A DNA stretch of 64,000 bases from an uncultured bacterium. Lineage in GTDB: Bacteria > Desulfobacterota > Deferrimicrobia > Deferrimicrobiales > Deferrimicrobiaceae. Positions 1 through 64,000 of the stretch are shown here, one piece after another. Numbering within the stretch: the stretch's first letter is position 1; every line of letters begins with the position of its first letter. The DNA is taken from positions 4,647 to 68,646 of the forward strand of contig CAVXQW010000003.1 in the NCBI GenBank assembly GCA_963764045.1, written 5' to 3'. The notes beneath the pieces are model-generated. The model searched no databases, was not told the DNA's origin, and worked only from the letters and a program-made list of their open reading frames with translations. Both the position numbers and the translations under genes were made by a program.

Positions 1-1
1 T

Positions 2-272
2 CGGAAAGATGAAGCCGAAGCTGAACCAGAGCCTATAGCCGAAGCCGAGCCTCCGTCGGAAGCCAAAGCCGATCAAAAACCTGAAGCGAAAGCCAACCCT
101 CTGCCAAAAGCCAAAAAAGAGCCTTAGCCTGATGCCAAAGCCAAGACACCATCCGATTTGACGCCGCAGATCGCCAAGCGAGCCGATGAACTCTATGAGG
201 AGCGAGGTCGAGCGAGTTCAGGACCGGGGGGAGACGGAGCGGGAGATACGGAAATATGAACGCCACAAATAA
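2..272 (+). pseudogene. 3' end of a gene: Pro/Ala/Glu/Lys-rich repeat linker plus DUF2934-like tail, interrupted by an in-frame TAG and a frameshift
   Basis: Frame 2 reads RKDEAEAEPEPIAEAEPPSEAKADQKPEAKANPLPKAKKEP*(TAG 125-127)PDAKAKTPSDLTPQIAKRADELYEERGR; frame 3 continues VQDRGETEREIRKYERHK* (TAA 270-272). Resembles DUF2934 'IAxRAYELYE.RGR...QDW..AE.EI'. Confidence 0.5.
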
Positions 273-314
273 ACAGGAGCAAACAACGCGGTGGGCGTGC
301 CCGAAAGGATGAGC

Positions 315-1194
315 ATGAAAATCAATTCAAAGGATTTCCGTGTGCGGCCCGGAGAAAAAGTCAAACTCAAAGAGTGGCCGACGATTGTGCAGCCCGTTTG
401 CAAGTCGAAGAAGCAATATCAAAACCTGCTGGAAGAACACGTTGAGGCGTTGAGTTCGCTGCAACGCCTTCATTACGCCTCCAGACGGTATGCGTTGCTG
501 CTGATTTTTCAGGGGATGGACGCTGCCGGCAAGGATGGTGCCATCCGGCACGTAATGTCCGGGGTCAATCCGCAAGGCTGTGAGGTTTTCAGTTTCGAAC
601 AGCCGAGCGCCGAAGAACTGAAACACGATTTTCTTTGGCGCACGACCCGTCGTCTGCCGGAACGCGGGCGGATCGGCATCTTCAATCGTTCCTACTATGA
701 GGAGGTTCTTATCGTTCGTGTGCATCCGGAGATTCTCCGCGGTCAAGGCCTTCCGGAAGAGCTGCTCGACGCGGCGACCATTTGGGAGGAGCGGTATCGT
801 TCCATTGTCGACTTGGAGGAACATCTCTACCGTAGCGGCACCCGGATTGTTAAGTTTTTTCTCCACCTGTCGAAGGAGGAGCAGCGAAAGCGATTTCTGG
901 AGCGCATTGATGAGCCGGACAAGAACTGGAAATTCAGCCTATCGGACATTCACGAGAGGAAATACTGGCAGCATTACATGAAGGCTTATGAGGCTTGCCT
1001 GAACGCGACAAGCGTCCCTCACGCGCACTGGTACGTCGTTCCAGCCGATGATAAGGAGAATGCGAGGTTGATTATTTCCCACAATTGTCCTTGATGCGCT
1101 CAATGCACTCAAGATGTCATATCCCAAGACTACCGAGAAACGTCGGCTGGAATTGAAATCCATCCGCAAAACGCTTCAGGAGACAAAATCCTGA
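315..1194 (+). CDS. ppk2: Polyphosphate kinase 2 family protein (frameshift near 1080)
   Basis: Walker [39 protein letters not shown]. After IIS the natural tail [18 protein letters not shown]...ETKS* is in another frame (stop 1192-1194). Confidence 0.88.
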
Positions 1195-1199
1195 CCAAT

Positions 1200-1641
1200 A
1201 TACAACCACAGCAGCGGTATGAAATCGGAATGGTCGGCCTGGGTGTCATGGGGCGCAATCTCGTGCTGAACATGGCCGATCACGGAAATTCCGTGGCCGG
1301 CTACGACAAGGATGCCACCAAAGTGGCGGCGCCAGGCAAGGAGGCCGAGAACCGGGACATCCGCGGTGCGGCGGATATCAAGGAGTTCATCGGCATGCTC
1401 CGCCGACCGCGCGCAATCATGATGCTCGTGCCCGCCGGCGCTCCGGTGGATTCGGTCATCAACGATCTGCTCGCGCACCTCCAGCCGGGCGATCTCATCA
1501 TTGACGGCGGCAACTCCTGCTTCAAAGACACCGACGTGCGCGCCCGCAACCTGATGGCGAAAGGCATTCAATTCCTTGGCGTTGGGGTATCGGGTGGCGA
1601 AGAGGGGGCGCGTCACGGGCCGAGCATCATGCCTGGCGGGC
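1200..1641 (+). pseudogene. gnd: Truncated 6-phosphogluconate dehydrogenase (N-terminal NADP-binding domain only)
   Basis: YEIGMVGLGVMGRNLVLNMADHG...IIDGGNS...GVSGGEEGARHGPSIMPGG, then similarity stops. The likely start position is ATA at 1200. Confidence 0.82.
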
Positions 1642-1696
1642 AGGGTTACCGTGTTGGAAATACGAGGGCCAGGCTCCACAGGAAAGGGGAGCGAAG

Positions 1697-1891
1697 ATGA
1701 AAAGATTAACGATTGTTTTCACAGTTTTGTTTGCTTTTACTATTTCAGCCTTTGCCGAGATGAGCACCGGGCAAGGTAGTGGCATGATGGGTGGTGGTTG
1801 GGGATGGGGAATGAACTCCGGATGGTTTTTTATGATCATTATCGCGATTCTCGTTATTTTTGGCATTGCTTATCTGATGAAACGAAAGTAA
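1697..1891 (+). CDS. Small membrane protein: signal peptide, Gly/Met-rich segment (GMMGGGWGWGM) and one TM helix
   Basis: RBS GGGGAG upstream; MKRLTIVFTVLFAFTISAFA signal-like; C-terminal hydrophobic helix followed by MKRK. Confidence 0.7.
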   Translation: MKRLTIVFTVLFAFTISAFAEMSTGQGSGMMGGGWGWGMNSGWFFMIIIAILVIFGIAYLMKRK

Positions 1892-1928
1892 AAATCTTTA
1901 AGGGATAATGCAGAGGGAGGAGGATCTC

Positions 1929-2306
1929 ATGATGAAAATCCTTGGATGTGCCCTGGTTGTCCTGTTTCTGGGAGCAGCCCCTTTATTGGCCCAGAGTTCC
2001 GAGGGGAACGAATACGGGAAAGGAAAAACACTTTATGGGGACAAATGCCAGTTTTGTCATGGCATTCGGGGAGACGGGAAAGGGCCGGCGGCTGAACCTC
2101 TCCTGGGGCACCCTGCTGACTTCACCGATTCCAAGTTTTGGAAGGAAGACGGAGAGAATGTAATCGAAGATACGATCAAGAAGGGCAAGGAAATGATGCC
2201 GGCATTTAACCTGGAGCCCGATCAAATCAAGGATATCATCCAGTACATGTCTCATACCTTCAAAACAACAACTCGGGAAAACAGTGGAGGGAGGAAAGAA
2301 AAATGA
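1929..2306 (+). CDS. Periplasmic monoheme class I cytochrome c
   Basis: Signal peptide, CQFCH heme motif, G.GDG.GP, distal Met in MMPAF; RBS GGAGG. Confidence 0.9.
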   Translation: MMKILGCALVVLFLGAAPLLAQSSEGNEYGKGKTLYGDKCQFCHGIRGDGKGPAAEPLLGHPADFTDSKFWKEDGENVIEDTIKKGKEMMPAFNLEPDQIKDIIQYMSHTFKTTTRENSGGRKEK

Positions 2307-3715
2307 TCTGGAAAAAACCCGGAAACATATTCTTTCTTCTCATCGGTCTCGCGTTATTGCTGCTTTTGCCGTTCAACAGCGCCCAGGCAGTACCGAGTTT
2401 CGCGCGCCAAACAGGTATGGCGTGTAATGAATGTCATACCATATTCCCGGAATTGACGCCGTTTGGGAGGATCTTCAAACTCGGTGGTTATGTGATGAGC
2501 AAGAGCGGCAGGCAATATGAATTCCCTCCGCCGTTGGCGGGTATGGCGCAGGTATCCTATACAGACTCCAAGGGACTGACTTCCGGGGTTGCTCCTTTTG
2601 ATGCCTCCGACAGGGCAACCGACAGATTCAATCTGCCGCAGCAGTTGAGCTTGTTTTACGGGGGCCGAATTTACGATCAGGCAGGAGCATTTGTGCAGGC
2701 CACCTACGATGGTACCAGCGACTCGTTTTTCCTGGACTTGACGGACATACGGTATGCAAACAACACCATTGTGTGGGACAAAAACCTGATCTACGGGCTG
2801 ACTATTAATAATAGTCCGTCCGTACAAGATGTCTGGAATACCACTCCCGTGTGGGGGTTCCCTTATGCATCTTCAAGCGTTGCCGCGACTCCCGCCGCTG
2901 GTCCGATCATCGACGGGGCGTTGGACCAGCAGGTCGGCGGCATCGGCGCCTATGCCTACTGGAACAATCTGATCTACCTGGAAGGGACCGTCTACCGCAC
3001 AACCAAGACCGGTATTACCAGGCCATTGGGCGTTGGCACCCCTACGGAACAGGTAGTGGACGGTGCAGCCCCTTACTGGCGCTTGGCATTGGAACAACGG
3101 TGGAAAAACCACTTCTTTACCGTAGGCACGTACGGCATGCAGGCGGATATCTTCCCCTCCGGCAATAGCAGTGGACCGACAGACCGCTTTACGGACATCG
3201 CCTTTGACGCTCAATATCAGTACATGGGGACGATTGAACCGGAACAGATGCCAGAGGGTATGCAAAAGGCAGGCGAACCTCCGGAGAAAGCGAACAAGCA
3301 TATCGTTACGGCGCACGCCACCTGGATTCATGAGAACCAGGACTGGAACGCGAGCTTTCCCCTCGGGAATACGGCAAACTCCTCTGACTTCCTGAATACA
3401 TTCAAATTGAACGTGAATTATAACTACAGGAGTTTTTTGGGCGATATGGGGGGATCGCTAGGCTATTTTTCCACAACCGGCAAAACAGACCCGCTGCTCT
3501 ATTCTTCCAACCCGGTTGATGGAAGCAGAACAGGCAGTCCCAACAGTGACGGCTTTATTCTTGAGGCGGATTATCTGCCGTTGCAAATGATCAAGATTTC
3601 TCTTCAGTACACAATCTATAACAAGTTCAACGGTGCCAGTTCGAACTATGACGGATTCGGCAGGGATGCTTCCGACAACAACACTCTCTACGCGCTGGTT
3701 TGGGTTATGCTTTAA
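2303..3715 (+). CDS. cyc2: Cyc2-type fused monoheme cytochrome c / outer-membrane porin
   Basis: Signal peptide then AVPSFARQTGMACNECHTIFPELTPFGRIFKLGGY (Cyc2 N-terminal signature), followed by an aromatic-rich beta-barrel-like region ending YALVWVML. Confidence 0.85.
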   Translation: MIWKKPGNIFFLLIGLALLLLLPFNSAQAVPSFARQTGMACNECHTIFPELTPFGRIFKLGGYVMSKSGRQYEFPPPLAGMAQVSYTDSKGLTSGVAPFDASDRATDRFNLPQQLSLFYGGRIYDQAGAFVQATYDGTSDSFFLDLTDIRYANNTIVWDKNLIYGLTINNSPSVQDVWNTTPVWGFPYASSSVAATPAAGPIIDGALDQQVGGIGAYAYWNNLIYLEGTVYRTTKTGITRPLGVGTPTEQVVDGAAPYWRLALEQRWKNHFFTVGTYGMQADIFPSGNSSGPTDRFTDIAFDAQYQYMGTIEPEQMPEGMQKAGEPPEKANKHIVTAHATWIHENQDWNASFPLGNTANSSDFLNTFKLNVNYNYRSFLGDMGGSLGYFSTTGKTDPLLYSSNPVDGSRTGSPNSDGFILEADYLPLQMIKISLQYTIYNKFNGASSNYDGFGRDASDNNTLYALVWVML

Positions 3716-3753
3716 TCCATGCGTTTTATGAAATGTTGAATGGAGTACATGCG

Positions 3754-4140
3754 ATGAGTTATTACTTCACCAAAATAGTAAAGGCTTCTTTTGACGAGGC
3801 CGTAGCAAAGGTAACCGCCGAATTGAAAGAAGAAGGCTTCGGCATCCTGACCGAAATTGATGTCAAAGAGACCCTGAAGAAAAAATTGAATGTAGATTTT
3901 CGGCGTTACAAAATCCTGGGAGCCTGCAACCCCCCGTCTGCGTACAAGGCTCTAACGGCAGAAAATAAAATCGGCACCATGCTTCCCTGCAACGTAATCG
4001 TGCAAGAGGTTTCAGACGGGCAGGTTGAGGTCACGGCGATCGACCCTCTGGCTTCCATGCAGGCAGTCGATAATCCTGCGTTAAAGGAGATTGCTTCCGA
4101 AATCAGCAACAAGTTGAAAAAGGTTATCGGCAGGGTATAA
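3754..4140 (+). CDS. DUF302 domain protein
   Basis: GFGILTEIDVKETLKKKL, YKILGACNP, GTMLPCNVIV motifs. Confidence 0.9.
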   Translation: MSYYFTKIVKASFDEAVAKVTAELKEEGFGILTEIDVKETLKKKLNVDFRRYKILGACNPPSAYKALTAENKIGTMLPCNVIVQEVSDGQVEVTAIDPLASMQAVDNPALKEIASEISNKLKKVIGRV

Positions 4141-4170
4141 GAATTATTCATTAAAAATGCATTATGCTTT

Positions 4171-4204
4171 CCCCGTGGGGGATCGAGTCCCCCCTTCGGC
4201 GCCA
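4171..4204 (+). mobile_element. att-like site: degenerate 3' half of a tRNA (Leu-type)
   Basis: GGGGG-ATCGAGT-CCCCC (T-arm with T>A in the loop) + CTTCGGC acceptor strand + G + CCA; no 5' half upstream. Confidence 0.65.
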
Positions 4205-4830
4205 TAAGAAAAGACGGTACGTCCAGCCCAAGAACTTTTGAAATCCCTGATTCTGATCGTGGCAATTCGTAATGTCTGAGATCAATCGAAGCATCCGTTC
4301 AGTAACTGGGGAACGGTGGGCCACGTTGGGTGTGGCCAGGATTTCCTCCCGGATCTCCGGTGTTAGCCGCAGCATTCCCAAGATTTGAGTCACCCTGGCG
4401 CGGGTGATTCCTTCTCTGCGAGCGATGTCAGCTTGGCTGGCGACATTTCCGGACTCTAGGTGAGCTTGCCACTCGATGGAGGGCCCCGATGTTACCGTAT
4501 TCGAAGGCCTCCTTAGGACCCCGAGGGGGATCTCGACGGTTTGTTCGCGGTAGGGGGCCACAGGCGCGCCACTGTGGCCATCTTGAGCGAGATGGACGAT
4601 CCGGAAGTATATCTCTGGCTCGACCCATCCCGGGCGGGTTCGCAAACTGGCACATTTGGGGAGCCAGATGTTACTGTCTGCAAACCATTGAGATTTGGTT
4701 TCCCATACCAGACCTCGATGGTTTGTCGACGATGAATAAGCACCTTCTTCACCAGCCGGTGGAGGAGGTGCTTTTTAAATTGGGGTTTTGTCCCGAACGC
4801 TTCGTCCCGGCGCACTTGAAATTGACGGTT
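4205..4830 (-). pseudogene. Remnants of a site-specific recombinase C-terminus and an associated small HTH ORF
   Basis: Fragments KKHLLHRLVKKVLIHRRQTIEVWYG and HLESGNVASQADIARREGITRARVTQILGMLRLTPEI (HTH-like) in different frames; no catalytic N-terminus. Confidence 0.45.
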
Positions 4831-4880
4831 TAGTCGGCGATGATCCATTACGGGTTCGGCTGACCACTCCGGAGGAAACC

Positions 4881-5858
4881 TTGGCGCATCCCGGTTCCAG
4901 ACCCTGGGTTGGAAACTTCTGTACGCCATTATTGGCGGTGTTACTGGCGGTGACAGGCTGCTCGGGGAAGCAGCCCCCCGGCTATCAGGGATATGTCGAG
5001 GCGGAGTTCGTGCATGTGTCGTCCTCCTTGGCGGGACGTCTGGATCGTCTGCCGGTGACCCGGGGACAACGGATTTCGGCCGGGACGCCGTTGTTCGCCC
5101 TCGAATCGGAGAACGAATCCGCCGCGCGACGTCAGGCGCGGCAACAGTTATCCGCCGCGGAAGCCCAGCTCAAGGACCTTCGTGCGGGCAAACGCCCGCA
5201 GGAGCTTGACGTCATCCGGGCGCAAATTGCGGAGGCGGTCGCGGAAGAAAAGAGGTCCGCCGCCGATCTGGCTCGCGACGAAGCCCAATACAAGGCGGGA
5301 GGGATTTCCAACGCCCGCCTGGACGAGACGCTCGCCCGGGCGAAATCCGATGCGGCGCGGATCCGTGAGCTGAGGAGCCAGCTCGATGTCGCAGGCCTGC
5401 CGGCCCGGGAGGAACAGATCAAATCCCAGGCCGCCAATGTTGCCGCGGCCCGCGCCGCCCTGGAACAGGCCGAGTGGAAACTGCACCAGAAGGCGGTCGC
5501 CGCCTCCGCTTCCGGGCTGGTGTTCGATACCCTGTACCGGGAAGGCGAATGGGTGCAGGCAGGGAGCCCGGTGGTTCGCCTCCTGCCGCCGGGAAACATC
5601 AAGGTGCGTTTCTTCGTTCCGGAAACCGTCGTCGGCGCACTGCCCGTGGGGAAAGAGGTCGTCCTCCATTGCGACGGCTGCCCGGCGGATCTCCCGGCGA
5701 AGGTCACCTATGTTTCGACGGAATCGGAATATACCCCTCCGGTCATCTACAGCAACGAGACCCGGTCCAAGCTTGTTTACATGATCGAGGCTCGCCCCTC
5801 CGCGGACAAGGCCTTCGACCTTCACCCCGGACAACCCGTCGAGGTAAGGATCCGTTGA
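4881..5858 (+). CDS. HlyD family efflux periplasmic adaptor (lipoprotein)
   Basis: Lipobox-like VTGC, YQGYVEAE, coiled coil, EYTPPVIYSNETRSKLVY, LHPGQPVEV; TTG start after GGAGG. Confidence 0.88.
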   Translation: MAHPGSRPWVGNFCTPLLAVLLAVTGCSGKQPPGYQGYVEAEFVHVSSSLAGRLDRLPVTRGQRISAGTPLFALESENESAARRQARQQLSAAEAQLKDLRAGKRPQELDVIRAQIAEAVAEEKRSAADLARDEAQYKAGGISNARLDETLARAKSDAARIRELRSQLDVAGLPAREEQIKSQAANVAAARAALEQAEWKLHQKAVAASASGLVFDTLYREGEWVQAGSPVVRLLPPGNIKVRFFVPETVVGALPVGKEVVLHCDGCPADLPAKVTYVSTESEYTPPVIYSNETRSKLVYMIEARPSADKAFDLHPGQPVEVRIR

Positions 5859-6790
5859 GCGACGAATACGCCATCGACGTCAGCGGGCTGAACAAACACT
5901 TCGGCGACAAGCACGTCGTGAAGGATGTTTCCCTGCAGGTGCGGCGCGGAGAAATTCTCGGGTTCCTCGGCCCGAACGGCAGCGGGAAAACCACCACCAT
6001 CCGCATGATGTGCGGCCTGCTCAAGCCCGACTCGGGGAGTGGGACCTGCCTGGGTTACGACATTCGGCGCGACAGCGCGCAGATCAAGCGCCATGTCGGC
6101 TACATGACCCAGAAGTTCTCCTACTGGGACGATCTGACCATCCGCGAGAATCTGAATTTCGTGGCCCGCATGTACGGCATGCCCGATCGTCTCGAGGCGG
6201 TGGATCGGACCCTGAAGGGGCTTGGCTTGACGGAGAGGGCGAATCAGCTGACCGGAGCGCTTTCCGGCGGCTGGAAACAGCGGCTGGCACTGGCCGCCTG
6301 CCTGCTGCACGATCCGGAACTGCTGCTCCTGGACGAGCCGACGGCGGGAGTCGACCCGGGAGCGCGGCGGGATTTCTGGGAAGAACTCCAACGGCTTTCC
6401 GCCGCCGGCATCTCCGTGCTGGTGAGCACCCATTACATGGACGAGGCGGAGCGGTGTCACAAGCTTGCGTACATCGCCGACGGCAGATTGCTGGCGAAAG
6501 GGACGTCCATGGAGGTGATTGCGGCCCAGGGTTTGGTCACGTGGGCGATCCACGACGGGAACCTCGCGGGCCTGTCCGAGACGCTGCAGAAGCTGCCCGG
6601 GGTGGAACAGACCGTCCTTTTCGGCGCGATGCTTCACGTGAGCGGGAGAGACGGGGATCTGCTGGAACGGACGCTCCGCGCGACGGCGGCCGGCACGGTC
6701 TTCCGGATGGAAAAGGTGGCTACGAGCCTCGAAGATGTTTTCATCTACAAGATGAAACAGTACGCCGATTCTACCGGGCCCGGGACATGA
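5855..6790 (+). CDS. ABC transporter ATP-binding protein (YbhF-like)
   Basis: GPNGSGKTT, LSGGWKQR, LLLDEPT, STHYMDEAE. Confidence 0.92.
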   Translation: MSDEYAIDVSGLNKHFGDKHVVKDVSLQVRRGEILGFLGPNGSGKTTTIRMMCGLLKPDSGSGTCLGYDIRRDSAQIKRHVGYMTQKFSYWDDLTIRENLNFVARMYGMPDRLEAVDRTLKGLGLTERANQLTGALSGGWKQRLALAACLLHDPELLLLDEPTAGVDPGARRDFWEELQRLSAAGISVLVSTHYMDEAERCHKLAYIADGRLLAKGTSMEVIAAQGLVTWAIHDGNLAGLSETLQKLPGVEQTVLFGAMLHVSGRDGDLLERTLRATAAGTVFRMEKVATSLEDVFIYKMKQYADSTGPGT

Positions 6791-7929
6791 CTCCTTTTGA
6801 CGGGTTTTCCCTTTCGCGGTGGTGGAGCATTATCCTCAAGGAATTTCTCCAGCTCCGGCGGGACCGCCTCACCTTCGCCATGATCGTCGGCATGCCCATC
6901 GTGCAACTGACGCTGTTCGGATACGCCATCAATACCGACCCCAAGCACATGCCCACGGCGATCATCGCCGCGGACCACAGCGAAATGACCCGCACGATGA
7001 TCGTCACGATGAAGTCATCCGGATACTTCGACATCGTCGGAGAGCTGCCGGACGAGGAGGCGGGCCGGGCGGCGCTGGCGCGCGGCGAGGTGCAATTCAT
7101 TCTGAACATCCCCGCCGGGTTCACCCGCAGCGTGCTGCGCGGCGAACGCCCTGCCCTGCTGGTCGAGGCGGACGCCACGGACCCGATGGCGACCGGAATG
7201 GCGCTGGCTTCGGTCGACCAGCTCGCCCGGTCCGTGACCGCAAAGGATCTGACCGGTCCCCTCGCATCCCTTGCGGGCGGCCAGGCGCCTTTCGAAGTCC
7301 GGGTTCATCGCCTGTACAACCCCGAAGGCATCACCCAATACAACATCATTCCCGGCCTCATGGGCGTCATCCTCACCATGACGATGGTCCTGATGACCGG
7401 ACTTGCCATTACCCGGGAGCTCGAGCGCGGTACGATGGAAAACCTGCTGGCCATGCCGGCGAAACCGGTGGAGGTCATGACCGGGAAGATCGTCCCCTAC
7501 ATCGCCATCGGCCTGGTCCAGTCAACGATCATTATCCTGGCGGCCCGCCTTGCCTTCCGGGTTCCCTTCGCGGGGAGCGTCGTAATGTTGTATGTGGCCG
7601 TGCTGTTCTTCGTGGCCGCCAACCTGACGGTGGGAATCACCATGTCCTCTCTGGCGCAGAACCAGCTGCAGGCCATGCAGATGACATTTTTCTACTTCCT
7701 CCCGAACATCCTGCTTTCCGGCTTCATGTTCCCGTTTCAGGGGATGCCGGCCTGGGCGCGGTTCATCGGGAATCTGCTGCCATTGACCTATTTCAACCGG
7801 TTGTCGCGCGGCATTTTCCTCAAAGGAAACGGCTGGTTGGATCTCTGGCCGAACATATGGCCCTTGATGGTCTTCACCGTTGTCGTCATGGCGATTGCGG
7901 TGAAGTTCTATCGCCGGACCCTCGATTGA
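6787..7929 (+). CDS. ABC-2 type transporter permease
   Basis: KEFLQLRRDR, ITRELERGTMENLL, ILLSGFMFP, multiple TM helices. Confidence 0.92.
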   Translation: MTPFDGFSLSRWWSIILKEFLQLRRDRLTFAMIVGMPIVQLTLFGYAINTDPKHMPTAIIAADHSEMTRTMIVTMKSSGYFDIVGELPDEEAGRAALARGEVQFILNIPAGFTRSVLRGERPALLVEADATDPMATGMALASVDQLARSVTAKDLTGPLASLAGGQAPFEVRVHRLYNPEGITQYNIIPGLMGVILTMTMVLMTGLAITRELERGTMENLLAMPAKPVEVMTGKIVPYIAIGLVQSTIIILAARLAFRVPFAGSVVMLYVAVLFFVAANLTVGITMSSLAQNQLQAMQMTFFYFLPNILLSGFMFPFQGMPAWARFIGNLLPLTYFNRLSRGIFLKGNGWLDLWPNIWPLMVFTVVVMAIAVKFYRRTLD

Positions 7930-7939
7930 GGGAGGGACC

Positions 7940-9415
7940 ATGGTGAAATCCGCCGTGAACGGGGCGCTCGGGATGCTCGTCCCGGCCGTCATCATCGGAA
8001 TGCTGGCGGGTTGCGCCGTCGGACCGGATTTCCGGCATCCGGAACCGCCCTCGTCATCGACCTATACGGCGGGTGCTCAACCTTCGGGGACCGTCGCCGC
8101 GAAAGGCCCCGGCGGAACGAAGCAACGGTTCGATACCGGAGCGGATATCCCGTCGGAGTGGTGGTCGCTGTTCCGGTCCGACTCCCTCGACCGGCTGGTC
8201 CGCATCGCGCTGGAAGAGAGCCCGACGCTTGCGCAAGCCAGTGCACGACTTACGCAGGCACGGGAGGATTTCAATGCCCGGGCCGGTGCCACGCAATATC
8301 CCGCGGTGGATGCGGGGATATCGGCCACACGCCAGAAGTTGAACCTGGCTTCGTTGGGAGTACCGAACGTTCCGGAAACCGGCCCGTTCACCCTGTACAA
8401 CGCGTCGGTTTCCGTTTCGTACGCGCTTGACCTGTTCGGGGGGAACCGCCGCGCACTCGAGGGTCTCGGGGCCCAGGTCGATTACCGGAATTTCGAACTG
8501 GAGGCGGCGAGACGGACAGTTGCCGCGAATGTCGTGAACGCGGCCATCCGGCAGGCGTCGCTGCGAGCGCGGATCGGGATAGCGCAGGATCTCCTGGAAG
8601 CGCAAGGCCGGCAGTTCACCATCACCGAAGATCGGTACAAGGCGGGAGGCGTATCCGCGCTGGACGTCCGGAACCAGAACCTGCTGCTGGACCAGACGCG
8701 GGCGTTGCTGCCGCCGCTGGAACGTCAGCTCGCCCAGGTAACCCATCAATTGGCGGTGTACCTGGGCCGGGAACCTTCCGAGGCGGCGATCGACGGGTTC
8801 GACCTGGACAGTCTCCATCTTCCGGAAGAGGTGCCTCTGAGCCTCCCCTCGTCGCTAGCGAGAAGGAGGCCGGATATCCGCGCCGCGGAAGCCCTCTGGC
8901 ATCAGGCATGCGCCAATGTGGGCGTGGCAACCGCCGATCTCTATCCCAAGATCACGATAAGCGGTAGCCTCGGTTCGCAAAGAACAAGCTCCGGCGATCT
9001 TCTGAGCGGGACGAATGTCTGGAGCATCGCCGGAAATCTCATGCAGCCGATCTTCCATGGCGGCGAATTGCGGGCGCGGAAACGGTCGGCCGTCGCGGCT
9101 TACGATGAGGCGGCCGCTGCGTACAGGCAGACCGTGTTGCAGGGGCTGCAGGAGGTCGCCGACACCCTGTCCGCCCTCGACAAGGATGCCCGAACGCTTC
9201 AGGCGCGTGCCGATGGCGCCGAGCATGCCCGGGTCGGTTATGAAATCGCCCGGCAACAATACCTGCTCGGCGGCATCAGTCACCTGGCTCTTCTCGATGC
9301 CCAGCGTCAACTTCTGCAATCGGAGTTCGACAGGGTGCAGGCCCAGGCCGACCGGTACGCCGATACCGCCGCGTTGCTGCAGGCGCTCGGGGGCGGATGG
9401 CGGGACCAAAGATAG
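7940..9415 (+). CDS. Outer membrane efflux factor (NodT/TolC family lipoprotein)
   Basis: LAGCAVGPDF lipobox, PSSLARRRPDIRAAE, C-terminal QALGGGW. Confidence 0.92.
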   Translation: MVKSAVNGALGMLVPAVIIGMLAGCAVGPDFRHPEPPSSSTYTAGAQPSGTVAAKGPGGTKQRFDTGADIPSEWWSLFRSDSLDRLVRIALEESPTLAQASARLTQAREDFNARAGATQYPAVDAGISATRQKLNLASLGVPNVPETGPFTLYNASVSVSYALDLFGGNRRALEGLGAQVDYRNFELEAARRTVAANVVNAAIRQASLRARIGIAQDLLEAQGRQFTITEDRYKAGGVSALDVRNQNLLLDQTRALLPPLERQLAQVTHQLAVYLGREPSEAAIDGFDLDSLHLPEEVPLSLPSSLARRRPDIRAAEALWHQACANVGVATADLYPKITISGSLGSQRTSSGDLLSGTNVWSIAGNLMQPIFHGGELRARKRSAVAAYDEAAAAYRQTVLQGLQEVADTLSALDKDARTLQARADGAEHARVGYEIARQQYLLGGISHLALLDAQRQLLQSEFDRVQAQADRYADTAALLQALGGGWRDQR

Positions 9416-9458
9416 GAAATCCCGCAGCATGGTTGGGGGTGCCGCGGGATCGGGATGA

Positions 9459-10623
9459 TCACCTCCCAGGTCGGCGCTTCAGTACCTCGAGGGAATAGAA
9501 GGTGTCCCTCCACCGGACGCCTCCCCGGCGGAGCGTGATAACCGCCGAGCGCCAGAGCGCATAGAGATACGAACATCGCGGCGGCCGGGAGGACGGGAGC
9601 GAGGAGCCACCCGTTCCGCTGGAAGGATGCGAAGTATCCGAAGATCCCGTGCATCAGGAGCACCGAAATGGCGTACCCGGAGACACGGGCGTCGCGGAAG
9701 GAGAGTACCCCCAGGTAGGGGACCGCGTAAAACAGGAATACAAGGACCGTGACGAGGAGCAGGAAGGGGATCGAATACCCGAGCGCGGCAAAACCGTTCT
9801 TCTCGAGCCCACGGATGAATCCCCCCACGCCCTCCTGCCAGCGGAGACGCAGGTGGTCGGAGGCGATCAGGGCCTCCTGTCGGAACCCCGCCTGCTTGAG
9901 CTTCTTTCCGAGCATGAGGTCGTCGGCGACTTCGAGACGGAGGGTTTCGTGGCCGCCGATCGCCTCGTAGGCCGTCCGCCGCAGGAGGTTGAAGGCCCCG
10001 ATGCCGACGTAGACGTCCTTCGACGCCGAACCGGCCGCCCATGCCTTCACCCCCACGATGAAGAGCATCGCGAAGTAGCTTTTCGCGGCGTCCTCCCAGT
10101 AGCCGCCAGGAACGAGGCCGGGCAGGAGGGCCAGGTGATCGAGCTTCCGTGCGAGGAGGTAGCGGACCGCGAGACGGAGGGTGTCCGGGGCGAAAACGAC
10201 GTCGCCATCGGTGAACAGAAGAATCTCCCCATCGGCCAGCCGTGCCCCCGCCTGCATCGCGTGGCACTTCCCCAGCCAACCCTCGGGCAGCTCCGCGATG
10301 TGGAGGGACCGCACCCGCGGCTCTCTTGCCGCCATGCGATCCATGATGGCACCGGTAGCGTCCGTGGACCGGTCGTCCACGGCGATCACCTCGAGATCCG
10401 GATAGTCGAGGTTCGCCAGAGACCTCAGGGCCTCTTCGACCCGCATCGCTTCGTTCCGCGCGGGAACCACCACGGAGACTTTCGGCCACATCGGCGGATC
10501 CTGCAACGCCCCGGCCCGGTCCGCGAGCCTGCTTCCACGGAGAAAACGGATCGTGCGGACCGTGGAATCCGCCCAGACCAAGGCGACGATCCATCCAGTC
10601 GCCAGGAGAAGCCACCAGGCCAT
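9459..10623 (-). CDS. Glycosyltransferase family 2, membrane-bound (frameshift near 9570)
   Basis: VVVPARNE, VDDRSTD, WLGK, FTDGD, EVADD. The natural tail LYALWRSAVITLRRGGVRWRDTFYSL...* is in the shifted frame (stop 9459-9461). Confidence 0.85.
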
Positions 10624-10694
10624 TTCTCCTCCCGGGTTAACCTGCGGTCTGTCTTCATCGGCGGTGATACAGACCGGAATGGATTGCCAATCAT

Positions 10695-10723
10695 AAAGTA
10701 GCGGCCATTTGCCGGGCTGTCAA
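10695..10723 (-). promoter_or_regulatory. Putative sigma70 promoter for the GT2 gene
   Basis: Minus strand TTGACA-17 nt-TACTTT, about 70 nt upstream of the ATG. Confidence 0.5.
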
Positions 10724-10879
10724 AGCGAAACGGGTTCCCCGTCGTTGTGCCAATCTTCCAATGTCCGGAATTTGAACGCGGTGATCCGTGATGAGTCCGA
10801 GGGAGAGGAAGGATTCGTTTCGAAGCCGGGGGGGTCACCCTCCGCGCAACCCGCGGTGGTGCCCCCCCGATCCGCGTTG

Positions 10880-11587
10880 CTAGACGTCCGTCAGCAGATG
10901 CGTCTTCGCCAGATCCGCCCACTGGTCGCCGCCAAGGATCCGCGCGATCCCGTCCAGAGGGAGACCGCCGTCCTGCATCACCGGCCCCAGGGCTTCGTGC
11001 CGGATCGGGTGGAGGTTCTCCAGCGAGGTCTCCATCCACGCCTTGGCCACCTTCCCCGAAAGAAGGTTCCGGGTGTCCGCCGCGATCCGGTCGGATTTCA
11101 CCTTGAGCAGCCAGCCCTCCCCGTACGGATCCCGGCTCAGGATCTCGGGGGACCGCAACACCGCCTCGTTCACCGCCACGACCTCGCCATCCACCGGCGA
11201 CAGCATCGGGATGGCCTTGGAATCGACCATGAGGCTCCACCCCTTGTCCCCCTGCCTCAGGCGGGAGCCCACGGCGGGGAGCACGACGGCGTCCACCTTC
11301 CCGATCAGCTTCTGCGCGAAGTCGTCCAGCCCGACCTTCACCAATCGCTGGCGGTTGGGGCTCATGAGGTCCACCTTCATCCAGGTATGCCCCTGGTGGA
11401 AGCCGTACCCCTCGGGGACGCGGAACCATTCGGGAAGGCCGGCAAGCAGGCCCGGGGTCTTTTCCTTCCCGGGAGCGGGCGTCAGGATGTACCGCTGCAG
11501 GGCCAGGAACCCGAAGAAGAACACCGCGGCGATCAGGTACTCGATCCCCTTCGTCGAATAGATGTCTATGAGGCTGAAACCTTCCAT
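10880..11587 (-). CDS. Membrane-anchored GcvH-fold (glycine cleavage H-like) protein 1
   Basis: N-terminal TM helix; GHTW, VKVGLDDFAQKLIG, LSPVDGEVVAVN, DPYGEGWL; C-terminal G..xDGG extension. Confidence 0.85.
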   Translation of the reverse strand: MEGFSLIDIYSTKGIEYLIAAVFFFGFLALQRYILTPAPGKEKTPGLLAGLPEWFRVPEGYGFHQGHTWMKVDLMSPNRQRLVKVGLDDFAQKLIGKVDAVVLPAVGSRLRQGDKGWSLMVDSKAIPMLSPVDGEVVAVNEAVLRSPEILSRDPYGEGWLLKVKSDRIAADTRNLLSGKVAKAWMETSLENLHPIRHEALGPVMQDGGLPLDGIARILGGDQWADLAKTHLLTDV

Positions 11588-12873
11588 CGCACTACCTCCG
11601 CGCCGTCAAGGTTGTTGAGGTTTTTCTCTTCCGACTTGAAGTCCGGGTGCTCTCCGAGGATCGGCATACGGTTGATGACCCACTGGAATACCCAGAGCTC
11701 CATGCTGATGACCGCCAGCGTGATCCAGATCTCCATCCAGGACGGGTAATACCGAACCGCCTCGTACCACTTGAACGCGATCACGGAGATGTTCATCCGG
11801 TTGAGGATCACGCCGAAGGCCGTGAGGAACGCGGTGATCTGGACGAGTTTTATGCTTTGCCTCCGGATGGCGACGACGTAGAGGACGAGGGGAACCAGGG
11901 TGAACCCGGCGACCTCGACGAGATACCAGAGCCCCATCGGGGTGAGGAGCAACCCCAGGTGATGGCCGTGCGTCAGGTCGATCACCTTCAGGAACAGGTA
12001 GGCGGCCATGACGCTGGCCGACCCCTTCGCGAGGCCGAGGAGGATCTTGTTGTGCGACGCCCGATGGGATTCGTCGAGCCGGTCGGAGAAGATCTTGTGC
12101 GTGAACATGCTCTCGATGATGATCAGCGAAAACCCCGCGAACATGCTCGAGATGAAGAACAGGACCGGGATGTTGCTCGAGTACCAGAGGGGATGGATCT
12201 TGGAGGGCGCGGTGAGGAACAGGGCGCCCAGCCCCGCCTGGTGCAGTGTCGACAGCGTCACGCCCAGGATGACGGTGGCGGTGGTCATCTTCTCGATGAT
12301 CCGCCGCGCCTTGACCCATTTCAGCCACTCGGCGATCGCGGGGGAGACCTCGATGAAGAGGCACATGTTGTACAGGAGGAAGTGCCAGGCGACCAGGAAG
12401 AGCACCGACCCGTACCCGAAGTCGTTCCCGATGATGGGATTGACGACGTTCCAGGGGCGTCCCAGGTCGAGCAGGAGGGCGCCGCTGTAGAAGACGTAGG
12501 CCAGAAAACCGTTCAGCACGGTTGCCCGCACGATCGGCTCGTACTTCTTGATCTTCAGGATGTGCACGGCGAAGGTCAGGATGTACGCGCCTCCCGCGAA
12601 GGCGACGCCTGTCACGACGTCGAAGCCGATCCAGATCCCCCAGGGATACGCCTGGGAGAGGTTCGTCACGGCGCCGAGCCCCTTGACGAGACGGATGCCG
12701 ATGAGGATGATCCCGCCCAGGATGATGATCCCGGTGATGATGTTGAACGGCGTCAGGATCTTCCCCTTGGGTTTCAGCTCCTGCCAGAAGAATTGCAGGA
12801 ACCCCTTCAGGGTTCCCGTGTCCGGGGCTGCCGGCGTGCCGGGGATGGGCATCGACTCGATGTTACTCTTCAT
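11566..12873 (-). CDS. NrfD/PsrC family membrane subunit (HybB/HmcC-like)
   Basis: GLGAVTNLSQAYPWGIWIGFDV, LLDLGRPW, STLHQAGLG, about 10 TM helices, YYPSWME. Confidence 0.9.
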   Translation of the reverse strand: MKSNIESMPIPGTPAAPDTGTLKGFLQFFWQELKPKGKILTPFNIITGIIILGGIILIGIRLVKGLGAVTNLSQAYPWGIWIGFDVVTGVAFAGGAYILTFAVHILKIKKYEPIVRATVLNGFLAYVFYSGALLLDLGRPWNVVNPIIGNDFGYGSVLFLVAWHFLLYNMCLFIEVSPAIAEWLKWVKARRIIEKMTTATVILGVTLSTLHQAGLGALFLTAPSKIHPLWYSSNIPVLFFISSMFAGFSLIIIESMFTHKIFSDRLDESHRASHNKILLGLAKGSASVMAAYLFLKVIDLTHGHHLGLLLTPMGLWYLVEVAGFTLVPLVLYVVAIRRQSIKLVQITAFLTAFGVILNRMNISVIAFKWYEAVRYYPSWMEIWITLAVISMELWVFQWVINRMPILGEHPDFKSEEKNLNNLDGAEVVRWKVSAS

Positions 12874-13774
12874 GGTGGTTCTCCTTCCCGCCCTCTTCCT
12901 CTTTGTCGGAAATGAGGTAATTGAAACCGAACAGGACCGCCGGCCAGAGGATGTCCACGAGAGGAACGGAGGACAGGAATCCGGACGTCAGTTCCGGGTA
13001 ATGCTTCGTTCCCAGGTCGGTCCGGAAGGCGAGCTTTTCGAACGGGACGGCCGAGAGGTACATGTAGCCCGTTCCCCCGACTTCATGTTCCCCGTAGATG
13101 TGCGGATAGTACCGGTCCGGGTTCTGGTAGATCCTTTTCTTGGCTTCCTCGATCAGATCCCGCCGCTTTCCGAACAGGGTCGCACCCTCGGGACAGGCTT
13201 CCGCGCACGCGGTCTGTTCCCCCTTCGCCACGCGGTCGGGGCATCCGATGCACTTCTTCACGAACGGCGAAGCCTTGTCGTATTCGAACTTCGGGATATC
13301 GAAGGGGCAGGAAACCATGCAATATCGGCATCCCATGCAGCGATCCTTGTGGTAGACGGTCGGTCCTTCGGGCATCTTCTCCATCGCCTTGCACAGGCAG
13401 GCCGAGGCGCAGGAAGGCTCGGTGCAATGCATGCACTGCTTCCGGACGAAGATCGGCTTCTCCGGGCTCTTCTCGTTCTGGAACCGGTTAACGACAACGT
13501 AGGCGTCCGGGGTCGTATCCCTCTTCTTCTCGAACACGCTCTCGCTCGAAAAGGAAACCTTCGGCGCGGGCAGACTGTTCTGCGCGTTGCACGCCTCCTC
13601 GCAGGCGCGGCAGCCGATGCACTTGGTCGTGTCGATGAGGAGCCCGTAGAACTCCATGCCACCTCCCGAGGTCGTCGGGGTCTGCGCGGTCCGGGCCGTC
13701 TTGGCCCCCCCGGCGAGCAGGATGCCGCCGGCCGCCCCCGCGACCTTCAGGAAGTTCCGTCTGTTGATGCCCAT
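12863..13774 (-). CDS. Tat-exported 4x[4Fe-4S] ferredoxin subunit (HybA/HmcB-like)
   Basis: RRNFLK Tat motif; CIGCRACEEAC, CMHCTEPSCASAC, CMGCRYCMVSCP, CIGC...ACAEACP; YGEHEVGGT; C-terminal TM helix. Confidence 0.92.
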   Translation of the reverse strand: MGINRRNFLKVAGAAGGILLAGGAKTARTAQTPTTSGGGMEFYGLLIDTTKCIGCRACEEACNAQNSLPAPKVSFSSESVFEKKRDTTPDAYVVVNRFQNEKSPEKPIFVRKQCMHCTEPSCASACLCKAMEKMPEGPTVYHKDRCMGCRYCMVSCPFDIPKFEYDKASPFVKKCIGCPDRVAKGEQTACAEACPEGATLFGKRRDLIEEAKKRIYQNPDRYYPHIYGEHEVGGTGYMYLSAVPFEKLAFRTDLGTKHYPELTSGFLSSVPLVDILWPAVLFGFNYLISDKEEEGGKENHHEE

Positions 13775-13801
13775 CTCCCTTTCCTCCCGTGGTATGCGAC
13801 G

Positions 13802-14479
13802 TTAGCGAAAATATTTCCGTATCGCGATCTGCAGGATCTCTCCGTCCATCGTCTCCATGACTCCCTCGGCATGACTCCCCCCGTCCGGCAGGGTGGCCCC
13901 CACTTCCACGGGCACCGCCTGGTGCAGGGTGAGGAACTCGGTGAAACTGCGGGCTTCCCGTTCCAGCCACGCCGCGGCCTCCGCGCCGATCCGGAGCTTC
14001 TTCAGGTCCCGGGAGAGGTTCGACGGCCGGAGCATGAACGCCCATCCCTTCTCGTACGGCTCCTTCCGCGCCGCCGCCGGATCGGCGTTGATCCGCTCGT
14101 TCACCGCGCAGACGACGCCGTCGACGGGGGACACGAACTCGATCCGCTTGCCCGACTGGATGGCGGCGAACGCCGGCTCGCCCTGGCGAAGCGTCGTCCC
14201 GTCCGGGGGAAGCTCGAACCGGTCGACCCTTCCGAGGATCCCCTGCGCGAACCCGTCCAGCCCCACCTGCATGGCGCCGGAGGCATCGAGCTTCCCCCAG
14301 GTGTGGCCGCTGTGGACAAACAGGCCGCCGGGGAGTTCCTGCGCCGCATGGGAGGGGAACAGCGCCGCGGCCGGCTCACGGACGGTCCGGGCTTCCGCCG
14401 CCGCTTTCTCCCTCCGACGGATGGACAGATCCACCGCGACACATCCAAGAACCGTGAGTATGACAAGAAGGACGACCAT
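13802..14479 (-). CDS. Membrane-anchored GcvH-fold protein 2
   Basis: N-terminal hydrophobic helix; HSGHTW, VGLDGFAQGILG, VSPVDGVVCAVN, EPYEKGW, GATLPDGG. Confidence 0.85.
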   Translation of the reverse strand: MVVLLVILTVLGCVAVDLSIRRREKAAAEARTVREPAAALFPSHAAQELPGGLFVHSGHTWGKLDASGAMQVGLDGFAQGILGRVDRFELPPDGTTLRQGEPAFAAIQSGKRIEFVSPVDGVVCAVNERINADPAAARKEPYEKGWAFMLRPSNLSRDLKKLRIGAEAAAWLEREARSFTEFLTLHQAVPVEVGATLPDGGSHAEGVMETMDGEILQIAIRKYFR

Positions 14480-14495
14480 GGCCCACCTCCCGCTC

Positions 14496-15206
14496 TTACC
14501 CTAGAAATTGACTGACGATCTTTCCCCATTGCGCGTCGTTCAACCGGCTGCTGATATCCGTGAGCGCCTCCCCACCGTCCGTCGCCAGCATCCCCAGATC
14601 GGAAGAGAACACCCTCTGCAGCCGCTCGACCTCGCTCTCGTACCATTTCCGGGCGACGTTCTCGTGGTACAACCCCTTCACCGCGTCCCCCTTGAGCTGC
14701 ATGGAGAAGATCCAGCCCTCGGAGTACGGATCGTCGTTGAGGATCGAGGGATCCGCGGCCACCTTCGGGTTGACGGCCTTGATGACCCCGTTGGCGGGGG
14801 ATACCAGGCGGACGGTCCGCGACCCGGAGTGGAGGAGGAAGCAGACGCTGTTCTCCTTCACCGCCACGCCGACGGCGGGCACCGAGGTGCGGTCGATCCT
14901 TCCGATCAGCCGACCCGAAAAGTCGTCGATCCCCACCCGGGCCTCGCCCTCCGCGCCGTCGAACGGGGCGACCCACAGGTGCTTGGGGTGGTAGTAGTAT
15001 TCCGACTGGAGGCGAAATCCCCGTACGTTCTCCATCCCCTTGGCGGTGCCGTGGACCTCGCTGTACAGGGAGCATTCCTCGAAGTCGCAGGTGTTGCAGA
15101 GACCTTCCGAGGAGGACATCCGGTCCACCGGGATCATCTTCGACGGGAACGCCTTGCAGAACGTCACGGTCTTCGTCTCCAGAAAAGGGCACTTCGTCTC
15201 TTTCAT
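14496..15206 (-). CDS. Soluble GcvH-fold protein 3 with Cys-rich N-terminal domain
   Basis: Five Cys in the first 45 aa; YYHPKHLW, RVGIDDF, VSPANGVIKAVN, DDPYSEGW, GMLATDGG. Confidence 0.82.
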   Translation of the reverse strand: MKETKCPFLETKTVTFCKAFPSKMIPVDRMSSSEGLCNTCDFEECSLYSEVHGTAKGMENVRGFRLQSEYYYHPKHLWVAPFDGAEGEARVGIDDFSGRLIGRIDRTSVPAVGVAVKENSVCFLLHSGSRTVRLVSPANGVIKAVNPKVAADPSILNDDPYSEGWIFSMQLKGDAVKGLYHENVARKWYESEVERLQRVFSSDLGMLATDGGEALTDISSRLNDAQWGKIVSQFLG

Positions 15207-15268
15207 CGCTGCACCCCTTCCCTTCTCCTCTGCTGGTTCGGTTCATCTGCCCGACTCCCACCAACGTC

Positions 15269-15349
15269 TTACGTGCGCTCTTCCCGCGGTTTCACCGCGG
15301 CGATGACCGCCAGAACGATGTATGCGACGCCGATCACCAGGTACCCCAT
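15269..15349 (-). CDS. 26-aa single-TM small protein (MGYLVIGVAYIVLAVIAAVKPREERT)
   Basis: Strong RBS GGAGGAGGT 7 nt upstream; first ORF after the sigma54 promoter; below the ORF-track length cutoff. Confidence 0.6.
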   Translation of the reverse strand: MGYLVIGVAYIVLAVIAAVKPREERT

Positions 15350-15396
15350 CGTTCCCACCTCCTCCCGCGGGGACCACTTCCCGCGCTCCTATCTAG

Positions 15397-15412
15397 AGCA
15401 ATGGTTGTGCCA
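15397..15412 (-). promoter_or_regulatory. Sigma54 (RpoN) -24/-12 promoter
   Basis: Minus strand TGGCAC-AACCA-TTGCT, matching the consensus TGGCAC-N5-TTGCW. Confidence 0.85.
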
Positions 15413-15516
15413 GAACCGGTCCCGGACCCCCAACAGCCGCATAACAATCTGTTTATTAAAGGAGATTACTTGCAGGAGGCCCGTCAGGGAATGGAGGAGG
15501 CCGGAAAGTCAGGGAT

Positions 15517-15597
15517 TGTAGAGATTCTTTACACTTCCGGGGTTGGAATGATTACATGTTGAATTTCCTGAGGATTATGGCGTTGCGAAATTCAACA
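15517..15597. promoter_or_regulatory. Candidate upstream activator sequences for the sigma54 activator
   Basis: TGTA-N9-TACA at 15517-15533 and an 11-bp perfect inverted repeat TGTTGAATTTC (15557-15567) / GAAATTCAACA (15587-15597). Confidence 0.5.
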
Positions 15598-15614
15598 GTG
15601 CGTCGAGATTATCA

Positions 15615-16983
15615 TCACCCCTTCGGCGGCGCCCCTTCCTTCTTCAGGTTGAATTTCTTGATTTTGTTGTAGAGGGTGACCCGGTCGATCCCGAGCGCAT
15701 GGGCGGACCGGACGATATTCCATTGGTTTTCGTTCAGAACCACCCGAATGTGCGCCGTCTCGATCTCCTCGAGCGATTTCGTCCTGTGATTCGCGTCGGA
15801 AGTGGTGGACGGGAGGGTGATGTCGGACTCGGTGACGATGTTCCCCTTCGCCACGACCACCGCCCTCTCGATGACGTTCCGGAGCTCCCGCGCGTTCCCG
15901 GGCCAATCGTTGCCCATCAGGATTCTCACGGCGCCTTCGCTGATCCCGCGGATCTCCTTCCCCATCTCGATGTTGAATTTCTCGATGAAGTGGTCGACCA
16001 GAAGCGGGATGTCCTCCCGCCTCTCCCGCAACGGCGGGATGTGGATGGAGATGACGTTCAGGCGATAATAGAGGTCGGCGCGGAAACGCTCCTCCGCGAT
16101 GGCGGCCGCAAGGTCCCGGTTCGTGGCGGCGAGGATCCGCGAGTTGATGGGGATCAGTTGCGATCCGCCGACCCGCCGGAACTCCTTCTGCTCCAGGACG
16201 CGGAGAAGGTCCATCTGCAGCTTCAGGCTGATGTCCCCGATCTCGTCCAGGAAGAGGGTCCCGTCCTGGGCGAGCTCCAGCTTCCCCCTGTTGAGGACGG
16301 TGGCGCCCGTGAAGGCCCCCTTTTCGTGCCCGAAGAGCTCGCTCTCCAGCAGGCTCTCCGTCAGGGAAGCGCAGGACACGGAGATGAACGGCGCGTCCAT
16401 CCTGGGGCTTTCGTCGTGGATCGCCCGCGCGAGAAGCTCCTTCCCCGTCCCGCTCTCGCCCTGGATGAGGACGGTCGAGCTGCTCTTCGCGACGGTCCGC
16501 AGCCAGGTCGAAGATCTCCAGCATCTTCTCGTTCTTGCTGATCATGTCCCTCAGCTTGTACTGCTTCTTGAGCTCCTTCCGCAAAAACAGGTTCTCCTTG
16601 ACGAGCTTGTGATGGTCCACGATCTTCCGGATCGTCAGGGAGATGTCGTCGGGGTTGAACGGTTTGACGAAATAGTCGTAGGCCCCCTTCTTCATCGCAC
16701 TCACGGCGGTGTCGACCGTCGCGTAGGCGGTCATGATGATGACCAGCATCTCGGGCGCCGTCTTGTGGACCTCGTCCATCAGCTGGATTCCGTCCATCCC
16801 GGGCATCTTCAGATCCACGAGCATCAGGTCCCAGTTCCTCTCGGGGAGGCGCTCCAGCGCTTTCCTGCCGCTCTCCACGGCCTCCACGTGATACCCGTCC
16901 TCCTCGAGCCAGCCGGTCAGCGAAGCCCGGACGATTTCCTCGTCGTCCACCACCATGATGTTGACCTTCTTCTCCATCGTCAT
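15615..16983 (-). CDS. Sigma54-dependent response regulator, NtrC family (frameshift near 16500)
   Basis: Receiver ([14 protein letters not shown]), AAA+ with GAFTGA and LFLDEIG, Fis-type [17 protein letters not shown]. The two halves are in different frames. Confidence 0.9.
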
Positions 16984-17534
16984 CCCTGCCTCTCCGTCGC
17001 GGTGTTATTGGCCGCCACGATCGTCTGGCAACCCCTGCAGAAGTCCCGCCCTCTGGTATCCACGTCCACCACGGTGTTCGAAAGGTACATTACGCAATCC
17101 CTCGACGGACAATGAACGAGACCGAACGTGTGCCCCAGCTCGTGGAGGCTTTCCTTGCGAAGCCTCTCCAGGAGCAGCGGCCGATCCGGCATCAATCCGT
17201 AATGCTCCTGTCGGAGCCGGGCGAGCGAAACGACGGCGGCCGTCCCACCCACCTGCGCCTCCCCGAACACGTACGTCAGGATCGGGATGCACAGATCCTT
17301 GTCCGTCACCCCAAGGAGCTTGAGCGCGTCCTGCGGGACGTTCCCGAGCATCTCCTTGAGGATCTTCGTCGAATAATACTGGTTCCGACGGGCCTCGAAG
17401 CTATCGAGGGGGACGGGGATCGGCATCATGGTCCGGACGGTCGCCATGAGGCAATCACCCATCTCTCTCCTCAGCCATTCGAGGATCCCGTGATCCACCG
17501 CCCCGACAGGCCGGATGTAGATGACGTTGCCGAT
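16980..17534 (-). CDS. Archaemetzincin family Zn metalloprotease
   Basis: RNQY, YVFGEA, HELGHTFGLVHC, CVM Met-turn, FCRGC Cys4 site. Start uncertain (GTG 17498 or ATC 17534). Confidence 0.88.
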   Translation of the reverse strand: MGNVIYIRPVGAVDHGILEWLRREMGDCLMATVRTMMPIPVPLDSFEARRNQYYSTKILKEMLGNVPQDALKLLGVTDKDLCIPILTYVFGEAQVGGTAAVVSLARLRQEHYGLMPDRPLLLERLRKESLHELGHTFGLVHCPSRDCVMYLSNTVVDVDTRGRDFCRGCQTIVAANNTATERQG

Positions 17535-17549
17535 GTTCTCCGCTTTCCT

Positions 17550-19148
17550 TTACCCGACGGGCAGAGTTACCCGGAAATCGGTTCCCTTTCCGGGGGCGCT
17601 GTCGATTTCCATCTTGCCGTTGTGGCGGGTCACGATGCCGTTGACGACCGAGAGACCCAACCCGGTCCCCTTCGCTTTTGTCGAGAAAAAGGGATCGAAG
17701 ATCCGGGCGCGGTCTTTCTCCTCGATCCCGACCCCCGTGTCGCGAACGCTTATCGTCACGGTGTTCGTATCCGGGTGGTAATCGGACCGGATCGTCAAGG
17801 TTCCCCCTTCTTCCATGGCTTCGCAGGCGTTGACGAGCAGGTTGAGGAACACCTGCTTCATGTGCGCCGGATCGGCCTGGATCTCCGGCAGGGGGTTCAA
17901 CAGTTTCACCACCACGATATTTCCGAGGCTCAGCTTGTTCGAGATAAGGGCAAGCGACTCGTCCACAACCTTGACGAGGTTCATCGGCTTGCGGGCCGGC
18001 TCCTTCGGCCGCGTGAAATCGAGCAGGTTCTGCACGATGGCGGTCGTCCTCTCGACCTCCCTGCGCATCGTATCAAGATACCCCTTGAATTTTGCGATTT
18101 CCTCCGGCCCGTACTGTCCCTGGGCGATCTTTCTCTCCATGAGCCGGATGTACGTGTAGACGCCGGTAAGCGGGTTGTTGATCTCGTGCGCCACGGTCGC
18201 CGCCAACGCGCCCACCGCGGCAAGCTTCTCCGAATGAAGGAGCTGCGACTGGGTCGCCTTGAGTTGCCGCGTCCGCTCTTCCACCTTGTTCTCCAGGTTC
18301 CGGATCCCCTCCTGGATCTCCTTATGGGCGTTCTGCAGGTTCATGGTCATCTGGTTGAACGACCTCGCCAGGTATCCCATCTCGTCGTTGGTCGTAACGT
18401 CGATGAAATGGTTGAGGTCTCCCCCCGAAATCCGTTTCGTGCCGAGAACAAGCTCCTTGACCGGTCTTTCTATGAAGTGGAAGAGGATGAGAGCGACGAT
18501 GATGAAGATGGCGAATACGGAGACGACGCTCACGACCAGGACCTTGCGGCGCGCCGACGCGATCAGGTTGTCCGCCTCGCTCAGGTCCATGGTGACGTCG
18601 ATCACACCGAGGACCTTCTGCGACCTGGGGTGGGCGTGGCACGCCGCGGAGGAGCACCCCGAATCGTTGTACATGGGATTGATGATCCCGAGAACGCGGT
18701 GGTTCACTCCATGCGGATCTTCGCTGTGATCGGAAAAGAAGATGCGGCTTCGCTCGGACCTCGCCAGCCGATCGAGCGGTCGGGCTTCCGAATGACATTT
18801 GAAGCACGCTTCCGCTTTCTTGTCGACCATCCGGCCGACCTCGCCGGTGTTGTCGCTGGAGAAGAGGATCTTCCCCTCGGAACTGTAGACCCGGACCTTT
18901 TCGATCCCCTCCTGCCGCCCGATCGTCTCCATGATCTTGTAGGCGGCTTCCTTCCGGTTCTCGAGCATGTCGTTCTGGATCGATTTCTTGATCGTCTCGC
19001 TGAGCTGCGAGGCGGTCCGGAGGATCGCATGGTTGAGGTTTTCCCTCTGGATGCTGAGAAAAAGATAGGAAAGGGCGCCGTTGACGATCAGGATCACCCC
19101 GACGACGCTCAGGATGATCTTCAATCCGATGCTATTGTGCCATTTCAT
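17550..19148 (-). CDS. HAMP-domain sensor histidine kinase with periplasmic c-type heme motifs
   Basis: Two TM helices; periplasmic CFKCH and CSSAACH; HAMP; AHEINNPL, NLLVNA, DTGVGI, FFSTK, GTGLGL. Confidence 0.92.
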   Translation of the reverse strand: MKWHNSIGLKIILSVVGVILIVNGALSYLFLSIQRENLNHAILRTASQLSETIKKSIQNDMLENRKEAAYKIMETIGRQEGIEKVRVYSSEGKILFSSDNTGEVGRMVDKKAEACFKCHSEARPLDRLARSERSRIFFSDHSEDPHGVNHRVLGIINPMYNDSGCSSAACHAHPRSQKVLGVIDVTMDLSEADNLIASARRKVLVVSVVSVFAIFIIVALILFHFIERPVKELVLGTKRISGGDLNHFIDVTTNDEMGYLARSFNQMTMNLQNAHKEIQEGIRNLENKVEERTRQLKATQSQLLHSEKLAAVGALAATVAHEINNPLTGVYTYIRLMERKIAQGQYGPEEIAKFKGYLDTMRREVERTTAIVQNLLDFTRPKEPARKPMNLVKVVDESLALISNKLSLGNIVVVKLLNPLPEIQADPAHMKQVFLNLLVNACEAMEEGGTLTIRSDYHPDTNTVTISVRDTGVGIEEKDRARIFDPFFSTKAKGTGLGLSVVNGIVTRHNGKMEIDSAPGKGTDFRVTLPVG

Positions 19149-19328
19149 CTCTGCGGGGGATCTCCAAATATGCATACAGTATACATAGTTCCCTCCGGGC
19201 GGGAAGGGAAAACCGCCGGATTCCACCCGGGTTCGCGGCGGGCTTCTGCGTCCCTCCGGGTCCGTGCTGGAGGTTGTTGTCTATCTAGAGAAATTTCATA
19301 TACCATGGATTCCTTTGGAGGGGGTTCC

Positions 19329-19805
19329 ATGAATCCGCCGAAACGGAAAAGGTTACTGTTATCATTCCACCAAAGCGTCCCGGTGCAAATTGCGATTTAT
19401 GCGATCCTTGTCATCTTGATGAGCAACCTCGACTCCCTGGTGGATCTTTTTTCCCATCCGGAGATTCCTTATTGGGACAAGGAACATGTGGTTGTCGGAG
19501 GAATCACCGGATTTATTGCGTTTGCGGTGTTCGGAATCTTTCTGCTCTATGTGCGCAATCTTCATGACGCACTGACCAAGATAAAGTCGCTCGAGTCCAT
19601 TTTGCCGATATGCTCGAATTGCAAAAAAATCAGAAGGCCGGGCTCCGACCCTTCGGAGCAAGGGTCGTGGCAGGAAATCGAGCCCTATATCACGGAAAAC
19701 ACTTCTTCCAGGCTAAGTCACGGGGTTTGCCCTGAATGCTTTGCCGCGCTGTACCCCGGCGTGAGGATCAAGGAATCAGGTCGTACGAAAGTCGGCACGC
19801 CCTAG
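19329..19805 (+). CDS. Two-TM membrane protein with a C-terminal ILPICxxCKKIR...SHGxCPEC Cys4 domain
   Basis: 3' part of the long ORF 17112-19805; RBS GGAGGGGG before ATG 19329. Confidence 0.75.
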   Translation: MNPPKRKRLLLSFHQSVPVQIAIYAILVILMSNLDSLVDLFSHPEIPYWDKEHVVVGGITGFIAFAVFGIFLLYVRNLHDALTKIKSLESILPICSNCKKIRRPGSDPSEQGSWQEIEPYITENTSSRLSHGVCPECFAALYPGVRIKESGRTKVGTP

Positions 19806-19876
19806 ATCTTCCCGGCGAATCCCCCGGAGCCCACCCCGTTCTTCGGCGATCGCCGGCGGATGTCCCCGCCGGCGTC

Positions 19877-20990
19877 TCAGGACAGAACCTCGACGAAGCT
19901 GTCGAACAGGCGGGGCTCGAACTCGGTGCCGCGGCCCTCTTTCATGATCGACAGGGCCTGTTCCACTTCAAAGGCCGTCTGGTAGCTGCGATAGGTGCGC
20001 AAGGCGTCGTAGACGTCGGCGATCTGCGTCATGTACGAGGCGACGTGCAGCGGCTCCTTGGTGTGGACCTTCGGATAGCCGGTGCGGTTGTACTTGATGT
20101 GATGCTCGAACGCGACGATCATCGGGAGGTCGGTGCCGCAGTCGATCCTCCGGAGGAGTTTCGCACCGTCCGCCGGGTGCCTCTTCACCATATTGAACTC
20201 GTCCATATCCAGCCGGCCGGGCTTGGTCAGGATGTCCGACGGGATCATCTCCTTCCCGATGTCGTGCAGCATGGCCGCCAGCCCTGCCTCGCGAATCCGG
20301 TTCTCGGGGAGACCGATGTGGGACGCCTGCGCCACGACGAGGATGCAGACGTTGAGCGAGTGGGTCACGGTGTAGTCGTCGTGTCCCTGCATGCGGATCA
20401 GCCGGTCGATGAGCATCCCTTCCTGGCGGAGCCCTTTCATGATGGAGGAGACGATGTCGCGACCTTCTTCCACCCCGGACCTCTTCCGTTCGGTGACCAT
20501 CGACACGAGGACGTTCTTCAGAACGTCCGCCGCGCCGGCCATGAAACCGGACGGCCGGGACGCGGGGCTCAGCCCGTGCGAGACGGCGCCGGCCGAGTCC
20601 GCCCCCTCGATCCTCCCGTAGACGATCGATTCCCAGATCTGATCCGATGGAGAGCCGGTCCCTGCCGCGAGGAAGTGGACGAAGCGCTTCAACTCCCCGA
20701 AGGTGATCCCCTGGGAGATCAGGATCTTCTCGATTCCCTTCTCCCGCATCCGTTCGATCAGCCGGGTGAGCGTGGGGTTCGGTTCCACGAACGGGGTCTC
20801 GTCCACCACGACGTGATCGCTGAAAAAACCGATGTTCAGCCCGCGTAATCGCTCCGCCTCGGACTGGGCGCGGCGGTGGAGGCGGACCAGGATCTCCTGG
20901 ACGCGCGGGTGGTTTTCGGGGTAGGCCGCCGCGCTCTGGATCGCCAACGCCAGGTCGGAAACGACCGGGAAAAGGGTATTCCGTCGTCAT
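19877..20990 (-). CDS. HD-GYP domain phosphodiesterase (frameshift close to the start)
   Basis: YTVTHSLNV, LHDIGK, EHH, TGYP, ADVYDALRTYRSY. ATG at 20990 overlaps the upstream stop and is one base out of frame. Confidence 0.88.
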
Positions 20991-23018
20991 TTTTTTGCCC
21001 TCAATGCATCGAGAAGAGCGGCGCAATGCTTCCGGACCTTCGTCCGGTTGCACTCCGCCCCGCGGTGGAGGAGGGCGAACCCCCTCGTGTTGCCGCACTG
21101 GAAGATGGCATTGGCGGCGTCGATCCGGAGCGCCTCCTCCTTGGCGGATTGCAGGAACGTATCGTTGAGGAGGATCTTCCCGAGGAAGGGGACCGAATCG
21201 GCGGCCCGCAGCTGTCCGAGGGCCAGGATGGCCTCCTTCCTCACCAGGAAGTCTTTGCGGTCGAGCATCCGGATCAGGTCGGGAACGACGGAAGGGTCTC
21301 CGATCCGTCCGAGGATGAGGCACAGGTTCCGAACGAAATACCAGTGCGGATCGTCGAGTTTCTCCAGGATCGCGGGGATCGCTTCCGCGTCGAATCGGGC
21401 GGCGAGGGAAAGGAGAAGTTTCCGGTTTCCCTGATCCGGTTCCATCAGCAGACGGTCGAGGAAGTCCCCGATCGACACCCCGACGAAGGAGACGAGGATC
21501 TCCTCGATCCGATCCTTTTCCAGTTTCGATGCGGCGGGCGAAAGATAGAGATCGATCATGTGAGCGAAATCCACCTCGTCGAACACGAGGGCGATCGAGG
21601 CCTTCCTGCTCTCCGGGGCGTTCCGGTGCACCGACGTCAAGGTGGAAAGCATCGTCTTCAGGAGGGGGAGCTCCCTGCGCGAAATCAGGTTGGGGATGAT
21701 TTTCCGGATCTCCTCGAGCAGTTCCAGGAACTCTCCCTCGGCTTCTTCTTCCGCGAGCAGTTCCAGCAGAACGCCGGCTCCCTTGAGGTGGAGGTTCTTC
21801 TCCTCGAATTCCGCCATGACGGCGGGGTCGGCCTGCGGCCTTCCTTCGGCCGTCGCGTTCGTCGCCGCGTCGAGGTTCGACAGCTTCTCCATGAGGCGGG
21901 AGTGGTCCTGTGCGAGGTAGTTTCCCTCGCTCCGCTGCAGCAACAGCCGCTCGATGGTTTCCCACGTCATCTGGGCGTAGTAGTTCTTCGTGCGGACGCT
22001 CTCGCGGGCCCGCTCCTGGACCGCGGGAAGGAGCGAGCCGTCCCGGTTCCTTTCGCCCGCGATGACTTCGAAGATCTTCCGGAACCGGGAACCGCTCTTC
22101 TCTTCCACGGTCACGAGGTTGGCCAGCATGTCGAGGAACTCGTCGTCCGAATCGGCTCCCGTCAGCGACCGGACGATGTCGGCCTCCGCGGGATCACCAC
22201 CGCTGTCGGCGCCGTCGACCGCATCCTTGGCCCCCGCGTCGAGGGACAGGATGACCGCGACCCTTTGCTCAACCGGAAGCCGGCGCAATGCGTTTCCCAG
22301 GCGGGCCAGGACCCGCTGGATCATTTCGGGGGACATCACGTCGGTGTGCGGATTCCGGGCCGGTCTCCGTGGGGGACGCTTTCCCGGCGGCGGCATTCAC
22401 CCGCTGCAGGATGGCCGGGATCATCTCGGGAGGGACCTGGAAATTCCCGGGAAGATCCTCGTCTCCTCCCCCGGTGGACACGTTCTCCGTGAGGATCATC
22501 CGCCAGAGCTCGTCCTCCCTGCTGGAGGATGGTGTCTCCTCCCCCGGGAGGAGGATTCTTCGCGAGAGAACTTCCTTGTAGTTGTACGGGTAGACTCCGA
22601 TCCCCCGCACCCCCTCGCCCTTCAGGATCTCGTCGAGCTTCCCTCCCCCCTTTTCCACGCGGAGCCGCTGGAGGGAGAGGAAGAATACGAGGAGTTCCTG
22701 CGGTGTGGCCTCGTTGGAGAAGTCGAGGGTAGCGACCTGCTGCAGGAAGAGCTCGGAGGTGAAGCTGCGGACGAGGCTGTTGCTGTTGCCGAGGAACACG
22801 TTCTGGTAAAGGATCTTGTCCTTGGCGATGCCGAGCAGAAGATGGCCGGACGCCTCCCCGGCCACGATGTCCGCGAGGTTCCGGTGGAGCTTCTCCACGC
22901 GGCCCGCGAGCGAAGGGTGCCCCGCCTGGTAGAGCGAGATCCAGTTGAACGTCAGGGCCATTTCCGCCACGAGTCGCTCGATCCGGCGAACATCCGGCCC
23001 TTCCATCGTAAGCTCCAT
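20987..23018 (-). CDS. HEAT-repeat domain protein (frameshift near 22370)
   Basis: C-terminal LDDPHWYFVRNLCLILGRIG, VRKEAILALG repeats; N-terminal half is in ORF 22269-23081. Confidence 0.78.
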
Positions 23019-23271
23019 CGCCCCCCCCGAATTATCGAGGATCTTGAATATCGTATCGGATGGGAAGGGGAGAATCTTCAATATTCTCGGCAGGAAAGGA
23101 GCGGATGGCGCGGAGCGTATCCCTGCAGGAAATTACGTACGCTCCTGGCGATTCCCGGGAGGTTATCACCGGGGGGTCGAAAGAAAGCGCGCGCTGCTCG
23201 AAAGGGAGGGTGGTACCATGACGCATGGTTGCTCCGGTTGGAGCACCATCACCCTGGAAAGGAGAAAAGCG

Positions 23272-23478
23272 ATGGACAGCGTTTACAAAGTCATCGAAAT
23301 CGTGGGCACGAGCAAAAATTCGTGGGAGGAAGCCGCGAAAAACGCGGTGGAGACCGCCGGGAAGTCCCTCGAGGACCTGAGAGTCGCGGAAGTCGTCAAA
23401 TTGGACCTGGCGATCGACAAGGGGAAGGTCGTCGCCTACCGGGCCCGGGTGAACATCTCCTTCAAGTATCGTTCGTAA
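23272..23478 (+). CDS. Dodecin family protein
   Basis: SVYKVIEIVGTS..SWEEAA..AVE.A..SL..LR...YRARVNISFKY. Confidence 0.9.
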   Translation: MDSVYKVIEIVGTSKNSWEEAAKNAVETAGKSLEDLRVAEVVKLDLAIDKGKVVAYRARVNISFKYRS

Positions 23479-23494
23479 CAGCGACAGGGACCCA

Positions 23495-23532
23495 TAAAAA
23501 GGAAAAGCCCCCGGAGGAATCCTCCGGGGGCT
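23495..23532 (-). terminator. Rho-independent terminator between convergent genes
   Basis: AGCCCCCGGAGG-AAT-CCTCCGGGGGCT hairpin followed on the minus strand by TTTCCTTTTT. Confidence 0.78.
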
Positions 23533-23553
23533 CCCTCTCTTCATTCCTTGCTG

Positions 23554-23868
23554 TTACGGGGAGTCGATGCCCAGATGGTCATTCATGCTTTCGGGCTCGA
23601 CCGTGATCACGTCGTTGCCATTGTCGTACGACATCTCCGGCAACGCCCCGGTTTCCACCGCCCCTCTTTCCTGGGCCATATTGTTGAGATTGTCCTCCGG
23701 CCAGTAGTCCGCTACGCCCCCAACCGCCGTAAAACCTGATTCCGTGGAGATCTGTTCGTCCGCCGTGGCAAATTGTGGAACCTCGCCGCTATAGTCCGCA
23801 ATCGCCAATCCGGTCAATGCACCCATAAGTACGCCAACCATCAGGAAGAAAACGAATTTCCGTGTCAT
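23554..23868 (-). CDS. Small acidic secreted hypothetical protein
   Basis: RBS GAGGGAGG, signal peptide ending AIA, D/E-rich mature part, own terminator. Confidence 0.7.
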   Translation of the reverse strand: MTRKFVFFLMVGVLMGALTGLAIADYSGEVPQFATADEQISTESGFTAVGGVADYWPEDNLNNMAQERGAVETGALPEMSYDNGNDVITVEPESMNDHLGIDSP

Positions 23869-24141
23869 GGCGCCTCCCTCCCTCTCTCCATCGGTTCTGT
23901 TGCCTCAATTGCGAATGAAATGATTCCCGTTCGTTCGATAAGTCGGCGGCGATGGAAGTTTCCTGAATCGGGAAGTTTCCCGCCCGATCGCCCCGCCGAT
24001 CCGTATCCCATGATCCGGTCCTTGGTTATCCTCGACGAACTTCCGAAGACAGATCCCCGTATCCCGTGCCATCATCGGGATGGGCGATCTTGCTTCCCGG
24101 CATGAAGCTCGAGGAGAATCCCCAGGAGGGAGTGCGTGTCG

Positions 24142-25342
24142 ATGACCGTTTCATCCGCAGGCCGGGAGGAGGGGGCGACGTCGCTCCAGGCGCGGGTGTT
24201 CCTGCTGGTGGCCGCGACGTTTTCGACGATCTACCTTACACAACCCGTGCTCCCGGTTCTGCGGGAGGAGTTCGGGGTCGACGCGGCGACGGCGTCCCTC
24301 ACGGTATCCGCCGTGATCTTCGGGATCGCGCTGGCCACCTTGCCGTTCGGACGGCTGGCGGACCGCTTCCCCGCCCGCCCGATCATCCTGCTTGGCGGGA
24401 CACTCGCTTCCCTGTGTCGGCTTCCTCTGCGCGGCCACGACCAGCTTCCCGCTCCTGGTGGCGGCGAGGTTTCTCCAGGGGGTTTTCGTCCCGTCGATCA
24501 CCACGTGCCTCGTGGTGTTCCTCGCCCGTCGTCTTCCCGCCGAGCGTCTGAACGTCGCGATGGGGGCGTACGTCTCCGCCACCGTGGCGGGGGGGCTGGG
24601 GGGAAGATTGCTCGCAGGGTTTCTTCATCCGCCCCTTCACTGGCGCTACGCCTTCGTCACCGCCTCCTCGTTTCTCCTCCTCGCGACCCTCGACGCGGGA
24701 CGATGGCTCCCGCGGGAGGAGAGGATCCCCGAGGCGGCGGGGAAAGAGGCGGGATTCGCCGCGCTGCTCTCACGCCACGACCTGTTGCGGATCTTTTCCG
24801 TCGGCGCCGCGTCTTTCGGGGCCTTCTCTTCCGTCTTCAACTACCTGCCGTTCCATCTTGCCGGGCCGCCGTTCCTGCTGTCCACGCATCTCATCACGAT
24901 GATGTACCTTTCCTACCTGGTAGGCGTCGCGATCGGCCCGTTGGCGGGGCGGCTCGGGAATCGCTTGGGGAACGGGGTCGCGATGGCGCTGGGGGGAGCG
25001 ATCTTCGGCGCTTCCATCCTCCTCACGCTGGTCCCGTTCGCTGCGGTCGTTGGCGCGGCGCTGGCAGGGGTATGCGCCGGTTTTTTCATCGTGCACACCG
25101 CCGCCGTGGGTGCGTTGAACCGGAAGCTGGCGACCGGTCGCGGAAGGGGGAATTCGCTGTACGTCCTTTTTTACTATCTCGGGGGGACGGCGGGGATCAC
25201 GGCGAGCGGCCTGGCGTATCGCCGTGCGGGATGGAGGGGCGTGGTCGCCCTGGTGCTGGTCCTCCTGCTGATCCCCGTCGCCGCGGGGATCCTGGAGGCG
25301 CGCGCGGACCTTCCCGTACGGGAGGGGGATAAGGCGCCATGA
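24142..25342 (+). CDS. MFS transporter, YnfM-like (frameshift near 24417)
   Basis: IYLTQPVLP, GRLADRFPAR, GAYVSATVAGGLGGR, NSLYVLFYYLGG; split over two frames. Confidence 0.85.
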
Positions 25343-25568
25343 TCCCGGCTCGAGAGGGTTCCTCCATCGTGGGAGGGTGGAAGCATGTTAGTTTTCACCC
25401 GCTTGCCCGCAAAGTTCGAGGAGGCGCTTCGGCCCGGGAGAGAAACAGGCAGCCTCCGTACCACGCAGTAAAGATCGCAGCCGGTTATTCCGATAACAGT
25501 TACCGGGATGGATCACGGATCATTCGTCCGCCATTCCGGATCGCGGTGCGAAAGGGGGGCCCCGGAAC

Positions 25569-26663
25569 ATGCCGAGAATCGATGCTTTCCTGAAGATCAT
25601 GCAGCAGTCCGGCGCGTCCGACCTGCACCTCGGGGACGGGTATTCCCCTTTTCTCCGGATGCACGGGATCCTGGAGGCGACGCAGCACCGGGTCTTCACT
25701 CCCGAGGAGGTGAAGATCCTTTTTTTCGAGATGCTGACGGACGCCCAGATCAGGGAACTGGAAGACGCAGGGGAAGTCGATTTCATGTACGAATTGCCCG
25801 AGGTGGCCCGGTTCCGGATCAATATCTATAAAAAGCACGTCGGGTTGGCCGGCGCCTTCCGGATCATTCCCAACAAGATTCCGACGCTCGACGGGTTGGG
25901 GTTCCCGGATAGCCTCAAGAAGCTGTTGTCCCAGAGGAACGGCCTGATCCTGGTGACCGGCCCGACGAACTCCGGGAAGACGACGACGCTCGCGGCCATG
26001 GTGGACCATCTGAACGAGACGAGGAATCACCACATCATCACGCTCGAGGACCCCCTCGAGTACATCCACACGAACAAGAACTGCCTGATCAACCAGCGGC
26101 AGATCGGCCAGCACAGCCGGTCCTTCGCCAAGGCGCTGCGTTCGGCCCTCCGTGAAGATCCGAACGTGGTCCTCGTGGGCGAGATGCGGGACAACGAAAC
26201 GATTTCCCTGGCGCTCACGGCGGCGGAAACCGGCCTGCTCGTGCTTGGGACGCTTCACACGAAATCGGCGGCCCAGACCGTCAGCCGGATCGTGGACGCG
26301 TTTCCCGCGAATCAGCAGGACCAGGTCCGGATGGCGCTGTCGGAGGTCCTCGTGGGCGTCTGCAGCCAGCAGCTCGTGAAACGGGCGGACGGTTCGGGTC
26401 GGATCGCGGCGCTCGAGATCATGATGAGGACGCCCGCGATCGGCAACCTCATTCGCGAATCGAAAACGCAGCAGATCGGAAACGCCCTTGTCACCGGCAG
26501 GGCGCTGGGAATGCAGAAGCTGGAACACCACCTCCGGGACCTGGTTTCCCGGAAAATCATCAACCCGGAAGATGCGGCCCTGCACGCCGAGAACCCGCAG
26601 GAGTTCCTCGTCGCGAGGAAAGACGGTCCTGCGGAAAAACTCCCTCCGCCGAGAACCCCGTGA
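25569..26663 (+). CDS. pilT: Type IV pilus twitching-motility ATPase (PilT/PilU family)
   Basis: ASDLHL, RFRINIY, GPTNSGKTTT, ITLEDPLE, ALREDPNVVLVGEMRD, GTLHT, AIGNLIRE. Confidence 0.9.
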   Translation: MPRIDAFLKIMQQSGASDLHLGDGYSPFLRMHGILEATQHRVFTPEEVKILFFEMLTDAQIRELEDAGEVDFMYELPEVARFRINIYKKHVGLAGAFRIIPNKIPTLDGLGFPDSLKKLLSQRNGLILVTGPTNSGKTTTLAAMVDHLNETRNHHIITLEDPLEYIHTNKNCLINQRQIGQHSRSFAKALRSALREDPNVVLVGEMRDNETISLALTAAETGLLVLGTLHTKSAAQTVSRIVDAFPANQQDQVRMALSEVLVGVCSQQLVKRADGSGRIAALEIMMRTPAIGNLIRESKTQQIGNALVTGRALGMQKLEHHLRDLVSRKIINPEDAALHAENPQEFLVARKDGPAEKLPPPRTP

Positions 26664-28783
26664 AGAAGGCCCGGCTCGACCAGATCCTGCTCCGGATGGG
26701 GGCGGTATCCGAGGAGCAGATCCGGAAAGCCCTCCTTCGCCAGAAGTCGCGCGGCGGGAAACTCGGGTCGCATCTGCTCTATTATCGCTTCGTCACCGAA
26801 GACCAGATGGTGCAGGCGCTCGCGGAGCAGTTCGCCGTCAACGGGGTCCGGCTGAGCCGTTGCGAGATCCCCGAGGACGTCGTCAAAAGGATCCCCGTGA
26901 AGATCGCGGAAGAGCACGTTGCCCTTCCGTTCCGCTTCGACCGGGAAAAGGGGGAACTGCACGTCGCCATCGCGGACCCCGAGGACGCGGAAGCCGTCTC
27001 CCTGCTGCGTCGCACGATCGGCGCTCCGAGGGTCATCCTGTACATCGCGCCGGAAAGCTGGATCCGGAGCAAGATCGCGTCCCTGTATCACGGGCGTTCC
27101 GACGCCTCGTCACGGGATTACGTCATCGATCTTCCGGACCTGTTCGTGGAGGAAAACGAGAAGCGGTCCGCCCGATCGGCCGGACCGAAGGAGACCGGCG
27201 AAAAGGCGCCACCGCGGTCCGCCATCCTGCTGTTCACCGGGCAGGTGTTTCTCAAGAACGTGCTCCCTTCCGTTTTCGAGCGGGAGGGAGTGCGCCTTTC
27301 GGTGGCGACTTCGGGCGACCAGATCGTCGAGGCGCTTAATGCCGCAGTATGCGACCGGGTCCTCGTGACGGAAGATGTCCGCGAGGAGTTCGAACGATTT
27401 CTTTCGGGGCCCGGAAGGCGCGTCGCCGTTCCGGAAGCGACGTATTTCCGGACCGTGGCGAACGCTCTCCTCGAGAACCCGGTCCCGTACGAACAGATGT
27501 TCGAATCCCTGCTGGCGGCGGTCCGGAGTATCGCGGGGCTGCGCTCCGCCGGTGGTCTCGGATCGACGCCGTACGCGCTGATCTCGAAGGAACTCCTGGA
27601 GGTCGGCCGGGGCCTGGGTCTGGGACGCGTCGTCGTCGACGGTCTCCGGATCGCGGCGCACCTGCTGACCCCGCCGATGGAAGGAAAGAACGGGATAACG
27701 GCCCCCGCCTCCATGCCTGGCGCGAATCTGTTCGGGGATCTCGACGCGTCGATCCGGTTCGCCCGGTCCCTCGAGTTTCCCTGGGACATCGCGGCCTGCA
27801 TGCAACTCCTCGGGACGGCGCCTCCGGACGGCGGCGGCGCCTCCTCGGCGGAGGAAGAGAGAAGGGCGTTGTCGACCGCGGCCGGCCTCCTTGCGCTCGT
27901 CTGGTATCGGCATCAGGCGTTGCCGTCCCTGCGCGGCGGTCCCGGAGGGGATCCCGAAGCCCTCAAGTCCGGGCTCCGCGCCCAGGCGGGACGCCTGGCG
28001 CCGTCGTCCGTGGTCGAGGCGTACGTCCGGGTGCTCGAGCAGTCCGACGCCTTCTCCGTCGCCGGCAAGGATATCGTCCTCGTCGGCGAAGCGGATCCCC
28101 CGTCGTCAAACCTCGTTCTCGAGCTGAAGCAGCACGGGTTCCGGGTCGCGCAGGCCGACGACCTCGCGGAGGCGCGAAAGATCTGTCTCCGCCGCAGGCC
28201 GGCGGCGATCGTCCTTCGCGTCGACGAATCGCTGTCCGCCGCCGACGCGTTTTGCCGTGCCCTCCGCGAAGAGGAAGGGGACGCCGACACGGTGCTGTTC
28301 GCCGTGACGCAACGGAGCGAGCCGTCGTTCCTCCTGAACCTCATGGATACCTGGTTCAGCGACGTATTCACCATGCCCATGAACGGCCAGGTCGTCGTCG
28401 CCCGGATCTCCAGGGCGCTCTCCGGCCGGGAGAAGGAGGCCGGCGGCCCGGCAAGGCAAGGATTCAGCGCCACCTTCAAGGATCTGTCGTTCGTGGACCT
28501 CGTCCAGGCGCTGGGGACCGGCGGGAAGAACGTTCGCATGCGGATCGAACACGCCAGCGGGATGCAGGCCGACATCTGTTTCCGGCAGGGGCGGATCGTT
28601 TTCGCGGAGTGCGGGGAAGAGAAGGGCGTCGATGTCGTCTACCGGGTCATCTGCTGGCAAGATGCTGGAAACTTCAGGATCGAACCGATCCGATCGTTTC
28701 CCCCGGAGAACGTGTCGGTTCCGACCGACTACATCCTCCTCGAAGGTTCCCGTCGCCTCGACGAGCACCAGGCCGGGCGCTGA
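26660..28783 (+). CDS. MshEN/T2SSE_N + degenerate receiver + DUF4388 (PATAN-like) multidomain protein
   Basis: RLDQILLRMGAVSEEQIRKALLRQ...KLGSHLL tandem motif; C-terminal FSATFKDLSFVDLVQAL...FRQGRIVFAE...LLEGSRRLDE. Confidence 0.72.
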   Translation: MKKARLDQILLRMGAVSEEQIRKALLRQKSRGGKLGSHLLYYRFVTEDQMVQALAEQFAVNGVRLSRCEIPEDVVKRIPVKIAEEHVALPFRFDREKGELHVAIADPEDAEAVSLLRRTIGAPRVILYIAPESWIRSKIASLYHGRSDASSRDYVIDLPDLFVEENEKRSARSAGPKETGEKAPPRSAILLFTGQVFLKNVLPSVFEREGVRLSVATSGDQIVEALNAAVCDRVLVTEDVREEFERFLSGPGRRVAVPEATYFRTVANALLENPVPYEQMFESLLAAVRSIAGLRSAGGLGSTPYALISKELLEVGRGLGLGRVVVDGLRIAAHLLTPPMEGKNGITAPASMPGANLFGDLDASIRFARSLEFPWDIAACMQLLGTAPPDGGGASSAEEERRALSTAAGLLALVWYRHQALPSLRGGPGGDPEALKSGLRAQAGRLAPSSVVEAYVRVLEQSDAFSVAGKDIVLVGEADPPSSNLVLELKQHGFRVAQADDLAEARKICLRRRPAAIVLRVDESLSAADAFCRALREEEGDADTVLFAVTQRSEPSFLLNLMDTWFSDVFTMPMNGQVVVARISRALSGREKEAGGPARQGFSATFKDLSFVDLVQALGTGGKNVRMRIEHASGMQADICFRQGRIVFAECGEEKGVDVVYRVICWQDAGNFRIEPIRSFPPENVSVPTDYILLEGSRRLDEHQAGR

Positions 28784-28855
28784 CCCCCGTCAAAGATGGA
28801 GCGCGGCGTACGGAAGACGTCGTAACCCGGCTCCGTAAAACGGGTCCGGCAAGCG

Positions 28856-29315
28856 CTACGGCGTTATGGTGGCCTCCTCGACGATCACCCGGTATTTGTA
28901 TCCTGCGCCGAAATCCTTGTCCATGTAGAGGGTTCCCTTCGCCGTCACCACGTCGCCGACCTTTGGAGCGTCCTGCGTCGTGACCACCAGGTTGTTCGTC
29001 CCTTTCCCCGGATCCCCGCTGCCGTCGCGCAGGTGAACCCAGTTCCTTCCCATGATCCCCCTGGACACTTTGACGACCTTCCCTCGCACGACGACCTTCT
29101 TCTTGTCCAGTTTCCCGGCTTTCTCGTAGGTTTCGGACGACGGTATAGGCGTCCGCTCCCTTCGCCTTTTCCACCTTTATCGGCTCGGAGGCGGCCTTCG
29201 CCGGCGCCCCTTCGCTTCCGGCGCCCGCCGCCTTCCCCGCCGCCAACGCGTCGCCCCCCGCCGCCAATGCCCCGATGGAAACGCAAAGAGCGACCCATTT
29301 ACCGAAACGATTCAT
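28856..29315 (-). CDS. Exported OB-fold protein (frameshift near 29140)
   Basis: Signal peptide, then in the shifted frame VRGKVVKVS.GIMGRNWVHLRDGSG...DKDFGAGYKY. Confidence 0.72.
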
Positions 29316-29485
29316 CCGTATCCCCTTTCCGGGTTGTTTCGGGGCATTTTACCACCCTCGTTCCAGACTTGTCTGCCGGAGGTGGCGATCGGTGCGGGAC
29401 GAGAAGATTTTCCGTTCTCTGCTAAACTACCCACGGAAAGGCTCCTGTCTCGGAGACCGAAGATCCGGAAAGGGAGGGAGTCTCG

Positions 29486-30076
29486 ATGCGTGTAGTGGGG
29501 TTCAACGGAAGCGCCCGGAAGGGCGGGAACACGACCTTCCTCCTTCGGCACGTGTTCGCCGAGCTGGAGAAGGAGGGGATCGAAACCGAGCTCGTGGAAC
29601 TGTCCGGCAAGAGGATCCACGGTTGCACCGCCTGCTATAAATGCTTCGCGACCAAGGACCGCCGGTGCGCGGTGAAGGGCGACGCTGCGAACGACTGCAT
29701 CGCGAAGATCGACTCCGCCGACGGCATCCTTCTGGGATCTCCCACCTACTTCACCGACGTCACCGCGGAGATGAAGGCGCTGATCGACCGTGCGGGGATG
29801 GTCGGACGGGCCAACGGCAACATGTACCGCCGCAAGGCCGCGGCGGCCGTGGTGGCGGTGCGCCGCGCCGGCGCGATCCACGCCTTCGACACGATGAACC
29901 ACTTCTTCCTGATCGGCGAGATGGTCATCCCCGGGTCGAGCTACTGGAACATCGGGGTCGGCCGGGAGATCGGCGACGTGGAGAAGGACGAGGAGGGGGT
30001 GGAGACGATGCGCACCCTCGGGCGAAACATGGCATGGCTGATGAAGGCGCTTCTGGCGGCCGGAGGAGCGGCCTAG
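29486..30076 (+). CDS. Iron-sulfur flavoprotein / flavodoxin-like FMN reductase family
   Basis: GSARKGGNT, CTACYKC...C, GSPTYF, MKALIDR, GSSYWN. Confidence 0.9.
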   Translation: MRVVGFNGSARKGGNTTFLLRHVFAELEKEGIETELVELSGKRIHGCTACYKCFATKDRRCAVKGDAANDCIAKIDSADGILLGSPTYFTDVTAEMKALIDRAGMVGRANGNMYRRKAAAAVVAVRRAGAIHAFDTMNHFFLIGEMVIPGSSYWNIGVGREIGDVEKDEEGVETMRTLGRNMAWLMKALLAAGGAA

Positions 30077-30134
30077 GGGATAGCTACCGCCCGCAACGAT
30101 ACGGGCGGAAACGGATCGCCCGGAGGGAAGGTAG

Positions 30135-31058
30135 ATGCAGCTGCGCAAAGTCCTGTTTTCCATCCTGCTGGCGGTCACCCTCCTGCCGTTCGTCAGCACC
30201 GGGGCGGGATTGGCCATAGGGATCGCGTTCAGTTTTCTGGTCGGGAACCCGTGGCCGGAAATGACCTCCCGCGTCAGCAAGGATCTCCTCAAGATCTCGG
30301 TCGTTGGGCTGGGATTCGGCATGCAGCTGGCCGAGGTCTGGCGCGTCGGCAGGAGCTCCATCGTCTACACCTTCGTGGGAATCGTGGGCACCCTGGTCGC
30401 CGGCACGCTGCTGGGCCGCTCGTTGAAGATCCGGAGCACGACGGCCGCCCTTGTGTCCTTCGGGACCGCCATCTGCGGCGGCAGCGCCATCGCCGCCATG
30501 GCGCCCGTCGTCCAGGCGGAGAACGAGGACGTGGCCGTTTCGCTGGCCACGGTCTTCACGCTCAACGCGGTGGCGCTTTTCCTGTTTCCCGTTGTCGGCC
30601 ACCTCCTCCACATGGGCCAGGAGGCGTTCGGGATCTGGGCCGGGATCGCGATCCACGACACCAGCAGTGTCGTCGGTGCGACCTCCGCCTACGGCCTGGC
30701 GGCGCTTGCCACCGGAACCACGGTCAAGTTGTCGCGGGCGGTCTGGATCGCGCCGTGCGTTCTGGCCTACGGCTGGATCCGGAAATCGGAGGGGAAAACC
30801 GCCATCCCGTGGTTCATCGCCGGGTTCATCGCGGCCGCGGCGGTCCGGTCCGTGCTCCCCCAGTTCCAGGCCGTATGGCACGGGGTGGCGGGGGTGGCCC
30901 GGCAGGCGCTCGTCGTCACCCTGTTTCTGATCGGGGCGGGGCTGGGGCCCGATGTGCTGAAGAAGGTCGGTTTCCGCCCCATGATCCAGGGTGTCCTGCT
31001 ATGGATACTGGTCGGCGCGCTGTCTCTGGCGGCCGTTACGCAAGGCGTGATCCGCTAG
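30135..31058 (+). CDS. YeiH family (putative sulfate exporter) membrane protein
   Basis: GTAICGGSAIAA, AIHDTSSVVGA, TVKLSRAVWI. Confidence 0.88.
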   Translation: MQLRKVLFSILLAVTLLPFVSTGAGLAIGIAFSFLVGNPWPEMTSRVSKDLLKISVVGLGFGMQLAEVWRVGRSSIVYTFVGIVGTLVAGTLLGRSLKIRSTTAALVSFGTAICGGSAIAAMAPVVQAENEDVAVSLATVFTLNAVALFLFPVVGHLLHMGQEAFGIWAGIAIHDTSSVVGATSAYGLAALATGTTVKLSRAVWIAPCVLAYGWIRKSEGKTAIPWFIAGFIAAAAVRSVLPQFQAVWHGVAGVARQALVVTLFLIGAGLGPDVLKKVGFRPMIQGVLLWILVGALSLAAVTQGVIR

Positions 31059-31387
31059 CGGTTGCGGAATGGAGACCGCGGGTTCCCGGGAGCCGGGAGC
31101 GGGTGCTTCGGGTAGACGATCGTCACGCCGGGGTTATTGAAGTACGTTTCCCCGGGGACGAATTCGAGGCGGCCTGCGTGGCGGGAGAGCAGTTCACGGA
31201 TCGCGGTCCGCAGGTCGCCGCCGCGGCCCGAGGAGCCGTAGCCGTGGATCACGCGGATCGGACCGGTGTCCCCCGCCCGCAGCCGCGCATTGTAATGGGT
31301 GGTGAGGCGGGAGAACGCTTCCGCCACGGTCAGGCCGTGCAGGTCGATCTCCCCGCCCCCGGAATGTTCAGGAAATTCCTTTCGCAT
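31055..31387 (-). CDS. Smr (small MutS-related) domain protein
   Basis: IDLHGLTVAEA, VIHGYG, NPGVT. Confidence 0.85.
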   Translation of the reverse strand: MRKEFPEHSGGGEIDLHGLTVAEAFSRLTTHYNARLRAGDTGPIRVIHGYGSSGRGGDLRTAIRELLSRHAGRLEFVPGETYFNNPGVTIVYPKHPLPAPGNPRSPFRNR

Positions 31388-31757
31388 CCCGCTCCGCGAA
31401 GACCTCCTTCGCGAGGTAGAGGGCGTTGAGGGCGGCGGGGATCCCCGCGTAGACCGCCATCTGCATCAGGACCTCCGCAAGCTCCGCGCGGGTGCACCCC
31501 ACGTTGAGGGCGGCGTTCAGGTGGAACCGGAGTTGCGGCTGGGCGTTTCCGAGGGCGGTCAGCGCGGAAACGGTCGCGATCTCGCGTGTCTTCAGGTCCA
31601 GTCCCGGCCGGGAGAGGATGTCGCCGAACGCGAACTCCACGATCTGCCGGTACAGGTCGGGGGCGACCTCTTTCAGCGCCGCCTCCAGCCGTTCCGGTCC
31701 CTCCGTGTCGAGATTCCTTGCCGTCGCGAGCCCGATCCGGTACCTTGCGTCTTCCAC
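31368..31757 (-). CDS. Carboxymuconolactone decarboxylase family protein
   Basis: FAFGDILSRPGLDLKTREIAT, HLNAALNVG, YAGIPAA; GTG start after a G-rich RBS. Confidence 0.88.
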   Translation of the reverse strand: MEDARYRIGLATARNLDTEGPERLEAALKEVAPDLYRQIVEFAFGDILSRPGLDLKTREIATVSALTALGNAQPQLRFHLNAALNVGCTRAELAEVLMQMAVYAGIPAALNALYLAKEVFAERDAKGIS

Positions 31758-31812
31758 GGTCCCCCCCTCCCCGATTGATCCGTATTGCGGAATTGCGAAG
31801 TCTCCCATCCCG

Positions 31813-32406
31813 TCAGCCCGGCTTCTTGTAGATCTCCAGGTCGATGATGATTTCGACCTCGTCTCCCACCACAACGCCGGCCTCCACGACTTTGTCCCAG
31901 ACCAATCCGAAATCCTTCCGGTTGATCTTCGTGGTCGCCTGTCCGCCAACCCGGTAATTGGCTCCCGGATCCCTGATCATGGGGGATGGCCCTTCCACAT
32001 TGAGGACCACCTCTTTCGTCACTCCCCGGATCGTCAGGTCTCCGGTCACCTTCAACGTCCCGTTCCCTGATATTCCGACCCGCTTCGACTTGAAGATGAT
32101 CTCGGGGTACTTTGCCACATCGAGAAAGTCGTGGCTGCGCAGGTGCGCGTCCCTCTTCGCGTTGCGGGTATTGATCGAGGCCGCGTCGATGGAGATGTCG
32201 GCGGTGGATTTCGTGACGTCCGTTTCGTCGTAGACGATCTTCCCGGAAACCTTCTCGAAGTCCCCCCGCACCGAGGAAATCATCAGGTGGCGCACCTTGA
32301 AGTGGACCCCGGTATGTTCCGGGTCGAATTCCCAAGGGGCCGCATGAAGGAGTCCCGGCGCCACGAGGCAAAGGAACGCCGCAGCAAGAAGGATCCGTCG
32401 GCGCAT
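31813..32406 (-). CDS. YceI family periplasmic protein
   Basis: DPEHT, VRHLMIS.VRG.F, RDAHLRS.DFLD, GDLTIRGVTK, INRKDFG. Confidence 0.92.
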   Translation of the reverse strand: MRRRILLAAAFLCLVAPGLLHAAPWEFDPEHTGVHFKVRHLMISSVRGDFEKVSGKIVYDETDVTKSTADISIDAASINTRNAKRDAHLRSHDFLDVAKYPEIIFKSKRVGISGNGTLKVTGDLTIRGVTKEVVLNVEGPSPMIRDPGANYRVGGQATTKINRKDFGLVWDKVVEAGVVVGDEVEIIIDLEIYKKPG

Positions 32407-32481
32407 GTCATCCTCCTTGATCATCGAGGATCGGCCAAAGACAGAGGAGGGTTTTCCGGGAGGGGAGGATGGTTTCCCGTG

Positions 32482-33912
32482 TCAGCGCCCGACGAGGTAG
32501 CGGTCCGCCCCTTCCGCGGCCATCCGGCCGAGGTTGATCGCGCGCACGACGAGTGACGCCCCCATCACGGCGTCCCCCGCGGCGAACACGCCGGGGACGT
32601 TCGTCATGCAGTTCCCGTCGGCGACCAGGTTCCCCCGGCTGTCCGTCGCGACGCCCAGATCCCGGACCAGGGAGCCGTGCTCCACGTGGACGAACCCCAT
32701 CGCCAGGAGCACGAGGTCCGCCCGCAGCTCGAACGCGGAGCCGGGTATCTCCTTGAACGAACTCCTCCCCGCTGCATCCGGCGCGGACCAGTCGAGCTTC
32801 ACGCACGAAAGATTCCGGACCCCTCCCTGTTCGCCGAGGAACTCCTTCGTCTGGACGCTCCACATCCGCTCGCACCCTTCCTCCTGGGAAGAGGAGGTCC
32901 GCAGGACGACCGGCCATGTGGGCCACGGGTTGGTCGGGAGCCGATCCTCCGGAGGTTTCGGCAGAAGCTCGATCTGGGTGATCGAGGCGGCCCCTTGCCG
33001 GCGGCTGGTGCCGATGCAGTCGGATCCCGTGTCCCCCCCGCCGATGACCACCACGTGTTTCCCCGCCGCGGAGATCTCTTCCCCCTCGGGGATCGTGTCC
33101 CCCGCGTTCCGCCGGTTCTGCTGCGTGAGGAACTCCATCGCGAAGTGGACCCCCTTGAGGTCCCTCCCCGGGACGGGCAGGTCGCGTGCCGCCGTCGCCC
33201 CGGCGGCCAGGATGATCGCGTCGAAGGATCGGCGCAGGTACGCCACGGAAACGTCCACTCCCGCGTTGACGCCCGTCTCGAAGACCACCCCCTCGGCCCG
33301 CATCTGGTCGAGTCGCCGGTCGATGACCCACTTCTCGAGCTTGAAGTCGGGGATGCCGTACCGCAGGAGCCCCCCGATCCGGTCCGACTTCTCGAAGACC
33401 ACCACCTCGTGGCCGCTGCGCGCGAGCTGCTGGGCGGCGGGGAGCCCCGCGGGGCCCGACCCCACCACGGCCACGCGCTTGCCGGTCGAATACCCCGCCG
33501 GTTCCGGCCGGATCCACTCCTCGCGCCAGCCGTGCTCCACGATCTGGAGCTCGAGGTGGCGGATGGTGACCGCGGGGAGGTTGATCGTCAGGGTACACGC
33601 TGCCTCGCACGGGGCGGGACAGACCCGGCCCGTGATCTCCGGAAGGTTGCAGGTGGCGTGCAGCAGATCGAGCGCCTTCCGCCAGTTCTTCCGGTAGACC
33701 ATGTCGTTCCAGTCGGGGATCCGGTTCTTCACGGGGCAGCCGTAGGAGTGGCAGAACGGGATCCCGCAATCCATGCAGCGCGCCGCCTGGCGATAGATCC
33801 CCTCTTCGGGGAGCAGTTCCTCGATCTCGCGGTAGTCCGCGACACGCTCGGGCACCGGCCGGTGCGCGGGTTCCTCCCGATTGTATTCCATGAACCCCGT
33901 CGGCTTAGCCAC
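32482..33912 (-). CDS. gltD: Glutamate synthase small subunit
   Basis: [52 protein letters not shown]. Confidence 0.95.
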
Positions 33913-36900
33913 GGTAGACCTCCTCCGTGGCGGAGACGCTCTCGGTGTTCATCTCCTCCTCCATGCGCATCCGCTCCAGCGATTTCCGGTACTCGATCGG
34001 CATGACCTTGACGAACAGGGGGAGGCGGGACTCCCAGTTCTCGAGGATCTGCGCGGCCCGCTGGCTCCCCGTGAACCGGAAGTGGCTCTCGATCATGGTG
34101 TGGAGGCGCTTCACGTCCTCCTCCTGCCAGACGCTTTCCACGTCGACCATGTCAAGGTTGCAGCGGGTGTCGAACAGCTCCGTCTCGTCGTAAACGTAGG
34201 CGAGACCCCCGCTCATCCCGGCGGCGAAGTTGTTCCCCGTGGGCCCCAGCACCACGACGACCCCGCCGGTCATGTACTCGCACCCGTGGTCGCCGACGCC
34301 CTCCACGACCGCTTTCCCGCCGCTGTTGCGGACCGCGAACCGCTCTCCGGCGGTCCCGTGGAAGTACGCTTCGCCGCCCGTGGCGCCGTAGAGCACCACG
34401 TTGCCGACGATCACGTTATTGTGCGGGAGAAAGGTCGCTCCCTCCGGGGGGGTCACGACGATCCGTCCCCCCGACATCCCCTTGCCGAGGTAGTCGTTCG
34501 CGTCCCCGTGCACGTGCATCGTGACGCCGGGGGCGAGAAACGCCCCGAAGCTCTGGCCCGCGGAGCCGAGGAGAGTAAGGTGGATCGTGTCGTCCGGCAG
34601 CCCCGCCGATCCGTATCGGCGGGTGATCTCGCCGGAGAGCGCCGCGCCCACCGACCGATGGACGTTCCGGATCGGCAGCTCGATCCGGACCGGCTCCTTC
34701 CGGTCCATGGCGCTCCGGGCGAGCGCCATGATCTCGTGGTCGAGGGCCTTTCCGACCTCGTGCTCCTGCGGCCGGACGCGGTGCAGCGGGCTGTTCCGCC
34801 CGTTGTCGGGCGGCAGGAGCATGGCGGAGAAGTCGAGCCCCTTCGCCTTCCAGTGCTCCACCGCCGGCTGGACCTCCAGCAGGTCGACCCGGCCCACCAT
34901 ATCGTCGAGCGTGCGGAACCCGAGCTCCGCCATGTATTCGCGCAGCTCCTCGGAAACGAAACGGAGGAAGCGCACGACGTACTCGGGCGCGCCTCCGAAG
35001 CGTGCGCGCAGGATCGGGTCCTGTGTCGCCACCCCCACGGGGCAGGTGTTCAGGTGGCACTTCCGCATCATGATGCACCCCAGGCTCACCAGCACCGCCG
35101 TGCCGAACCCGAACTCCTCGGCTCCCATCAGCGCCGCGATGGCGAGGTCCCGGCCGGTCTTCAACTGCCCGTCGACCTGCACACGGATCCGGTCCCGAAG
35201 GCGGTTGTAGATCAGCGCCTGCTGGGTCTCGGCCAGCCCGAGCTCCCACGGCAGCCCCGTGTGTTTGATGGAAGTGAGCGGCGAAGCGCCCGTGCCGCCG
35301 TCGCTCCCCGCGATGAGCACGAGGTCGGCTTTCGCCTTGGCGACCCCGGCCGCGATCGTCCCGACGCCGACCTCGGAGACGAGTTTGACGGAGACGTTCG
35401 CCTGCGGGTTGACCGATTTCAGGTCGTAGATGAGCTGGGCGAGGTCCTCGATGGAGTAGATGTCGTGGTGCGGCGGCGGCGAGATGAGCGTCACGTACGG
35501 CATCGTGTGGCGGATCCGGGCGATCTCGGGGCTCACCTTGTGGCCGGGGAGCTGCCCTCCCTCGCCGGGCTTGGCCCCCTGCGCCATCTTGATCTGCAGC
35601 TCGTCGGCGTTCACCAGGTACTCGGTGGTCGCCCCGAAGCGCGCGGAGGCGACCTGCCGGATCCGGGACCGCCTGCTGTCCCCGTTCGGGAGCGGGATAT
35701 TCCGTTCGGGATCCTCGCCCCCTTCCCCGGAGTTGCTCCGCCCGCCGATCCGGTTCATCGCGATGGCGATCGTCTCGTGGGTCTCCTTGCTGATGGAGCC
35801 GAACGACATCGCCGCGGTGACGAAGCGCGGCAGGATCTTCTCGACCGGCTCCACCTCGCCGAGGGGAACCGGGGTTCCCTTGCGGAAGCGGAACAGCGAA
35901 CGCAGCGTGGCGTGCGCGCGCGACTGGTCGTTGATGAGCGCCGCGTACTCCTTGTAGATCCCGTAGTCGTCCAGGCGGGTCGCGCTCTGGAGCTTGTAGA
36001 CCGCTTCCGAGGTCCACAGGTGGCGCTCGCCGTCGAGCCGGACCTGGTAGACGCCGCCCACGTCGAGCAGGTTGTCCACGTTCCGCCAGTGGCCGTTGGT
36101 CGGAAAGCCGCGCCGGTGCCGCTCCACGGTTTCCGCGGCGATCTCCGAAAGCCCGATCCCGGAGATGCGGGAGGCCGTGTTGGTGAAATAGTTGTCCACC
36201 AGCTCCTTCCCCAGCCCCACCGCCTCGAAGATCTGGGAACCGAGAAAACTTCGAAGCGTGGAGATCCCCATCCGGCTGAAGGTCTTGAGGAGCCCCTTCT
36301 TCACCGAAGTGACGTATTTATCCACCGCCTCTCCCGGGAGAAGCGGAGCTTCCAGCGCCTCGCTTTCGGAGAGCTCGCGGATCGTGGAGAGCGACCGTGT
36401 GGGGGCAGATCGCGTTGGCGCCGTACCCGAGGAGGAGCGCGAAGTGGATGACTTCCCGCGGCTCGCCGCTTTCCACGACGATCGACGCATGGGTCCGCAG
36501 ACCTCTGCGGATCAGGTGATGGTGCAGCCCCGAGGTGGCGAGCAGCGACGGGATCGGCGCGCGGCTGGCGTTCATGTTCCTGTCGGTCAGGATGAGAAGG
36601 GTCGCACCCCCCCGGATCGCCTTGTCGGCCTGGACGAAGAGCCTGGCCAGCGCCGTCTCGAGCGCCTTGCCGTCCCCGCCCGCCGGGAAGAGCATGTCGA
36701 TCTCGGCGGAGGCGAGGTCCGGATGGGTCGATCCGCGAAGCCGGAGCATATCCTCCGGGGTGAGGATCGGCTGGATGATCTTCAGCATCCGGCAATGCTC
36801 CGGGGTCTCGTCCAGAAGGTTCCGCTCCCTCCCGATGAAGCTGTTCAGCGACATCACCAGTTCCTCGCGGAGCGGGTCGATCGGCGGGTTCGTCACCTGG

Positions 36901-38498
36901 GCGAAGAGCTGCTTGAAGTAGGAGAAAAGCGACTGCGGCCGGTTCGAGAGGACGGCCAGCGCCGCGTCGTCCCCCATCGATCCGATCGCCTCCTGCCCCT
37001 GGGACGCCATCGGGGTGATGATGAGCTTGATCTCCTCTTCGGTATATCCGAAGGCGTGCTGCTTGCGCCGGAGCGTCTCCGGGTCTTCGGGGGGGATCTC
37101 GGACGGGACGAACATCCCCCGCAGCTCGATCTTGTTGTCCTTGACCCACTTCCGGTACGGCCTCCGGCGGGAGATGGCCGCCTTGATCTCGTTGTCCGGG
37201 ACGATCCGTTTCTGCTGCAGGTCGAGGAGGAGCATCTTCCCGGGCTGGAGCCGGCCGCGCCGGACGATCCGGTCCGCCGGAACGTCCATCACCCCGGTCT
37301 CCGAGGCGAGCACGATCATCCCGTCACGGGTCACGGTGTACCGCGCGGGACGCAGCCCGTTCCGGTCGAGGGTGGCGCCGAGGTACCGCCCGTCGCAGAA
37401 GACCATCGCCGCCGGCCCGTCCCACGGCTCCATGATCGCGGAGTGATACTCGTAGAAGGACCGCTTGTCCTCGCTCATCTGGAACTTGGGTCCCCACGAT
37501 TCGGGGATCATCATCATCACCGCGTGCGGCAGCGACCGGCCCGACATCACGAGGAGCTCGAGGACGTTGTCGAAGATGGCGGAGTCGCTCCCCGCCTCGT
37601 TGATGATGGGGCGCAGCTTCGTGATGTCGATGCCGAAGAGCGGCGATGCGAGGTTCGCCTCCCGGGCCCGCATCCGGTTGATGTTCCCCCGCAGGGTGTT
37701 GATCTCGCCGTTGTGGGCGGCGATCCGGAACGGGTGCGCCAGGTGCCAGGTGGGAAGCGTGTTCGTGCTGTACCGCTGGTGAACCACGGCGTACGGGCTC
37801 ATGAAGAGCTCGTTTCTCAGGTCGGGGTAGAATAGAGGGAGCTGGGACCCGGTCAGGAGCCCCTTGTAGACGATCGTCCGGCTGGAGAGGCTGGATACGT
37901 AAAACTGGCTGGCGTCGACGTCGTGCCAGGAGGCGACCTTCTTCTCCGCGAGGCGGCGGATGACGTACAGCTTTCGCTCGAAGGCGTCCCCCTCGTGGGT
38001 TCCGCGCGCGAGGAATACCTGGCGGATCCGGGGACGGGTGGACCCGGAGAGATCTCCGAGGATCGACGGGTCGACCGGTACTTCGCGCCACCCGAGGATC
38101 GGGCACCCTTCCTCGGCGGCGATCCGCTCGAGGGCGCCGGAGCACCGCCCGGCGAGCGCCTCGTCCATGGGGAGAAAGAGCATCCCCACGGCGTAATCGC
38201 CGCGCGGAGGAAGGTAGAGCCCTTCTCCCGGGCACACCTGGCGGAAGAACGTATCGGGGACCTCGAGGAGAAGACCGGCGCCGTCGCCGGTGGACTTGTC
38301 GCCCCCCAGGGCGCCGCGATGCTCCAGGTTGACCAGGATCCGGATCCCCTGCTTGACCACGGCGTGCAGGGATACGCCGTCGATCCGGGCGATGAACCCG
38401 ACGCCGCAGCTGTCGTGGTCGTTCCGCGGGTCGTACAGGCCGGTCGGTTTCGGGACGCCGGATGCGTTTATGCGAAACGGGTTGCTCTTCGCTGTCAT
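33905..38498 (-). CDS. gltB: Glutamate synthase large subunit (frameshift near 36394)
   Basis: [58 protein letters not shown] domain; two ORFs joined by a frameshift. Confidence 0.95.
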
Positions 38499-38638
38499 GT
38501 CTGCCGCCCTCTCAGTACGGGTGTTTCAGGTCGAACATATTATTATGCCACGATAAATTGTCCACAACATACTGGTGTGCGACGGCTGCCGTTCTGTCGT
38601 ACCCTGTCTTCATCGAGCGCACTCGAGGAGAGGGAGGC

Positions 38639-40294
38639 GTGGGGACACACCCGAATGCCGGGAAACCGGCCGATCCGAAGCGCCTTGTCAATGTGCCGCG
38701 TCTGGTTGCGGCCTACTACACCGGAACTCCCGACCCGGCCGATCCTTCTCAGCGGGTGGCGTTCGGTACGTCCGGCCATCGCGGGTCGTCCCTCTCCCTT
38801 TCCTTCAACGAGGCCCACATCCTCGCCGTGACGCAGGCGATCTGCGAGATCAGGGTGCGCGGGAAGGCGACGGGCCCGCTCTTCCTCGGGATGGACACCC
38901 ACGCGCTTTCGGAGCCGGCGTTCCGCAGTGCGCTCGAGGTGCTGGCGGCGAACGGCATCGAGGCGATGGTGGACCGGGACGGCGGCTACACCCCCACGCC
39001 GGTCATCTCCCATGCCATCCTCTCTTACAACCGGGGGCGCAGGGAGGGCCTGGCCGACGGGATCGTGATCACCCCGTCCCACAACCCGCCCGAGGACGGT
39101 GGGTTCAAGTACAACCCGCCGCACGGCGGACCGGCGGACACGGGGGTCACCCGGCAGATCGAAGAGCGCGCCAACGGGATCCTGCGGTCGGGATCCGGGG
39201 AGGTGCGGCGTCTTTCCTTCGAGCGGGCCGTTTCGGCGACCACAACGCGTCGTCACGATTTCGTCGGATCCTACGTCGGCGATCTCGGCGCGGTGCTGGA
39301 CCTCGAGGCGATCCGCGGGGCCGGCATCCGGATCGGCGTCGACCCGCTGGGAGGCTCCGCGGCGGGGTACTGGGAACCGATCGCCGATCGATACGGCTTG
39401 AATCTCACGGTGGTGAACCCGGTCGTCGACCCGACGTTCCGGTTCATGCCGCTCGACTGGGACGGGAAGATCCGGATGGACTGCTCCTCCCCGTTCGCGA
39501 TGGCGGGACTGATCGCGATGCGCGACCGGTTCGACGTCGCCTTCGGAAACGACACGGACGCCGACCGGCACGGCATCGTGACGCGGACCGCCGGACTCCT
39601 CAACCCGAACCATTACCTCGCGGTGGCGATCGACTACCTTTTCCGGAACCGTGCCGGGTGGCGATCCGAGGCCGGGATCGGGAAGACCGTGGTGAGCAGC
39701 GGGATGATCGATCGCGTGGCGGCACGCCTGTCGCGCCGGCTGTACGAGGTCCCGGTCGGGTTCAAATGGTTCGTCCAGGGTTTATCGGACGGCACGCTCG
39801 GATTCGGAGGCGAAGAGAGCGCGGGCGCCTCGTTCCTGCGGGAGGACGGGACGGCGTGGAGCACGGACAAGGACGGGCTGATCCTCGGGCTGCTCGCGGC
39901 GGAGATGATGGCCACCACAGGGAGGGACCCGGGTGAACATTATGCCGATCTGTCCCGGGAGTTCGGCGCCCCGGTGTACGAGCGGATCGACGCCCCCGCG
40001 ACGATGGCGCAGAAGGCAGCGCTGACCGCAATGTCGCCTTCGCTGGTGACGGCGAAGACGCTGGCAGGGGAGCGGATCGAGGCGATGCTCACGACCGCCC
40101 CCGGGAACGGCGCCGCGATCGGGGGCCTGAAGGTGGTCACCGCGAACGGCTGGTTCGCCGCCCGCCCCTCGGGGACCGAGGACGTCTACAAGCTGTACGC
40201 CGAGAGCTTCCTCGGCGAGGAGCACCTGCGGCGGATTCAGGAGGAGGCAAAGGCCCTCGTCGCTCGGGTCTTCTCAACCCGGAGCCAGGCGTAA
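38639..40294 (+). CDS. pgm: Phosphoglucomutase (alpha-D-glucose-phosphate specific)
   Basis: [36 protein letters not shown]. Confidence 0.95.
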
Positions 40295-40386
40295 CCTTTC
40301 CCTTGTGCTGCGACGACTCCAGGAGGGGTTCCGGTATACTGACAACGATTTCCTGAGTGGATCTCACTTTCCCGGGGAGATACCCG

Positions 40387-41970
40387 ATGGCCGTGGAAAG
40401 GAAGTCTCCTGCTACCGTCGTCTGGTTCCGGCGGGACCTGCGTCTATCGGACAACCCCGCGCTCGAGGCCGCGGTCGCGCGGGGCGGACCCGTCGTTGCC
40501 GCGTGGGTGCACGCTCCGGGGGAGGAAGGGGATTCTGCTCCGGGAGGCGCCGCACGCGTCTTCCTTCACGACGCCCTCCAGTTCCTCGCGGAGTCGCTCG
40601 AAGCAAGGGGAGGGCGTCTTGTTCTGCGGCGGGGTCCCACCATCAAGGCGCTGATCGACCTCGCCCGCGAGACGGGGGCCGACACGGTTTACGCCAACAG
40701 GACGTGGGAGCCCCAGCTCCTCGCCCGGGACGCGAAGGCGGTTGCGGCGCTGCGAGCCAACGGTCTCGACGCGCGGTTGTTCGACGACGGCGTCCTCTTC
40801 CCGCCCGACACGGTGAAGACCGGCGCGGGTGGTCCGTTCCGGGTCTTCACGCCGTTCTGGCGGCGGTGTCTGTCGTCTCCGGGCCCAGAGGCGCCCCGGC
40901 CGGAGCCTGCACGGATCCTTTCCCCGGGGACGCCTCCTCCTTCCTGGCCGCTGCCGGAACTTCGGCTTCGTCCTTCCGTCCCTTGGGATGCAGGGATTCG
41001 CGACGGCTGGCCGGCCGGCGAGAAGGCGGGGGGGGATCGTCTGTCGAGATTCCTGGAGGACGCGATGGCCGCCTACCCCGACGACCGCGACCGGCCCGAC
41101 CGGGATGGGACGTCCCGGCTCTCCCCCTACCTGCACTTCGGCTGCGTGAGCGTCCGCAGAGTGTGGCACGCGGTCCGATCGCGCGCGGGGGCGGACAGCG
41201 CGCCGGGGACCGCGCGCGGCGCGGAAGCCTTTCTTCGACAGCTGGCGTGGAGGGAATTCGCCCATCACCTCCTGTTCCACTTTCCCGCGACCGTCCATGC
41301 ACCGCTGCGGGAGGAGTTCACCGCTTTCCCCTGGAGGGACGACCCCGCCGCCCTCGTCGCCTGGCAGAAGGGATGCACCGGCTACCCGCTGGTGGACGCG
41401 GGGATGCGGCAGCTCTGGAAGACCGGGTGGGTGCACAACCGGGTCCGGATGGTGGCCGCTTCCTTCCTGGTGAAGGACCTTCTCCTCCCGTGGCGGATGG
41501 GAGCCGCCTGGTTCTTCGACACCCTGGTGGACGCCGATCTTGCGAACAACACCTTCGGATGGCAGTGGGTCGCCGGATGCGGTGCGGACGCCTCGCCGTT
41601 TTTCCGCGTCTTCAACCCGGCACTGCAGGGGGGGAAGTTCGATCCCGGGGGCGGCTACGTCCGGGCGTGGGTGCCCGAAATCGCCCGGTTGCCGGACCGG
41701 TGGATCCATCGGCCCTGGGAGGCGCCTGCTTCCGTGCTGTCCGATGCGGGGGTGACGCCCGGAAAGACGTATCCCCTCCCGATCGTCGACCACGCCGCCG
41801 CCCGGCTCCGCGCCATCGCCGTTCTCCCCCGGCGGGTCCCCGAAAGGCCGAGGGAACCGGAAGGTCTCTCCGGTTATCGCATCGACGGGATGCGAACGGT
41901 CCGGAGGGGGGATAGCCGATGCGCCTTGCGATTACGGGTTCGACGGGGCTCGTGGGTTCCGAGGTGGTGA
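40387..41970 (+). CDS. phrB: Deoxyribodipyrimidine (CPD) photolyase
   Basis: WFRRDLRLSDNPAL, TSRLSPYLHFG, WREF, TGYPLVDAGMR, HNRVRM, GWQW.AG.G.DA.PFFR.FNP. The 3' end is uncertain (52-nt overlap with the next gene). Confidence 0.9.
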   Translation: MAVERKSPATVVWFRRDLRLSDNPALEAAVARGGPVVAAWVHAPGEEGDSAPGGAARVFLHDALQFLAESLEARGGRLVLRRGPTIKALIDLARETGADTVYANRTWEPQLLARDAKAVAALRANGLDARLFDDGVLFPPDTVKTGAGGPFRVFTPFWRRCLSSPGPEAPRPEPARILSPGTPPPSWPLPELRLRPSVPWDAGIRDGWPAGEKAGGDRLSRFLEDAMAAYPDDRDRPDRDGTSRLSPYLHFGCVSVRRVWHAVRSRAGADSAPGTARGAEAFLRQLAWREFAHHLLFHFPATVHAPLREEFTAFPWRDDPAALVAWQKGCTGYPLVDAGMRQLWKTGWVHNRVRMVAASFLVKDLLLPWRMGAAWFFDTLVDADLANNTFGWQWVAGCGADASPFFRVFNPALQGGKFDPGGGYVRAWVPEIARLPDRWIHRPWEAPASVLSDAGVTPGKTYPLPIVDHAAARLRAIAVLPRRVPERPREPEGLSGYRIDGMRTVRRGDSRCALRLRVRRGSWVPRW

Positions 41971-42830
41971 CCGTTCTTGCCGCGGCGGGGCATGAGGTCG
42001 TCCGCCTGGTACGACGTGCGCCCGCCCCGGGGGAGAAGGCTGTCCGGTGGGACCCGGAGAAAAGGGAGATCAACGCGGCGGGACTCGAGGGGATGGACGC
42101 GGTCGTCCATCTGGCGGGGGAGAACGTCGGCGCCGGCCGGTGGACCGACTCCCGGAAGGCCGCCATCCGGGACAGCCGAGTGGACGGGACGCGCCGTCTC
42201 TGCGACGCCCTTGCCGGGCTCGTCCGGCCGCCGAAGACGCTCGTGTGCGCTTCCGCGGTCGGCTATTACGGAGACCGGGGAGAGGAGACGTTGACGGAGG
42301 AGAGCCCACCCGGCACGGGATATCTTGCCGAGGTCTGCCGGGAGTGGGAGGCGGCCTCCGCGCCGGCCGCGCGGAAGGGGATCCGCGTCGTCGCGTTGCG
42401 GATCGGGATGGTCCTCTCGCCGAAAGGGGGGGCGCTCGCGCGGATGCTCCCGCTGTTCCGGGCGAGGCTCGGGGGCGTGATCGGCGGTGGACGTCAGTAT
42501 GTCAGCTGGGTCGCACTCGACGACCTTCCCCTCATCCTGCTCCACGCGTTGCAGCGCGGCGATCTGAGCGGCCCGGTCAACGCCGTCGCGCCGGGACCGG
42601 TCACCAACCGGGAGTTTACCGAGGCGCTCGGGAATGCCTTGTCGCGCCCCACGCCGCTTCCCGTCCCGGCCTTCGCCCTCCGGATCGCGGTTGGAGGCGA
42701 GATGGCGGACGCCTTGCTGTTGGCGAGCGCGCGCGTGATCCCGCGCCGATTAGAGGAGACCGGCTACCGATTCCGTTTTCCGGAACTAGGGGGGGCGTTG
42801 CGTCACCTCCTCGTCCGCAAGAAGGGGTAA
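41919..42830 (+). CDS. TIGR01777 family NAD-dependent epimerase (YfcH-like)
   Basis: ITGSTGLVG, VHLAGE, SRVDGT, SAVGYYG, VCREWE, GPVNAVAP. Confidence 0.9.
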   Translation: MRLAITGSTGLVGSEVVTVLAAAGHEVVRLVRRAPAPGEKAVRWDPEKREINAAGLEGMDAVVHLAGENVGAGRWTDSRKAAIRDSRVDGTRRLCDALAGLVRPPKTLVCASAVGYYGDRGEETLTEESPPGTGYLAEVCREWEAASAPAARKGIRVVALRIGMVLSPKGGALARMLPLFRARLGGVIGGGRQYVSWVALDDLPLILLHALQRGDLSGPVNAVAPGPVTNREFTEALGNALSRPTPLPVPAFALRIAVGGEMADALLLASARVIPRRLEETGYRFRFPELGGALRHLLVRKKG

Positions 42831-42911
42831 GGAGGCGGGCGAGGAGGCACGGAAGGGGACATTCCTGGTTCTGACCCGGGCGAAGGAAAGGAGTGTCCTC
42901 TGCCAAGAGAG

Positions 42912-43655
42912 TCAGCGGTCGAAAAATTTTCGCCTGAACTCCCGGACGACGAACGCGAGGTGTTCTTTCATCGCCTCTTCCGCGAGCTCCGGGTTCCGGT
43001 CGTGGATTCCCTGGTAGACCTTCCGGTGATGATTGAGAATCGTCTCCTGGTCCTCGCGGCTGACGAAAACCTCCTCCCGGTGCACCTTCACGGAGTAGTT
43101 GATGAGGGAGTAGATGTTGTCGATCAGGTGCATGTAGATCGTGTTGTGCGTCGCGGCGGCGATCTCGGTGTGGTACTTCAAGTCCACTTCGTACCGGATC
43201 GCCCCCTGCTCGAAGTCCCTCTCCATCTCCTCCAGGTAGCTGCACATCATCTTCAGCTCCTGGTCAGTCCGGTTCCGGGCCGCTTCCCGTGCCGCCCACG
43301 TCTCCATGAAGGCGCGCAACTCGGCTAGCTCGAGAACCCGTTTCTTGTCCTGCTCGATAAACCGCTCGAGCGGCTTGCGGATCTCCTGCCCGGTGATGTT
43401 GCGGATGACGGAACCGCCGCCGTGAACGGTCTCGAGGATCCCGTGCATCTCCAGCTGCTGCAGGGCCTCACGAACGGAGGTCCGGCTCACTCCCATCTTC
43501 TCGGAGAGATCCCGCTCGGACGGCAGACGATCCCCCACCTTCAATAAACCGTCGGAAATCCGCTTATACAGCTGGCTGGCTACTTTCTCCGATACCCGCT
43601 CCATACGGATGGTGTCGAAGGCAATCGGTGTTAGCCCGTTCCCCTTACTGGTCAT
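42912..43655 (-). CDS. FadR/GntR family regulator (GlcC/LldR-like)
   Basis: GDRLPSERDL...GVSRTSVREAL wHTH, FCD domain; divergent from the glcD operon. Confidence 0.9.
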   Translation of the reverse strand: MTSKGNGLTPIAFDTIRMERVSEKVASQLYKRISDGLLKVGDRLPSERDLSEKMGVSRTSVREALQQLEMHGILETVHGGGSVIRNITGQEIRKPLERFIEQDKKRVLELAELRAFMETWAAREAARNRTDQELKMMCSYLEEMERDFEQGAIRYEVDLKYHTEIAAATHNTIYMHLIDNIYSLINYSVKVHREEVFVSREDQETILNHHRKVYQGIHDRNPELAEEAMKEHLAFVVREFRRKFFDR

Positions 43656-43690
43656 ACCAGTTTTATAAAGGATTGCGAATCCGGCGTCAA
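43647..43690 (-). promoter_or_regulatory. Regulator promoter (TTGACG-17-TATAAA) with FadR-type operator ACTGGT-CAT-ACCAGT over the start
   Basis: -35 at 43685-43690, -10 at 43662-43667, palindrome at 43647-43661 (TGGT-N3-ACCA). Confidence 0.7.
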
Positions 43691-43792
43691 GGGGATTCGG
43701 CCGAAGGAGGTGTTGCGGCGAGAATTTTATTAAAATATATTGTTTATTAATAGGCACTTATGATATTTAATAAACTCTTGTTATTTTTTCCC

Positions 43793-43833
43793 TTGACATC
43801 GGATCGCGAGCAATCTATTAATGGTCAACCATT
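43793..43833 (+). promoter_or_regulatory. glcD operon promoter (TTGACA-17-TATTAA) with operator AATGGT-CA-ACCATT
   Basis: -35 at 43793-43798; palindrome at 43820-43833 overlapping -10/+1. Confidence 0.65.
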
Positions 43834-43835
43834 TT

Positions 43836-43870
43836 ACCACCAAACCACTAAACCTCCAAACCTCCAAACC
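43836..43870 (+). repeat. 8-nt tandem repeat (ACCWCYAA)x4 in the 5' UTR
   Basis: accaccaa accactaa acctccaa acctccaa acc. Confidence 0.75.
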
Positions 43871-43884
43871 TTGCGGGGGGAGCG

Positions 43885-45272
43885 ATGACGGTCGGGCTGG
43901 CGGGAAAGCTGGAGGAACTCCTCGGGAAAGAGAAAGTCCTCTCCTCCGAGGCAGATCGGCTCTGCTACTCCTATGACGCGACACCGCTGGTATCTTGCTT
44001 GCCGGAAGTCGTCGTCCGCGCCTCGACCGAAGAGGACGTCCATGTCGTCCTCGAAGCTGCGACCAGGGAAGGCACCACTGTCACGCCGCGCGGGAGCGGC
44101 ACCGGATTGAGCGGCGGATCCGTCCCGGTCAGCGGCGGAATCGTCCTGCTGACCACCGGGATGAACCGGATCCTCGACGTGGACGCCGACGACCTCTCCG
44201 TCACGGTGGAACCCGGGGTGATCACCGCGGATCTCCATGCGGCGGTGGAGTCGAAAGGTCTTTTTTACCCGCCCGACCCGGGGAGCATGAAGATCTCCAC
44301 GATCGGCGGCAACGTGGCGGAGAACTCGGGCGGGCTGCGCGCCATGAAGTACGGGATCACCGGCGACTACGTGCTCGCCCTCGACACGTTTTTCGTGGAC
44401 GGATCGAAAGTCCGCTACGGCACGAAGTGCATGAAGGACGTCGCCGGGTACAACCTCACGAAGTTCCTGGTCGGCACGGAAGGGACGATCGGGATCTTCA
44501 CGAGGATCATCCTCAAACTCGTGCCGAAGCCCCAGGGAAAGAAGACGATCCTCGCCCTCTATGACGACATTCTCGACGCCGGACGCACCGTGTCCGCCAT
44601 CGTCTCCCGGAAGGTCATCCCCTCCACGCTCGAACTGATGGACGATGTGACGATCGCTTGCGTCGAGGAGTACGCGAAGATCGGACTCCCCCGGGACGCC
44701 GCTGCGCTTCTACTGATCGAGACGGACGGACACCCCGAGGTGGTGAAGGAGGAGAGCGCCAAGATCGAAGAGGCGTGCCGCGAGAACGGGGCGAGGACCG
44801 TGCGCGTGGCGAACGACGCGGCCGAATCGGAGGAGTTGTTCACAGCCCGCCGGATGGCCCTGTCGGCGCTTTCCCGGTTGAAACCGACCACGATCCTCGA
44901 GGACATCACCGTTCCCCGTCCCGCCATCCCCGAGATGATGGCGGCGATCCGCGAGACGGCCGGGAAGTACTCCCTCCGGATGGGGACCTTCGGCCACGCG
45001 GGGGACGGGAACCTCCACCAACGTGCTTGACGGACGAGCGGGACAAGGAGGAGATCCACCGCGTGGAAGCCGCGTACGACGAGATTTTCCGCAAGGCGAT
45101 CGCCCTCGGGGGGACGATCTCAGGAGAACACGGCACGGGGATGGCGAAGTCGAAATATCTCCCGATGATGGTCGGTTCGAAAGCGGTCGAGGTGATGGCC
45201 CGCATCAAGGGGGTCTTCGACCCGCAGGGGCGGCTCAATCCCGGCAAGATTTTCCGGCCGGATGCGCGCTGA
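43885..45272 (+). CDS. glcD: FAD-linked 2-hydroxyacid oxidase subunit, GlcD-like (frameshift near 45018)
   Basis: PRGSGTGLSGG, FYPPDPGS, TIGGN, GHAGDGNLH; then in the shifted frame GGTISGEHG, DPQGRLNPGK. Confidence 0.88.
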
Positions 45273-45277
45273 CGGGC

Positions 45278-46608
45278 ATGGGCGCCGCACCGGACCTGTC
45301 GAAGCTACGCGAGGCGTTTTCCACCCTCGACGTCCACGACTACGGTGATGTGCTGCAGTGTATGCGATGTGGCTTCTGCCTTCCCACCTGCCCGACCTAC
45401 CGGACCGACGGCGTGGAAACGCAGTCCCCCCGGGGCCGCGTCGCGATGATCAAGGCGGTCGTCGACGGACGGATGAGCCCGACGGAAGAGTTTGCGGAGC
45501 ACATGTACCACTGCCTCGACTGCCGCAACTGCCACACCGTCTGCCCGGCGGGGGTCACGGCGGGGGAACTGGTGCTCGAAGCACGCCACCGGATCGAGGA
45601 ACACCGGCCGCAAGGCCCGGTAAAGCGGTACCTCCTCGGACACGCGGTGCGCGACCAGCGCCGTCTGTCCCGGCTACTCGCGCCCGTGCGGTTGTACCAG
45701 CGCGCGGGGATCCAGGCGCTCGTACGGAAGTACGATCTGTTGAAGGCGGTCTCCACGGGGCTGTCGCACCTCGAGGCGATGATTCCCCATATTCCCGACC
45801 GGCCGCTCACGGAGACGCTTCCCGAGGAGATTCCCGCCGACGGGAAGGAAAAAGGCAGAGTCGGCTTTTTCCTCGGGTGCGCAATGAACCTGCTCTATCC
45901 GGAAGCCAGCCGCGCCACGGCATGGCTCCTTTCGCGGGCCGGGTATGCCGTTGTCACTCCGAGGGAGCAACAGTGCTGCGGCGCACCGAACATCGAGGAG
46001 GGAGAGCGCACGGTCTACCGCGAGATGGCGGCGAACAACGTGGACCTGTTTCTCGCGAATCACGTCGATTTCGTGGTCACCGACTGCGCGGCGTGCGGGA
46101 ATGAGCTCAAGTCGTACGGGAAACTCCTCGGCGGCAGGGGAAGGGACCCCCGACACGCCCGCGATTTCTCCGGGAAAGTCCGCGACGTCTCCGAGTTCCT
46201 CGCAGGCGCTCTCGGGCGGGAGATCCCCTTCGGATCGGTCGATGGGACGGCGTGCTTCCACGATCCGTGCCACCTGTGCCATGCGCAAGGAATTACCGCA
46301 TCGCCGCGGGAACTGCTGCGCCGCGTCCCCGGGCTTCGCCTCTCCGAGATTCCCGACGCCGGGCAATGCTGCGGGTCAGCGGGGGTCTATAACATCACGC
46401 ACGCGGAACGGTCGATGAAAATCCTCGCCGCGAAGGTCGAGGCGATCGGGAAAACGGGAGCGAACACCGTGGTGTCGTCGAACCCCGGATGCCTGCTCCA
46501 GCTCGAATACTCGAAGCGCAGGTTCAAGACGGACTGGGAAATCGTCCACATCTCACAGATCCTCCGCCGGTCTCTCGCGCGCGAGGAAGAAAAGGAGGAA
46601 GCGAATGA
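45278..46608 (+). CDS. glcF: GlcF-like Fe-S subunit (2x4Fe-4S + CCG domains); stop codon apparently lost
   Basis: CMRCGFCLPTCPTY, SPRGR, CLDCRNCHTVCP, QCCGA, HDPCHL, CCGSAG, NPGC. End inferred from the overlapping ATGA at 46605-46608. Confidence 0.82.
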
Positions 46609-47879
46609 AGGACGGAAAAGGAACCAAGGTGTCGCGCAGGAACTTCCTGAAGCTGTCCGGGGCGACCGCCGCAGGGGCGGCGGGGTTGTTCTCCGGGGGC
46701 CTTTCCGGCCTCACGGTCGGCCCGAGGGAGGTGTTCGCGAAGGAGGAGCTGAAGGTGGGGATCCTCGACCCGTACAGCGGGCCGTACGCGGACTCGGGGC
46801 GGGAGCAGACCAACGGCGCGCTGATCGCCGTGGACGAGTACAACAAGAAGGGCGGCGTGCTCGGCCGGATGGTCACCACGTTCCAGGAGGATACGGCAAC
46901 CAACCCGGGCACGGCGGTGCAGAAGGGGAAGAAGCTGATCGACGAGGTGAAGGTGGAGTACATCGTCGGCACCGTCTCCTCCTCGGTCGGGCTTGCGGTT
47001 TCCGCCCTGTGCCAGGAGAAAAAGGTCATCTACATGTCGAGCGGATGCCACTCGGACGACATCACCGTGGGGGACAAGGCGCACCGGCACACGTTACGGC
47101 CCACCTGCAGCAACACGATGCTCGCCCGCGCCACGGCGAGCTACATCGCCGACAAGTTCGGGAAGAAATGGTACTTCATCACTTCCGACTACTCCTGGGG
47201 GCACACCGGCCGCGACGCCTTCAAGAAGGTGCTGATCGCCAAGGGGGGGAAAGTAGTCGGGGAAGACCTGACCCCCCTTGGGACCACCGACTACAGCTCT
47301 TTTCTCCTCAAGGTCCGCAATGCCCGTCCCGACGTGGTGATCGTCTCCCTGTACGGCAACGACCTCGTCAGCTGCATCAAACAGTTCAACCAGTTCGGAA
47401 TGCGCAAGGAGATGCAGATCGGCCGGCCGCTGAACGGCCTCGAGATGGCGCGTGTGATCGGGAAGGAGAACAACGTCGGATACTGGGGCATGCCCTGGGA
47501 CGTAACCGTGAACACGAAGGGGTCGATGGACTTCACCGCGAAGTACAAAGGGAAGTACGGCAAGATTCCCTCCTGGCGCGCCTATCTCGGTTACATCGGC
47601 ATGGAGGAACTGCTCTCCGGAATCGAGCGGGCCAAAAGCCCGGAACCGAAGAATGTAATCCTCGCCCTCGAAGGGCACGTCTTCGACGGGTTGAAGGAGA
47701 ACAAGTCGCAATGGCGCGCCTTCGACCACCAGAACATCCAGGATACCTACTGCGGCCGCGCCAAGTCGGGCGCCGAGGTCAAGCACGAGGACGACCTCTT
47801 CGAGATCGTGGCGATGAAGAAAGGGGAAGAGGTGGCCCATACCCGAGCCGAGAACCCCGTCAAGCTAGAGGCGCTGTAA
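46605..47879 (+). CDS. Liv-type ABC substrate-binding protein with Tat signal
   Basis: SRRNFLK, DPYSGPYA, GGVLGR, DYSWG, TTDYSS. Confidence 0.88.
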   Translation: MKDGKGTKVSRRNFLKLSGATAAGAAGLFSGGLSGLTVGPREVFAKEELKVGILDPYSGPYADSGREQTNGALIAVDEYNKKGGVLGRMVTTFQEDTATNPGTAVQKGKKLIDEVKVEYIVGTVSSSVGLAVSALCQEKKVIYMSSGCHSDDITVGDKAHRHTLRPTCSNTMLARATASYIADKFGKKWYFITSDYSWGHTGRDAFKKVLIAKGGKVVGEDLTPLGTTDYSSFLLKVRNARPDVVIVSLYGNDLVSCIKQFNQFGMRKEMQIGRPLNGLEMARVIGKENNVGYWGMPWDVTVNTKGSMDFTAKYKGKYGKIPSWRAYLGYIGMEELLSGIERAKSPEPKNVILALEGHVFDGLKENKSQWRAFDHQNIQDTYCGRAKSGAEVKHEDDLFEIVAMKKGEEVAHTRAENPVKLEAL

Positions 47880-47889
47880 TTCCGGGGGG

Positions 47890-48765
47890 ATGATGGATAC
47901 GTCGCTGCTGCTAAGCCAACTCTTCAACGGCGTCAACCTCGGCCTGCTCTACGTCCTGATGGCAACGGGGCTGACGATCATCATGGGGACGATGGGGGTG
48001 GTCAATTTCTCCCACGGGATCCTCTTCACCTTCGGCGCGTACCTCACGTACTCGGTCGCAGCGAAACTCGGTTACTGGCCGGCGCTCCTCATCGCCCCGG
48101 TTCTGGTCGGTGTGATCGGGATGATCCTCGAGATGGGGCTGGTACAGCGGGTCTATGGAAAGGACCCGCTGTACAGCCTCCTTCTCACATTCGGACTCGC
48201 GATGGCGCTCGAAGAGGTGGTCCGCATCGGCTGGGGGACGACGGGGCTTCCGTTCTCACCCCCCGATTACCTGAACTCCTTCGTCGACCTGAAGATCATG
48301 TTCTACCCGCTCTATCGGCTCGTGGTCTTCGGTTTCATCCTCCTGCTCATCCTTGCTCTCTGGTTCTTCCTCGAGCGGACGACGATGGGGAAGATCGTCC
48401 GGGCGGGGATCCAGGACAGCCTGATGGTGGGGATCCTCGGGGTGAACACGAGGGTCCTCTTCACCCTCGTGTTCGGACTCGGGTCGTTCCTCGCCGGCCT
48501 CGCGGGGGTGCTCTCCGCGCCGATCACGGGGATCATGCCGACGATGGGGGACAATGTCATCATGCCCTCCTTCATCGTCCTGATCCTCGGCGGGGTGGGG
48601 AGCTTCTACGGCTCCGTCGTGGGGGGGTTGCTTCTCGGGATCATCGTCTCCATGTGCAACCAGTTCGTGCCGGCCATCGCCGAACTGTCGATGTACCTAG
48701 TGATGGCCATCGTGCTGCTTGTCCGGCCCAGGGGACTTTTCGGCGAGGAGGGGCTGTTCGAATGA
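47890..48765 (+). CDS. Liv-type ABC permease (LivH-like)
   Basis: GLTIIMG...VVNFSHG, LGGVGS, VRPRGLFG. Confidence 0.9.
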   Translation: MMDTSLLLSQLFNGVNLGLLYVLMATGLTIIMGTMGVVNFSHGILFTFGAYLTYSVAAKLGYWPALLIAPVLVGVIGMILEMGLVQRVYGKDPLYSLLLTFGLAMALEEVVRIGWGTTGLPFSPPDYLNSFVDLKIMFYPLYRLVVFGFILLLILALWFFLERTTMGKIVRAGIQDSLMVGILGVNTRVLFTLVFGLGSFLAGLAGVLSAPITGIMPTMGDNVIMPSFIVLILGGVGSFYGSVVGGLLLGIIVSMCNQFVPAIAELSMYLVMAIVLLVRPRGLFGEEGLFE

Positions 48766-49700
48766 TCTACACGAAAAAAGATTTGCTCTGGGTCGGCGCG
48801 GTCACGGCCCTGTTCGCCGTCCTTCCGCTCCTCCTGCCGCGGATCGGGAGTTCCATCCCCGTGGGAACGGAGATCATGATCTGGGGGATCTTCGCCACCG
48901 GGTACAACATCCTGCTGGGAGTGACCGGGATCCTCTCGTTCGGCCACGCCGCGTTTTTCGGTCTGTCCGGCTATGCGACCGGCCTCCTGCTGGTAAAGGC
49001 CGGGATGCCGCTCCAGGCCGCGATCCCCCTGGCGGTGGGGGCGTCCATTGTCGCCGCATTCCTGATCGGCTCCCTCATCATCCGGAAGCGCGGGATCTAC
49101 TTCGCGATGCTCACCATCGCCTTCGGCCAGATGTTCTACTTCATCGCCTCGCAGTGGAACTCCCTGACCGGCGGCCAGGACGGCCTGACGGGGTTCAAGC
49201 GGACCGATTTCCTCGGATTGGACATCCGCGCGGAGAATCACTTCTACTACTTCGTGCTCGGATTCTTCTTCCTGACCCTGCTGCTGGTGCGGGGTCTGCT
49301 CAATTCCTCCGTCGGAAAGACGCTGGTGGCGATCCGCGAGAACATCCATCGCGCGGAGTTTCTCGGGATCGACGTGAAAAAGTACCAACTGCTCGCCTTC
49401 GTGGTATCCGGAACGTTTGCCGGTCTGTCGGGGTGCCTTTATGTGCTCCTGCTCAATTTCGCCTTCCCCGAGCTTCTATACTGGAAGACTTCTGGGGACG
49501 CGGTACTGATGTCGGTCATCGGCGGGATGCACGCTTTCTTCGGCCCGTTGCTGGGGGCCGGCGTCTTCGTCTTCCTGCGCGACATGATCAGCACGCTGAC
49601 GCCCCATTGGGCGCTGCCCCTGGGCGCCATCTTCGTCACGTTCGTGCTCTTTTTTCAGAAGGGAATTCTCGGATTCTTCGAGAAGGGGAAGGAGGGATGA
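48762..49700 (+). CDS. Liv-type ABC permease (LivM-like)
   Basis: SFGHAAFFG, GIYFAMLT, TGGQDG, AIREN. Confidence 0.9.
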   Translation: MIYTKKDLLWVGAVTALFAVLPLLLPRIGSSIPVGTEIMIWGIFATGYNILLGVTGILSFGHAAFFGLSGYATGLLLVKAGMPLQAAIPLAVGASIVAAFLIGSLIIRKRGIYFAMLTIAFGQMFYFIASQWNSLTGGQDGLTGFKRTDFLGLDIRAENHFYYFVLGFFFLTLLLVRGLLNSSVGKTLVAIRENIHRAEFLGIDVKKYQLLAFVVSGTFAGLSGCLYVLLLNFAFPELLYWKTSGDAVLMSVIGGMHAFFGPLLGAGVFVFLRDMISTLTPHWALPLGAIFVTFVLFFQKGILGFFEKGKEG

Positions 49701-50449
49701 ACCGTCACCTGGAGTGCAGGGGCCTGGTCAAGTCCTTCGGGGGCTTCAAGGCCGTCAACGATATGAAGATGGCGGTGAAGAAGGACGAGATCCGGGCGAT
49801 CATCGGCCCCAACGGCGCGGGGAAATCCACGATGTTCAACCTTCTGACGGGGTTCTACCCGGCTACCTCGGGGAAGATCTTCTACAAGGACGTGGATATA
49901 ACGCAGACTCCTGCGTACGGCCGCGTGAAGATGGGGTTCTCCCGTTCGTTCCAGACCCCGAAGATCTTCCCGGAGCTCACCGTTCGGCAAAATGTCTTCC
50001 TCGCGGTGCAGGCATACCACAGCAAGCCGTTCGATCTGAACATCTTTAAATTCCGCTCCCTGGACTTGCCTGGAAAAACGGGGGAGCTCCTCGGGGTCTT
50101 CGATTTCACGCCGCACGCGGACCAGCTGGCGGGGTCGCTCTCCCACGGGGACCAGCGGATCCTGGAGATATGCATGGCGATGGCGCTGGAGCCGGAGGTA
50201 CTCCTGCTCGACGAACCGACCTCCGGGATGTCGGAGAACGAGACGCAGAAGACGATCGACCTCCTGATGCGGATCTACAACGAGGATCCGATCACGATGG
50301 TCATCATCGAGCACGACATGCGGATCGTGAAGCGGATCTCCCACCGGATCACAGTGATGCACCAGGGGGGGCTGCTGGCCGAGGGGACGTACGAGGAGAT
50401 CGAGAAGAACGAGCTGGTCCAGAAGGCGTACTTCGGGGAGGTGCGGTGA
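49697..50449 (+). CDS. Liv-type ABC ATPase (LivG-like)
   Basis: GPNGAGKST, LSHGDQR, LLDEPTSG, IEHDM. Confidence 0.9.
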   Translation: MNRHLECRGLVKSFGGFKAVNDMKMAVKKDEIRAIIGPNGAGKSTMFNLLTGFYPATSGKIFYKDVDITQTPAYGRVKMGFSRSFQTPKIFPELTVRQNVFLAVQAYHSKPFDLNIFKFRSLDLPGKTGELLGVFDFTPHADQLAGSLSHGDQRILEICMAMALEPEVLLLDEPTSGMSENETQKTIDLLMRIYNEDPITMVIIEHDMRIVKRISHRITVMHQGGLLAEGTYEEIEKNELVQKAYFGEVR

Positions 50450-51153
50450 TGGATCTCCTCCGTATCGAGAACGTGAATAGTTTCTATGGGCGCAGCCACA
50501 TCCTCTTCGACGTCTACATCGATATGAAGGCGGGGGAGACGGTAGCGATCCTCGGGCGCAACGGCTCGGGGCGCACCACCACGCTCAAGACGATCATGGG
50601 TCTCATCACCCCGGCTTCTGGAAAGGTTTTCCTGGACGGGCAGGACATCACGGGGTGGTCCACCTACCGGATCGCCAAGAAGGGGGTGTCGTTCGTCCCC
50701 GAGGAGCGCCGCGTCTTCACCACGCTGACCGTCCGGGACAACTTGGAGGTGGCGTCGACGGTGGGAAAGAAAGGATACTGGACGCGGGAGCGGGTGCTCG
50801 ACCTCTTTCTTCCCTTGCAAAAGCTGCTGCATCGCAAGGGGGGGCACCTCTCCGGCGGGGAGCAGCAGATGGTGGCGGTCGCCCGTGGGATCATCCAGAA
50901 CCCGAAACTGCTGATCCTCGACGAACCGACGGAAGGGCTGGCTCCCGCCATCGTCCAGGACATCGTCGCGATGATCCGGACGATCAAGGAGCAGGGGGAC
51001 ACGGCGATCCTGCTGGTGGAGCAGGACGTGCGGACCACCCTCTCGGTGGCCGACCGGGTCTACGTCCTCGACAACGGGAATGTCGTCTTCCGCGGCACGC
51101 CGCAGGAGCTCGACGCCCGAAAGGACATCAAGAAGCACCACATGGGGGTTTGA
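50449..51153 (+). CDS. Liv-type ABC ATPase (LivF-like)
   Basis: GRNGSGRTT, LSGGEQQM, LDEPTEGLAP, LVEQ. Confidence 0.9.
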   Translation: MDLLRIENVNSFYGRSHILFDVYIDMKAGETVAILGRNGSGRTTTLKTIMGLITPASGKVFLDGQDITGWSTYRIAKKGVSFVPEERRVFTTLTVRDNLEVASTVGKKGYWTRERVLDLFLPLQKLLHRKGGHLSGGEQQMVAVARGIIQNPKLLILDEPTEGLAPAIVQDIVAMIRTIKEQGDTAILLVEQDVRTTLSVADRVYVLDNGNVVFRGTPQELDARKDIKKHHMGV

Positions 51154-51876
51154 GTGAAGGTCCTGCTGTTCGGCACCTGCCTCGTGGACACCTTCTTCCC
51201 CGAGGCGGGGGAGGCGATGGTGCGGCTGCTGCGACGGTTCGGGGCCGAGCCGGTTTTCCCGAAGGGACAGACGTGCTGCGGTCAGCCGGCGTTCAACGCC
51301 GGGTACGAGGCGCAGGCCCGCGCGGCGGCGGAGCATTTCCTCTGGGAGTTCGACGGCGACGACCCGATCGTCACCCCGTCGGGCTCCTGCGCTGCGATGG
51401 TCAAGCACCATTACCCCCGGCTGTTCCGCGACGATCCGAAGCGGCTCGCGAAGGCGCAGCGGGCGGGGGAGCGGATCTACGAGCTCACGCAGTTCCTGGT
51501 CCACGTGGCGAAGGCGCACGAAGCGGGGCTGCGCGGGAGCGGAACGGTCACCTACCACGCGTCCTGCCACCTGACCCGGTCGCTGGGCGTCCGGGAGGAG
51601 CCGTTGACGCTCCTCTCTTCGCTGAAAGGCGCGACCTTCCTCCCGATGCCCGACGCCGCCCGCTGCTGCGGCTTCGGCGGGACGTTCATGGCGAAACTGC
51701 CGGAGATCTCCTGCGCGCTGGCGGACGAGAAGGCCGCTTCCGTCGAGGCGACGGGGGCCGACACGGTGACGGGGTGCGATTCGGGCTGCCTCATGAACAT
51801 CGCGGATGCGATGCGGCGGCGGGGGACGAAGATCCGGGTCGTCCACATCGCGGAGCTGCTGGCGGAGGGACTGTGA
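51154..51876 (+). CDS. lutA: L-lactate utilization protein LutA/LldE (CCG domains)
   Basis: TCLVD, QTCCGQP, SGSC, YHASCH, CCGFGGTF, GCLMNI. Confidence 0.9.
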   Translation: MKVLLFGTCLVDTFFPEAGEAMVRLLRRFGAEPVFPKGQTCCGQPAFNAGYEAQARAAAEHFLWEFDGDDPIVTPSGSCAAMVKHHYPRLFRDDPKRLAKAQRAGERIYELTQFLVHVAKAHEAGLRGSGTVTYHASCHLTRSLGVREEPLTLLSSLKGATFLPMPDAARCCGFGGTFMAKLPEISCALADEKAASVEATGADTVTGCDSGCLMNIADAMRRRGTKIRVVHIAELLAEGL

Positions 51877-53241
51877 GCCACGAACAGACGAGCCTGGCGT
51901 TCCGCGAAAACACCGTGCGCGCTCTGGCGGACTCCCCCTTGCGGGCCGCGATGAAGCAGGCGGCCGACACGTTCGGGACGAAGCGCGCCGACGCGTTCGC
52001 CCCCGTGGCGGATCTCGAGGCGTTGCGGGACCGGGCCTCCGCGATCCGGGACGACGTGCTGGCGAACCTGCCGATGTACGTGGACCGGTTCGTCGCCTCC
52101 GCCACCCGCGCCGGGGCCGTCGTTCACAGGGCGAACGACGCGGCGACGGCGCGGGAGATCATCCGGAAGATCCTCGCCGACCGGGGAGCGCGCCGTATCG
52201 TCAAGGGGAAATCGATGGTCTCCGAGGAGGTGGACCTGAATTCCCACCTCGAGGCCGCGGGGATGGAGGTCGTGGAGACCGACCTCGGTGAATACATCAT
52301 CCAGATGGAAGGGGAGACGCCGTCCCACATCATCGTCCCGGCGATCCACAAGAACCGGCGCCAGGTGGGCAGGCTCTTCGCGGATCGTCTCGGGGTGCCG
52401 TATACCGACGATCCCCAGGTGCTGACGAAGATCGCCCGCAAGGCGCTCCGGGAGAAGTTCCTCTCCGCCGACGCCGGGGTCTCGGGGGCGAACTTCGCCG
52501 TCGCGGACACGGGGAGCCTCGTCCTCTTGACGAACGAAGGGAACGGGCGGATGGTGACGACCGTGCCCCCGCTGCACGTCGCGATCCTCTCCGTCGAAAA
52601 GATGCTCCCGTCGCTCGCCGACCTGCCGGCGTTCCTTCGCCTGCTTCCCCGGTCCGCGACGGGGCAGACGATCACCAGTTACGTCTCCGTCATCACGGGT
52701 CCGCGCAAGGCGGGGGACGCGACCGGGGCGAAGGAGCTGCACATCGTCCTCCTCGACAACGGCCGCACGGAGATCCTCGCCGGGGAGTCGCGCGACATCC
52801 TCAAGTGCATCCGGTGCGGCGCCTGCATGAACGTCTGCCCCGTCTACCGGATGGTGGGGGGACATGCCTACGGGTGGACGTACCCCGGGCCGATGGGGCT
52901 GGTTCTCACGACCCTGCTCACCGGGATGACGAAGTCGCATCCCCTCGTGGACGCGAGCACCGTCTGCGGCGCATGCGTCGAGGTGTGCCCGGTGCGCGTC
53001 CCCCTCGTCGACCTGATCCTCGGTCTTCGGCGGCGGAAGGTGCTGCGAGGGGTTCTCGGACCCGGCGGAGAGCGCGGGGATGGAGGCGTTCGGGAAGGCG
53101 GCCGCGTCGCCGACGCTCTTCGCCCTCGGACAGCGGATCGCCGGCGCGTTCTGGCCGGCGGTGCGCGCCCTGGGCGGGAAAGACGTGGCGGGGAGGATGC
53201 CGGCGCCCGCGAAGACCCCGCTGCGCCGGAGGCTGCGATGA
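51873..53241 (+). CDS. lutB: L-lactate utilization Fe-S protein LutB/LldF (frameshift near 53044)
   Basis: KGKSMVSEE, ETDLGEYI, PSHII.PAIH, NEGNGR, CIRCGACMNVCP, YPGPMG; true tail EGFSDPAE...RRRLR* in the shifted frame. Confidence 0.9.
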
Positions 53242-53735
53242 GCGGCGCGGACAGGGAACGGATCTTCCTCGAGAACGCCGCGACAGCTGCCGCCGGTACC
53301 CACTCCGTTTCGGATATGCGGGAACTTCTCTCGGTGCTTGGGCGGGTCGTCGCGATCGGTTCGCCGGTCTATTGCCCCGGCGTGACGGAGCTTGAAAGGG
53401 CGGCCGCGGCCTTCTTCCAGGTCCGGGTCGACGATTACGTGGCGGCGGCGGTGACGGTGGAGGAGGTTTTCGGTGCGATCGCCGAGACCGGAACGATCGT
53501 ATGCGTGAGCACCGGGGGCCGCGCGGTCCAGGCGGGGCTGCTTCCCGCGCACCACGTCGCGATCGTGCGACGGGAGCGGATCTTCGACACGCTGGACGAC
53601 CTCTTCGCCGCGGTGGCGGACGCTCCGCCCACGAACTTGACCCTGGTAACCGGACCCAGCCGCACGGCCGACATCGAGCTCACCCTGGCGATCGGCGTTC
53701 ACGGCCCCGAGAGGCTCGATATCATCGTTGCGTAG
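53238..53735 (+). CDS. lutC: LutC/YkgG (LUD domain) protein
   Basis: AIAETGT, TGPSRTADIELTLAIGVHGP. Confidence 0.85.
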   Translation: MSGADRERIFLENAATAAAGTHSVSDMRELLSVLGRVVAIGSPVYCPGVTELERAAAAFFQVRVDDYVAAAVTVEEVFGAIAETGTIVCVSTGGRAVQAGLLPAHHVAIVRRERIFDTLDDLFAAVADAPPTNLTLVTGPSRTADIELTLAIGVHGPERLDIIVA

Positions 53736-53739
53736 GATC

Positions 53740-54672
53740 TCACTCTCGGGTCGGAGCGCCACCCTCTTCGATTTTCGTGTTGCTCATCCGTTCCAGCACG
53801 AGCATCAACGCCTGGGTGCCGTGTTTTCCGCCCCCGTTGGCCTGCAGCGCCATGTACATCTGGTGGACCAGCGCGAGGCCGGGCAGCGGGAGGCTCATCC
53901 TTCGCGCCTCGTCGAGGGCGATCCCCATATCCTTGACGAAATGCTCGACGAAAAAGCCCGGATCGAAATTGCGCTTGAGGATCCTCGGGGCGAGGTTCGA
54001 CAGTGCCCAGCACCCTGCGGCGCCGCCGCTGATGGAGGAGAGCATCGTTTCGAGGGAGAGCCCTGCCTTGTGTCCGTAGATCAGTGACTCGCAAACGCCG
54101 ATCATGGTCCCGGCGATCACGATCTGGTTGCACATCTTCGCGTGCTGCCCGGTCCCGGGACCGCCCTGTCGGACGATCGTCTTCCCCATCGCCTCGAACA
54201 GGGGCATGAGGGCGGCGACGGGCTCCGGCTCGCCTCCGACCATGATGGAAAGGCGCGCCTCGCGGGCCCCCACGTCACCGCCGGATACGGGGGCATCCAC
54301 GGCGTGGACGTCCCCCCGCGCCTTCGCGGCATCGTAGATCTCCTTCGCCAGCGACGGTTCCGTGGTGGTCATATCCACGACGATGGTCCCGGCCCTGGAG
54401 CATGCCAACACGCCGTCCGGTCCGAGGTAGACCTCCCGAACGTCTGCGGGAAACCCGACCATGCTGAACACCACGTCGGATGATCCCGCGACGGCGCCGG
54501 GGGAGTCCGCCCATTTCGCTCCCTTTACGAGGAGGGGGCGGGCCTTCTCCTTCGTGCGGGAGTAGACGGTGACGTTGTACCCCTTCGCAAGGAGGTGTCC
54601 GCACATCGACAGCCCCATCACCCCGGTACCGATCCACCCGATGCGCGTCGTCTCCGCCGATACGTTTTTCAT
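53740..54672 (-). CDS. NAD(P)-dependent beta-hydroxyacid dehydrogenase (tartronate semialdehyde reductase / 3-HIBADH family)
   Basis: [36 protein letters not shown]. Confidence 0.88.
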
Positions 54673-54698
54673 ATTTCCTGGCCCCCTTGAATTGAGGA

Positions 54699-56058
54699 TT
54701 AGCGAATCGCCGTCGTGGCGAGACCGATCACAAGGTCGGCGACATTTGTTCCCGTTGGACCGGTGACGACCAGGTCTCCCAACGCCTCGAAGAACGGGTA
54801 CGCGTCGTTGCGGGAAAGGTGCGCGTCGGGATCGAGCCCGAGGGACGACGCGCGCGCAACGGTGGATCCGTCTGCGTACGCCCCCGCGGCGTCGGTGGGC
54901 CCGTCAACCCCGTCCGTCCCCGCGGCCAGGACGGACATCGCCCTCTCGCCGGCCAGTTCCACCGCCGCGGCGAGCGCGAACTCCTGGTTCCGCCCTCCCT
55001 TGCCGTTACCGCGCACGTTCACCGTCGTCTCCCCGCCGGCGATCATCGCGACCGCATGTCCCGGGGAAAGCGCCTCCGCGGCCTTCCGCAACCGGGCACA
55101 GAACGAACGGGCGCATTCCCTTGCCTCTCCATGAAGGAAGCCGGGCAGGAGGACGATCGCGGTTGGACTCGTGTCCGGTTCCTGCGCCATCCGCAGCGCC
55201 GCCGCGTCGATCGCCGTCCGGTTCGCTCCGAGGAGCGCCGAAGTGGTTCCGAGGAAAGCGGGGTCGTCCGATTTCGGGGTTTCCGGGATGGAGCCGGCCG
55301 CGCCTTCGGCAAGGTGCCGACGCACCGCCGAAGGAACCGCGTAAAAGATGCCGTATCGCTCGAGGATCCCGATCGCGTCCGCAAACGTCGTCGGGTCGGG
55401 GGAAAAAGGCCCGGAGGCGATCACGGACGGGTCGTCGCCGGGAACATCCGAAAGGAGCAGCGCCCACGTGGTCGCGGGCTGCGCCGCCCTGGCGAGCAGC
55501 CCCCCCTTGACCTCGGAGAGATGCTTGCGCACCGCGTTGAACGACGCGATGTCGGCTCCTGCCCGCAGGAGAAGACGGAACGTTTCGGACTTTTCCTCCA
55601 CCGTGATTCCCGGGACCGGCGCGGACAGCATGGCGGAACCGCCGCCCGACACGAGGGCGACCACGAGGTCCCCTTCCCCGGCGGATTCCAGTACCGAGAG
55701 GACCTCGCGCGCCGCCGTGAGGCTGAAGATGTCGGGGACGGGGTGCCCGGCCGCTACGAATTGCACCGGGCCCGACTGCCCTTCCGCGCCGCGTGGGACG
55801 GCGATCACCCCGCCCGCGACGCGTTTCCCCAGCGCCGCGAGCGCCGCCTCCCCCATCGCCCTTCCGGCCTTTCCGGCCCCGACGAGGTGGATATTCCACA
55901 GGGACGATAGCGGGATCGCCGCCCGGACGCCCCCTGCGGCGAGCACGACGGCAGTCCCCTTCCACGCGCAGCGCGGACGCGACGAGGCGCCCCGGGTCGA
56001 CCGCTTCCACGGCGGCATGGAAGCACCGGACCAATCGTTCCTTGTCCGAGGGAGGCAT
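54699..56058 (-). CDS. Glycerate 2-kinase, MOFRL/TtuD family (frameshift near 55956)
   Basis: [66 protein letters not shown]. Confidence 0.9.
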
Positions 56059-56062
56059 CTCC

Positions 56063-57496
56063 CTAGGGGGCAGTCCCTTTGACGCAAGGGATCGCGTACG
56101 GCCCCTCCACGATAAAGGCGACCGACGGCTTCCTGTCTCCCCATTTCGGGTGGTGGAAGGCGTACACAAGGGCGTTCCGGACCATCGACTGCGTCGCCTC
56201 CCCGTCCCCCGGAAAGACGCGGGGCGGCAGGAAGTCCCAACCCGGTGTGCCGGGAATCAGCCGCTGCTCCTGCTCCGGGATGAAGGCGGTGCAGTAAAGA
56301 ATCCCCTCCTCGCCGATTTTCTCCATCACCTTTCCCCACATCTGCGGCTCCCACTGATCCCGGGTGAACTTCCATGCCGGGTTGAGCAGCGCGGCGAGAT
56401 AGCCGTCCGCCCCCTGCAGTTTCAGGAGTTGGAGAAGGGTCTTGTAGGAGGCCGGGCCGATCGGATCCTGGTCCCGCTCGCACGCCGCAAGGATCAGAAA
56501 GCCGTTCTCCCGCACGATGGGGAGGGCGTTGCATGCCGCCTTCGCGTTCTGATAGTGATTGATCCCCACGTACCCGCCGTGGGTCAGGACGATGTCGTAC
56601 TCCCGCTCCACCGGGATCGACACGACGCGGCGGACCAGTTCCACCGCCTTGTCGTGGGATTCCTCGAGATCGCCGGAGAAGACGCCGATCAGCTCGAGAC
56701 GGCGGTTCAGGACGGTGTTGATGATGAAATCCACCCCGGTCTTGCGGGCGATCTCCAGCGATTCCTCGTGGCAGGGGTTCCCTTGGAGGATCAGGTTCGT
56801 GGCCTTCGGGGAGGAGAGGAACTGTGCGCTATGAAAACGCTCGATCGTTTTACGGCTGACGAGTGCGGGACAGATCGCCTTTCGCCCGGCCGACACCCCT
56901 GCCATGAAGTGGCTCTCCACCAGCCCGGTGGCGATTTTCACATCCGCTTCGATGAAGTGGCGGTTGATCTGGATTTCCGTGCCGCTGCGGGTTCTGCCGA
57001 TGTCCGTCAGCATCGACTCGTCGTCGCAGACGTGGTCGATGATCCGGAACTCCTCCGCCACCCGCTCGCCGAACATCGCGACCTTCTCCTGCGCGGTGCT
57101 GGGGCGATGGGTTCCGGTCCCGACGAGGAGCGTCACCTTTTCCCTCCGGACGCCGCATTCGTGGAGAATCCGGAGGAGGGGATCGAGGATCCCGCCCTCT
57201 CCCTTGTACGGGACGGGACGGGTGATGTCGGAGGTGGTGATGCACACGGACAGGTCCCGCGCGGGTTTTCCCTTCCCCGCGATGATCTTCGCGAGGGGGG
57301 GGGTGCCGACGGGATCCTCGAAGGAGCGGCGGATCTCCTCCGCGGGGCGGGCGAGGGGAGCGAACTCCCGCATCCCCAGCGTCTTGGCGCCGGGGGGCAT
57401 GAGGACCTCGATCGTGCGGTCCCCATGCTCGATCTCCACCGGTTTCCATCCACCGATGTCGGCGCCGCGGACGATGTCGGCGATGTCGGGCCGCAC
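56063..57496 (-). CDS. larA: LarA family nickel-pincer-nucleotide-dependent 2-hydroxyacid racemase/epimerase
   Basis: SDITRPVP, GTGTHR, SHFMAGVSAGRK, GNPCH, NHYQNAKA correspond to the conserved LarA active-site motifs. Confidence 0.85.
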   Translation of the reverse strand: MRPDIADIVRGADIGGWKPVEIEHGDRTIEVLMPPGAKTLGMREFAPLARPAEEIRRSFEDPVGTPPLAKIIAGKGKPARDLSVCITTSDITRPVPYKGEGGILDPLLRILHECGVRREKVTLLVGTGTHRPSTAQEKVAMFGERVAEEFRIIDHVCDDESMLTDIGRTRSGTEIQINRHFIEADVKIATGLVESHFMAGVSAGRKAICPALVSRKTIERFHSAQFLSSPKATNLILQGNPCHEESLEIARKTGVDFIINTVLNRRLELIGVFSGDLEESHDKAVELVRRVVSIPVEREYDIVLTHGGYVGINHYQNAKAACNALPIVRENGFLILAACERDQDPIGPASYKTLLQLLKLQGADGYLAALLNPAWKFTRDQWEPQMWGKVMEKIGEEGILYCTAFIPEQEQRLIPGTPGWDFLPPRVFPGDGEATQSMVRNALVYAFHHPKWGDRKPSVAFIVEGPYAIPCVKGTAP

Positions 57497-57507
57497 GTTT
57501 TCCCTCC

Positions 57508-58215
57508 CTACATCCCGAGGTACGCCTGGCGCACCAAGTCGGACTTCAGCATTTCCTCCCCGCGTCCCTCGAGGACGATCCGCCCCGTCTGGAGCACATA
57601 CGCCCGATCGGAGATGTGGAGCGCCTCGAAGACGTTCTGCTCGACCAGGAGCACGGTAAGTCCGTTCTTCGAGATCTTGCGGATGGTCTCGAAGATCTCC
57701 GAGACCAGCTTCGGCATGATCCCGAGGGACGGCTCGTCGAGCATCAGGAGGCTCGGCTGCGACATCAGCCCTCGACCGATCGCCAGCTGCTGCTGCTCGC
57801 CGCCGGAGAGCGTCTCGGCCCGCTGCCCCTTGCGCTCCGCCAGTCGCGGGAAGAGGCCGAGAACCGTCTCGAGCGTCTCCTGCGTCCGCGATTTCGAATC
57901 GATGGCGTACGCCCCCATGAGCAGATTGTCGATCACGGAGAGTCGGCCGAAGAGCTGGCGCCCCTCCGGCACCATGGCGATCCCCCTCCGTACGATGTCG
58001 TACGCCGGGACGGCGTGGAGGGCCTCGCCGTTGAAGAGGATCTCCCCGGACCGGGGCCGCAGGAGGCCGGAGATCGCCCGCAGGACGGTGCTCTTCCCCG
58101 CCCCGTTGGAACCGACGAGGCTCACCACCTCGCCCTTTTTCACGGAAAAGGAGATGTCCTGGACCGCGAGGACCCCGCCCTTGTATCCGATGGAGGCGTT
58201 CCTGATTTCAAGCAT
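57508..58215 (-). CDS. Liv-type ABC ATPase (LivF-like)
   Basis: GSNGAGKST, VPEGR, LSGGEQQ, LDEPSLG. Confidence 0.9.
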   Translation of the reverse strand: MLEIRNASIGYKGGVLAVQDISFSVKKGEVVSLVGSNGAGKSTVLRAISGLLRPRSGEILFNGEALHAVPAYDIVRRGIAMVPEGRQLFGRLSVIDNLLMGAYAIDSKSRTQETLETVLGLFPRLAERKGQRAETLSGGEQQQLAIGRGLMSQPSLLMLDEPSLGIMPKLVSEIFETIRKISKNGLTVLLVEQNVFEALHISDRAYVLQTGRIVLEGRGEEMLKSDLVRQAYLGM

Positions 58216-58939
58216 GGTAGCGATCCCCCAGGTAGGCCTGGATGACTTCCGGGTTCCGCACGACGTCCGCCGGCGATCCCTCGACGATCTTCCGTCCCGA
58301 GTTGATGACCACCACCCGGTCCGACAGCTGCATGACCGCCTCCATCACGTGCTCCACGATGATCAGTGTAACGCCGTTCTCGCGGACCTTCCGGAGCAGT
58401 CCGATCATTTCCCGCAGTTCCACGGGGGTCAGGCCCGCCATCGCCTCGTCGAGCATCAGCAGGGTGGGCTCCGTGCCCAGCGCCATCGCGACCTCGAGCC
58501 GCTTCTTGTCGGCGATCGTGATGTCCGTCCCCAGGAAGTCCCTTTTCTCGTACAACCCGGCGAACCGCAGGATCTCCCCGGCCTTCTCCCGCACTTTCTT
58601 CCGATCGTAGGTGCGAAGGAAGGTTCCCGTCATGACGTTTTCCAGTACGGTCATGTCGCTGATCACCTGGACGATCTGGAATGTCCGGGCGATCCCCAGC
58701 TTGCAGATCTTGTGGGCGCTGGCGGTCGTGATGTCCTTTCCACGGAAGAGGACCTTTCCCGCGTCGGGCCGGTAGAACCCCGTGATGCAGTTGAAGAGGG
58801 TGCTCTTCCCCGCGCCGTTGGGACCGATGATGCTCAGGATCTCGCCCGGATCCACGGTGAAGGAGATGTCCTCGGTCGCGGTCAGCCCGCCGAACCGCTT
58901 CGTGATCCCCTCGACTTTAAGAACGGGGACCGCGGTCAT
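58208..58939 (-). CDS. Liv-type ABC ATPase (LivG-like)
   Basis: KRFGGL, GPNGAGKST, LDEAMAGL, VEHVM, AYLG. Confidence 0.9.
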   Translation of the reverse strand: MTAVPVLKVEGITKRFGGLTATEDISFTVDPGEILSIIGPNGAGKSTLFNCITGFYRPDAGKVLFRGKDITTASAHKICKLGIARTFQIVQVISDMTVLENVMTGTFLRTYDRKKVREKAGEILRFAGLYEKRDFLGTDITIADKKRLEVAMALGTEPTLLMLDEAMAGLTPVELREMIGLLRKVRENGVTLIIVEHVMEAVMQLSDRVVVINSGRKIVEGSPADVVRNPEVIQAYLGDRYHA

Positions 58940-59902
58940 TTCGCCCTCCTTCGGATCGAGGTGAGGTATCCCCAGACGCCCTGGGGCTGGTATGCGGAGA
59001 TCACCATGATGAGCGCGCCGTAGATCATCATGTCGATGCCCGTCCCCTTGTACCCCAGCCACACCCGGGTGATCTCGGACAGGGGGAGCAGGATCGCCGC
59101 CCCGATGACCGGCCCGATGATCGTGCCGGCCCCGCCGAGCATCGCCACCAGGACGACCTGCACGGAGATGGGGAGGATGAAAACGCTCTCCGGGTCGATG
59201 TAGAGGATGTACTGGGCGTAGAAGGTCCCCGCCATGGCGGTGAGGAACGCGCTGATCATGATCGCGTAGAGGCGGTAGCGGACGAAGCTGATCCCCATTC
59301 CCTTCGCGAGCTCGTGGCTCTCCTTGATCGCCTTCAGGTAGAACCCCATCCGGTTCGTCGAGATGTACCAGCAGATCAGCACCGAAAGGAGAAGGAAGGC
59401 GAGGATGATGTAGTAGTAGGGAACCTTGGAGGAGTGGAACATGAAATTGCGGAGCGACTCGGGAAGCAGCGGCAAGGAGAGCCCCTCGGCGGCCGCGACG
59501 AACTTCCAGTTGTTGAAGTGGATCCGGACGATCTCGGCGAAGGCGATGCTGGCGATGGCGAAGTAGTGCCCCCGCAGGTTGGAGCACGGGATGCCGATCG
59601 CGGCCCCCATGAGCGCGGCGAGGACGCCCCCCGCGACGAGGCCGATCCACGGGTTCACGTTGTAGTTCATCAGCAGGATGGTGGAGGTGTACGCCCCGAT
59701 CCCGAAGAAGGCGGCCTGGCCGAAGGAGAACATCGCGGCGTACCCTCCCAGGATGTTCCACGCGACGCCCATCATGGCGAAGAGGAACACCATGATCATG
59801 ACGTGGGTGGGGAAGGTTCCGTGGACGACCAGCGGGAAGGCGATCAGTGCGACGACAAGGAGGATGTAGAAGCCGATCCGGCGGTATGGAGAGGTTTCCC
59901 AT
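58936..59902 (-). CDS. Liv-type ABC permease (LivM-like; frameshift near the start)
   Basis: WNILGGYA, SFGQAAFFGIGAY, GHYFAIA, LGGAGT; the ATG at 59902 is out of frame by one base. Confidence 0.88.
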
Positions 59903-59904
59903 GG

Positions 59905-60765
59905 TCACCACCCCATCAGGCCTTGCGGCCGGATCCAGACGGTGACGAGGTACAGGGCGAAGACGATGGCGTACTTGTACGCCGGGTCGAAGAAGTACCC
60001 CCCGAGCGTCTGGACGATTCCGATCAGTATCCCCGCGATGAACGCCCCTTCGATGCTTCCGAACCCCCCCATGGCCACGATGCAGAAGGAGAGCAGGCCG
60101 AACGTCCCGCCCACCTGCGGGTAGATGTAGTAGTACATCGACAGGAACGCCCCTGCGATTCCCACCAGGGAGGATCCGATGGCGAAGGACAGGGCGTTCA
60201 CCCGTTCGGTGTTGATCCCCATCAGCAGGGCCGAGCTGCGGTTCATCTCGACGGCCAGGATCGCCTTCCCCGTCTTGGTCTTTCTCAGGAAAAGGAAGAG
60301 GGCCAGCGACACCGCGACGCTGCCGATGGAGGCGACCGCCTTCGGGATCGAGAGCCGAACGGGGCCCAGGATCCATGTGCCGTGCAGCAGCGGCTTCTCG
60401 ATCATCCGGAAGTCGGGCGACCACAGGAAGACCGCGGCGTTCGCGATGAAGATGGAGACGCCGAACGTCACCACGACCTGCGCCAGTCCGGGCCCCGTCA
60501 TCACTTTGCTCACCACGTACTTGTAGATGAGCCAGCCGAGGAGGAAGAGGAGCACGGCGCATACCGGGATGGAGAGGAGGGGGTCCACCCCGTAGAGGGT
60601 GTACAGCCAGAAGGAGGTGAACATGCCGATCATGAGGAAGTCGGCGTGGGCGAAGTTGACGATGTTCATCACGCCCCAGATCAGGGTGAGGCCGACGGCG
60701 ATCAGGGAGTACATGAAGCCGATGAGCAGGCCGTTTATGAGTTGCGCCAGCAGTTGTTCGGACAT
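59905..60765 (-). CDS. Liv-type ABC permease (LivH-like)
   Basis: GLTLIWGVMNIVNFAHA, MGGFGS, IRPQGL. Confidence 0.9.
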   Translation of the reverse strand: MSEQLLAQLINGLLIGFMYSLIAVGLTLIWGVMNIVNFAHADFLMIGMFTSFWLYTLYGVDPLLSIPVCAVLLFLLGWLIYKYVVSKVMTGPGLAQVVVTFGVSIFIANAAVFLWSPDFRMIEKPLLHGTWILGPVRLSIPKAVASIGSVAVSLALFLFLRKTKTGKAILAVEMNRSSALLMGINTERVNALSFAIGSSLVGIAGAFLSMYYYIYPQVGGTFGLLSFCIVAMGGFGSIEGAFIAGILIGIVQTLGGYFFDPAYKYAIVFALYLVTVWIRPQGLMGW

Positions 60766-60832
60766 GGTTGGCCCCTCTCGGAATGTTGGCGGGGGAGGGG
60801 AGCCGCGGGCGGCCCCCCTCCCCCGCGAAACG

Positions 60833-62108
60833 TTACTTCCGCGTTTTCCAGGCGGGGAACGGCCAGATCACATCCGCGGCGGCGGACTCGAACGGCCACA
60901 CGGTGACGTAATTCTGGTTCTGGATCTGCACGAGGATCCCCCGCGCGTGGATGTTCTGGTGGCTCTGCGGGTCGAACTGGATCCCCTTCCAGGGGTAAAG
61001 GACCTGGTCGCCCGGGATGTTCGTGGAAAGGAGCGCCTTCACCACCGCCTCGGCCTCCGTGGTCTTGGCGCGGTTCATCGCGTCGGCGATGACGAAGGGG
61101 GCCGTGAAGCTGCGGGCGGCGTTTTCGCTCATGTCGATGCCGTACTTCTTCTTGAACAGCTCGTTCACCTTGGTGACCAGCGGCTTGTTCTTCCCGAGGT
61201 CGAGGGCGAAGGTGGAACGAACGATGATGTCGTTTCCGTCCGCCTTGACGGCCGGCAGGTACCCCGGCTCGATGTAGCCGGCGTACGTCATGAGCCCTTT
61301 CGGGACGAACCCCATCTCCCGGAAGGTCTTGGTGAAGAGGATGGCGTCGGTGATGTAGGAGGCGTGCATCAGCACGTCGGGGTTCGCGTTGATGAGCCGC
61401 CCGACCTCGCTCGTCACGTCGGTGGCGTTGGCCGCGTAGGAGATGTCCGCGACGACCTTGAAGCCGAACTCCGGCGCGAGTTTCAGGATCTGCTTCCCGA
61501 CGTTGGAGCCGAACTCGGTGTTCTCGTAGAGGGCGGCGATCGTGCCGATCTTCACGCCCTTGGCCTTCTCGAGGTCCTTCAGGAACTGCATCTGGTCGCG
61601 CGCGAAGATCGCGTCGTGCGGGCTGACCCGGAAGAAGTACTTCAGGCCCCGCTCGGTGAGGGTGGGAGACGAGGAGTCGGAGCAGACGTACGGAATCTTG
61701 AGCCGCTCGGTCGCCTGGCTCGCCGTCTTCGTCACGGAGCTCTGGTACGCCCCGATCATCCCGACGACCTTTTCCTGGGTGACCAGCCGCTCGGCCTCGG
61801 CCTGCCCGTTCTTCGGTTCCCCCTTCGTGTCGGCGACGACCAGTTTCAGCTTGGCGCCCCCGAGGTTGGGAAGCCCGGCGCCCTTGGCCAGCGGAAGGTT
61901 CAGTTCGGGGTACTTGCCGTTGATGATGTCCACCGCGAGTTCCGCTCCGTGCAGGCAGTCGAGGCCCGTGGAGGCGATGTTCCCCGTCAAGCGGGTAGAC
62001 GGCGCCGATCCGGATCTCCTTGTCCGCCGCGGTTCCGGCGGAGGCAAGCGACAGCGACAACAGCAGAGTCAGAGCGAACGACAGAGTGCGGCTTCGTTTT
62101 CCGTGCAT
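60833..62108 (-). CDS. Liv-type ABC substrate-binding protein (frameshift near 61990)
   Basis: Signal peptide + IRIGAVYP in one frame; LTG...GAYQSSVT, ENTEFG, TVWP in the other. Confidence 0.88.
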
Positions 62109-62177
62109 CGTGCCCTCCTTTGTGGTGTACTTCGGTTGATTTCGCACAGCTTTCCCGTTCCGCCCCGGCGGAATCCC

Positions 62178-62930
62178 CTAACTTGCCTTCTTCTGCGCCG
62201 TCCCGGCCCGCGATTTCGACTCTGACGCCGCGCCGGTCCGCCGGGGTGACGGCGCCGCGACGGCCCCGCTTCTCTTGGTCCGGTCGTACCCCTCCCACGC
62301 GCGCTTTACCGCCTCGATATGCGCTGCGATGAGCTCCTGGGCTTTTTTGCCGTCCCGCTTCCGGATCGCTTTTGCGATCTGGGGGTGGAAACGGTTCGCC
62401 TTCTCGATCGTTCCCCGCAGCATGTGGGTCCGCTCCTGCAGGTAGTACAAGAGGTCCTGGATATTATCGAGAAAAGCGGATAGCAGTACGTTCCTCGACA
62501 TCCGCGCGATGGCAAGGTGGAATTCGAGGTCGTTCTTCGTGTAGGCAACGTAGTCGCGGTTCCGGAAATCCTCCTCCATCACCGCCACGATCCGGCCAAG
62601 GCGGGTTTGCTCCTCGTCCGTCGCGTTCCGGGAGGCGAGAAAAACGGCGGCCATCTCCACGTATTTCCGGGCGTCGAGGATATCCATGATGGAGGGGATG
62701 TTCCGGTCGAGAAAGGTACCGCCGCCCTGGCGGATGTGGACGAGCCCCATCAGGGAGAGCTTATGGATCGCCTCCCGGACGGAGACGGCGCTCATCCCGT
62801 ACTCCCGGGTCATTTTCACGATGGACGGGAGTCGTTCCCCGGCGGCGAGCTTCCCCTGGAAGATCTGGTCCAGGATGATGCGGACGAGGTTGTCGCCGAC
62901 CTTCTTCGCCACCCGACCCCCGGATGTCAT
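62178..62930 (-). CDS. FadR/GntR family regulator
   Basis: GERLPS...SVREA wHTH, DLEFHLAIA FCD domain. Confidence 0.88.
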   Translation of the reverse strand: MTSGGRVAKKVGDNLVRIILDQIFQGKLAAGERLPSIVKMTREYGMSAVSVREAIHKLSLMGLVHIRQGGGTFLDRNIPSIMDILDARKYVEMAAVFLASRNATDEEQTRLGRIVAVMEEDFRNRDYVAYTKNDLEFHLAIARMSRNVLLSAFLDNIQDLLYYLQERTHMLRGTIEKANRFHPQIAKAIRKRDGKKAQELIAAHIEAVKRAWEGYDRTKRSGAVAAPSPRRTGAASESKSRAGTAQKKAS

Positions 62931-62966
62931 AGGATGATCCTATCTTCCAATTCGCCTCTATCGATG

Positions 62967-63689
62967 TCAAGGGGAAACGCGAGGGGTCAGATCGCTTTGC
63001 GATAGGCCAGACCGGCGCTCCAGCCAGCGGGACAGCTCCGTGAAGGCGAAGCAGATGACGAAGTAGATGACCGCGATGAAGATGAAGATCTCGGTGGGGT
63101 ACAACATCGTCCGGTTGTTGATCTGGGTGGCGATCTGGGTGAGCTCCGTTACCCCGACGATGAAGGCCAGCGAGGTGTCCTTGATCATCGACACGAACTG
63201 GTTGACGAAGGACGGGATCATGTTCCGCAGCGCCTGCGGGAGGATGATGTGGATCATCGCCTGCCCGTGGGACAGCCCGGTCGAGATCGCCGCCTCCATC
63301 TGCCCCTTCGGAATCCCGACGATCCCCGCGCGCACGATCTCGGACATGTAGGCGGAGGTGAACAGGGTGAGCGCCACGATGATCGTCCACGACGCCGAGA
63401 TCCCCCCCCCCAGCATCGCCGGCAGAAGGAAGAACATCCAGAAGATGATCATCAGCAGCGGCATCCCGCGGATCGACTGGATGACCGCCGTCGATCCCCA
63501 CTTGATCATGCGGTTCCGTGAGACGCTCAAGAGCCCGAGGATCAGCCCGCCGAGGAAGGAGAGGGCCAGGGACACCACGGCGAGGTACAGGGTGAGCCCC
63601 ACGCCGCCGAGCGGGCCCTTCGGGTACCGGCCGATGAAGAAGTAGGACAGATTGTCCCGGACGACGGAGAAGTCGAGCCCGCCGATCAC
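62967..63689 (-). CDS. Polar amino acid ABC transporter permease
   Basis: RGMPLL, AYMSEIVRAGI, GQMEAA, ILPQA, IKDTSL. Confidence 0.92.
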   Translation of the reverse strand: MIGGLDFSVVRDNLSYFFIGRYPKGPLGGVGLTLYLAVVSLALSFLGGLILGLLSVSRNRMIKWGSTAVIQSIRGMPLLMIIFWMFFLLPAMLGGGISASWTIIVALTLFTSAYMSEIVRAGIVGIPKGQMEAAISTGLSHGQAMIHIILPQALRNMIPSFVNQFVSMIKDTSLAFIVGVTELTQIATQINNRTMLYPTEIFIFIAVIYFVICFAFTELSRWLERRSGLSQSDLTPRVSP

Positions 63690-63690
63690 T

Positions 63691-64000
63691 TCAACGCACC
63701 TTCAGGGGCTGGAGGACCTTCTTGTCGTAGAGGGTCATCAGCCCGGTGATGGTGAAGGAAAGCATAAGGTATACCATCGTCGCCGCGGAAAACGCTTCGA
63801 ACCCCTTGAAGGTGTAGCTCTCCACCTGCCGGGCCTGGTACATCAGTTCCGCGACGCCGATCGTCATCGCCAGCGACGAGTTCTTCATCAGGTTCAGGAA
63901 CTGGTTGATGAGCGGCGGGATCGTGAGACGCACCGCCTGCGGCAGGATGATGTACTGCATCGAACGGATATAGGAGAAGCCGGAGCTGCGCGCCGCCTCC
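63691..64000 (-). CDS. Polar amino acid ABC transporter permease (partial, runs off the window)
   Basis: EAARSSG...ILPQA, KNSSLA, ELMYQA. Confidence 0.88.
   Translation of the reverse strand, partial: EAARSSGFSYIRSMQYIILPQAVRLTIPPLINQFLNLMKNSSLAMTIGVAELMYQARQVESYTFKGFEAFSAATMVYLMLSFTITGLMTLYDKKVLQPLKVR

Follow-up and report, generated by a model that had tools for sequence, protein, structure and literature searches.

What does a Cyc2-like gene signify when it lies in a low-GC, four-gene cassette within the genome of an uncultured bacterium of the Deferrimicrobiaceae? Among candidate marker genes for microbial iron oxidation, Cyc2 is the main one, but most of its homologs are unverified, and a 2026 preprint describes the route of electrons through the periplasm as unknown. 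The window analyzed here is a stretch of 64,000 nucleotides from this genome, which is 75% complete and 2.6% contaminated, and whose assembly carries many frameshifts. Our reading, to which we assign a probability of roughly 0.6, is that the cassette (Table 1) is a horizontally acquired operon encoding a two-protein conduit made of Cyc2 and a cytochrome c, with Fe(II) as the substrate. When the substrate is left aside, it is very probable that the locus encodes a Cyc2-family conduit and that it was acquired horizontally. The cassette is a genuine yet fairly ordinary addition to the known Cyc2 family, and the picture of that family is unchanged.

Table 1. Features of the Cyc2 cassette and its flanks (window positions)
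Feature	Coordinates	Strand	Basis
5' third of accessory long-type gnd (6-phosphogluconate dehydrogenase)	1230..1641	+	TIGR00873 positions 4-142 of 467, 3e-53
26-nt junction filler between gnd break and cassette-type sequence	1642..1667	.	limits of contig matches on either side
Cassette of four genes on the same strand	1697-4140	+	ORFs, where the earlier note had placed them
Met/Gly-rich membrane peptide, 64 aa	1697..1891	+	ORF
Periplasmic monoheme class I cytochrome c, 125 aa, CQFCH heme site	1929..2306	+	PF13442, PF00034
Cyc2-family fused cytochrome-porin, 470 aa	2303..3715	+	motifs, AF2 model, Foldseek, homologs
DUF302 protein, 128 aa, TT1751-like fold family	3754..4140	+	PF03625, PDB 1j3m / 1q9u
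Decayed 3' part of recombinase-like gene, ParB-type helix-turn-helix	4151..4929	-	weak PF17762; repeat copies
tRNA-Leu 3' fragment (variable-arm end, T-arm, acceptor 3' strand, CCA), att-like scar	4172..4204	+	tRNA-Leu(CAG) match
16-bp GC-rich hairpin and T tail, where the repeat ends	4738..4773	+	hairpin call; contig break-offs
Beginning of the right flank, conserved in the genus: HlyD-type adaptor, ABC ATPase and permease, outer-membrane factor	4815..9415	+	see text

An earlier note on this DNA described the 470-aa protein as carrying the Cyc2 signature and a beta-barrel, and every sequence feature that we checked in the definition of Keffer et al. (2021; PMC8406198) is indeed present. Specifically, an N-terminal signal peptide is apparent by eye (MIWKKPGNIFFLLIGLALLLLLPFNSAQA, then VPS), where the AF2 model forms a helix at residues 6-19 followed by a low-confidence stretch at 20-29. 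The AxPxFAR[Q/K][T/Y] motif appears as A29-V-P-S-F-A-R-Q-T37, continuing with G, M, A and C41, such that FAR lies five residues ahead of the only CXXCH site in the protein (CNECH, residues 41-45). The PxL motif occurs in H45-T-I-F-P49-E-L51, with P-E-L beginning four residues past CNECH, and the length is above the minimum (at least 365 residues). The full signature reads AVPSFARQT-GMA-CNECH-TIF-PEL-TPFGRIFKLGGY, within which P31, Q36, C41, C44, H45, P49, L51, G55, R56, F58 and K59 are invariant in a 42-sequence alignment.

The AF2 model (pLDDT 85.2, pTM 0.83) contains a small helical N-domain, with the heme domain at approximately residues 30-70, and a barrel of 17 DSSP strand elements that becomes a 16-strand porin when elements 78-88 and 93-97 are taken as one strand. 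A Foldseek search with this model yields 174 PDB matches at E<=0.001, with 16-strand porins in all the top places (OmpF, OmpT and OprP at E values of about 3e-7 to 2e-6, with OprP entry 2o4v at rank 26). In total, 7021 of the 8000 candidates scored are homologs. Proteins from Ralstonia, which is among the genera of a published Cyc2 data set, are 45% identical to the window protein along its whole length. The Pfam and NCBIfam profiles give 0 families for it, and neither collection contains a Cyc2 model. A sequence search of the PDB returns superantigen matches at chance level only (E 0.02-0.05), and no Cyc2 relative.

Directly upstream is the cytochrome c gene. Its open reading frame is listed from 1908, but the likely start is the ATG at 1929, which is preceded by the ribosome-binding site GGGAGGAGGA and yields a product of 125 aa, equal to the cytochrome c of the sister copy. 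The protein matches PF13442 (4e-11) and PF00034 (1e-10) with 43.3 and 43.4 bits, both over the curated cut-offs. It has the hallmarks of a class I c-type cytochrome, namely one CXXCH, a distal Met, a helical domain near 100 aa in size and an export signal-like start, the last of these by direct reading of the N-terminus. Positions C40, C43, H44 and M90 are invariant among 32 sequences, and on sequence grounds Met90 is likely to be the sixth heme ligand. The stop codon of this gene (TGA, 2304-2306) and the start codon of Cyc2 (ATG, 2303-2305) form an ATGA overlap that is seen directly in the sequence, in line with the translational coupling that had been claimed for the two genes. When adjacency is defined as a cytochrome c end lying -60 to +400 nt from the Cyc2 start, 46 of 79 related loci encode a homologous cytochrome c immediately before Cyc2, and all 46 fall outside a 17-row clade dominated by Pseudomonadota. 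What is conserved is the pair of cytochrome c and Cyc2.

A structural model of the two proteins together yields an ipSAE of 0.62 (0.61, 0.63 and 0.62 in the individual runs), and the best of three controls scores 0.00. The pLDDT of each partner is at least 75, and at least 92% of the contacts are shared between runs. Of 80 solved complexes, 58 reach this mark, as do 2 of 110 mismatched pairs; because our own alignments were used, both counts are only approximate guides. Such a score expresses model confidence and is not a measurement. Because the PDB contains no relative of Cyc2, the result does not reproduce a complex that had already been solved. The predicted interface on Cyc2 comprises residues 37-71, which is the heme-site region, along with short barrel turns at 125, 154-163, 219-222, 266-269 and 311-314. 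On cytochrome c it comprises residues 35-59 and 89-99, the heme site and the surroundings of Met90, so that in the model both heme regions meet at the periplasmic face of the barrel. Binding of the two proteins to each other is thus predicted by the model only. Together, conservation of the gene pair in 46/79 loci and a complex model that passes its controls strengthen the earlier proposal that Cyc2 and a periplasmic monoheme cytochrome c make up a minimal conduit. No description of a dedicated monoheme partner for Cyc2 was found in the literature searched.

We hypothesize that a soluble reductant, most probably Fe2+, would reach the Cyc2 heme via the pore, that the electron would pass to cytochrome c docked heme edge to heme edge on the periplasmic face of the barrel, and that it could then reach the host's own oxidases, for which two heme-copper oxidase loci and one bd oxidase are encoded. 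The Cyc2 protein of Mariprofundus oxidizes Fe(II) and has a potential of 208 mV (PMC8406198). For the window locus, we infer the Fe(II) substrate, the direction of electron flow, the link to host oxidases and expression. A promoter scan gave three sites versus 3.0 expected, with none upstream of the peptide gene.

Because the host genus is uncultured and has many multiheme cytochromes, another electron direction or another substrate might apply. The nearest relatives are mostly anaerobes that are not known to oxidize iron. Specifically, the pair could move electrons outward, or both ways, in anaerobic extracellular electron transfer. This alternative is in keeping with the 22 stop-to-stop frames of the host that carry at least four CxxCH motifs (up to 16 per frame), with relatives in Geobacteraceae, Syntrophales, Desulfobacterales and Thermodesulfovibrionales, and with a PccH-type cytochrome next to one related peptide/DUF302 locus. 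However, His/Met class I cytochromes and a Cyc2 potential of 208 mV fit Fe2+ oxidation better than the reduction of Fe(III) minerals, solid acceptors are, as Keffer et al. argue (PMC8406198), beyond the reach of a single buried heme, and the host has oxidases that could take the electrons. We consider outward or two-way flow unlikely, and favor transfer from Fe2+ through the Cyc2-cytochrome c pair to the oxidases.

Comparison with known systems helps to place this locus. Cyc2 from Mariprofundus ferrooxydans PV-1 (PMC8406198) likewise has a signal peptide, PxFAR[Q/K][T/Y] before a single CXXCH, PxL after it, more than 365 aa, and a 16-strand OprP/OprO-like porin. Unlike the Cyc2 proteins of neutrophilic iron oxidizers, the window protein has its nearest relatives in anaerobe-rich phyla rather than in Zetaproteobacteria, Gallionellaceae or Chlorobi, carries a 21-residue insertion specific to its subclade (approximately residues 309-329, within a periplasmic turn), and is preceded by a dedicated, overlapping cytochrome c gene. 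The taxa of its relatives are unnamed in the available text of PMC7029218, PMC8406198 and PMC13741234 on Cyc2 clusters, and the function of Cyc2 is described as least certain outside Cluster 1 (PMC8406198). A Cluster-3-type Cyc2 from the Nitrospirota MAG 'Candidatus Mariimomonas ferrooxydans' speeds Fe(II) oxidation in E. coli (PMC13647500). Compared by description, that protein also comes from an uncultured anaerobic-sediment lineage, has a deltaproteobacterial closest relative, 16 strands and one heme, and differs in that a linked monoheme cytochrome c goes unmentioned in the accessible text of the same paper.

Two further arrangements resemble the window locus at the level of gene organization. 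In the rus operon of Acidithiobacillus ferrooxidans, where cyc2 lies beside cyc1, an outer-membrane Cyc2 is co-encoded with the periplasmic c-type cytochrome that receives its electrons (PMC5566968). The partner in that system is a diheme c4 cytochrome working with rusticyanin and an aa3 oxidase, which are co-encoded, whereas the window locus has a 125-aa monoheme partner and no further chain member linked. The MtoAB/PioAB/MtrAB systems also place an outer-membrane barrel and a c-type cytochrome side by side as a conduit across the outer membrane, and are often horizontally mobile. These systems use a decaheme wire through a 26-strand barrel, whereas the window locus combines a 16-strand barrel carrying one fused heme with a separate soluble monoheme protein, which is predicted to dock from the periplasmic side.

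A broader possibility, which we put forward tentatively, is that a large Cyc2 clade (Nitrospirota, Thermodesulfobacteriota, Aminicenantes, Bacteroidota and Acidobacteriota) might use as its first periplasmic acceptor a dedicated, upstream-encoded 12-kDa monoheme cytochrome c that is stably docked heme to heme at the barrel's periplasmic side. The gene pair would then form a self-sufficient, horizontally mobile plug-in conduit, and the Met/His-rich periplasmic loop specific to the subclade could be part of a docking or gating surface. If true, the two-gene conduit would be usable by any host that possesses a periplasmic cytochrome c oxidase or reductase. The locus adds an intact, well-delimited Cyc2 case in an uncultured soil/sediment genus that has oxidases and many multiheme cytochromes, and the more useful gain is a conserved two-gene module with a confidently predicted docking geometry.

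How the cassette came to be in this genome can be judged from its composition and distribution. Its GC content is 0.497 versus 0.643 for the genome, a value equally low in only 0.67% of 5381 genome segments of 2.5 kb, and only 0.56% of 2694 segments deviate as strongly in tetranucleotide use. The check suggested in the earlier note thus marks the cassette as an outlier in both measures, and its observation that the DNA is more AT-rich than the flanks holds. GC3 is 0.45-0.63 in the cassette genes versus 0.75-0.80 in flanking host genes, and in high-GC hosts the Cyc2 gene keeps a GC content of 0.49-0.59 versus 0.58-0.66 for its flanks. Presence and absence were likewise compared in the sister genomes: full-length copies, 88% identical and with other flanks and genome position, occur in only 2 of 24 same-genus genomes, and two more of the 24 have 3' stubs and DUF302 only. 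The three Cyc2 copies of the genus form one clade (SH-aLRT 99, quick tree), which is nested in a 15-row clade (99) with Bacteroidota, Nitrospirota, Acidobacteriota, Aminicenantes, Desulfuromonadales and Proteobacteria labels. The horizontal acquisition proposed previously is well supported: the composition deviates, copies are scattered among the sisters, the nearest relatives come from several phyla, and the edges are marked by a truncated gene (left) and a tRNA-derived scar (right). Horizontal transfer of Cyc2 has already been described as common (PMC12442345).

The claim that the cassette ends at a tRNA scar holds. A 33-nt fragment at 4172-4204 corresponds to the 3' end of the genome's tRNA-Leu(CAG) (contig C11:107013-107099; 87% identical over 39 nt), but ARAGORN finds no whole tRNA in the window, Rfam finds none at E<=1 over positions 1-8000, and no direct-repeat partner of the fragment is present in the window or in C3:1-12000. 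The fragment is single-copy in the window, and a match arises in 0 of 100 shuffles. Other metagenome contigs break off around it, at 4171/4172 and at 4205-4207, and in these contigs the fragment acts as a recombination joint. The locus has the foreign composition and patchy presence among close relatives that characterize a tRNA-targeted integrative genomic island. It has neither a whole tRNA on one side matched by a direct repeat of the tRNA 3' part on the opposite side nor an intact integrase or recombinase, of which only decayed fragments are found (4151-4929, minus strand). These fragments lack a recombinase catalytic domain, and their best Pfam match is weak (HTH_ParB PF17762, 0.012). Copies of this recombinase-like repeat with 81-83% nucleotide identity are found on contigs C14 and C10, with many more across 27 sister genomes, and beside the C14 and C10 copies lie remnants of IS3- and IS256-type transposases and a recombinase C-terminus, identified by eye only. 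Contigs of three runs lose similarity directly 3' of the hairpin at 4773. From 4815-4867 onward, the right flank is 86-89% identical in six sister genomes. Its HlyD-type adaptor matches PF13437/PF16576, and its ABC ATPase, permease and outer-membrane factor were named by eye from their open reading frames.

At the left edge, G012 and G018, two genomes of the sister set, match the window at 92-96% identity up to position 1641 exactly, past which their gnd runs on, followed in G012 by zwf. The gnd remainder was not found in the host genome, which is 75% complete. Among metagenome contigs, matches on the gnd side end at 1641 and those on the peptide side begin at 1667/1668. No independent contig or read crosses junction 1641/1642 among contigs of other organisms from four public runs, and no public run contains more than 13% (0.13) of the sampled words. 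Stretches that these runs leave uncovered carry no information, and no RNA run is listed as containing the sequence, which says nothing for or against expression. Alternatively, the position of the cassette could be an assembly or binning artefact, with the 1641/1642 join being a chimera formed at mobile-element repeats, in which case the truncated gnd would be uninformative on insertion. Such a chimera would fit the unbridged junction and a peat-metagenome contig that has two differences over 1433-1641 and then runs on as intact gnd. It would also fit the completeness, contamination and frameshifts of the assembly, the mapping of G012 sequence downstream of gnd to contig C2 of this genome, and the location on C10 of a tRNA-Asn that precedes the HlyD operon in two sisters. 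However, both flanks are typical of the genus (left 94-96% to G012, right 86-89% to six sisters), and sisters also have an island hot spot on the right. Regardless of the join, the cassette belongs to the genus, given the orthologs in two sisters (one clade) and the stubs in two more. We judge an artefact to be quite unlikely, and retain horizontal acquisition of the cassette.

The outer two genes of the cassette are separable from the pair between them. The 64-aa peptide has a signal-like N-terminus, a Met/Gly/Trp-rich stretch and one C-terminal transmembrane helix followed by KRK. Pfam and NCBIfam give 0 families for it, and a protein atlas groups it with clusters of unnamed proteins of 64-68 aa (score 0.94). 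The DUF302 protein matches PF03625 (3e-26, 91.5 bits against a cut-off of 23) and, in the PDB, the TT1751/DUF302 family members 1j3m (1.8e-25) and 1q9u (1.3e-15). A start for this gene at TTG 3700 was rejected, the true frame being ATG 3754 to 4140. A metagenome scan confirmed 245 DUF302 relatives, and in 8 of 80 metagenome loci a close DUF302 relative is preceded by a peptide homolog (58-85%). A DUF302 homolog lies beside Cyc2 in 2 of 79 genome loci and a peptide homolog in 3 of 79. On these counts, DUF302 and the peptide were both rejected as general Cyc2 partners, and the DUF302 family is not a general Cyc2 neighbor.

In relatives, cytochrome c and Cyc2 have been deleted repeatedly from between the peptide and DUF302 genes, leaving stubs in G010, G007, L110, L112, L114, L116, L122, L123 and L125. 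These deletions indicate that the pair is dispensable, and the persistence of peptide and DUF302 without Cyc2 in many relatives suggests separate roles. The peptide and DUF302 genes are separable accessory genes that travel with the pair in one sublineage. Given such losses, the window cassette might itself be a decaying passenger that is functionless in its present host, a view to which its unameliorated composition and the mobile-element debris around it also lend some weight. However, none of the four reading frames is interrupted or shortened, even though the same assembly breaks frames elsewhere, every conserved heme and motif residue is retained, and the ATGA coupling is intact. Decay is very unlikely in our estimation, and a working conduit operon is the more probable reading. 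The locus illustrates how modules of this kind spread and erode: they pass from phylum to phylum, come to lie between small genes unrelated to them, and are cleanly deleted time and again. Such transfer and deletion bear on the use of cyc2 presence as evidence of the metabolism of a lineage.

The accessory genes had also been taken as a hint of metal handling. In this scenario, the conduit would be real but would serve to handle, or to detoxify, a different metal or soluble reductant, such as Cu(I), Mn(II) or humic substances, with help from the peptide and DUF302. The exposed Met/Gly/Trp-rich stretch of the peptide is suggestive, as is the Cyc2 insertion, whose counterpart in most close relatives is rich in Met and His (MQEHMQMDGEH is one example). 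Moreover, Keffer et al. (PMC8406198) allow for additional Cyc2 functions, and the host is no known iron oxidizer. The window's own insertion, however, has two Met and no His, the peptide and DUF302 homologs are as rare at Cyc2 loci as counted above, and both genes are often kept after Cyc2 is lost. Furthermore, 0 of 20 neighbor ORFs match a metal-resistance family; the selection, made by length, drew on 8 of the 80 loci, and the 20 ORFs scanned represent seven peptide/DUF302 loci, with none from L125. The hint has fared poorly, and a metal-handling role is improbable relative to Fe(II) oxidation by the Cyc2-cytochrome c conduit. The matches obtained among these neighbors are to an ABC1 kinase, PccH, a 5'-nucleotidase C-domain, a second DUF302 protein, EamA, a beta-propeller, a radical SAM protein and an HU-type protein. 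The PccH-type cytochrome adjoins one related peptide/DUF302 locus.

Reading of the open reading frames (ORFs) places four plus-strand genes between window positions 1697 and 4140 of a host genome, G000, comprising 18 contigs (2.73 Mb, 64.3% GC, completeness 75%, contamination 2.6%), in which the window spans C3:4647-68646. The ATG chosen as the likely start of the cytochrome c gene is preceded by GGGAGGAGGA and yields 125 aa, the same length as the sister-genome copy. An ATGA overlap joins the stop of this gene to the start of the 470-aa frame, in agreement with the translational coupling that the earlier note had proposed.

Features of the cassette and its surroundings (window positions unless a contig is named)
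Feature	Position	Strand	Remarks
P-type ATPase gene (L008)	G000:C3 1784-4773 (upstream of window, and window 1-127)		split over three frames
PPK2 (ADP-polyphosphate phosphotransferase)	291-1190		two frames, apparent frameshift near 1090
64-aa peptide	1697-1891	+	signal-like start, stretch EMSTGQGSGMMGGGWGWGMNSGW, one hydrophobic helix, KRK
Class I cytochrome c	ORF from 1908, likely start ATG 1929	+	PF13442 4e-11, PF00034 1e-10
470-aa protein	2303-3715	+	Cyc2 candidate
Cyc2 insertion, residues ~309-329	~3227-3289	+	21 residues
DUF302 protein	3754-4140	+	PF03625 3e-26; PDB 1j3m 1.8e-25, 1q9u 1.3e-15
tRNA-Leu gene, 3' end	4172-4204		right edge
Restart of genus-conserved DNA	4815-4867		HlyD-type efflux operon

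No family in Pfam or NCBIfam matched the 470-aa protein. As described in Keffer et al. 2021 (PMC8406198), members of the Cyc2 family have a signal peptide, one CXXCH, at least 365 residues and a 16-strand porin, with AxPxFAR[Q/K][T/Y] five residues upstream of CXXCH and PxL four downstream. The window protein (...NSAQA/VPSFARQTGMACNECHTIFPELTPFGRIFKLGGY...) carries every one of the sequence features, and residues P31, Q36, C41, C44, H45, P49, L51, G55, R56, F58 and K59 are invariant in an alignment of 42 relatives with identity down to 46%. AlphaFold2, run from this alignment (pLDDT 85.2, pTM 0.83), predicts a small helical N-terminal domain and 17 strand elements, or 16 strands when elements 78-88 and 93-97 are taken as a single strand. 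A Foldseek search of the PDB with this model gave 174 matches at E<=0.001, with 16-strand porins (OmpF, OmpT, chitoporin) filling all the top ranks; OprP (2o4v), whose fold is the one given for Cyc2 by published authors, ranked 26. Among 8000 candidates scored, 7021 are homologues at E<=0.001, and proteins of Ralstonia, which is included in the published Cyc2 data set, are 45% identical across the full length. Thus, the Cyc2 signature that the earlier note had noticed is present in full, and the beta-barrel proposed with it is predicted to be a 16-strand porin.

A distant Cyc2-like gene type, with 35-41% identity over the haem region and open frames of 428-476 aa, occurs in two genomes of the same genus and one of the same class (G004:C67:990-1331, G003:C262:4508-4699 and G031:C159:1869-2072); it was not found in the host genome with the window Cyc2 as query. 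Fused cytochrome-porins may come in at least two types in this genus.

A contig scan of genomes confirmed 445 Cyc2 relatives, and 79 of these loci were examined. Among the 79, 46 have a homologue of the window cytochrome c upstream on the same strand, ending -60 to +400 nt before Cyc2 begins, and some of the unpaired loci are without upstream sequence. In a quick IQ-TREE phylogeny of 77 rows, from which two loci with short or interrupted matches were omitted, none of the 46 paired loci falls in the 17-row clade dominated by Pseudomonadota, so that pairing characterises the remaining clade of 60 rows (SH-aLRT 99). Cytochrome c and Cyc2 together make up the conserved unit. Residues C40, C43, H44, M90 and W71 are invariant among 32 partner cytochrome c sequences, as would be expected of a His/Met cytochrome. 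The Thermodesulfovibrionales chromosome OY970295.1 carries four members of the window's Cyc2 clade (L050, L051, L078 and L089), three of them with an upstream cytochrome c and one apparently interrupted (two pieces, L089).

A model of the complex between mature Cyc2 (residues 30-470) and mature cytochrome c (22-125) reached an ipSAE of 0.62 (runs 0.61, 0.63 and 0.62), against 0.00 for the highest-scoring of three controls, with a partner pLDDT of at least 75 and contact agreement between runs of at least 92%. Of 80 solved complexes, 58 reach the ipSAE mark, as do 2 of 110 mismatched pairs; this is a rough guide, since own alignments were used. A sequence search found no Cyc2 relatives in the PDB, and the score is therefore not recall of a solved complex. 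In the model, Cyc2 contributes residues 37-39, 43, 52-58, 61, 65-69 and 71 on its haem-site side together with turns at 125, 154-163, 219-222, 266-269 and 311-314; on cytochrome c the contacts fall in residues 35-59 and 89-99, near the haem site and Met90. The Cyc2 turns are short barrel connections in the strand list of the AlphaFold2 model and, alternating as they do with the long loops, should lie on the periplasmic side. The two proteins are thus predicted to dock, as a matter of model confidence rather than measurement. The 21-residue insertion, which marks a subclade with at least 69% identity, is rich in Met, His and Glu in most relatives and reads TIEPEQMPEGMQKAGEPPEKAN in the window; it is predicted to be disordered (pLDDT 41-44) and should be located in a periplasmic turn, and its first residues contact cytochrome c in the complex model.

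In the best-supported reading of this pair, whose substrate, direction and expression we infer, soluble Fe2+ would reduce the Cyc2 haem inside the pore, the docked cytochrome c would accept the electron from that haem, and it would then hand the electron to an oxidase or reductase of the host. In the host genome there are two haem-copper oxidase loci, one bd oxidase and 22 frames with at least four CxxCH motifs. The reading is supported by two precedents: the Mariprofundus Cyc2 oxidises Fe(II) (208 mV; PMC8406198), and a Cluster-3-type Cyc2 from a Nitrospirota MAG oxidised Fe(II) in E. coli (PMC13647500). Published authors regard Cyc2 function as least certain outside Cluster 1 (PMC8406198).

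The cassette had been suggested to be a horizontally acquired, AT-rich island, and its composition agrees. Its GC of 0.497 is matched or undercut in 0.67% of 5381 genome windows (2.5 kb), and its tetranucleotide distance reaches 0.60 where the median is 0.22, with 0.56% of 2694 windows equally far; GC3 of the cassette genes is 0.45-0.63, compared with 0.75-0.80 for neighbouring host genes. The genome's most deviant stretches, G000:C2:162000-167000 and G000:C11:486000-493000, lie far further out (0.7-1.05) and are presumably other foreign islands.

Distribution in the genus is patchy: a full copy, at 88%, occurs in 2 of 24 other genomes (G011 and G012) with flanks unlike those in the window, stubs occur in 2, and several others match just the N-terminal haem region, and weakly (35-41% identity). 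The window Cyc2 groups with these two full copies (support 99). The group is nested in a 15-row clade (99) with short branches, which is labelled Bacteroidota, Nitrospirota, Acidobacteriota, Aminicenantes, Desulfuromonadales and Proteobacteria and has the insertion at about residues 309-329 in common. In high-GC hosts of this subclade, the Cyc2 gene is 0.49-0.59 GC, compared with 0.58-0.66 around it.

At the left edge, a long-type gnd match to its family ends at position 142 of 467. The contig shares 92-96% identity with genomes G012 and G018 until exactly window 1641, past which gnd continues in both, with zwf next in G012. This gnd is an accessory gene too: 3 of 28 genomes in the genus, host included, have a close copy. 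At the tRNA-Leu fragment on the right, other contigs match up to 4205-4207 and then diverge, or match only from 4171/4172 onward, the pattern of a recombination joint. Behind the fragment, the minus strand carries a decayed recombinase-like gene end with a ParB-type helix-turn-helix. Such recombinase-like pieces are repeated many times in the genus, and on host contigs C14 and C10 they adjoin IS3- and IS256-type transposase remnants (ORFs read by eye). Variable islands of 4-14 kb upstream of the HlyD-type operon in G005:C4:127000-140000 (L208) and G012:C6:181000-198000 (L209) start at a tRNA-Asn(GTT) gene and contain related debris; this space is an integration hot spot. We found no intact integrase at the right edge and no second copy of the tRNA-Leu fragment in the window or C3:1-12000; the edge is a scar, not a complete island. 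Outlier composition, patchy distribution, a multi-phylum clade, the broken gnd and this tRNA-derived scar all argue for the horizontal acquisition that had been proposed. The host tRNA-Asn lies on contig C10, where window 4741-4789 has a short match beside it. Another orphan 3' fragment resembling tRNA-Leu, 85% identical to that in the window, lies at G000:C8:93412-93451; ARAGORN called no tRNA genes on C8.

An assembly artefact could account for the exact join to gnd, since no contig of the public runs was found to bridge 1641/1642 and any one run holds at most 13% of the sampled words. The genus has the cassette regardless of this join. The PPK2 frameshift, together with two faults on C7, a split haem-copper oxidase gene (COX1) and a gnd-like gene interrupted by stops, suggests many indel errors or pseudogenes in the assemblies. 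The last ~30 PPK2 codons run on in another frame, and the G012 homologue reads through into gnd in a single frame. The P-type ATPase gene, found also in G012 and G018 (92-94% identity), has a C-terminal extension of KAEPKPEAKA-type repeats and three ~73-aa units (219-nt direct repeats D2-D4).

Of the 79 Cyc2 loci, 2 have a DUF302 homologue alongside Cyc2 (a sister genome, 91%; a Geobacteraceae MAG, 49%), and 3 have a peptide homologue inside the locus. A metagenome contig scan with DUF302 gave 245 relatives, and among the best 80 kept, the closest loci show every intermediate form of the cassette: all four genes in order (L113; identities 85, 78, 86 and 93%), the peptide immediately before DUF302 (L108, L109, L115), the peptide with a 33-codon cytochrome c stub and DUF302 (L116), and a Cyc2 3' stub of 19-41 codons before DUF302 (L110, L112, L114, L122, L123, L125). 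Contigs from three public runs join the peptide straight to DUF302 (1891/1892/1904/1905 to 3742/3747/3750). These forms indicate that the four-gene arrangement is a real recurrent unit of one sublineage from which the cytochrome c/Cyc2 pair was excised many times, and the peptide and DUF302 are separable from that pair. Sister species G010 and G007 hold only Cyc2 remnants of 41 and 22 codons plus DUF302, adjoining an ORF read as a phosphoketolase gene. No metal-resistance family was found among 20 neighbour ORFs from seven peptide/DUF302 loci, and nothing but amino-acid composition supports the metal-handling role hinted at for DUF302 and the peptide.

That uncultured lineages carry Cyc2 homologues, and that these are often transferred horizontally, has already been described (PMC12442345). 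A search of the literature, main texts only, found no description of a conserved monohaem partner whose gene overlaps that of Cyc2, with a confident docking model, or of the pattern of nesting and deletion with peptide and DUF302. Just downstream of the cassette DUF302 in L113 (3422-4493) lie another DUF302 gene, divergent in sequence, and an EamA-family transporter, convergently arranged. The peptide/DUF302 pair of L109, which is without Cyc2, has a PccH-type cytochrome c (PF22297, 4e-44) and an ABC1 kinase just upstream (756-3053).

Follow-up and report, generated by a model that had tools for sequence, protein, structure and literature searches.

What is the function of a gene cluster that places three GcvH-fold proteins beside an iron-sulfur protein and an NrfD-type membrane subunit, behind genes for a sensor kinase, an archaemetzincin and an NtrC-type activator? 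The question arises from a 64,000-nucleotide stretch of DNA (the window) from a Candidatus Deferrimicrobiaceae genome that is 75% complete. The original prediction saw a self-contained, quinone-linked membrane complex in which H-protein folds act as structural or carrier subunits, an interpretation that is partly supported by the present analysis. The gene set is conserved and undescribed and comes from anaerobic soil and sediment bacteria; full-text literature searches returned no description of the system, in keeping with its proposed novelty. With a probability of about one half, we favor one conserved sigma-54-controlled system of two coupled parts, a quinone module and a set of extended GcvH-like proteins (named GcvHx here) with a protease.

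Gene Content of the Locus

All genes of the set and their promoter lie on the minus strand at the positions originally predicted, and the domain assignments were confirmed (Table 1). Intergenic distances across the set range from -22 to +62 nt, making a single operon plausible, and the structural ORFs are all open. No multihaem, cytochrome b or CCG-domain genes were found within positions 10880-19226.

Table 1. Features of the gene cluster, with window coordinates
Feature	Position	Strand	Supporting models or remarks
GcvH_TM2, membrane-anchored extended GcvH-fold protein	10880..11587	-	Pfam GCV_H, E 7.4e-20
NrfD-family membrane quinone-interacting subunit (HmcC/HybB-like)	11566..12873	-	PF03916, NF045714, NF008133
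Tat-exported periplasmic 4x[4Fe-4S] protein with C-terminal anchor (HmcB/HybA-like)	12863..13774	-	NF045715, NF008134, TIGR01409, Fer4_11
GcvH_TM1, extended GcvH-fold protein with membrane anchor	13802..14479	-	Pfam GCV_H, E 6.1e-20
GcvH_Cys, soluble extended GcvH-fold protein	14496..15206	-	Pfam GCV_H, E 6.7e-18
Small single-pass membrane peptide	15269..15349	-	26 aa; 29 aa from GTG at 15358
Sigma-54 (-24/-12) promoter, TGGCAC-N5-TTGCT, exact	15397..15412	-	Consensus match
NtrC-type sigma-54 activator	15615..16983	-	Response_reg/REC, Sigma54_activat/AAA+, AAA_lid_14, HTH_8
Archaemetzincin-family Zn metalloprotease, cytoplasmic	16980..17498	-	NF033823, PF07998
Sensor histidine kinase	17550..19148	-	Pfam HAMP, HisKA, HATPase_c; ORF open to 19226

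Conservation of the Gene Set

The claim that these genes form one conserved unit is borne out inside and outside the family. Seventeen of 27 Deferrimicrobiaceae loci have the structural gene order of the window and three more keep it up to the contig end, with kinase, archaemetzincin and NtrC genes directly 5' in at least 15 of the 27, although many of the loci counted here and below come from related organisms and are hence not independent. Among 20 regions drawn from other genomes of the phylum, 13 contain the kinase, NtrC, archaemetzincin, two to three GcvHx, and the Fe-S and NrfD proteins (HmcB and HmcC for short), at 41-60% identity and with the gene order rearranged. HmcB/C are present in 52 of 80 metagenome contigs found via GcvH_TM2, and adjoin it in 17 of the 18 with at least 2.5 kb of flank on each side; nine long-flanked contigs all carry HmcBC and kinase/NtrC, and six of them the archaemetzincin.

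GcvHx pairs also exist without HmcBC, namely in 7 of the above 20 regions, in two paralogous Deferrimicrobiaceae loci (L007, L017) and in L109, and GcvHx are therefore not simply Hmc subunits. Since the archaemetzincin and kinase/NtrC genes likewise accompany GcvHx pairs where HmcBC is missing, the cluster may represent two coupled modules, which tells against the self-contained complex first envisaged.

Quinone Module

The Fe-S protein has a twin-arginine signal and 16 cysteines in four cluster motifs, and scores 19.1 bits with TIGR01409 (cut-off 16.7). Its best NCBIfam model is HmcB (NF045715; 356 bits, E 1.3e-106), below the cut-off of 420. Its gene overlaps by 11 nt that of the NrfD protein, which matches PF03916 with 54.6 bits (gathering threshold 25.8), so that the domain is found together with its Fe-S partner. 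The best NCBIfam model of the NrfD protein is HmcC (NF045714; 412 bits, E 2.5e-123), again below the cut-off (550), and many of its charged residues are invariant across 22 orthologues.

The original prediction held that this pair has no catalytic or redox partner, which is not supported: a tetrahaem Cytochrom_CIII (c3-like) gene lies inside 6 of the 13 full clusters of other families, and follows GcvH_TM2 in some Deferrimicrobiaceae relatives. Because of this gene, we interpret the redox part most readily as a periplasmic cytochrome:quinone module resembling Nhc and Qrc (a passage of PMC8076601 names both complexes). Judged by these sequences, the cytochrome c3-like gene is missing in the window copy rather than never present, and the 75%-complete genome yielded no close homologue to the cluster-type cytochrome c3. 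Complexes of the Qrc/Nhc type are not known to require a further catalytic subunit.

The start of GcvH_TM2 overlaps the stop of HmcC by 22 nt. A complex prediction for the two proteins lends weak support to their association, with a score of 0.42 where the best of three controls reached 0.01; 58 of 80 solved complexes and 2 of 110 mismatched pairs passed the mark for such predictions, with scores of 0.60 or less in only 7 of the 80 solved complexes and in both passing mismatches. At least 50% of contacts agree between the runs, which used our own alignments, and the partner pLDDT is at least 69.

Extended GcvH-Fold Proteins

All three GcvHx match PF01597 (E 7e-18 to 7e-20) and score 56.8-68.8 bits with the GcvH equivalog TIGR00527, below its cut-off of 115.85. 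They keep in common with GcvH the motifs H-x-W, G-x-DD, P-x-x-G-x-V-x-x-N and DPY-x-x-GW, and bear a C-terminal extension of ~45 residues with an LG-x-T-x-x-DGG motif. The AF2 model of GcvH_Cys (mean pLDDT 85.4) retrieved only GcvH matches with Foldseek, the best being 1onl_A (TM-score 0.89, normalized by target length); comparison with GcvH-L 5a35 gave a target-normalized TM-score of 0.83. GcvH_Cys carries an N-terminal module, C-x10-C-x19-C-x7-C, in which the conserved cysteines number four, not five. GcvH_TM2 is modeled by AF2 as a helix (residues 7-35) and a GcvH core, and its N-terminal T-K-x-x-x-Y (TKGxEY) motif is invariant (T12, K13, Y17). By the positive-inside rule, the anchor of GcvH_TM1 is probably oriented N-out/C-in. 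In six loci GcvH_TM1 is replaced by a tiny membrane protein that consists only of a helix and an LG-T-x-DGG tail. Elsewhere, GcvHx are fused to receiver, Hdr/Mvh-like, Fe-S and acetyl-CoA synthetase domains, including REC + Cys module + GcvHx (P0128) and REC + GCV_H + Fer4_8 (L085).

Sensor Kinase, Archaemetzincin, and NtrC Activator

The kinase, whose start is probably at 19148, matching orthologue starts, has one CxxCH and one C-x4-CH motif in its periplasmic domain, the former located between two predicted helices. CxxCH is kept in all 23 sequences compared (the window's own kinase and 22 orthologues) and C-x4-CH in 21 of them; no Pfam sensor domain scored above cut-off. The periplasmic CxxCH makes this protein a candidate haem-c sensor.

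The protease exceeds the archaemetzincin model NF033823 (156.4 bits; cut-off 145) and matches PF07998 (E 4.6e-26). Its motif, HELGH..G..HC-x4-C-x-M-x16-CxxC, is that of peptidase M54 with a spacer of 16 in place of 17, the family motif being given in the abstract of PMC3427221 as HEXXHXXGXXHCX4CXMX17CXXC. The stop codon overlaps the NtrC start, and the two genes are translationally coupled here. Of the 20 GcvHx regions retrieved, 14 contain an archaemetzincin gene, and by a hand tally at least 45 of the 94 listed PF07998 places are no more than 5 kb away from a GcvHx place on the list, a lower bound as 150 of 389 GcvHx places were listed.

The place and all domains of the NtrC activator were confirmed and its translation shows a GAFTGA stretch, but a single inserted T at position 16501 divides the domains between two frames. 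This base is absent from all 14 aligned relatives and from contigs of three RNA-library runs covering the position. If real, the frameshift would leave the operon silent in the source genome. A second probable indel lies near position 9570 in a glycosyltransferase gene, 7 kb away, and the two together suggest assembly errors rather than decay.

The sigma-54 consensus occurs once in the 64 kb, against 0.02 matches expected and one match in 2 of 100 shuffled sequences. A similar site precedes GcvH_Cys by ~200 nt in 21 of 27 sequences, and of the 12 sites in the 20 regions L061-L080 that deviate from the consensus by no more than one base, 9 lie directly 5' of cluster genes. The exact promoter and the invariant CxxCH agree with the proposal of a sigma-54-driven unit paired with a kinase. 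As for the small peptide, whose alternative GTG start lies three codons 5', 25 of 27 sequences have an open hydrophobic ORF 141-152 nt 5' of GcvH_Cys, and its changes are conservative.

Proposed Function

On the observed genes, domains, motifs, conservation and linkage we base the following model. In the first part, the four-cluster Fe-S protein, once exported by Tat, would sit on a cofactor-less NrfD-type subunit and face the periplasm, the pair acting as an Nhc/Qrc-like oxidoreductase that passes electrons between a periplasmic cytochrome pool and menaquinone. In the source genome, this module would draw on soluble cytochromes encoded outside the cluster. The second part would comprise the GcvHx proteins, non-lipoylated and all facing the cytoplasm. 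A single N-out helix would tether GcvH_TM2 beside HmcC as an extra subunit, and probably GcvH_TM1 and the small peptide likewise, whereas GcvH_Cys would be soluble, with its four cysteines holding a metal or an Fe-S cluster. The archaemetzincin, genomically tied to GcvHx, would most likely process or control them. We predict that the kinase, with its periplasmic haem c, senses the periplasmic redox or ligand state and acts through NtrC to switch the operon on.

A wider claim, which we put forward tentatively and consider unlikely as it stands, is that GcvHx and the linked archaemetzincin form a cytoplasmic module, new and widespread among anaerobes, with the non-lipoylated H fold as a docking or sensing adaptor and the protease acting at the LG-T-x-DGG tail. 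GcvHx would then dock on HmcBC, Hdr/Mvh-like complexes and acetyl-CoA synthetase, and the archaemetzincin would be a dedicated site-specific GcvHx protease under two-component and sigma-54 control. If true, bacterial archaemetzincins would for the first time gain a physiological substrate and a role, and the H-protein fold would be put to a novel use.

Alternative Explanations

The alternative that survives best, possible if rather improbable, is a signaling and proteolysis module in which GcvHx and the archaemetzincin serve the kinase/NtrC pair as a feedback or sensing device in the cytoplasm, HmcBC being one regulated cargo among several rather than their partner. Its logic would be like that of PspA/B/C with PspF: the Cys4 or membrane-tethered GcvHx would attach to the activator or to the kinase, and would be cleared by the protease. 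This is consistent with HmcBC-free GcvHx pairs that adjoin kinase/NtrC behind sigma-54 sites (L075, L077, L078, L079), with the two receiver fusions described above, and with an archaemetzincin that is coupled to NtrC here and adjoins GcvHx elsewhere. The tiny DGG-tail protein would make sense if the tail were a short motif for recognition or cleavage, and CarG of Myxococcus, an archaemetzincin homologue, belongs to a transcription factor complex according to a passage of PMC3427221. However, the adjacency and overlap of GcvH_TM2 with HmcC and its invariant membrane motif argue for a structural tie, and the Hdr/Mvh-like, Fe-S and acetyl-CoA synthetase fusions resemble an enzyme accessory more than an NtrC regulator.

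Less probable still is the carrier role raised in the original prediction, by which the H folds, bearing lipoate or a different swinging group, would ferry sulfur or electrons between the membrane module and cytoplasmic partners, as LbpA does for sHdr. The fold itself is confirmed, a lysine stands beside the hairpin tip in the window's GcvH_TM1 and GcvH_TM2, and other genomes of the phylum encode GcvH-like domains in fusion with Hdr/Mvh-like and ferredoxin-like modules. Yet the lysine of GcvH_TM2 comes one residue after Ser123, the residue aligned with E. coli lipoyl-K64, and the hairpin K/R column holds R in 63, K in 28 and other residues in 53 of 144 sequences; GcvH_Cys has Arg there, and 10 of 25 aligned TM2 orthologues have E, V, D or I. 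A lipoate carrier role is unlikely because the lipoyl lysine is not conserved. As originally reported, gcvP/T and lipoate ligase genes are missing from the surroundings of the GcvHx locus, as are sirtuin and macrodomain genes; the cluster contains neither a lipoate ligase nor a lipoate synthase gene, the 75%-complete genome yielded no GCV_T match, and its sole BPL_LplA_LipB match is on a different contig. Furthermore, NrfD subunits lack a cofactor to pass electrons across the membrane to a carrier in the cytoplasm, according to the abstract of PMC8076601.

That the cluster is instead an unused, degenerate Hmc/Hyb operon, stripped of its cytochrome, cytochrome b and cytoplasmic subunits and beside unrelated GcvH-like genes by chance, is very improbable given the same set intact in at least seven families and many metagenome contigs, the open structural ORFs and the second indel pointing to assembly errors, despite the below-cut-off equivalog scores of HmcB and HmcC, the absent cytochrome gene and the frameshifted NtrC.

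Comparison with Known Systems

The two-part system favored here resembles CbcBA and BccR of Geobacter, an inner-membrane quinone-linked module switched on via a sigma-54 activator under particular redox conditions, in logic only: cytochromes b and c are used there and Fe-S/NrfD proteins here, and CbcBA/BccR is not known to include GcvH-fold proteins or a protease.

GcvH, LbpA of sHdr and GcvH-L of Firmicutes share the fold and motifs of GcvHx, which differ in the absence of a conserved lipoyl lysine and in the added DGG extension and N-terminal anchors or Cys4 modules. AmzA, AMZ1/2 and CarG share the extended zinc motif with four cysteines; the window protein belongs to a bacterial, GcvHx-linked subgroup with the shorter CxxC spacer, and unlike CarG retains the catalytic Glu. 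Physiological substrates of the archaemetzincin family are unknown, as stated in a passage of PMC3427221.

HybA/HybB of E. coli hydrogenase 2, a periplasmic 4x[4Fe-4S] protein on a 10-helix NrfD-type subunit as a passage of PMC8076601 describes them, have the same architecture as the window pair. They are its second-best models (NF008134, 237 bits; NF008133, 255 bits), but the scores are under the cut-offs of 263 and 450 and the cluster has no hydrogenase genes.

Closest are Hmc of Desulfovibrio (HmcABCDEF), Nhc and Qrc, which have in common a Tat-exported four-cluster Fe-S subunit and an NrfD-type membrane subunit; the multihaem c3-type cytochrome of other-family clusters and some relatives extends the likeness. 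Compared with Hmc, both proteins score under the equivalog cut-offs, and the 16-haem HmcA, HmcE-type cytochrome b and HdrD-like HmcF are absent. To the plan of all three systems, the window cluster adds two to three GcvH-fold proteins, an archaemetzincin and its own kinase/NtrC pair.

Gene content and conservation

Close copies of GcvH_Cys, which with GcvH_TM1 and GcvH_TM2 represents an extended GcvH-like family (GcvHx) in the window, occur in MAGs of Candidatus Deferrimicrobiaceae / Deferrimicrobium; the window's own genome comprises 2.73 Mb in 18 contigs and is 75% complete. The genes lie in two tight minus-strand groups, kinase/archaemetzincin/NtrC and, after a gap of 200 nt, a second group running from a small peptide to GcvH_TM2 with intergenic distances of -22 to +62 nt (see table). 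The genes and the sigma-54 site were found as the original prediction had described them, except that four cysteines of GcvH_Cys, not five, are conserved, and that the peptide of 26 residues, although present, may start three codons earlier (up to 29 aa).

Features of the window cluster and of related loci (L, homologous loci in other genomes)
Feature	Location	Strand	Size or details
Sensor histidine kinase	window ORF 19226-17550, likely start 19148	minus	HAMP, HisKA, HATPase_c
Archaemetzincin	window 17498-16980	minus	NF033823 156.4 bits vs cut-off 145
NtrC-type sigma-54 activator	window 16983-15615	minus	two frames, extra T at 16501
Hydrophobic peptide	window, first gene of group 2	minus	26-29 aa
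GcvH_Cys	window, group 2	minus	236 aa
GcvH_TM1	window, group 2	minus	225 aa
Fe-S protein (HmcB-like)	window, group 2	minus	303 aa, twin-arginine, four-cluster
NrfD-family membrane protein (HmcC-like)	window, group 2	minus	435 aa
GcvH_TM2	window, group 2	minus	235 aa
Small DGG-tail protein	L062:8891-9199	plus	counterparts in L061, L063, L064, L067, L071
Acetyl-CoA synthetase-GcvHx fusion	L070:6173-8815	minus	ACAS_N, AMP-binding, AMP-binding_C
FlpD/MvhD + Fer4 + Molydop_binding + C-terminal GcvHx	L081:4604-7522	minus	972 aa
FlpD/MvhD + Fer4 + Molydop_binding + C-terminal GcvHx	L083:3136-6102	plus	988 aa
Similar ORF	L082:5047-8040	minus	997 aa; alignment over GcvHx domain
Receiver + GCV_H + Fer4_8	L085:2233-3585	minus	neighbours HdrB-like, HdrA-like by eye
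Fer2_4 + Fer4 + GCV_H	L086:2535-3809	minus	neighbours NuoF-like, 2-oxoacid:ferredoxin-oxidoreductase-like by eye

The window's order of structural genes recurs in 17 of 27 loci whose GcvH_Cys is 71% or more identical and, up to the contig end, in three more. GcvH_TM2 stands ahead of HmcB in two, the HmcBC pair is inverted in one, two Deferrimicrobiaceae loci (L007 and L017) have the three GcvH-like genes without HmcBC, and another two are incomplete. Kinase, archaemetzincin and NtrC lie immediately upstream, in that order, in at least 15. An extended-GcvH profile was run over 201 genomes of the phylum and 20 regions were taken around its best places, 13 of which hold a full cluster (kinase, NtrC, archaemetzincin, two or three GcvH-like proteins, HmcB and HmcC) in shuffled order and at 41-60% identity; by their assigned labels, these represent six or more further families. 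The gene set recurs, then, in other families of the phylum. Matches to the profile in 167 of the 201 genomes include ordinary GcvH at weaker scores and are not a count of systems.

A metagenome scan with an alignment of GcvH_TM2 orthologues kept 80 contigs. HmcB or HmcC is present on 52 of these, and on 17 of the 18 with at least 2.5 kb on either side; nine long-flank contigs have HmcBC (9/9), kinase/NtrC (9/9) and archaemetzincin (6/9). Many of these contigs come from related organisms, so the counts speak for stable linkage and not for independent events. Two Atlas look-ups hint at GcvHx-like clusters in Acidobacteriota, Bacteroidota and Ignavibacteriota.

We conclude that the cluster is a real, conserved and apparently undescribed system. 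A full-text literature search returned neither a description of it, although supplementary gene-neighbourhood tables may contain the cluster, nor any text joining archaemetzincin with glycine cleavage. GcvH and glycine cleavage go unmentioned in the accessible portions of an NrfD review (PMC8076601), the D. vulgaris sigma-54 regulome (PMC4641369), a sigma-54 regulon comparison (PMC12316311) and a Dissulfuribacter proteome (PMC13490349), and the accessible portion of the Deferrimicrobium genome paper treats glycine cleavage as catabolism only (PMC9386147). The reading that we prefer, at a probability of roughly one half, is that of a haem-sensed, sigma-54-driven Nhc/Qrc-like module whose membrane subunit bears cytoplasmic, non-lipoylated GcvH-folds on which the archaemetzincin acts.

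GcvHx outside the HmcBC clusters

GcvHx pairs without HmcBC were found in 7 of the 20 regions. Most adjoin kinase/NtrC genes, and those of L075, L077, L078 and L079 have a sigma-54 site immediately upstream. This placement favours the main rival to our reading, in which GcvHx and the protease form a signalling device for kinase/NtrC and HmcBC is its cargo, an account that we consider possible but less likely than our own.

The domain also occurs in fusions (see table), which were found by genome searches and not by the search for longer homologues of GcvH_TM2; the latter yielded five proteins only, of 413-423 residues, with GCV_H alone (one with PF28260 in addition). Protein P0133 reads as a tandem GcvHx duplicate. 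The acetyl-CoA synthetase fusion of L070 lies inside a full kinase/NtrC/archaemetzincin/HmcBC cluster and is known from one genome, where a missed stop codon is possible. The L081 and L083 fusions adjoin an HdrA-like gene and, by eye, a MetF-like ORF, and in all three long Hdr/Mvh-type fusions the hairpin lysine is out of register. Given these fusions and the GcvHx proteins found without HmcBC, the domain appears to be an accessory used generally by redox enzymes and signalling proteins.

Two candidates from the paralogous, HmcBC-free copy in L007 were rejected. A divergent gene upstream of the peptide gene (L007:7629-9737, minus strand), encoding a CoA-disulfide-reductase-like protein with a rhodanese domain, was considered as a sulfur lead; it has short N-terminal matches of 54-57 residues in L002 and L017 and is full-length in no locus beyond L007. 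A 457-aa ORF 3' of GcvH_TM2 has no Pfam match; it is antisense to the homologue of an L062 ORF that looks, by eye, like an aminotransferase.

Fold, lysine and topology of the GcvHx proteins

All three window proteins have the GcvH fold. Two AF2 models of GcvHx proteins have mean pLDDT values of 85.4 and 80.9, and Foldseek matches at E <= 0.001 are to GcvH or GcvH-L alone, with a target-normalised TM-score of up to 0.89; neither the Cys module nor the C-terminal extension had a Foldseek match. This extension of ~45 residues (W-x-x-E-x-x-x-L ... LG-x-T-x-x-DGG ... W-x-x-x-x-x-x-F) is conserved in the family, which numbers 3821 representative clusters at E <= 1e-3 and 1091 at E <= 1e-10. By a crude hydrophobicity test, 66 of 141 representatives have a single N-terminal membrane helix, and other N-termini comprise a CPFLE-type Cys4 module, a second Cys4 module or a receiver domain. 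Many GcvH_TM2 orthologues (among P0319-P0417) carry the precomputed Pfam tag PF28260.1, and the family behind it, possibly a DUF, may already cover part of GcvH_TM2. The annotation ‘glycine cleavage system protein H’, which GcvHx proteins bear everywhere, misleads reconstructions of the metabolism of anaerobes in soil and sediment.

The original prediction cast the H-folds as structural or carrier subunits. In the alignment, Ser123 of GcvH_TM2 stands at the place of E. coli K64, with a lysine coming next, and the hairpin K/R column holds Arg in 63, Lys in 28 and other residues in 53 of 144 sequences. The position is Arg in GcvH_Cys, and E, V, D or I in 10 of 25 aligned GcvH_TM2 orthologues. 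The lipoyl lysine is therefore not kept, a lipoate carrier role is unlikely, and the model of GcvHx as a carrier of lipoate or sulfur is improbable. The positive-inside rule predicts an N-out/C-in orientation for the helices of GcvH_TM1, GcvH_TM2 and the peptide, which would place all GcvH domains in the cytoplasm.

GcvH_TM2 is linked to the membrane subunit: its gene overlaps that of HmcC, HmcB/C is nearly always its neighbour, and the motif T-K-x-x-x-Y (TKGxEY) is invariant where its helix begins. Complex prediction gave HmcC with GcvH_TM2 a score of 0.42 against 0.01 for the best of three controls (verdict ‘weak support’). Of the reference pairs, 58 of the 80 solved complexes and 2 of the 110 mismatched ones pass this mark; with scores of 0.60 or below, just 7 of the 80 pass it, and so do both of the passing mismatches. 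Between runs, contact agreement was at least 50% and partner pLDDT at least 69. GcvH_TM2 is thus a probable extra subunit beside HmcC, and an HmcC-type membrane subunit would hold the non-lipoylated GcvH-fold proteins on the cytoplasmic side. In the six cytochrome-bearing loci, a membrane protein of 72-102 aa replaces GcvH_TM1. This small DGG-tail protein consists of a helix followed by a tail with LG-L-T-L-A-DGGE at its end, in which the LG-T-x-DGG motif known from the GcvHx extension recurs, and in L062 it stands between GcvH_Cys and HmcB, which is the position of GcvH_TM1 in the window. Since helix and DGG tail alone are kept, these may be the working parts at this position.

The linked archaemetzincin

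Archaemetzincin structures have been solved. Their substrates are not known, the archaeal enzymes are inactive on standard substrates and a Myxococcus homologue acts within a transcription factor complex, according to the accessible portion of one report (PMC3427221). In the translation of the window enzyme, HEXXH retains its Glu, and all four cysteines of the family motif are present. PF07998 occurs in 74 of the 201 genomes, and 14 of the 20 GcvHx regions have an archaemetzincin. By a hand tally that is a lower bound among the matches listed (150 of 389 GcvHx places), at least 45 of 94 listed PF07998 places have a listed GcvHx place no more than 5 kb away, in many cases tail to tail. PF07998 places with the highest scores mostly lack this link to GcvHx, so two subgroups, linked and unlinked, seem likely. 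Many genomes have an archaemetzincin tail to tail or in line with GcvHx without HmcBC nearby (for example genome:contig G074:C74, G141:C31, G154:C16 and G140:C11). The linked enzyme would act upon the GcvH-fold proteins, and this conserved gene partner provides a direct, testable lead toward an archaemetzincin substrate.

Promoter, sensor and reading frames

The 200-nt gap before the second group contains TGGCAC-N5-TTGCT, the sole exact site in the 64 kb (expected count 0.02 per window; one match reached in 2 of 100 shuffles). In 21 of 27 sequences a sigma-54-like site precedes GcvH_Cys by ~200 nt, and in 25 the small peptide ORF is open and hydrophobic at a conserved distance. In the periplasmic stretch of the kinase, A-E-x-C-x-x-C-H is present between two helices in all 23 kinases (window and 22 orthologues) and a second motif, C-x4-C-H, in 21; as motifs, these fit covalent haem. 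The haem signal of the kinase, together with sigma-54, would drive the operon of the quinone module, an arrangement bearing on the redox tuning of electron flow in iron- and sulfur-cycling bacteria. Ahead of the kinase (window 19877-22396, minus strand) are ORFs read by eye as HD-GYP-like and HEAT-repeat-like, which keep the same position in several Deferrimicrobiaceae loci (L003, L004, L009, L010 and partly L001) and are not found there in other families.

The predicted NtrC activator is present, but its reading frame is broken by an extra T that is absent in 14 of 14 relatives and in contigs of three RNA-library runs covering the site. The break could represent a true pseudogene or an assembly error. 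A glycosyltransferase ORF (10623-9307, minus strand) differs from L014, the sole relative compared, by a 1-base indel near window position 9570, beyond which it is Pro/Gly/Arg-rich and enters a convergent outer-membrane-factor gene, whereas the C-terminus in L014 is sensible. This is probably a second frameshift of the assembly, so both indels more likely stem from assembly error. That the cluster is a decayed remnant is very improbable.

Among public sequencing runs, the best share of the window's sampled words was 0.40 and none reached half. Contigs of three RNA libraries, 88-99% alike, cover all genes of the stretch (for example, 2076 nt spanning window 11460-13446); these are sequences of relatives, with depth not comparable between genes, and do not demonstrate transcription of this organism.

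The redox module and its relation to known systems

NrfC/NrfD-type modules are the chief quinone couplers in anaerobic respiration. The original prediction noted that a catalytic subunit such as a multihaem cytochrome was missing, which holds for the window, where the corresponding place has no tetrahaem cytochrome gene, but not for other clusters. A tetrahaem protein of ~120-150 aa (Pfam Cytochrom_CIII) adjoins HmcC in 6 of the 13 full clusters, and a four-haem protein follows GcvH_TM2 in some Deferrimicrobiaceae relatives, making the partner frequent, not universal. The objection named with the original prediction, of a partner present in other clusters and lacking in this one, is thus half borne out. 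No close homologue of the cluster cytochrome was found in the window's own 75%-complete genome (best match E 2.3e-7). A cytochrome b561-type membrane protein and a multihaem cytochrome of ~655 aa, the latter with weak EF-hand matches under the cut-off, adjoin five full clusters (L062:4544-7132, minus strand, and counterparts in L061, L064, L067 and L071).

Qrc- and Nhc-type complexes act as cytochrome c:quinone oxidoreductases that need no additional catalytic subunit, in part according to the NrfD review (PMC8076601). We therefore read the redox part as a module of this kind, for which soluble periplasmic cytochromes would serve as partners in this genome. H-protein-fold subunits and a protease are both absent from the complexes that the accessible part of the same review lists (PMC8076601). 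Compared with Hmc, the Fe-S and membrane proteins of the window have HmcB (1.3e-106) and HmcC (2.5e-123) as their best models, followed by HybA and HybB, yet all scores fall under the equivalog cut-offs.
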